Below, in pieces: positions 1-64,000 of a stretch of DNA of 64,000 nucleotides; the first letter of the stretch is position 1, and every line of letters starts with the position of its first letter. The stretch comes from Octopus vulgaris (Eukaryota), in contig OX597820.1 in NCBI GenBank assembly GCA_951406725.2, forward strand, positions 45,694,001 to 45,758,000, written 5' to 3'. The notes beneath the pieces are model-generated. The model did no database searches, was not told the origin of the DNA, and worked only from the letters and a program-made list of their open reading frames with translations. The position numbers and the translations under genes were made by a program.

Positions 1-404
1 TGAAGATGAAATGAAATAAGATAGATAGATAGATAATACATAAAACATGTTAACTCACAATTGAAAATATTATCTTTAGTAGCAGTAGTAGTTGTAGTAG
101 TAGTCTGTATTCGGTGAGAAGTAGTAGTAGTAGTAATAATAATAATAATTAACTGAAACGACGATGAGGATAGAGAAAAGTGAAAGCACAGCGGCGGCGG
201 TTTGTAGTAATAATAATAATAAAACAGAGAAATATAGACCAAAATATATTATATGTGGATATATTTATAAAGCCCTGTCTTTTTCAAAAGATTCAAAGCT
301 GTTTTTTGCTTTTTTTTTTTCTAAATTAATGCTGTTTTCTCTTTTAGGGTTGTTATTGTGGGTTATTTTTTTTTAAATAAACTCGTCAAGGTGGAGTTAG
401 AAAC

Positions 405-2180
405 ATGGAACAGAGAAACAGACCACCGGCCCACGTGACCGACTCACTGCAGCAGCATCAGCAGCAGCAGTACAATCCTCCCCCTCTTACCTCCTCTCTC
501 CCCTTCATCGTCGTCGTCGTCGTCGCTGCCACCCACACCGCCACAACCTGCATTGTTTCCTCCTCCTCTCCTCCCCTTCTCTGTTCACCCCCGATCTCCA
601 ACCTCTCTCCATCGCCACCACCACCACTTGCATTGTTTCTCCTTCTACCCCCTCTCTGTTCTCCTGATCTCCACTCTTCGCCGCCGCCACCACTCCCACC
701 TGCATTGTTTCTTCTCCCTCTCTTTGTTCCCCCCACTCTCCAATCCCTGCCGTCACCATCACCACCGACAGCAACAACAAACGTGGAATCTCTGTGGTTG
801 GTTGGTTGGTCGATCTGCTAAGAATAGTAGCCAAAATATCCTTCAAATTCACTTACAAGCTTACAAGGACACATTTGATAAATGTAGACTTACATACCCT
901 TAAAAAAGACCGGATGGTTACGATTGGAACGTATTTGATCTGCAGGTTTTCACAATCAATCCATTCCTAGGGCTAAACAATATCAACTCTTCCCTTCTCC
1001 GTTCTCCACCCCTACCATCGCCTTCGTCACCCCACCATTACATTGCTTCTTCCTCCTCTACTTCACCCCCTCATCCTGTCTTCGTCACCACCGACACCAC
1101 TAATATTGCTACCTCTTTCCCCTTCTCTACTTTCCTCCGTCGTCACCATCATTTCTCTCCTTATAGCCTCTACCACTACTATCACCACCACCACCATGAC
1201 AACTACTCGCATTGTGTCGTTATGCTTCAATCTCTTCCTCCTTCACTGCTTCTTTCATATACATTCTCTGTCTCTTTCTCTTCATAGACATTCGCATTCT
1301 CTTTCCTTCTCTCTACCATTACTTCACCCTCTTTGTCCCTTTCTCCTCGCACGCATTTTATTCTCTTTCTTTTTCACATACATTCTTAGTCTCTTTCCCT
1401 CTCTTTCTCATTATCTCACCTCTTTCACTTTCTCTTCACACGCTTTCATTCTCTTTTCTTTCTATTTAACATTCTCTCTCCCTTTTCTCTATATTTTCCT
1501 CTTCGTCGTATTTGCAGTTATTGAAAGTGAGGGACAAGACTAGAAATGCTTGAGAGGGTGTTATACTAATAATGGTAGCGGTGGTAGTGCACTGCTGTCT
1601 GTGTTACTAGCAGTATTCAGGTGTTAGTGCATTGTAGTTGATGGTGGTAACAGTGCTGTGTTGCAGTTAGTGTTGTAGTTGGTGTTGGTAGCGGTGTTAG
1701 CGATAGTGGTGATGACAATGTTACGTTACCAGTGGTGCTAGTACTGCGAATACTGCTGGTGATGATGGTGGTATGTTGTGTTACAGTTGGTGTTGGTGGT
1801 GGTACAACCGCTGTACTTTGGTGTTTCTTGTTACTGTGGTAGTGGTTTTAGATTACTTATTGGTGTTGTGGTAGTGGAGATTGTGATGGTATTATTAAAG
1901 TGACGCTGATAGTGCGCTATGCTGTTGCTTGTGGTAGTGTGTACGTGAGGGAGAGAGGTTATGTTGGTGGCGCTTCTATTGTGTCAGTCGCGGTGCTATG
2001 CTGTTTGCGTGATCGTTCTATGACTGATAGGGGTGGTGGTGATGGTGATGGTATTGTGACGGTATTAGTGGTATTTTAATATGGTTGTTGATGTTGCTTA
2101 TCGTTAGTGTTGCGATGGCGGCGGTGGTGACATCAGCATCAATGTTACACGGTTGATATTCATAGTGGTGATGGTGTCAC
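405..2180. repeat. Low-complexity region: C/T-rich (CCA/CCT/TCT) followed by G/T-rich (GGT/GTT) degenerate trinucleotide repeats
   Basis: Degenerate CAC/CTC/TCT runs to ~1500, then GGT/GTA/GTG runs; overlapping ORFs are poly-P/S/L artefacts. Confidence 0.8.
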
Positions 2181-2224
2181 GCTAGAATAAAAAAAATATG
2201 AAAATGATATATTAGTAGTTCCTT

Positions 2225-2435
2225 CTATTATAAAGTATAAGGACTGGAATTTTTGGAAGAGAGGGTTAGTGGATTTAATCGACTCCAGTACTTAACTGAA
2301 TTCTATTTTGTCGACCTCGAAAGAAGTGAAAGGTAAAGTCAACGTTGGAAGAATTCGAACGCAGAACGTAAAGACGGATGAAATGTCGCTAAGCATTTTA
2401 TCCGGCGTGTAACGATTCTAACAGCTCACCGCCTT
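2225..2435 (-). mobile_element. SINE family A (tRNA-like head, Meta/MESC-like central domain), older subtype A2
   Basis: Reverse complement matches the consensus GGCGGCGAGCTGGCAGAA...GAGTTCAAATTCCGCCGAGGTCGACTTTGCCTTTCATCCTTTCGGGGTCGATAAA...GTACCAG repeated many times in this window; Meta/MESC assignment is by recalled similarity. Confidence 0.75.
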
Positions 2436-2448
2436 AGAATGATATATC

Positions 2449-2682
2449 TGTTTCTTTATTACCCACAAGGGGCTAAACATAGAGGGGACAAACAAGGACA
2501 GACAAATGGATTAAGTCGATTACATCGACCTCAGTGCGTAACTGGTACCTAATTTATCGACCCCGAAAGGATGAAAGGCAAAGTCGACCTCGGCGGAATT
2601 AGAACTCGGAACATAACGGGAGACGAAATACGGCTACGCATTTCGCCCGGCGTGCTAACGATTCTGGTAGCTCGCCGCCTTA
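2449..2682 (-). mobile_element. SINE family A, subtype A1, full length with 14-bp TSD
   Basis: Full consensus with A1 tail (...GTCCCCTCTATGTTTAGCCCCTTGTGGGTAATAAAGAAA); TSD TAGAATGATATATC at 2435-2448 and 2683-2696. Confidence 0.9.
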
Positions 2683-3889
2683 TAGAATGATATATCATAA
2701 TGATGGTGGTATTGGATTGGATTATGTTGCAATTATTTACACCCAGGTCAACCCTGTTTCAGCAAGACCTATCATCAAATGCATCCTAAAACATGACCAA
2801 TCTGAATTTTTAGTGGTATACATATACACAACTACATCGTTTAATGTAATAGGGTATGATTTAAGAGAAGTTTGACTTTCATTTCTAACTTGCCGAACGA
2901 CCATATAGAAGCCCCCTCGCAGACTCGTGTTATTGTTGCCGGTAATATTGCTGTTGCTCTCTTGTTCTTATTGCAGTAATTATAGTGGTGAAGGTGACGG
3001 CCGAGGCAACAATGATGAAGAGGGTGGTGATGGTGATGTAGAGTCTTGTTGTTGGTAGTGGTGACGGCGATGTTAATGATATTTCGTGATTGTGTTAATT
3101 TTTGGTTTTTAGTATCTTTTTGTTAATTTTCAGTTTTCTTTAGCGTCTCTCTCTCTCTCTCTCTTTCTCAACACTCGTAAAAGCTGTAAGCGACCATCTT
3201 CCATGCCATCTTTCGTATCCTCTCTTGTTCCTCTCATTCAAGAAAGAGAAGAAATTAATGAATGATATATTAAACATCTACATATATACACATATGGGTA
3301 TATTTATATATAAGTATAAATTAAAATATACATGCGTTCCTACATAGATATACGTGTATGTATGTATATGTATGTGTGTCTATGTGTCTGTCTTTGTGTG
3401 TGTGTGTGTGTAGAGAGAGAGAGAGAAACAGACAGAAGACAGGCAAGCATACAGACACGCCGGCAGAGACAGAAAGATAGACAGACACACCGACAGAGAC
3501 AGGCAGGCAGAAACAGTGAATCGAAAACCGATAAATATATAAATATACCAAAGTTAAGTACACTGGAAAAATGCTAGCCAAAATATGCTTAAAGTCACCG
3601 TAACTTTGTATTCAATAGCACTATATACCAGATAAGGTCCAATAAATAAACAGCCGTCGCTCTAGTTCGCGTATCACTTGGTTTCATAATTCACCATAGC
3701 TTTTACCTATGCTTTGGGAAACCCATTTTGTCGTGAGCAAACACAGAGGCACCCTTTCCAGCTCCCTATCCTTGACCCAGCAAAGCAACAAAGATGTGAC
3801 TCATAGTTGTAATTTCATATTATCAATCTCGGAAGGATGACTTCGACAGCGTTTGAACTCTGAATATAAAGTGCCGGTACACATAATTT

Positions 3890-4230
3890 TTTTTTTTTTC
3901 TACTATCGACACAAGACCTGAAAGTCTGGGGTAAGGAGCTAGTCGATGGCATCGATCCAATGCTTAACTGGCATTTATTTTATTGTCCCATAAAGGATAA
4001 AAGACAAAGTCGACTTCAGCAGCATTTGAACTCAGAACGTAAAGTCAGAAGAAATGCAGCTTAGCATGTTTTTTCCTGCGTGCTAACGATTCGGCCAACT
4101 CAGCGCCTTGGAGCCGGTACAAATAATCTTTTCTGCTATAGGCACAAGGCCTGAAATTTAGTCGACTACATCAACTTCAATGCTCAACTGGTACTTATTT
4201 TATAGACTCCGAAAAGGCGAAAGGCAAAAC
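3890..4230 (-). mobile_element. SINE family A2 copy plus adjacent partial copy
   Basis: Degenerate match to the family A consensus; GCCGGTACA(C/A)ATAAT duplicated at ~3873 and ~4113. Confidence 0.65.
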
Positions 4231-4659
4231 TCGAACAAATAACACAAAGTATTTGGTCCGGCGTTCTCCGATAATAGGTGAAGCGTCGGACGAAATATCT
4301 TGCAGTATCTGGTTAAATTTCTCTGAGTTCAAAGTACTGAGTCGCACCACGGTCCGCTGTTTGCAGGAGACTGCAATGATAGACCTTTTCCAGCTAGAAA
4401 TATTTTCCATTACCCTATTTCAACCCCTACGTTATGTAATTTGTGTAGAAACAAAGAATTATCTCTCTATTGTGTGTGTGTATGTGCGTGTGCATGTGCG
4501 CGCGTGTGTTTATCAATAGATAGATAGATAGATAGATAGAATTTGGCTATCTGAACCTGGCGAGCTAGATTTACGTAAGGAACCAAACGAAACTTATGTT
4601 ACATGAGGCCAAATTAAACTTGTTTTAGATAATAATAATAATAATAATATATAAGCCGC

Positions 4660-4860
4660 CGTGTGTGTGCATGTGTCCGCCACCGCCGCTTGACAACCGG
4701 TGTCGGTTTGTTTACGTCCCGTTACATAGCAGAAAGAGACCGATAGTAACAGGTTTTGAAAAACATGTAATAATTACTGCGATCGATTTGTTCGACTCAA
4801 ACCTTCAAGGTGGTGCCTCAGCTTAGCCACGTGGTCTAATGAATGAAACAAATAAAAAGG
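4660..4860 (+). mobile_element. SINE family B, 3' half
   Basis: CGCTTGACAACCGGTG...GAGACCGATAG...GGTGGTGCCTCAGC...GAAACAAATAAAA matches the 3' half of the full copies at 9092 and 23444. Confidence 0.7.
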
Positions 4861-5032
4861 TAAACGACATTCATGTTTGGTTTTATGTGAAGTTGCTTAT
4901 AAAAAATATACAACTTAACATTAAAGCTGAAGGATTGCTCAGAACCTTTTTTCTAGTAGAGTACAACCGATACTTCGAAGTCACTGTCAACTTTTCCTTT
5001 ACAAAAATGTATGTGTATATAAATATAAATAT

Positions 5033-5092
<60 letters not shown>

Positions 5093-5232
5093 TGTGGAAG
5101 GCCAATTTATGGGATTACCTTAAGCATCTCGTCCATAAAGGATTTAGCTGTTGCAGAGTTAATTTAAATTTGGCCATGGTGGATCGAATCCACTTCATGC
5201 ATGCAAGATCCACTACATATATATATATATAT

Positions 5233-5458
5233 ACCAGAGTATGCACATAAATGTGAAACAAGGTGGAAAGAATAGTACTCGAATACCGGAGGTAGAGTAA
5301 TATATTTTTTATTAATAAAGCTGCAAAGACATCACCAAAACTGCTACTCAGTTTCACGTTCCCGTTCCTCGGGCAGTTTTGGATTAGAAAAACTGTCGGA
5401 CGGACGGCAACGTGAAACTCTGAGTAACAGTTTCTGTGATGCTTTTGCAGCTGTAATA

Positions 5459-5460
<2 letters not shown>
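5233..5460. mobile_element. Penelope-like pLTR fragment with inverted arms, each with a degenerate hammerhead motif, between (TA)n tracts
   Basis: Arms ~5308-5380 and 5388-5460 are reverse complements; minus arm AACTGC-CCGAGGA-ACG-GGAA-CGT-GAAACTGAGTA-GCAGTT, plus arm AACTGT-CGGACGG-ACG-GCAA-CGT-GAAACTCTGAGTA-ACAGTT. Confidence 0.6.
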
Positions 5461-5494
<34 letters not shown>

Positions 5495-5645
5495 AATTAA
5501 GGACTGAACACGAAAAGTGGACAGTCAACATGCTAGATATAGACGTCAAATCGCCATTCTCCACAAAAAGTCTATGTTCTCAGATCAAACTCAACACAAA
5601 ACCAAAGCAATAAACAAGTGAAAAATATACGAAATAAATATTTAC

Positions 5646-5711
5646 CCATGTACTAAATTTAGTTTCGGTTGTTATTTTCCGTAAGGAAAAGTGCAACCAT
5701 CATCAGCATGG
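5646..5711 (-). ncRNA. Type I hammerhead ribozyme, intact core, in a ~270-bp (TA)n-flanked element (5493-5760)
   Basis: Minus strand: CCAUG-CUGAUGA-U-GGUUG[cac UUUUCC uuac GGAAAA uaa]CAACC-GAA-ACUAAAUUUAGU-A-CAUGG; stem I 5 bp, stem II with extension, palindromic stem III, GUA triplet. Confidence 0.85.
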
Positions 5712-5752
5712 TCCCATATAAAATGCAATTTGCTATACTAAATGCCTAAATT

Positions 5753-5819
<67 letters not shown>

Positions 5820-6000
5820 TGAGTGTGTGTGTCTGTGTCCCCCACCACCGTATGAAAACCGGTATTGGTGTGATTATGTCCTTGTAATCTAGCGGTTCGA
5901 CAAAAGACACCGATAAAAAAGAAAATGAAAAGAATTTCGACTAAAAATTCTTCAATTCTTCAGCATGGCCGAAGTCTAATGACTGGAACAAGCAAAAAAA
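5820..6000 (+). mobile_element. SINE family B, 3' half
   Basis: Match to B consensus (TAGCGGTTCG...CAGCATGGCCG...TGACTGGAACAAG). Confidence 0.65.
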
Positions 6001-6067
6001 AAATAAGGCGAGAATGTATATTTCTTGCTTGTTGATAAGTACGCAATACATGTGTTTGTGTGTGTGG

Positions 6068-6102
<35 letters not shown>

Positions 6103-6828
6103 TGTCTGTCTGTGCGCGCGCACCCATTTGTATATGTGTTAATTTTCTGTGAAATGGACACATCAGCTTATCCTACCCGTTGATAATTTACATCAGACTT
6201 TACACGTAGATATATGATTGCATAAACCAGTGAAGTCAGTGCTCCAGCGTGGTCGCAGTCGAATGATTAAAATCATTAAAACGATGGTAAAAGAATGCAT
6301 GTGTTTCATTTAATCAAATTTTTATCTTGTCGCTATTTTCATCTTTTATTTTTCCATTCATCGTTAATTCATTCATAACTTTCTCTCCCTCGTATTTGTG
6401 TATATACTCCCGTTCAATTACTTTATCTTCTACTTAGCTAACACATTCTTTAACACATACGCACCCAGATACTCATGCACTTTCCTTCTTTCACATTTCA
6501 CCTTTTCGAATTTGCAGGGAGAGCTCGACTTGCTAAAAATAACAGTCAAAATTTTTCTCATATCACATACTCTCTACCACCTTAGAAAGAACGACCCATT
6601 GGAAAATGTAATCCTTCTGGGTTTACTAGGAAAGAGACAGGGTGTTCACAGTTGGAATGCATTTGATCATAGGTCTGTTCGATCAGGGATGACATACACC
6701 AACAACTTCATCAATTTATCTCCTCCTCCTCCTCCTCCTTCTTCATACACCTCCTATTCATCCCCTCGTTCTTTTCATTCTCTTACTATTTCTCATTCCC
6801 CGCTATTTTGTCTATACTTTTCTAATTC

Positions 6829-6875
<47 letters not shown>

Positions 6876-8029
6876 ATCACTTTTCTATCTTTCAGTATTT
6901 ATCTTCTTCTTAAAAACACACATGTCTTTATGTCTTTTCATTTTAAACGCTCTCCCTCCCCACCATTATCATCTCTGTCCCTAACACACTTCTTTCTCTT
7001 GCTTACACTTCTCTAATATCATAATATCATACCCCCCCTCACTTTCTCTCATCTTTAGCTGTATTCTTCACATCTTTTCTAATTTGATTTCCTCATCCCC
7101 CCTTTTGTCTGTCTAGCAACTTCTCGCTTTTAAACGCTCGCCTATCACTCACTTCCTCTCCTATTTCCTGCGTCTGGCGAGTTACTTTCTCCTCCCTATC
7201 TTCTCAACATTCCTTCATTTTTTAATGCCTTTCTCTTCTTTTTACCCCCCCCCCTCATACCGTGGTTACGTTTATGTCATTTTCTGCTCACACTCAATGC
7301 TTTTTTACTCGTAGCTGAAAAGGTCAACCTCTCTTTTTCTCACACATAAATACACCTCCTTTGTACTTCACCTATTCACTCACCCCTCTCTCTGTTTCTC
7401 TCTCTCTCTCTTGCTCTGTTTCTCTCTCTCTTTCTCTGTTTTTTCTCTCTCTCGCTCTCTCTCTCTCTCTGTTTCTCTCTCTTTTAACTTCTAAGTTCGC
7501 TTGCCACTTCGTTCTTTGATCTAATCTTTATATTTTTCTCTTTCTATTTTATGTCTCAATCTATACAAACACAAGGCTATCGTATTTGTATTTAGCACCC
7601 ACAACGCTCCTCTGAGCTATTTTCTTACAGCCATATATATATATAGTGTTGACATGATTATTCATCTATTCTTTTTTATTGTTGATATTCACAATCAGCG
7701 TCACTACTTTACCCCTACTTCTAAACATATATTGATCAGTTAGTCTTTACAAACAGAATATGCTTTGCTGCAAAGGTTTAATAAGACCGAAACGTGTCCG
7801 TATTTTCATTTGATGGCTTTGCAGATAAGATACTTGCCTATATGCACTATCAATATTTTCCATAAATTTCAATTGGAGTTATCTCCCATGATTGTTGCCT
7901 TCAGATTTTTAAACACTCAAAGGGAGTTTTTATCTAGTAATTGCATGAATAACCGCAATTAATAAAAGATGTTTTTCATCTCACTATATTACGTGGGAGC
8001 ATTTCTTGATTTCATCTTTTTTTTTTTTT

Positions 8030-8230
8030 TTTACTTGTTTCAGTCATTGAATTGCGGCCATGCTCGGGCACCGCATCGAAGGGTTTAATCGAACAAATCA
8101 ACTCAAGCACTTACTTTTTCAGTCTGTTACTTTATCTTTGCCGAACCATTATGTTACGGGAACGTAAACAAACCAACACTGATTGCCAAATGGTGGTTTT
8201 GGACAAACAAAAACAAGGACACACACATAC
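8030..8230 (-). mobile_element. SINE family B, 3' half
   Basis: TTACTTGTTTCAGTCATTG...TGCGGCCATGCT...TTTGCCGAACC is the reverse complement of the B tail. Confidence 0.7.
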
Positions 8231-8387
8231 ATAATGTATACATACACGCATGTGTGTGCGTCATGGGAGAATCCTGAACATCCCCACGTGACTGAAGGTG
8301 GACTAAACGATTACAATACATAGGAACTGTGTGAACTGTCAATGGAGAGTCGACGGTGTTAGTTTTGGTTGTGGCAGTGTATTTTTG

Positions 8388-8640
8388 GATCTTTACCTTT
8401 TGACCTACAGATTTAAAAAATAATTTTTTGTAACTAAACACTTTCAAACTTCAGACACTGGTAGAATGTGTCATATAAAACATCTTTTACTCTTAGCATT
8501 TTTGAGAAAAACTTATATTTACGAAGTTATTTCACGTTAAAGTTGTCTTATTTCGGTAGTTTCAACCAATTAATGACGTGTATTCAGTTGAATAAAATTA
8601 CTGCTGTTGTTTGTCAACAAGGACTTCTGGCGGTGAATAC
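8388..8640 (+). repeat. Unclassified dispersed repeat (second copy at ~29932-30145)
   Basis: GGATCTTTACCTTTTGACC...AACTAAACACTTTCAAACTTC...CTGGTAGAATGTG shared with 29932-30145. Confidence 0.65.
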
Positions 8641-8645
8641 ATATG

Positions 8646-8678
<33 letters not shown>

Positions 8679-8755
8679 ATGTATATGTATACATATATAC
8701 ATATATATGTAGATATACACACATATACACACGTATATGTATATGTACATATACG

Positions 8756-8787
<32 letters not shown>

Positions 8788-8858
8788 TACACACATACAT
8801 ATATATGTATATATACATATGTATATGTATATATACACATATATATATGTATATTTAC

Positions 8859-8951
<93 letters not shown>

Positions 8952-9091
8952 CATATGTATATATACATGTGCTGACTCATTATTTTTCTCGTTGCCTACG
9001 TAAAAACGTGTGTTACTGTCTGTGAAGCAATTAGCTGACCCCAAATTATAATTATAATTATGTTTATAATTATAGAATATATGTATATATA

Positions 9092-9480
9092 GGCGCAGGA
9101 GTGGCTGTGTGGTAAGTAGCTTGCTAACCAACCACATGGTTCCGGGTTCAGTCCCACTGCGTGGCATCTTGGGCGAGTGTCTTCTCACCGACCAATGCCT
9201 TGTGAGTGGATTTGGTAAACGGAAACTGAAAGAAGCCTGTCGTATATATGTATATATATATATATATGTGTGTTTGTGTGTCTGTTTGTCCCCCTAGCAT
9301 TGCTTGACAACCGATGCTGGTGTGTTTACGTCCCTGTCACTTAGCGGTTCGGCAAAAGAGACCGATAGAATAAGTACTGGGCTTACAAAGAATAAGTCCC
9401 GGGGTCGATTTGCTCGAATAAAGGCGGTGCTCCAGCATGGCCGCAGTAAAATGACTGAAACAAGTAACAGAGTAAAGAGT
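9092..9480 (+). mobile_element. SINE family B (tRNA-like head, CORE-like CTTGGGCAAGT motif, internal microsatellite), full length
   Basis: A-box-like TGGCTGTGTGG, B-box-like GGTTCAGTCCC, internal (TA)/(GT), tail GCATGGCCGCAGT...GACTGAAACAAGTAA(AAGAGT)n. Confidence 0.85.
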
Positions 9481-9543
9481 ATATATATATGTATATATAT
9501 ATATATATATATGATAGGCGTGCTAACGTTTCTGCCAGCTCGC

Positions 9544-9662
<119 letters not shown>

Positions 9663-9712
9663 AAATATTGAATTTCTAAATCTCTCGTAGAGACCTGTAC
9701 GGTGGTGGGGCG

Positions 9713-9927
9713 ATAGAATGGTTGTATACTGTCAATCTAACAAGAACGTGACAGTAGGGGGTACACCACCGTTGATTAGCCCTAGGAGGCATCGAACGCC
9801 TCCTGACAGCTTCGACACATTTTTTCCCTGTGTCGAAGCTGTCAGGAGGCGTTCGATGCCTCCTAGAGCTATACAACGGTGGTGTAACCCCTACTGTCAC
9901 GTTCTTGTTAGATTGACAGTATACAAC

Positions 9928-9935
<8 letters not shown>
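9713..9935. repeat. Near-perfect 223-bp palindrome (107-bp arms, 9-nt loop) abutting (TA)n
   Basis: Arms 9713-9819 and 9829-9935 are reverse complements with ~4 mismatches and no net indel. Confidence 0.95.
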
Positions 9936-9963
<28 letters not shown>

Positions 9964-10017
9964 CGGGAAGCTTTATGAAAATAGACAAAAGACGAAGGCA
10001 GGTGGAAAACAAGTGTA

Positions 10018-10073
<56 letters not shown>

Positions 10074-10241
10074 ATATATATATATATATATACATACACA
10101 TATACATATACACCTATATATATACATATATACATATATATATATATATATGTATATATATGTGTGTATATATATATATATATATAACGGGAAGCTTTAT
10201 GAAAATAGACAAAAGACGAAGGCAGGTGGAAAACAAGTGTA

Positions 10242-10295
<54 letters not shown>

Positions 10296-10302
10296 TATAT
10301 AT

Positions 10303-10339
<37 letters not shown>

Positions 10340-10368
10340 CAGACACATATACATATACACCTATATAT

Positions 10369-10409
<41 letters not shown>

Positions 10410-10504
10410 TGTGTATATATATATATATATACACACACAAATAAAGGTGTGTACACACATATATATACATAAATAGATATGTATACACACACACACATAC
10501 ACAC

Positions 10505-10663
10505 ATTATTGGACTTTCCTCTGTCTCCTGTTTCTGAAGAAAAGCTTTGCTCGAAACGTTAAACCATCCTCCTTTCCTTCGATGAGCATCTGCTAATACT
10601 TTACGTGCCCCACGGCCTCGCGTTGTTGATTTTTTGTGTTTGTTCTTCGTTCTTTTTAATTAC

Positions 10664-10694
<31 letters not shown>

Positions 10695-10721
10695 ATATAT
10701 ATATTTTTTTTTATATGTGTT

Positions 10722-10772
<51 letters not shown>

Positions 10773-10970
10773 CCGCGTGTGTACCGTTGGCGATTTTTTT
10801 CCTCCGTCTTCCCTTCTCTGGATCTTTCCTTTTCCTATGTTTCTGATGAAGAGCTCCGCTCGAAACGTTAGGCCCTCCTTCTTCCCTTTCTTCCTGAGCG
10901 TCCAATAATACTATATTTGTTCCACGTCCTTGCGTTGTTGTGTTTTCTCTTTGTATTTTCATGTTTGGAT

Positions 10971-10975
<5 letters not shown>
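10505..10975 (+). mobile_element. Two Penelope-like pLTR fragments with minimal hammerheads (10530-10564 and 10839-10873), separated by microsatellite
   Basis: GTTT-CTGAAGA-A-AAGC-TTT-GCTC-GAAACGTT-AAAC and GTTT-CTGATGA-A-GAGC-TCC-GCTC-GAAACGTT-AGGC; downstream CCTCGCGTTGTTG-like sequence shared; a third truncated copy lies on the minus strand at ~40028-40150. Confidence 0.75.
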
Positions 10976-11035
<60 letters not shown>

Positions 11036-11774
11036 GTATATATGCATACATATATATCAATATAGATCTATATATATATATGTATACATATATATATATA
11101 TACATAGCTATATATACACATATATATGCATACATATATTTATACGTATATATATACATACATATATACACACACATATATATAGACACATATATACATA
11201 TATATATATATGCATATAAATCTTTCTATATACATGTATATATATACATATATGCATTTACATCTATACATATACATGTATAGATATACATCTATATATA
11301 TATATACACACACATATATATATACATACATATATATATACATACATATATATGTGCAGATGTATATACACATATATACATGCTTATATATCTGTGTGTG
11401 TGTATACATAATATATATGTGTGTGTGTGTGTGTGTAATCATGTATATATGTGAGATAATAGTTTCACTTTTAATAGTTTCAGTATTAATAATTCATTAA
11501 TAGTGAAACTATTAAAACTGAAAATATTATCTCACATTACAATAGAGATGTTATTGTTTCACTTTTGACACGTAATACTGAAATAATGTAAGTTATAAGA
11601 TATTGCTCTCGACTCGCATTAGGCAAGAAGTTGAAAATTGTTTGGGCCCATGACACTGCATGGATCTCTGTAAGGCATGTGTAAAAATTGAATGAAATCA
11701 GTGGGGTAGTTCTCGAGTTTTTGTGATACAAATAGGCAGACAGACGCCTGCACGCTCACACACGTACACGCACG

Positions 11775-11838
<64 letters not shown>

Positions 11839-12095
11839 GCATCCTTCTAGGAGAAGGTAACTCAGGTAACTGGGATAACTCCGATATAAAACCTGCGGGT
11901 CAGTGGTTACTGATGATGTTGACTTGTTCTTCTTTTCGGATTATAGCTGCTGTAGCTTAGTGAGTGGGATTGACTCAGTGTACAGCCTTTCCTCACTTAA
12001 AAAATCTTCTTGCACAGGCATTGCACGATAACAACATTGATTAAACTTTGTGCAATGGCCATACACGATAACGAGGGGGCAGCCACCATATAGAC

Positions 12096-12139
<44 letters not shown>

Positions 12140-24675: not shown

Positions 24676-25291
24676 AAGGCATGAACATACGGGGTAGCTG
24701 CCCAAGGGCCTAACGGGCTTAGGGGTCCAATTCTAATATATGTGTTGTGGCTGGTTGTCAATGGATAAATACTATAAAACTCAGTGCATTGATTTGCTCA
24801 GGTACTTATAATACTGTTAAGACGCCCTTGTCGACACTTGCAGGGAACATATGAGCAAATAGAAGAATTCCAGAGAAATGACGTTCAATGGAGGAAAAAG
24901 AAATGGGCTTTGTGGTTAGTGAAAGAATCGAGGCTTTGGAAGCAAAATGAACGATGGGAAAAGTAGAGCTTGGAAGTACATCAGTGGAGAGGACACGAAA
25001 CCAGAAAGCTTCGAAGAACAGAAGTTATTATAGTAGCAGTACACAAGGAAGAGAGAGAGAAAGAAAGAGAGAGAGAGAGAGGCTGAAACTTGTAGTTATC
25101 TATCTGCACATTCACAACGTGCGTATAAGTATGCGTTTTTCTTATATATATTGATGTGTTATATTGATATATTCATGATAATTTAATTGCTAACGATTTA
25201 TTTCTAAGCCAAATAAAATAAACTTAACACTCAAAGTTCTGAATGATGTAGAAAATAAAAATATAGTCAACCACGAGATATTACGTGTGAG

Positions 25292-25331
<40 letters not shown>

Positions 25332-25380
25332 ATCCATCCATCCATCCATCCATCCATACATACATACATACATACATACA

Positions 25381-25411
<31 letters not shown>

Positions 25412-25668
25412 GTATAAATCTTAGAAAAAAAAACAAACACACAGAACCGTATGAAATTCAGCTACCCAGGGTTTCTTGGTCGGAATATCAAATTGCTAGC
25501 CCACCATGTTGAAATAGCCAACTTAAGAAATGGTGAAATAAATTTTATATTCTTTCCAGGAAACCCTTGGTAACTGAATTACCCATGTGTTTTTTTTTGT
25601 GCGGTTTTTATCAATAACATCTTTTAGTTCTTAACTGATCGAGTGCTCTACTACTTCTTCATACCGCA

Positions 25669-25741
<73 letters not shown>

Positions 25742-25754
25742 ACACACATACACA

Positions 25755-26316
25755 CGAGGTCTGATCAAAAAGTATCGGAAATGTTACTAATAGCAACAAA
25801 TCTAAAGCACGCAAAGTGAAGCCGTTTGACACAGATTGACCGTGAACACTGTCGCACATGCACGCTTAGCTATAAAGTTCTTGCTCACTTTCGCTGTTCA
25901 TAGCTTTGAAGTAAAGTGTACAGAGTGTGGTCGCCTCAAAAAGAGGATCAAATTTTTGTTGCGCAGTTTCTCCTTGGTTGTTTCGAGGAAATGAAAGCTT
26001 TTTGGAAACGGTCATAACAGGTAATAAATTGTCCGTCAATAGCTATGACTCCAAAACTAAGGCAAAAATCAATTCCCACTCGAAAGAAACGAGAATTCAA
26101 GACATCAAGGAAATCCAAGAGAATGCGATAAGGCAGCTAGCTGCTCGCTTTCCCAAAAATGGAATCCCAAGAATGTTTCTATCGATGGAAACGACTCTGA
26201 ATAAGGCGTGTGGCTTTGGAAGAGGAATACTTCAAAGGAGATTAAATACTGAATTGATATGGGTCGTAGTTTTTCTTTTTATAGTACCAGTCCCGATACT
26301 TTTTGATCAGATCTCG
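25755..26316 (+). mobile_element. Internally deleted mariner (DD34D-type) remnant
   Basis: TIRs CGAGGTCTGATCAAAAAGTATCGG / CCGATACTTTTTGATCAGATCTCG; remnants FLETVITG..YDSKTK and RIQDIKEIQEN. Confidence 0.75.
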
Positions 26317-26654
26317 TTGGCTTGAATGATTTGCCATATTCGTTTTGCTCTCTGAGTTCAAATCCCGTCAATATCAACTTTGCCTTTCATCCTTTCTAGG
26401 TCGATAAAGTTTGCAAATTTGGAGTAATTTTAGCCATTAGAAAGCAACAGATACCTTGAAGCCTGTGTCCACAGTAACAAGCTAAGCTGCAGTCTTCTTT
26501 GACGAGTGTCTAATTTCAGAACTTTCGTTTTTGAATTTTCGCTACAAAAAAGGTTTTTATTGTTTACATGAGATGAACTTTTGGAATTTTTTCACAAAAA
26601 TATTTTATAGGGGATTTTTTTCTTTTTTAATTGTTTACATGCCTGTTCAACCGT

Positions 26655-26790
26655 TTCGGCCTTAACCTTAATCCTGCACCCTGACCCTAATTCTAGCCCT
26701 TAACTTCAACCCTATCTCTAACCCCTAACACTAAACACTAGCTCTAACTCTAATCCCTAATTCTAACCCTAAACCCCTACCTTAACGTAC
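26655..26790 (+). repeat. Degenerate (TAACCC)n tract inside a dispersed repeat (opposite-strand relative at ~16086-16130)
   Basis: Imperfect CCCTAA/CCTTAA/CTCTAA units. Confidence 0.6.
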
Positions 26791-27471
26791 AGTTTGTTTG
26801 TTTTATAATTTTGTAAAAAAAAAAGAAATTGTTGAGGCTTTTTTTTTCCTTTTAAAATTTTTAACATGCCTGTTCGAGCGTTTCACGTTGCTTTATTCAT
26901 TAAAACTTATTAAAACCTCAAAATTTCTTACAACTTTCGTTGTCGTAATGTTTTGCTTCCATTTTGTTTAATAAAAATTCGTCTTTGTAATGTTTTGCTT
27001 TTATTTTGCAATGGACACATATGCAGAAAATGTCATCTTCCAAATCTCGTTTACTGATTGGATAAAAATGAACAAACTTTAAACCTCTGTAGCAGTTTCT
27101 AAAGTTTTTTTCTGGAACAAGTGAATTTAGATTCAGAGTGAAAGATTACATCAATATACCAAACTTGAAAATTTTCACTTAATTTAAAATTTCAAAAACT
27201 ATAACAGCAACAGAAAAGATCACAGAAGACTAAAGGGAAAGAGAAAAATAAAGGGCGAGAAGAGAGAGAGAAAAAAAAGAAAGAGAGAGGTGGGCAGATG
27301 AAAGAAGAAAGAAAACGTAAAAGGCGGGGAGTTATGTAAACAGGAAGATTTGGTTAGGTAATACTTTAGGTATCTGTAAACAGGAAAGGAGAAGGATTAA
27401 GGTGAGAGATGAGGGTCAAACAATGAGTGAATAAAAGCTAAGTGTAAAGAAAGGAAGGAGAATAACTAATA

Positions 27472-27981
27472 CGGTACCGGATCACTTATCCGGCTTCCAG
27501 AAATCCGGAAATACTGTGCAATACTGCAGCCTGTATTGAGTAAACAGACCGTGATTTTGAAGTTGCTTCATTTGTAAGGTGTATAAAAAATAGTTATTTT
27601 CTTTACTTCTTTTAAGTGGGTTGATAACGATTAAACCCACTTAAAAGTGTGTTAGAAGTGTGTTAATTCATATCAGTATTTGTTTAACAAAATCAAGTTC
27701 TTTACTTTTCTTCGCTTAATTTTCAAACTACAGACATAAAATTGTACACATGATACAATAAGATTTAAAATTTAAGAATTTTAGGTGAACTGATAAATAT
27801 CTAACAGACCCTGCTTCAGAAGTGTATTAATTTGAATCTGTTAAGCATGTTTTTGCTCATTATTTTTCATAGTTTATTTCGTATTTTAAGTATATATTTA
27901 GCTTGTCTTCAGAAAACCGGAGAATCCAAAAATCTGGGACACTTTCTGTCCCAACCATGCCGGTTAATTGGCCCTGTACTG
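27472..27981. mobile_element. Candidate pogo/Tigger-like MITE
   Basis: TA|CGGTACC...GTACTG termini with subterminal TCCGG repeats at both ends. Confidence 0.4.
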
Positions 27982-28609
27982 TTATAGGGAAAGAAAATAT
28001 CGTGGTTTCGTGAAAGATTGCATTATATAAGTTCACAGAGAGAAGAACCGATAAGAAGTTGCTGGCTTGCGTAACAGACGATGAAAGAGGTGGAAGAAAA
28101 CTTTAGAGTGGGTAATTTCAAGTAAGAAGAGATAAAGAAAAAAACTAAGAAAGAGATAAGGGAGACAGTGATATAACAGAGAGTGAGTGTGTAATTGATT
28201 GATTTATAAGACAGACAGACAGACAGATAGCTAGTAAGCTCGACAGATAAGGAAGCAAACAGGACATGGATGTAAAAATGTAGAGAAAGGAAGTTAAGGG
28301 AAAAGGACAGAGCGTGTAAGAAAAGAAGAATAACCAAAGAGTCAAGCGAAATGATTGATGAAGACCAACTTTTGTAACAATAATACTTGGAAAAAGAGAA
28401 AGAGGGCACAGTTGGAAAAGATGGGAAATGAAAGAAGCGGTTAAAATAATGATTTCTGAACTGAAATGGGCCAATATGAATTGTTTTTAACGACTATAGA
28501 TATTTTGTAAACATTTTAAAGTGTTTTCTAGACAATGTGTTTTATTTAACGAGCTAGCTTTCCATAGTTTGCGTGGTCTTGTCTTTGTATACTAGTGACA
28601 TGAATCACG

Positions 28610-28734
<125 letters not shown>

Positions 28735-29447
28735 AACACAGAGGAGAAAGAGAGAAACACAAACAGACAGACAAAGACAGTGACAGACAGATGGACGGAC
28801 GGAGAGAAAGACAGAGAGGGATAATGCGAAGGAAACTGAGTGGGATATACGAGTGAGAAAGATGATTAGATGTTATAGTCGTTATATGAAATAAGGGAAG
28901 AGAAAGAGAAGACAGGAAAAAAACTTGAGAGAAATAGAGTTATGAGTCAGGATAATGACAGAGAGAGAGGGGGGAATATGTGAGTGATTGAGAGGTTAGA
29001 GAGTAAGAAGTGAGAAAAAATGAGTGTGTACTGGCAATGTTTTAATGTAGGGAACCAACGAGAGTAGGAACACACACAGACATAGAGAGTGGCCTCATGT
29101 CAGAGTTATTATTGTTGTAGAGACTAAGGTCAACTCTGATCAAGGTGACCTAATATCACTTGCATTCCAGTTGTGATAATGCTCAGGGTGCGTAAGCCAG
29201 CATTTGGCCTGCGTGTTCTTTCTCAAACCAGCAGGGTATGATTTGAATGAAATTTGGGTTCTGTTTCTAGCAACCCGAGTGACCGCTATGGGTCCGTATG
29301 TGCAGTCACGTGTTGTATGTAATCAAGAAGATAAGCCCATACGTATTTGCCTGGTCAGCTTAGCTTAGTAACAAACACGCCCGCGTGCCGAATATATACG
29401 GCTTGGTGAGACAAGCAGGATAAACAGAACTCAATGCATGAGAATAT

Positions 29448-29719
29448 CACGTGACCTCTTTTTTTTCTGACCAACCAGACCATCAGATGTAGTTACACAT
29501 CGCTGGTCACAATGCGTTCGCATTGTTTTAGCCTTCGAATGACGCCACCCCGCTGGCTAAGCGAGAAAGAGTGGTGAAAGAGTACAGCAGGGATCACCAC
29601 CCCCTGCTGGAGCTCGTGGAGCTTTTAGGTGTTTTCGCTCAATAAACACTCACAACGCCCGGTCTGGGAATCGAAACCGCGAGTCCGCTGCCCTAACCAC
29701 TAGGCCATTGCGCCTCCAC
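29448..29719 (-). mobile_element. tRNA-derived SINE family C with 12-bp TSD
   Basis: Minus head GTGGAGGCGCAATGGCCTAGTGGTTAGGGCAGCGG...GGTTTCGATTCCC (A/B boxes); TSD GCATGAGAATAT at 29436-29447 and 29720-29731. Confidence 0.85.
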
Positions 29720-30729
29720 GCATGAGAATATATATTCTTTAATCAGCAGTAAGTTACAAAAGTGACTCAAAGACCGCGAGTTCAGAAGTACCATGTCCGA
29801 AAGTTACTGGTTCTTGAGTCATTTGTGTATAACTTTCTACCGATTGTGGCTATGTGGTAAGAAGTTTGCTTCCCAACCACACGGTTCCGTGTTCAATCCC
29901 TTTGCGTGGAAACTTGGGCAAGAATCTTCAAGGATCTTTACCTTTTGACCGGCAGATTTAGAAAATATTTTTTTGTAACTAAACACTTTCAAACTTCGTA
30001 TACTGGTAGAATGTGTTATATAAAATATCTTTTAACTCTTAGCGCTTTTGAGAAAAGTTTATATTAACGTAGTTATTTCGTTTTAAAGTTGTCGTATTTC
30101 GGTTATTTCAACCAATCAATGACGAGTATTCAGCTGAATAAAATCAACAACAACAAAATGACCAAGTGTTGCATCACGAGAATAATGATGTGTGAATAAT
30201 GAAAGTAATGTTTCTTCGAATTACTCACATCTTTACTATAATAAAGAAAGCTGCTTATCATCTATCTACTAAATAAACTATGTTTTTGGCACAATAACTG
30301 ATTTTTTACTATTGAAATGACCTTGGAAACGAGGTCGGGCCACACAATTTTCAGGTCATTTTCGGGCAATATTTCGATACTGTCGTCACATGCGGTGGGG
30401 ATGGGGGGAAAATTAAAATTTTGAAAACATGATTTCTGGGCAAAATCGTATTAACCTCCTTTTATACGATCACATAGTTTATGATCCTTCTAAAGAACAG
30501 AAAGCACTTTCATGCAAACCCATGCAAATTGTACCCTCCCCTACTTTACTTTGAAACAAACAATGGTTTCCATTATACCAGTAATCCAGTTTACTATATA
30601 TGAACTGTGCCGATTCTGCCCATAAGAAAGGAACAAATAATACAATGTGGCTGTAGGGCATAACATCCGGATGTATTGCTTGTGTGTGTGTGTATACAGA
30701 GAGAGAGAAAGGCAGGCAGACAGAGAGTA

Positions 30730-30774
<45 letters not shown>

Positions 30775-31545
30775 TTTGTTCCACCTGCCTGACATGGACT
30801 TTCGGGCGGTAAGAGATTTCCACACAGTTCCAGTAGAGTCACGATCCTTGTCATAAGTCTGCTCTTAGGTGAGGCCTATATTTGTTAGGTCCGTCTCCAT
30901 AGTCCTCAACCGAGGCTTCACAAGTCACCCTCGCATTCTACGTCTCCTACGCCTCTCTGGTTTCAGTTCGAGAAAGGCTATCATCGAACTTGCCATGGTT
31001 ATACTTATCCCGTTGGTTACTCAACCTGGCTATTTTCTTTGACGTCTTCATTCGTGATGTTGTCGCACCAAGAAATTCTACGCATGGTTCTAAGGTAATG
31101 TATGTTGAAGACATTTGAATTTCCGTAGATTTGGTGGTCCCTTTCCACGTTTCACAGGTATAAGTGGCTGCCGGCATGACGATGGATCTCTATATAAGTA
31201 GTTTGGTGTCTTGGTTAATGGAAGAGTTGAGCCACACAGACATCAAGTGCTAGAAGACAGCTGTAATTTTGCCGAGTCATTTCTCCACGTTACTTTCCGT
31301 ACTTCCATCTTGAGCGATGTTACTGCTCAGATAAGGCAGGAACTCATCGATTTCCAGCAGAACTTGCTGCTGTGCCACACCAATAATCCCCACTTTCGTC
31401 TTTGCATTACTGATCTGAAGCCGTCCCTTGTTCTACTTTTTGCAGAGACTTGCAGTCATGCCTTGCGTTATCGTAGGTGTTGTGCAGAGGAGTCCCGGAT
31501 CGTCGGCAAAGTCAAGGTCTATGAGCCTTCCTTGTTATCATTTGA
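30775..31545 (-). mobile_element. RTE-clade LINE, degenerate fragment
   Basis: Minus-strand motifs DLDFADD (~31500-31520) and LYRSIVMPAATYTCETW; frameshifted. Confidence 0.7.
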
Positions 31546-32021
31546 TGTCACGTTTACATTACAGAAAACTATTTTCAAGAAGATATATTTATTGAAGTTG
31601 GTTAGGAAGCGAAGATCTATGCCCATGAATATCGGAGTGGAATTGAAAATGGTAGTGGTGTACATTAGTGCGAACACTGTCAGAGCTGGCCGTCTGTGTC
31701 TAACTTCACCCTCCACCTTGGCTCCCGGGCAAAAAATTATATAGTTTTAAATACATCTCAAGAGTAATGCTTGCAGGCAAACTAATGAACAGAATCGGCT
31801 GCGTCTTCTTTTTATACGTGTTGTTCGAGAATCCGGATGAGGTTACGTTTAACTTATTCCCGCTATAGCGGGAATACGGCAAGACAGGGCCAACACTTTT
31901 TTCCTTATTTGCTGCTTAAAATACATATTACAAAAGATGCAGAATAAGAATAATACAAATGAGGATCATTTTATTTCCTATATGACTAGTTAGCAAGGAG
32001 ATTTCTTTTATAATTAACAAC

Positions 32022-32400
32022 AGGTGCAGGCTAGGCTGTGTTGTTCAGAAGCATGTTTCTCAATTATGTGGTCTTCGGTTCAGGCCCATTGCACAGAATC
32101 TTGGACAAGTGTCTTCTAGCACAGCACCGAGTCGACTAAAGCCTTCGGACGAAAACTGAAAAGAAGCTTGTCTTGTATGTGTGTATCTTTATATTTGTTC
32201 GCCCTCCCACCGCTTGACAACCGATATTAGTTTGTTTACGTCCCAGTGACTTAGAGGTTTGGCAAAAAGAGACCGATAGATAATTACCAGACTTACATAT
32301 AAGTACTGGGGTCGATTTATTAACTGAACCCTTCAAGGCAGTGCCCCAGCTTGGTTGCAACCCACTAACTGAAACAAGTGAAAGGTAAAACGGAAAGATA
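32022..32400 (+). mobile_element. SINE family B, degenerate
   Basis: Head and tail similarity to B consensus. Confidence 0.65.
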
Positions 32401-32639
32401 AAATATATCCTTGTGGTTAGTGATACAACCTATGGCGAGCCAATCCCAACGCCTTACTGTATTTGACTACATCCCTTTACCTTCTGACTTCAAATTTCCT
32501 CGAGTTCAACTTTACCTGAGTCCATCCAAAATCGATAAAATAAGTATCACTAACAAGCATGTGTGTCTGTATAATCGATTGTTGCACCAACCTAAATCTA
32601 CATCAATCCCAGAATTAATTCATTATTATCTTCAAGAAA

Positions 32640-32940
32640 GCAACGAACGAGCAGAATCGTCAGCACGCCGGGCAAAATGCTTAACGGCATTTTGTCTGTC
32701 TTTACGTTCTGAGTTCAAATTCCGCCGAGGTCGACTTTGCCTTTCATCCTTTCGGGGTAGATTAAATAAGTACTAGTTACGCACTGGGGTCGATATAATC
32801 GACTTAATCCATTTGTCTGTCCTCGTTTGTCCTCTCTATGTTTAGCCCCTTGTGGGTAGTAAAGAAATAGGCATTTTGTCTGTCTTTATGTTCTGAGTTC
32901 AAGTTCTGCCGAGGATAACTTTGCCTTTCATCCTTTCGGG
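32640..32940 (+). mobile_element. SINE A1 plus the start of a second tandem unit
   Basis: Junction AAAGAAATAGG|CATTTTGTC at ~32870. Confidence 0.8.
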
Positions 32941-32977
32941 CTGGATGAAAAACACTCCAGCCCATGTGCCACGCACC

Positions 32978-33058
<81 letters not shown>

Positions 33059-33517
33059 ACTATTAAGTTCATCCGGCTGAGTCAGCGTTTACCACGTATT
33101 GTGTTAGGAAATGCGTTGTTGTGATTTTTATTGCTGTTGATGTACTAACTACGTCATTTTGCTTGGTGAACATTTTCCACACACATTCTTCTATTTTTGG
33201 TAGGCGATGAGCGAATTTTTTAACCTCTAATAGGAGGGAAAAGAACATAGCTTATTTCCCAATTATGTAATGCAGACGAATCTAACTCAGTCTTGATGCG
33301 ATTGTACTAAGATCGATTGAGCTATAAATGTCGGTGTGGGCGAGGAATATATATTGGAGGACAAAAATGTAGAAAAGTAAATGATTTGGACAAAAAAAAA
33401 AACTTTTACGGAAGGAAACAGTCAGTCAAATCCTTGTTGTATCACTTCTCTATTAGGTAATGATAGCTATTTTGAAAGTTCACCGATCAACTATTATACC
33501 CGCCTCATGTATGTAAT

Positions 33518-34911
33518 TTTGAGTGGCCCAAAAGTTGGTTTACAGTTATTCAACTACCTCTTTCACATTCATATATTAGCAGTTTAGATCTTAATTATAA
33601 AAAAATATGAAATCATTATTCTATGCTAATTTAGTTAATTTTGTCAAGCTCGCTTTTCAGGTTGTAATTGTTTATTTTTATTTTTATTTTTTACAGGTGC
33701 TGTAAAGTGTGAGCCAAGGCAAATAATTTAAATCAAGAGCAAAGAAAGTGGATACTAAAGTAGTATTGGAAGTCTGAAAACGCGGAACAGGTGCGCACAG
33801 CATGGCAAGAAGCCTTTCACACTGCGTACCTTCACGTCTGGCAATTTATCGGATAAGAAATAAGTTTGATGCTACAGGTTCAGTGAGTAATGCACGAAAA
33901 TTTGGATGCCCTAAGACTTCTGTGACTGAAAAAAATGAGATGTTAGTGGCTATGACATTTGTGAACAGTCCAAAGAAGTCCACACGGCGTGCTTCTCTAG
34001 AACTATCCATACTAAAAACATCATTGGAATGCCTAATGCATAAGCTGAAATTAAAACCTTTCCGTCCACGACTGGTACATGATCTTTTAGAGGATGACCC
34101 AGATCGCCGGCTGCAATTCTGCGAAATAATGCGTGACCAAATTGCTAATGAGCAACCAGACTATCTGGATAAGATCATCTGGTCAGATGAGGCTTGCTTC
34201 AAATTATCCGGTCATGTAAACAGGCATAACTGCGTGTATTGACCTGATGAAAATCCCATTTGACCATGGAATCTCAACTGAACCAGCCTGTCGTTACAGG
34301 TTGGGGTGCACTCTCAAGCGAAAGTGATATCGGACCCGTTTTCTCTGATAGAACTGTAAATGGAGAGAGCTACTTGGAAATGCTTCGTGACGTGGTAGTA
34401 CCACAACTCAGAACCAAAGCTAACTTTGATGAACTGTTCTCTCAGCAAGGTGAAGCGCCTCCACATTTTGCGTTGACAGTAAGAAACTACCTTAACCAAG
34501 CCCTTCCACAGCGTTGGCTTGGAAGACAGAGCAGCATCGAATGGCCACCACGTTCACCTGACCTGACACCAACGGATTTCTTTTTTTGGCGGGGTGGGGG
34601 GTTATAAAGAACAAGGTTTATGAGAAGAATCCCAAAAAAGTAAATGAATTAAAAGATTACATTTCTAACTCATTCACTGAAATTGATGGAGAATTTGTGT
34701 CGTACTGTGTGTCAGTGTGTTCTGAAGAGGTTTGAAGAATGTTGCAATGTTGAAGGAGGGCATTTTGAGCATCTGGGAGATTAAACATTGTCTGTTTAAG
34801 ATGTGCATAAACAATATGATTGTAATCTAGAAATTTAAATGTAACAAAATGTTTTAAAAGAAATTTAAAATACCTACGTGATTACTGTAAAACTAATTTT
34901 GAATCACCTTG
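33518..34911 (+). mobile_element. Tc1/mariner-superfamily DD41D (rosa/Visitor-type) transposon, transposase pseudogene ~33720-34785
   Basis: KFDATGSV, WSDEACFKLSGHVNRHNC, QQ(G)EAPPH-41 aa-WPPRSPDLTPTDFFFW; stops and frameshifts; degenerate TIRs, TA at 34912. Confidence 0.85.
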
Positions 34912-34922
34912 TAGTTTATATA

Positions 34923-35136
34923 CGAGGGGATGCTGAAAAATTCTTGACTTTGGATAAAAGAAAATACAGGAAGATCAGTTAATTATGATTTTATTCAACA
35001 TATTCCTCTCTCAGATTCACACATTGCAGCGGTCCTGCAGTTTTTCTAAGCGCTGTAAAAGAACTCGGAAGGTTGGGCTTCCAGCCAGGATCTTTCGCAA
35101 TACCCATAAAGCCAGGAACTTTTCAGCATCCCCTCG
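34923..35136. mobile_element. Mariner-type MITE (214 bp)
   Basis: TA|CGAGGGGATGCTGAAAA ... TTTTCAGCATCCCCTCG TIRs. Confidence 0.8.
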
Positions 35137-35729
35137 TTCTAATCCTTTAGTAAATAAACACAAGGAATTTGTGCGGCTTTATGCTACCCTGACAGTGCTA
35201 ATAAGGGTTTAGCATTGTGAAAAAGAGAGCATGTGGCAAAGGCGCTGGTAATATAGTTTTCTAGATTCATATGAGACATGATAAGAACATCAAGAAATAC
35301 GAAGACAAGTTAAAGCTGACTGCTACATTTATTTCGCCACTAAAAGAAAATACAGCGACTGGTACACACGGATATTTCTGTTAATGAAAATACATAGGTT
35401 CACTGTGCTTCTTGTTCATGTTGAGGTGCGCGGGAAAATCACAAAGCATGATGACAAGAAAATCTCCTGACAATTCTCTCCTCATTGAAGCTGCGAAGCG
35501 GAATAAAACTGCTCTCATACCGAAGATCCAAACTCGCTCGTGACGACACCACACTGAGGGATTAACAGTAAAAGCTTCCCATACATAGCTGATGTTGGCA
35601 CGCTTGGCTAGTTTAGCACGTTAAGGTGTGGACAGCCCGGGTAAAGCTAGATGGACTCGACCATCATGTGATGAGCCAAAATGTGGGTACCTAAATGTAA
35701 AGAGCGAACATGCTTGCTAGAAGGGTTTC

Positions 35730-35943
35730 AAATTCTGGTTACAAGGCCATCAACTTATTGGGGTCGGGATTTAGCCGATTATATCGATTTCAGTACTTGA
35801 CTGGTACAATATTTTCTCGACTTCGAAGAGACGGAAAACAAAGTCAACCTCAGCGGAATTTGAACTCAGAACTTAAAGAACCAGAAGAAATGCCGCTAAG
35901 CATTTTGTCCGACTTGCTAACGATTCTGCTAGCTCGCCGCCTT
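35730..35943 (-). mobile_element. SINE family A2
   Basis: Degenerate reverse-complement match to family A. Confidence 0.65.
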
Positions 35944-36231
35944 AATGTCAGTGCTAAAATATTGAATTCTTCTGTTGGCGCAGATTTGGAGTGGCATACA
36001 ATCGATTTATATTGTCGCCCTGGAGGTACGAAAGGTAAATTCGTTCCCACCGTGATTTGAACTCATAACCTAAAGGGGCATAGATAAATACTGTAAGACA
36101 CTGAGATTGCCCTACACATATTCTGCCCCCAACGACATCGACATGTTAATCATAAAATATAATCTGCCCGCTAACTGGTCACAAAGGAAATGAAATGTGT
36201 GTCATATTTATTACATTTCTTTTGTGCATAT

Positions 36232-36270
<39 letters not shown>

Positions 36271-39200
36271 CTTTCGTGTTTATGTAAAGAATCAAAAAGA
36301 AAAACGAAAACATTTCATTAGTCATAATTTTATCTCGTGGCATACCAAAATTAACAATTTTCAATTCCAATTCTTTTCTTGTCGATATAAACCGCCACTG
36401 GCTTAAGAATTCCAATAAATATTCAGCTGAAAATTGTTATCTGTAACTTTTAAATAGCGATAAGTATTCTCTTCCTCCTTCTCTCTCTCCCCACTCCCTT
36501 CTCTCTCTCACATGTACTAAAAAATGAATTGCAATAAATAAGGAATAAATAAGGAATAAATACCCAGGAATAAATAGTTTCTGTATGATTGTGACAGATT
36601 CCGCAGAGTACTGGTAAAGGGATTAGATAGCTTCTGTAGAGTATCAGTAGAGGGATTAAACAGCTTGAAAACTGGACGTGTTAGAATAGATTGATCAATA
36701 TTTCAGTGGACAAAGACAAGCAGACGATAGTATTTTTGTCATGTATTCAGGTTGGGTATGTAACACAAACGTGAATCTTCTACCCAAAATAAATCAATGA
36801 AACATCTGATGTATCCACGAAGTTAATCCCAACACCCATACAGAAGAAAATAAAATATGGCAGGGTCGATTTGGTTATTTCTGATGACCCGAACCAGATT
36901 GATTTTTCAATAGTGTTTGCGAATTAACAATTTTCCATTGTGGATGCATTTATTATAAGCTGCTGGGAAATTGTTTTGGAAATAGAACAAGGCTGGTAGA
37001 TAAGAGAGCGAGGATATTTTATTGATGCAGACACCGTTACAAGAAGAAATAAAGGAAAATGCATTACTTATTTCCAAGTATACTGACAATAATTTCAATT
37101 TTGTAAGAAGGTAAAGGAAAGAAAAAAGAAAGAAAAATAGAACAGACTGAGGTGAAGACGTTGAGCTGCTGAACACACGGTTAAGAGTTCAAACCTTAGT
37201 ATTTCAACCATCATTACGTTGTATCCCTAATGAAGAGCTGTAACTCAACTTGGCTCAGTTCGCACGGTTGAGCTAAAATTACAGCTAGGTGATTTGTCTT
37301 TTAATTATTCCAATATAATTTAATGTCATCAAATACAATAACACTGTTTATTAGCTCAATAGATGGTCGATTCATATGCCAGAAATCTTAATGTCAAGGA
37401 CAGTAACAACACATTTCTTTAACTGATAATTTCTAGTGGGATTTTTGTCTCCCTCCCCACAACAGAACCAGACTAAAAATGTTTTCAGCGGGCTTCCGCT
37501 ACATTATCATCTAGTGACAGACTAGATGAGAGAGGGAAAGAGAGAGAGAGAGAGAGGGGGTGCTTTGCAAAAAGTGAAAGTAATACCAAGAGTGGAAGTA
37601 TTCCAAAGAGTTTCAAGTACTTTAAAGCTCTCTTTCTTAGAATTCAAAAAGCTATTCGTATCCTTTTATCGTCTGGATAATGTTTACAACGAATTCCTGA
37701 ATTATTTTGTTAATGTCACTGCTGCTACCGTTGCTGATATCATTATTGGCCGAACTGTTTTTTCCCCCTCGACGCTTTCACTCATCCTGTCAATTTTCCT
37801 TCGAATTGTATCCTGCCATCTTAAAAACGGATGAACATATTGAATAAAGTGATCCAGAATGTATTATTCCAGTAAAGAATACTGCTACCACAGTAAAAAG
37901 GATAATATTCTATTAAAGCAGTAATGGGGTTGATTTAATTGCTGTCACAAAATCGGTCCTCACGACGTAAAGGCTCATGGGATTCTGCATCATTATAAAA
38001 GATAGGGATTTCAAACTTTGACATGAACACACTTGACCGAATCCCAATGACCACGACTAGAATGCCATTCGAACAATGTAGCTAGTTCGATTACCACATA
38101 ATCATATTTATCTGTAGATAAATAAGATTACGTGGTGTAGTGAGTTCTAGAATCGAACTTAAAATTCTCATTGGGGACCATGTGTAGGTCACGCTGTCCT
38201 GATTATCAACCAATCAGCCTGCAGCTATATCATGTCATATAATGAATTTCGTCAATACTGTCCTTGAAGTTCCCGTGCTTTTCTCAGTTTTAAAGCGGCC
38301 ACCAGAGAACACATATTCTCACCTCTCGCCTCAAGCAAGTCAGAGCGCGACCTAGTATAGCAGAAACAAAGTCGAATTTTCCTTTGCTAAATCTAACTAG
38401 AAAGGAACTTTTCACGATTGCTGACGAACTCTTTCCTGCTTCTCGAGACTTACTAATCATTACTATGCATATTTGTCATACTGAAGTTCGTTTCTGGTCT
38501 CGCTACATTAGCACCAGCAACCATAAACTTATATTCAATTGTTCTCTTCTTCAATAAATCTTACAATAAAAATATACAGCTATGTTCGCATCTGTTTATC
38601 ATGGTATAACACGCAGCCGGAACAATAACTAATAGCTCACCAGTAAATCTCAGAAATTGACGAAAACATATCCTTTCCGACGCGATTGTGGTAATCGATC
38701 CTCAGGTAAATATCTAATACAGAACACTTGACTGAGAGTTGCAGTTACCATTTCCAGCCATTGGTAGAACACGATGTCAGAAGACTAGCTGCACTGATTA
38801 GGTAGGAGTGGTTTCGTGACAGACTCTTGAAATGAAGAAGTATTTCCTTAAATCACACTACTCTCGATAAGATCGTTTTGAATATATAAAAAGATAGAAT
38901 TTTCATGGATGCAACGCTTTTAAATGTAGGTTTACGCTTTTTGTATTGACTTGGAGCTAATCGGCTACGACAACAAACAAACGAGGGAGATTATATATGC
39001 TCACGATCTTCTAAAAAAAAAAAAATAGCTGTTAAATTTCTCTCAAGTCCACCACCACCGCTTATCACCAAAACTTAGCCATTCGGCATAAGACACAGAA
39101 AGAATAAGTATCAGGCTTAAACATAAGTACTTGTGGTCTATTCGTTCGGCTAAAACCCGTCAATGCAGTGATACAGCAATGGCTGAAACAAGTAAAAGAT

Positions 39201-39441
39201 GTATTAGATCTCAGCAAATAACGATGAGTAAGGGTTCTACAAACTAACGAAGGAGACCCTCTCAACGTGGTTCCTCAATCTTCTAGAAATAATAGCCAAA
39301 TCTTTCTCAATTCGCTCCCTGCTGTATTAAATAAAGCACTAAATCGTTGGATAATGTAGTTCCAGGCATAGCCTTAAAAAAGATAGGCTAGTGACGGCTA
39401 GAATGCTTTTTGATTATATATATATATATATATCTGCTGGA

Positions 39442-52203: not shown

Positions 52204-53871
52204 AATGACCTTCACTGCCACTGACATCGTAGCAGCAATAAATGAGGTCAAATACTACTCTGCTGTAAGCCCTGATAGATTCCCCGCTAGTCTCCTGAAG
52301 GAATGTAGACACCAACCTCTTGAGAAATTCGTTAGATGCAGGTTATATACCGAAACAGTTTCTATCCCAGTCGGTCATCCCGGTTTTCAAACAGGGAAAC
52401 AGACCCTCGCAGTCAACTATCGCCCAATCTCACTCACCTCCCACATCATTAAAGTGTTTGAAAGAGTGTTAAGATCAAGGATAGCTGACTTCCTGGAGAC
52501 CCACAAACTCCTAAATGCAAATCAGCATGGCTTTCGCTGTGGCAGGGACTGTCTAACACAGCTCTTACACCACATTGAAGATGTACTCAAAGCCTTGGGA
52601 ACAGGTTCGAACTCTGACGTCATATATCTTGACTTCAGTAAAGCGTTCGACAGGGTAGACCATAATATCCTACTCTCAAAATTGGCAAATGTTGGAATCT
52701 GTTGAAAAGTTCTACACTGGATTAAGTATTTCCTGGCGAATAGAACACAACATGTTGTAGTTGATGGAGTCCACTCAAGCCCAGCAAAAATCACCAGCGG
52801 TGTTCCCCAGGGGACTGTCTTGGGTCCGCTACTCTTCATAATTTACATAAACGACCTTTCCAGTGTCGTACATTACTGCAAAGTGAAAATATTTGCTGAT
52901 GACACTAAGCTCCAGCAAATCGTCAATGAAGAAGCAGACCGAACTCAACTCCAGTCTGATCTATATGCTGTGAGTCAATGGGCAGACAGAAACAAAATGC
53001 AACTGAATGAGGGAAAATTTGAGCTGATGCATTTTGGAAGAAATTCCTCACTAAAACAGCCATACTCTCTTCCTTCAGGGGAACCGCTCACCGCCTCTAG
53101 CAATATCAGAGACCTGGGTGTAATTGTTGATGACGATCTCAGTTGGAGTGCACACATCAACAAGAAGGCCGATATAGCTCATAGGATGAGTTCCTGGATC
53201 TTAAGAACTTTCTGGTCCAGAGAACAAGGTGTCATCATACCACTTTTCTCCTCCTTTGTACGGCCACACCTTGAATATTGCTGCCCACTGTGGTCTCCCC
53301 ATACAAGACAAAACATCTCCAGGATTGAGTCACCCCAGAGGGCACTCACTAAACGAATTGAAGGCATGGCTGCTCTCGATTATTGGGATCGCCTTAAAGC
53401 CTTGAAACTTTACTCTCTCCAGCGTCGCCGTGAGCAGTACATCATTTGTACGATGTGGAGAATATACCACCAACTTTGCCCAAACGACCTTAACATTAGC
53501 TTCAAGGTTCATCCAAGACTGGGACCATGGGCCATATGTCCCCTGCCCAATTCAAGATCACAGCATACATGTACACTGCAACATAATTTCTTTTCCATCA
53601 ACGGGCCCTGCCCTATTTAACATTGTCCCGAGGGAGATCAAATAGGAAAAGGATCCCATCAACTTTAAACGGAGTCTGGATAGATTCCTTCAAAGAATAC
53701 CAGATAAGCCACCCATAATTGGATACAACTCACCCAACAAGAACTCACTACTTGAATGGACCATAAACAAAACTTGACTTAAACAGGATTCGAATAATCC
53801 TATCAGGTGGTGCTATTAAGTTAGACATGGCCTGGACCAATCTTTGGTCGAAACATATCTAAGTTTAAGTT
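52204..53871 (+). mobile_element. 5'-truncated CR1/L2-group LINE; RT pseudogene ~52205-53777
   Basis: YRPISLTS, QHGFR, YLDFSKAFDRVDH, SGVPQGTVLGPLLF, FADD, RPHLEYC; in-frame TGA at 52703; frameshifts; flanked by (GTAT)n. Confidence 0.92.
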
Positions 53872-53905
53872 TATGTATGTATGTATGTATGTATGTATGT
53901 ATGTA

Positions 53906-55172
53906 CGAGGGGCGTTCAATAAGTAATGCCCCTGATCCACTTCCCATAGCAGTAGAGCAACAAAACTTGCCACAGTTATTAGCCTTTTTCTACATAGGAA
54001 CCACCCAGAGTTTCGCATTTCTCCCATCGTTTGATGCAGCTCTGGAGACCGTTTTTGTAGAAGACCCCAGCTTGGTCCTCCAGCCACGACGTGACTTCAG
54101 AAATCAAGGCTGCATCATCTGGGAAACGCTTTCCTTTCAAAAACAACTTCATGGCTGGGAAGAGGTGAAAATCAGAGGGTGCAAGGTCAGGAGAGTAGGG
54201 GGGATGGGGGAGGAGTTCATAGCAACACACCTGTGCTTCTAATCTGGAGACACGCGAGTTGTGGACCGGAGCGTTGTCCTGCAGGAGGAGGATGCCTTTG
54301 CTGATCTTGCCCCGCCTCTTGATTTTGATAGCTTCTCTTAATTTCCTCAAAAGTGAAGCGTAATAGGCTTCTTTGCCAGGAAATCTGTCATCACTACTCC
54401 GTCCTGGTTCCAGAAGACTGTGGGCATGACCTTGCCAGCGGAGGGATGCACCATTGCCTTCTTTGGAGGAGGTGAGTCACGTTGCTTCCACTGCATTGAC
54501 TGGGCTTTGATTTCTGGATCATAGTGATGGACCCAGGTTTCATCCTGTGTAATCAGTCTTTTGAAAAATTTTGACTCATCTTCTTGGCACATCTCCAAAT
54601 TCATCCTCGAGCACTCGACGCGTTCTTGCTTCTGGAAAGATGTGAGCAACCTGGGAATCCATCTGGCAGACACTTTTTGCATATGCAAATGGTCATGAAT
54701 GATAGTTTCCACAGACCCGGTACTAATCTTGACCTCATGGGCTATTTGGTGAATAGTTATGAGTTGATCTTCGAAAATGGCAGCCTCAACTTGACAGACA
54801 GATGCCTCATCAATGGCAGAAGCGGGGCGACCAGATCTGGGAGCTGCTTCCACAGAGTTCCAACCATGTTTGAATTCACGATGCCAGCCTTTTACAAGTT
54901 CATATGATGGGGCATCATCACCATAAGTTACTTTCATTTCATCAAAAGTCTCCCGTGGTGTGCGTCCTTTCAAATACAAAAACCGGATCACTGCTCAACA
55001 CTCAACAGGCTCCATTTCACACTTGACTCAGTTCAAACACATGTAAATTTGAAACCACAATTATTTCAGAGCTGTAATTTGTCACTTAATTTATAGAGAT
55101 ATAAATAATTGCACATGAAAAATTTCAGCTAGATCAAGTGGGTCAGGGGCATTACTTATTGAACGTCCCTCG
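53906..55172 (-). mobile_element. Full-length mariner (DD34D, irritans-like) with inactivated transposase (55015-53979)
   Basis: 37-bp TIRs (2 mismatches), TA TSD; WIPRLL, QDETW, QDNA-34 aa-YSPDLAPSD; TGA at codon 7 and a net 16-bp deletion at ~54369 relative to the copy at 63349. Confidence 0.95.
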
Positions 55173-55216
55173 TATGTGTGTATGTATGTATGTATGTGTA
55201 TATGTATGTATGTATA

Positions 55217-55560
55217 GGCACAGACATGGCTGTGTGGTAAGAAGCTGGCTTCTTAGTCCCACTGTGTGGCACACTGGGCAAGTGTCTTCTATTATTGTCT
55301 TGGGCCGACCAAAGCTTCGTGAGTGGATTTGGTAGATGGAAGCTGAAAGAAGCCTGTCATGTCTTTGTGTGTGAGTGTGTGTGTGTGTGTGTGTATCTGT
55401 GTTTATCCCCCATCACTGCTTGACAACCAGTATTGATGTGTTTATATCCCCATAACTTAGCAGTTTTGGTAAAAGTGATCAAATGAATAACTGTCAGGTT
55501 TAAAAAAAATAAGTACTAGGGTTAATTTATTTGACTAAAATTCTTTAAGACAGTGCCCAG
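55217..55560 (+). mobile_element. SINE family B, CpG-decayed
   Basis: Consensus match with CG>TG/CA changes. Confidence 0.75.
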
Positions 55561-55777
55561 TGTTATATTCAGTTTTGCATAATTTAGATGACAGTTTATT
55601 CACAGCACTCTGTATACACACACACTCACTCACACACACACACACACATACTGCTGTCTAATGAATGTAACAAGTCAAAGATTAAAGTTTGAAATTTGTT
55701 TTATGTCAAGTTATATGTAAGCAATATAACATTACACTGAAGGATTACTCTCTATACTTTTTAGTAGAATACATATA

Positions 55778-56288
55778 TTAGCCTGTCCTGAAAATAATGG
55801 CTGCTCTAAGTGTAGTGTTTTGAAACACAATTTTATCATAGTATTTTAATTATATTTTAGGTGAATTTTGACATACTTAATAATTGATGTATGCTCTTTA
55901 ATAATTTTCTACTTATTTCAGACAGAAAACATTCCTGAAGAATAGGCGCCCTTAATTATGAACATGACAAAAAAGGACCTTTGCTTACTTTTCTTGTATG
56001 AGTTCAAGCTTGGGCACAATGTCTCCCAGACTGCTGCCAATATCAACAGAGCATGGGGATAGGGGTCCACAAGTGATCGCACAGTATGAAGGAGGTTTCA
56101 GAAAATCTGTAGGGGTGATGAGAGCCTTGAAGAGGAAGAAGGTAGAGGATGGTCATGCAGTCTTGACAATGAACAGTTGAAAGCAATTGTTGAACAAAAC
56201 CCACATCAAAGTGTCAGAGAAATGTCTCAGGCACTTAGTGTCAGTATTGCAATGGTCTCATGCAATCTGCAGAAGATTGGTAAGGTGA
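55778..56288 (+). mobile_element. Mariner 5' fragment (Hsmar1/cecropia-like HTH region)
   Basis: ATG at 55958: MNMTKKDLCLLFLYEFKLGHNVSQTAANINRAWG...ESLEEEEGRG...DNEQLKAIVEQNP, with stops. Confidence 0.8.
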
Positions 56289-56331
56289 ATGAGGGACAAA
56301 CATTGAATTGTAGAGGTGTGATGTGAATAGA

Positions 56332-56958
56332 ACATAAGGTGTACTAGCCATCTGAATGTGGCTAGCCACTGGGGGTGGGGTGTTACTGATGCTTTTAGCC
56401 CCAGGTGATCAACGTCACCAGATGGACTTTAGACACAATCTCAGTGCCCTTGTGTTATTTGCAAAGGGAGGTCATCCTCCCTCGAAAACCTAAGTACTAC
56501 ATACGGACTATAGTTTCAAAGTAATTGCCTCTCGTCAACGCATGGTAAGCACCGGTTTTCGATGAAGGAGACCCCTTGCAAATAATATTTAACGTTTTCA
56601 CAGCAACCACTGTCACTGATTTAGAAAAACTGTCTGAAAGCAATAATAAATCTCTGAACGAGATATAAACAGTAACCGCTCGACAACGTAAGGTGTACTA
56701 GCCATCTGAATGTGGCTAGCCACTGGGGGTGGGGTGTTACTGATGCTTTTAGCCCCAGGTGATCAACGTCACCAGATGGACTTTAGACACAATCTCAGTG
56801 CCCTTGTGTTATTTGCAAAGTCCATCTGGTGACGTTGATCACCTGGGGCTAAAAGCATCATTAACACCCCACCCCCAGTGGCTAGCCACATTCAGATGGC
56901 TAGTACACCTTACGTTGTCGAGCGGTTACTGTTTATATCTCATTCAGAGATTTATTAT
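56332..56958 (-). mobile_element. ORF-less retrozyme/Penelope-like element: 354-bp partial tandem, terminal inversion, 13-bp TSD
   Basis: Direct repeats 56331-56466 and 56685-56820 (1 mismatch); inverted arms 56641-56784 and 56817-56960 (2 mismatches); TSD TGATGTGAATAGA at 56319-56331 and 56959-56971. Confidence 0.85.
56500..56544 (-). ncRNA. Minimal type I hammerhead (C3U variant)
   Basis: Minus: CAUGCG-UUGACGA-GAG-gcaauua-CUU-U-GAA-ACUAUAGU-C-CGUAUG; 6-bp stem I (one GU), perfect palindromic stem III, GUC triplet. Confidence 0.75.
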
Positions 56959-57969
56959 TGATGTGAATAGAGTTATTGATAATTGTTTTGAGAAGAAATG
57001 GGATGAGGTAGATGGGTCATGTCCTGAAGAAAGAGGAAAGTGGTTGGGTACGAGGAGTAATGGAAATGAATAAGGAAATAAGCAGAAGAAGGGGAGACAA
57101 AGTCATAGTTAAAGAGCAAATGAGAAGGGGTCGTTTTGTGAGACAGTAGTGTAAAAGAGTGGGCAAATTAAGGAAGATTGTGAAGGGGGCCACAAAGTCA
57201 ACCTCTGCTTTAGCAGGGAAAACAACCTTCAAATGCTTTTTGTTTTTGTAGTTGCTCTGTACTGATGCACATATACACATACGTGTGAAGCACATATATT
57301 TGAAAGAAAAAAAAGAAACCTAAAACCTAAACATATATGCTTAAATAAATAACCATTCTTAAAAAATAGATACACATTACAAAACCATATTTCATATGCC
57401 TACACACACATACCTATGCACACATGCACACACACATATCTAGATGCACACATTTACATATAGTTATACACACAAACACACAATTACATACAGGTTCACA
57501 AAAATTTATAACTTCATACAAATACATACAACTACATACACATACACATCCTACACACACATTAAAGCAACAACAACAATAGCAACTAAGACGATGACAA
57601 CAGCAATATGCTGTTGTTGTTGCTGGAGAATATTGGAAAATAAAATTAAATTATAGATAGTAAAACACTAAAGAATTATTTGACATTTTTGAAAGTAGGA
57701 GCTGTATTGCTGCCTGGAGAGATGTCTAGTTTTAACACATACAACAATGTGCTTATGCAAATAAATATTGAAGAATTATAGATGAGGTATTCTCTCATTT
57801 CTGAACTAAACACTCTCCAACAATATTTTTTTAACAAAACAATTACAGCAGTAGTAGCAATGGTAGCAACAACAGCAATAACAACAACAACAATTCCAAC
57901 ATTACCACTATGTATACAGACATGCAAAGATACATATGTGACCATGTCAAATGTATACGCATATAAATA

Positions 57970-58860
57970 CAGAGTGCTGTGAATAAACTGTCATGTAAAT
58001 TATGCAAAAATGAAAATAACATTGACATCGCATTTTAACAGATATATTTACCAAAATTACATAAACATATCTTGAAACACTAAGAGTAAATTTATTCAAT
58101 AAAATTGCTATTGGCTTCAACCACAGCCTCCAGACGACTTCAGAATCTCCTGCAACTCTTCTGGATGGTCTCCTTGTTTAAGTTGGTGAATGCTGCCATA
58201 ATCCTTGCCTTCAGTTCATCTTTGGTGCAACAAGGAGTTTTGTTGGTCTCTTGCTCAACTGCACCCCACATATAATAATTAAGGGGGTTACAGTCTGGGG
58301 AGTTAGGTGGCCAAATGTTAGGGGTGATGTGGTTACAGAAATTGTCTGACAACCATGACTGGGTTCTCCTGCTTGTGTAGCATGGTGCAGAGTCCTGTTG
58401 CTAGACATAGGGTCTTCCAGCAGCTGCTCTCTTTTTACTCAGGACAGCACTGCCTCCTTCAGACACTTGATATAGTCCTCTGTGTTGAGTCTGAGGCTGT
58501 ATGGGAAGGTGAATAGAGGCACAACGTCACCATCACTAGTGATCACTCCAAACACCATGATGCTGACTGGATGTTTAATTTTTATCACACTTGGTACATG
58601 TTTTGGGGATACTGCAAGCCAACAGTTGTTCTGTGTGCTCACCATCTGTTCATATTGGGGCTTCCGGCATGAATGCCAAGCAGTACAGCATGTTATTTCC
58701 AAATTTCTGGCAGAGTGAATTGTGTCATTGTGCTAGTTTTCTCACATGTGGTGCCCAACTGACCCTACTATACTGTGTAGTTGACAAAATCAAAAACAAA
58801 CAATGCCCATATGTGAAATTAAAAATAAAAAAGTGGCAACAATTTACCCATCGCACCCTG
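57970..58860 (-). mobile_element. DD37D (maT-type) deletion derivative, copy 2
   Basis: TA|CAGAGTGC...GCACCCTG|TA; KHPVSIMVFGVITSDG, QQDSAPC-37 aa-WPPNSPDCNPL(N)YYMWG. Confidence 0.85.
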
Positions 58861-58869
58861 TATATATAT

Positions 58870-59275
58870 CATAAAGGAAAAATTCAATCATCACTAAATG
58901 TGACTACGTGTGCTGAGACACCTACACTGCTAAAAATAGGAGTAAAGTACTCTTTGTGCTGTAGGAAGAGTGCAAATGCATACACATACACTGACAGGGG
59001 AAGAAACCATCTCATGACTGAATTGAGAATCTCTCACACTAGATGTCTAGTTTCACATATTTCTATATACTTTGTCAGTGAGAGCTACTTGATCAGCCAG
59101 TGTCATCAAATCCTGCCATTCAGCATATATGTATTTACCATAGAAATCTATGGATGATTAGCAGAATGCTAATGCATAATCAAAAATTAATATAAACAGC
59201 TAAGTGCAACATAATACCATAATGGAAAAACTCAATCATCACTAAATGTGACTAAGTGTGCTGAGACACCTACAC
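58870..59275 (-). mobile_element. Second retrozyme-like partial tandem (348-bp period) with a decayed hammerhead at 59031-59084
   Basis: 58-bp direct repeats 58870-58927 and 59218-59275 (3 mismatches); minus CUCUCA-CUGACAA-A-GUAUAU-agaa-AUAUGU-GAA-ACUAGA-ca-UCUAGU-G-UGAGAG. Confidence 0.6.
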
Positions 59276-59286
59276 ACACGCACGCA

Positions 59287-59368
<82 letters not shown>

Positions 59369-59621
59369 TATATATATAGTTCATAGTTGAAAATCAGATG
59401 TTCTCCATATAAGATACACTTAGTAGTACTCAAAATATTTAAACTTGAGTGGGTATAGAAGTAATTGTAGAGATAAGCAAGTTAGACAGGTCAATATATA
59501 AAGTATATTAAATACATAAAATACAAAAAAAATGTATATATGTTTATATACAAAAAGGTCCAACTTATACAGAATCAAAATAATATTGAGAATTAAAGGG
59601 GTTGACAAAAAGTATTATAAA

Positions 59622-59712
59622 TCCAACGGCTGTTTCTGGGGGCCCGGTGGTCCATTATATTGTTTTTAGATTTATTCCATCAGCTAATGAGACAAGCCTC
59701 CATCTTCAGGGA
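59622..59712 (-). ncRNA. Hammerhead-like motif with long stem II
   Basis: Minus: UCC-CUGAAGA-UGGAGGC...GCCCCCA-GAAACAGCCGUU-GGA; 3-bp stem I, GUU triplet. Confidence 0.5.
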
Positions 59713-60043
59713 AGAGATCTTACATTTGAGGTGTTGAAACAAAGAGGTTCAAAGAATTTCTACTATCTGTAAATGCCATAAAGCCATCCATAGATTGCAG
59801 AAGGTGGATTGTAGAAGAATAGTTAATTGAATTGACCCCGGTATACGTGTTTTTTTCTTTTTATTGTTTTGAGATTGATGAATTATATTTCTAACATAAG
59901 CATTTAAGGTTAGTAACTTTGTAGGGAGGAGGATATTGATCCCTGTATAAAATAATCAACAGGAAGTAGTAGAGTCAGAAAAATGACTGTGCTATATTCA
60001 TAAAATTTGTCTTGTGTCTTTGCTAGACATCATTAATATAATA

Positions 60044-60818
60044 GGCATAGGTATGGCTATGTGGTAAGAAGCTTGCTTTACAACCATATGGTTCCAGGTT
60101 TAGTCCTAGGCAAGCAACTTCTACTATAGCCTTGGGTCAACCAAAGCCTTGTGGGTGGATTTGATAGTTGGAAACTGAAAGAAGCCCATCAATGCTGGTG
60201 TGTCTATGTTCCATTAACTTAGCAGTTTAGCAAATGAGACCGATAGAAAGTATAAGTATAACCCATTAATGTGGTGCTCCAGTATGGCTGCAGGCAAATG
60301 ACTGAAACAAGTAAAAGAATAAAAGAATATGACAAATAAAATATAATCAAACAGGATCCAAGGTCCTTCCTGGATCATAGGTTCATAAGGCTGATTTCCT
60401 AAATTCTGTGGTGTATAAATCATCACCACTTCCTGGATGGGATGCTAGTCTATTACAAGATTACTCCTTTTTGCCAGCTGAAGCAACATGAAATGAAGAT
60501 TTTCACTCAAGAACATAACACATTGCCCATTCCAGGAATCAACAACCTAACCACTCAGCTACATGCTTCCAAAAGAAAATATAATAATGATTTTTTTTTA
60601 AAATTATGGCGTAGTGGTTAAGAGCACAGGCTACTAACCCCAAGATTCTGAAAGGCATAGGAGTGGGTGTGTAGTAAGTAGTTGGCTTACGAACCACGTG
60701 GTTCCGGGTTCAGTCCCGCTGCGTGGCACCTTGGGCAAGTGTCTTCTGCTATAGCCTCGGGCCGACCAAAACCTTGTGAGTGGATTTGATAGACGGAAAC
60801 TGAAAGATGCCCATCGTA

Positions 60819-60852
<34 letters not shown>

Positions 60853-61037
60853 CGTGTGTGTGTGTGTGTATGTATATGTTTGTGTGTCTGTGTTTGTCCC
60901 CCCCCCCCAACATCACTTGACAACTGATGCTGGTGTATTTACATCCCCATAACTTAGCAGTTCTTTAAAAGAGACCGATAGAATAAGTATTAGGCTTACA
61001 AAGAATAAGCCCTGGGGTCGATTTGCTCGACTAAAGG
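60044..61037 (+). mobile_element. Two SINE B copies (60044-60330, 60653-61037) with intervening tRNA-like SINE fragments
   Basis: Consensus matches; tRNA-like head GGCGTAGTGGTTAAGAGCAC at ~60608. Confidence 0.7.
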
Positions 61038-62685
61038 TATCAAATGTGGATCTAGGTGATTGCATGTGTAGCAGAAAACACTGGCCTAGATAGGTGAGCC
61101 TTAAGCCTGTATGGTTCTAGTGTGATTATGTACATGCATATAGCTGAACCTCTGTTCCAGATATGTCAGCAATGCTCTAAGGCGGGTCAAGGAGATGTGT
61201 ATGCATACCAGAAGCAATGAACTGCTTGTGTAAGCACTATTTCAGTGTGCCTGTGGGATGTTTGTATATATGTGTTAGTGTTTGTGTATCATAAGCAATG
61301 CCACCACTGCTAATATATATTTATTGGAATAAGACAGCAAGCTGGCAGAATTGTTAACACATGGGGCAAAAAAGGCTTAGTGGCATTTCGTCCATCTTTA
61401 TGTTCTGAGTTCAAATTCTGCCAAGGTCGACTTTGCTTTTTATTCTTTCAAGTGTCAAGTTGTGGCAGGGGACAACTGCAAACACACATACCTTCAGTTT
61501 CCCTCTATCAAATTTGCTCACAATGTTTTGGTTGGTCCCAGGCTATAGTAGAAGACGTTTGCCTAAGGTGCCATACAGTGGGACTGAACCCAGAAGTATG
61601 TAGCTGGGAAGCAAGCTTCTTATCACACAGCCACACCTGTGCCTATAGAAAGATTTTGAATTCTGAATTGAATTGATACAAAAGGATTTTGAATTTTCCC
61701 CTGAAAATATGATGGAATACTGCTTAAAGCCTTTTAATACAAAAGAAAAAAGCCTCAAAAGAAAACAACAACAGAGGATTTAAGTTGGATTCCATCCTAT
61801 TCTTTTAAGAAAATTCAAATAAATAAGAAAAGATACCTTCATTTCTTCCAACTAATTTTTCTTTCTGTCTTTATTTAACATATAGTTGTCGTCGACGTCG
61901 GCGTCTTCATCATCATCGTCATCATCATCATTTAGCAACCACTTATTCATGCTTGCAGGATCAGACAGAATTTGTAGAGATAGCTTTTGCCAATCAGTGT
62001 GTGTGTTAACATCCCTGTAACTTAGCAGTTCAGCAAAAGAGAATGATAAAATAAGTACTAGGCTTAATAAAAAATAAGTACTGTCGTCGAGTCAGTCAAC
62101 AAAATGTTCTTTTAAAAGGAGGCGTTCCAGTATGGCCACAGTCTAATGACTGAAACAATTAGAAAAAGAAAAACATCTGTATCTAAATAAAGAAATACTT
62201 ATATTACTTCTCACTTACTTTTTCTCTACTGTTATTAACATTCTTGTCTGTACACTAACAAGAACTCTCATTCCTGAGTGTGTGTGTGTATGGTGGGGGT
62301 ACACTGTTTTTATTTTTTTTTCAGTCTTGGTTTTTGAATAGGTATACCATATCTTTGTGTGTCATAAGAGGTGACAAAAATAGTTGGCATCAAGAGGGGT
62401 TGTCCAGCCACAAGATGTACCCTCAGAAAACCCTTCCAACCTGATCCTGTATTGAAAAGCAAATGTAAAATGATAATAAAAAATGTTAAAAGAGAAAATT
62501 GGCGATGATGCTGATGGTAATCATGATGAATAAATCATGAGAGTGAAAACAGTCAAAACATATTGTTGAATATAATTATTTATTGTACACAGCAGGTATC
62601 TCCAATTTTGCCCTAAGTCAGCCTTGAATCAACAGACTGATCATCAAAAGCAGAACAGGAGGTATCAACAGAGTACAAGTATATA

Positions 62686-62749
<64 letters not shown>

Positions 62750-62811
62750 TGTGTGTGTGTGTGTGTGTGTGTATGTGTGTGTGTGTGGGGGGGTGTATGT
62801 GTGTGTGTGTA

Positions 62812-63100
62812 TACAAAGGGTGCGTAAAGTATTAGAGGACGTATGTTAATTTCACTACAGCAGCATATTTATCAACTTAATATTTTCTATATTTCAGAAT
62901 TATCAATGGCAGACCCTATGATTACACAAGAAATGAAGTCATCATGGCTATAAAGGCTGAACATAGCATTTTAGAAGTAGTACAATTTTTAAAAGTTGCT
63001 AGATCCTTTGTCTACAAACATCGCAAGGAGTCGGAGGCTAAAGACAGAAATGTATCGCCAGTATCAAAATGTAAGAAACCTTGTAGATGCACTGATACTT
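62812..63100 (+). mobile_element. Tc1/mariner-type 5' fragment (HTH region)
   Basis: VIMAIKAEHSILEVVQFLKVARSFVYKHRKE resembles a transposase N-terminal HTH. Confidence 0.45.
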
Positions 63101-63348
63101 GCTGGATTTTTGCCAAAACTTGAAACCAGTTTATTCCAGCTCTTTGTGTTCTGTGTTCAACTGGTACTGAAGTGAACATTACCTGTCATCCTTCAGGGAC
63201 CATGACATAAGCCACTAGTCCAGGGTGGTAGCTGACATACTTTGTTGTATTTGTTCTGGATCTTTGTTTTCTGAGTTCAAATCTTACCAACAGCAAAGGT
63301 TTATCACATCAGAACCATGATTTGATTATGAAATTTTTAATGGATGTA

Positions 63349-64000
63349 TGAGGGGCGTTCAATAAGTAATGCCCCTGACCCACTTCCCATAGCAGTAGAG
63401 CAACGAAACTTGCCACAGTTATTAGCTTTTTTCTACATATGAACCACCCAGAGTTATGCATTTCTCCCATTGTTTGATGCAGCTCTGGAGACCGTTTTTG
63501 TAGAAGACCCCAGCTTGGTCCTCCAACCACGGTGTGACTTCAGAAATCAAGGCTGCATCATCTGGGAAACGCTTTCCTTTCAAAAACAACTTCATTGCTG
63601 GGAAGAGGTGAAAATCAGAGGGTGCAAGGTCAGGAGAGTAGGGGGGATGGGGGAGGAGTTCATAGCTGCACGCCTGTGCTTCTGATCTGGTGACACGCGA
63701 GTTGTGGACCGGAGCGTTGTCCTGCAGGAGGAGGATGCCTTTTCTGATCTTGCCCCACCTCTTGATTTTGATAGCTTCTCTTAATTTCCTCAAAAGTGAA
63801 GCATAATAGGCTCCTGTAATTGTGGTACCCTTTGCCAGGAAATCTGTCATCACTACTCCATCCTGGTCCCAGAAGACTGTGAGCATGACCTTGCCAGCGG
63901 AGGGCTGCACCCTTGCCTTCTTTGGAGGAGGTGAGTCACAGTGCTTTCACTGCATTAACTGGGCTTTGGTCTCTGGATCATAGTGATGAACCCTGGTTTT
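63349..64000 (-). mobile_element. Second copy of the DD34D mariner (3' part; runs off the window)
   Basis: Same TIR after TA; ORF 63422-63910 AGKVMLTVFWD...QDNA...YSPDLAPSDFHLF, highly similar to 53906-55172. Confidence 0.92.

Follow-up and report, generated by a model that had tools for sequence, protein, structure and literature searches.

Two groups of retroelements, the animal non-LTR retrozymes and the endonuclease-bearing Penelope-like elements, are among the closest described systems to the octopus insertion analysed here. In frogs, where homology to a Penelope pseudo-LTR was at issue, 24 of 57 retrozyme families matched known elements (Li et al., bioRxiv 10.64898/2026.07.22.740005). 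Penelope elements are marked by a one-ended tail and an inverted 5'-truncated copy (PMC8557442; PMC3846280), and a Penelope protein studied in purified form nicks both strands of the target and extends them, its two start points lying inside the RNA on either side of the tail (PMC11167929). In the latter study, Frangieh et al. report no RNA-seq reads starting or terminating at the Penelope cut. Natural hammerhead ribozymes carry either the C3-G8 or the compensated U3-A8 form of the core (PMC3088659; PMC4209133). RtcB is the ligase behind U6/LINE-1 chimeras, in which it connects a cyclic-phosphate end with a 5'-OH end (PMC6789731), and in vitro it closes retrozyme monomers into circles (PMC7229834).

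The window, i.e., the whole stretch of 64,000 nucleotides of Octopus vulgaris DNA that was analysed, contains an insert of 627 bp. On its testable features the insert holds as a young, multicopy, ORF-less copy of an animal non-LTR retrozyme family, in which the sequence places it in subfamily A. The best explanation overall, to which we assign a probability of about 0.85, is that of a 5'-truncated two-armed retrozyme copy, likely inserted by the reverse transcriptase (RT) plus GIY-YIG endonuclease of a Neptune-like Penelope element, while chimeric members of the family would have arisen from joined cut ends. The retrozyme class itself is already known; the cut-to-cut chimeras are the new part. 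No published report of the family or of retrozyme-Penelope chimeras was found in the open literature (closed journals, Repbase, Dfam and supplements lay outside the search).

The insert in the window and its family

The 13-bp target duplication that the first-pass annotation had placed around the 627-bp insert was found again, together with the two kinds of repeat described inside it, i.e., direct repeats of 136 bp (56331-56466 and 56685-56820, spacing 354, 1 mismatch) and inverted arms of 144 nt (56641-56784 and 56817-56960, 2 mismatches), and the 4-nt overlap at the switch between the arms. The features are listed below in the order of their coordinates.

56319..56331, no strand: left copy of the 13-bp target-site duplication; the final base doubles as the first base of the unit
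56331..56820, minus strand: left arm, 490 nt = 1.38 units, ribozyme sense
56331..56684, minus strand: full 354-nt unit, G+C 43.5%
56455..56585, minus strand: long hairpin with the predicted hammerhead at its apex; basal 8-bp stem common to three subfamilies
56500..56544, minus strand: predicted type I hammerhead, from geometry, covariation and the coincidence of the cut position with the chimera junctions
56685..56820, minus strand: partial second unit, direct repeat of 56331-56466, 136 bp, 1 mismatch
56817..56820, no strand: 4-nt microhomology joining the two arms head to head
56817..56960, plus strand: right arm in ribozyme sense, 144 nt; runs from unit position 255 past the unit end and on into the tail
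56917..56960, plus strand: Penelope-type tail, 44 nt, at the right end only (family range 41-48 nt)
56959..56971, no strand: right target-site duplication, 13 bp

The 3' end of the left arm (56331) is the tail-less start site, and its 5' end is unit position 219. The longest stop-free frame in a tandem array of the unit is 66 codons, leaving no ORF, and no ORF with RT and GIY-YIG was present in or between units, such ORFs being present in other families of the genome. No tRNA gene was detected in 55500-57800, and the unit is not a tRNA-derived SINE. The window copy contains one hammerhead and can therefore neither excise a circle nor release a monomer by itself; other members of the family (L125, L144, L158 and L169) contain two to four. 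Contigs of two other sequencing runs contained the right junction between element and flank, the element part being 15 and 28 bases, below the 31 set for bridging. The flank-to-flank join expected of an empty site was found in no contig of the other sequencing runs. Near the insert, a broken mariner-type transposase fragment (55958-56289; Pfam HTH_48, E 5e-6, two stops), with copies 92-96% alike, stops about 30 bp to its left. The window also contains two pairs of long direct repeats, 49760-50646 with 57967-58867 (88% alike) and 53897-54540 with 63340-63999 (92% alike).

The claim that the element is multicopy was borne out by a search of the genome (2.8 Gb, 227 contigs), in which the unit gave at least 125 matches when 40 of 3,231 candidates were scored; the nearest copies are 99% alike. 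The 25-nt motif at the 3' end of subfamily A gave 497 matches with at most 1 mismatch (several matches per element are possible), and a tail motif spanning the sister subfamilies gave 2,717 (0 for the reversed control). Retrozymes are recognised by a unit of about 150-450 bp with G+C below 50%; the units of subfamily A copies are 354-358 bp long, that of the window copy having a G+C of 43.5%, and are arranged in arrays of up to 3.1 units. Subfamily B, with a 357-bp unit about 70% alike to A, was reached via public contigs, and B in turn led to the sister subfamilies C, D and E.

Subfamily C (L172, L243 and L194; G000 C2, C12 and C7) has a 352-bp unit, copies 98-100% alike, a fully canonical predicted hammerhead, arrays of up to 4.8 units per arm and a location nearly always in TA runs. 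It is probably the active lineage and the best substrate for an assay. Subfamily E (L221/L223, G000 C1:20000915-20004828) has a 359-bp unit, a canonical core and a different helix III palindrome, and is near subfamily A in the sequence around the ribozyme. A 119-bp minisatellite of at least 6 copies (L207, G000 C1:11168447-11169072) is composed of a short retrozyme 3' end and a TA run.

Read in the sense of the ribozyme, the outer ends of the copies lie at unit position 348-354 or 41-48, which amounts to two fixed 3' start sites separated by 41-48 nt; the inner ends are scattered. Circularly permuted breakpoints, which had been anticipated, were thus not observed, the variation being limited to the inner ends. 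Among 28 two-armed copies, 25 had exactly one tail (p = 1.4e-5; duplicated loci counted once each, and L149, L030, L111, L114 and L158 excluded as ambiguous). The target duplications of other copies are 10-17 bp outside TA runs, and the targets are AT- and TA-rich. In the window copy and in others, the two arms of an element have rare variants in common, indicating that both arms came from one source. The earlier description of a Penelope-style 5' inversion can be kept for its Penelope-type marks, but the 'inversion' itself is better read as two head-to-head arms, each from a 3' start site. The two start sites, together with the extension of both target strands, explain the one-tail, head-to-head pattern by one cDNA per strand and start site.

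The predicted hammerhead and its fold

A type I hammerhead had been proposed on the minus strand at 56500-56544. Both geometry and covariation agree with this proposal. Scoring against hammerhead models, which had been suggested as a check, gave no support, since Rfam returned no hammerhead match at the window locus and five related loci; its matches below threshold were of the hairpin-type microRNA and simple-repeat kinds only. The ribozyme call accordingly rests on geometry and covariation. The predicted structure consists of helix I (6 bp, 56539-56544 with 56500-56505), a core at 56532-56538 with U at position 3 (U3·G8), helix II with its loop (56518-56531; 4 bp including two G·U pairs in the window copy, 6-nt loop 2) and helix III, an 8-nt palindrome (56507-56514). 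The cut is predicted between 56506 and 56505.

Based on an alignment of 18 copies from subfamilies A, B and C (about 70% alike), pairing holds in 95% of the cells of the proposed structure, and both sides have changed in 7 of the 27 pairs, including pairs in helices I and II and in the helix III palindrome. The pairing or covariation score was equalled by none of 500 shuffles, in a test that ignores relatedness and aligns only three lineages, and slid controls went down to 21-53%. All 38 segments covering the motif contained the hammerhead. For the larger hairpin, in which the hammerhead had been placed at the apex, the fold of 56440-56600 gave z = -5.7, and none of 200 shuffles was as stable. 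The 45-nt hammerhead motif by itself has an ordinary folding energy (z = -1.1). Among three small hairpins noted earlier, two are present in the minimum-energy fold, but the pairing of a G-run with a C-run is absent from it.

The canonical core expected of the consensus failed for subfamily A. Its exact matches carry U3 in 229 cases and C3 in 6, and the Watson-Crick pair at positions 3/8 is absent (U3·G8 in 229 of 235 exact matches). Because C3 in a canonical core was found in the sister subfamilies B, C and E, subfamily A has likely lost it. Since U3·G8 departs from the rule of C3-G8 or U3-A8, the predicted ribozyme of subfamily A may cut slowly.

Chimeras at the predicted cut and candidate partner Penelope families

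The genome was searched for retrozyme cores in which a purine stands directly behind the cut, pyrimidine starts being covered in subfamily A only. A total of 17 rows was obtained: seven were point changes, one was a short insert at the cut, and nine represented six elements that switch to foreign sequence. In the assembly sequence of these six chimeric elements, the retrozyme stops exactly at the predicted cut and is followed by foreign sequence. Except for one, the foreign part begins directly after the predicted hammerhead cut of a Penelope-like family encoding RT and GIY-YIG. Three chimeras join subfamily A to family beta, at three loci and with different beta variants, and two join subfamily D to family gamma. 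The sixth (L267) consists of subfamily B followed by a different foreign sequence. At L168, subfamily A ends at its cut and continues into the 3' end and tail of beta, starting right after the beta cut. The partner of subfamily D had been predicted beforehand to be a Penelope family cut at that point, and gamma proved to encode RT and GIY-YIG, with the junction after its hammerhead; beta likewise encodes both domains.

As a control, unit positions 166-207 of subfamily A were examined with a sensitivity of about 60% by design: switches to foreign sequence occurred at the cut only (3 of 5 rows), and the other two rows were a deletion and a small indel. The junctions retain retrozyme residue 17, and homology at the join therefore does not explain the chimeras. 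In four two-armed chimeras the junction is identical in both arms, which favours an RNA joined before copying. Reciprocal chimeras, searched for with some of the end types, were not found (1 match, an ordinary copy, versus 1 in the control).

The junctions point to in vivo cleavage, followed by RNA ligation or a template jump. Ligation of the cut ends is the probable route, and a template jump is the less likely one. Both ribozymes are likely to cut in living cells, with the chimeras as the DNA record. We consider it fairly probable that retrozyme and Penelope RNAs cleave themselves in the germ line, and that their ends are joined crosswise, family by family (A with beta in 3 of 3, D with gamma in 2 of 2), before insertion. 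Family beta is thus far the best candidate for the partner of subfamily A, being found in all three of its chimeras.

Several observations were made alongside. In all six chimeras (L256, L260, L264, L267, L268 and L272), the retrozyme part is only about 30-55 nt long and ends, or turns back on itself, around unit positions 125-149, possibly through stalling of the enzyme in a hairpin whose other strand remains annealed. A subfamily C copy (L259:1500-1560) carries an insert of about 14 nt exactly at the cut site. Some candidates were rejected. L301, taken for a second hammerhead joined to gamma, is in fact a diverged gamma copy and was removed from the count; L238, in which subfamily C and beta form a fine mosaic, was excluded because it might be a consensus error; and L220, L161 and L187, which adjoin Penelope pieces but have TA spacers, were read as separate insertions.

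The predicted hammerhead of gamma has a 7-bp helix I and a U3-A8 core, and among 13 gamma breakpoints within 29 positions (counted by eye), 4 are copies starting at their own cut (p = 8e-4). The breakpoints of beta, among the 100 of 323 rows listed, were mostly homopolymer variants; one two-armed beta copy (L304) starts at the cut in both arms. In the copies of beta seen (L052/L070 and L046), the hammerhead has C at position 13, yet the chimeras start exactly at the beta cut. At L285:1424-1581, a 3' fragment of gamma beginning at its cut is fused to a stretch similar to small-subunit rRNA (Rfam E 1e-10, below threshold). A third family, alpha (L061, L062 and L067), is a young Neptune-like Penelope family with many open RT plus GIY-YIG frames of 781 codons, a further frame upstream, 333-359 codons long, in two of the copies, a U3-A8 hammerhead and a tail of 36-38 nt.

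Intact elements with RT and GIY-YIG are present in the genome. Since the chimeras carry a Penelope 3' end and could move in cis, it is the insertion marks and L239 that speak for the Penelope machinery. The chimeras would attest to cutting and co-occurrence, but not by themselves to mobilisation in trans, and L239 is a single case. In this insertion (L239:1615-2130), the left arm is the 3' end of alpha and the right arm is a subfamily C unit, with no TA spacer. No sequence homology of the unit was detected to 43 Penelope loci of several families, and the likeness of the tails to one Penelope family was weak (p = 0.02, 0.12 and 0.31 for three subfamilies).

Proposed mode of mobilisation and relation to known systems

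According to the mechanism that we propose, tandem source copies would be transcribed, and hammerheads paired through the palindromic helix III would cut a portion of the RNA. The Penelope enzyme would nick both target strands and begin one cDNA at each start site. To get past the cut site, these cDNAs would be copied from multimers left uncut or from re-joined RNA (circular or ligated); they would halt at variable points and then join by microhomology. Occasionally, cut ends of retrozyme and Penelope RNA would be joined together and then inserted.

A stricter form of this scheme holds that each insertion is a rolling-circle copy of a single 354-nt circle made by hammerhead cutting and ligation. 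The arms do run through the cut site, for as long as 3.1 units (subfamily A) or 4.8 units (subfamily C), and the units are near-uniform in most multi-unit elements. Folding the 354-nt unit as a circle, as had been proposed earlier, predicted a stable structure (z = -4.5 versus 50 shuffles). The chimeras show that the joining of cut ends is possible, and circles of coral, mussel and axolotl retrozymes have been demonstrated (PMC7229834). Against this stand L125 of subfamily A and L172 of subfamily C, in which the units differ and yet follow the same order in both arms; this fits a multimeric template and is left unexplained by a single monomer circle. In addition, a Penelope enzyme in vitro mainly took unprocessed RNA (PMC11167929). 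Of about 30 subfamily A breakpoints counted by eye, 5 place a 5' end at the cut, which is no significant pile-up (p = 0.065), and the read-through arms together with this absence of pile-up indicate a template of uncut multimers or re-joined RNA. Parts of the unit are contained in 14 sequencing runs, guessed to be RNA although none is recorded as such; their contigs cover the unit, and one returns after 354 bases, as a tandem and a circle would alike. The strict monomer circle is a tentative reading, somewhat more doubtful than credible.

Two other explanations concern the origin of the repeat, and both are improbable. The repeat could be the pseudo-LTR of an unfound autonomous Penelope element, the copies being its truncated ends. 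Tail, inversion and hammerhead are indeed features of pseudo-LTRs (PMC8557442; PMC4209133), and 150 of 6,136 GIY-YIG candidates were scored. The tandem units, however, adjoin without an intervening ORF, all 22 tail-motif loci read out contained the same short repeat with no Penelope protein match, and the canonical 6-bp and 4-bp helices differ from the minimal hammerheads of the autonomous families in this genome, so that we give this origin a very small chance. Hardly better are the prospects of a spread by LINE-type machinery or as a DNA minisatellite, with the subfamily A hammerhead dead and the chimeras being chance recombinants or assembly errors. Such an origin would agree with the U3·G8 core, with the lack of an Rfam match and with the resemblance of the nearby mosaic L238 to a consensus error, but three features oppose it: there is no poly(A) end, internal starts are fixed at two sites, and the one-tail rule applies. 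It would also have to accommodate five independent elements joined at both cuts with residue 17 kept, and nowhere else in positions 166-207. The retrozyme copy inserted by a Penelope-like enzyme thus remains the preferred reading.

If retrozyme and Penelope RNAs do cleave themselves in the germ line and are joined crosswise, the chimeras would be direct evidence that the weak hammerheads of animal Penelope elements are active in vivo, as is a U3·G8 core, and that re-joining of cut ends is routine, which provides a route to circles and to copies of more than one unit; they would also name the partner enzyme of each retrozyme lineage. The cut-to-cut chimeras bear on two open questions, and together with the mixed insertion at L239 and the presence, in a single genome, of both partners as very young copies, they make these questions testable on named sequences.

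The comparison with known systems gives both agreements and differences. In common with the animal non-LTR retrozymes (PMC7229834; bioRxiv 10.64898/2026.07.22.740005), the octopus family has a short non-coding tandem unit (354 nt versus 350-390 in mussel), a single type I hammerhead (here predicted) in each unit, its helix III being a short palindrome, G+C below 50%, a target duplication longer than 4 bp and Penelope elements in the same genome. Unlike them, it has U3·G8 across subfamily A, is dispersed as short two-armed insertions instead of long arrays, has no pseudo-LTR homology that could be found, and forms chimeras with Penelope 3' ends at both cuts. With the endonuclease-bearing Penelope-like elements (PMC8557442; PMC3846280; PMC11167929) it shares partial tandems, a head-to-head inverted 5'-truncated copy, a one-ended tail, two internal start sites, AT-rich targets and a preference for microsatellites. 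In contrast to these elements, the family in the window lacks an ORF, its tail is 41-48 nt (30-40 in the latter), and its hammerhead is situated about 175-220 nt from the start sites. Relative to Frangieh et al., who found no RNA-seq reads marking the cut, the octopus chimeras would provide genomic evidence for such cut ends. As in the U6/LINE-1 chimeras (PMC6789731), an RNA end with a 2',3'-cyclic phosphate would be linked to a retrotransposon RNA at the latter's 5'-OH end before retrotransposition; in the octopus, however, both ends would derive from hammerhead cuts, the carrier would be Penelope-like, and the ligation is deduced from the junctions.
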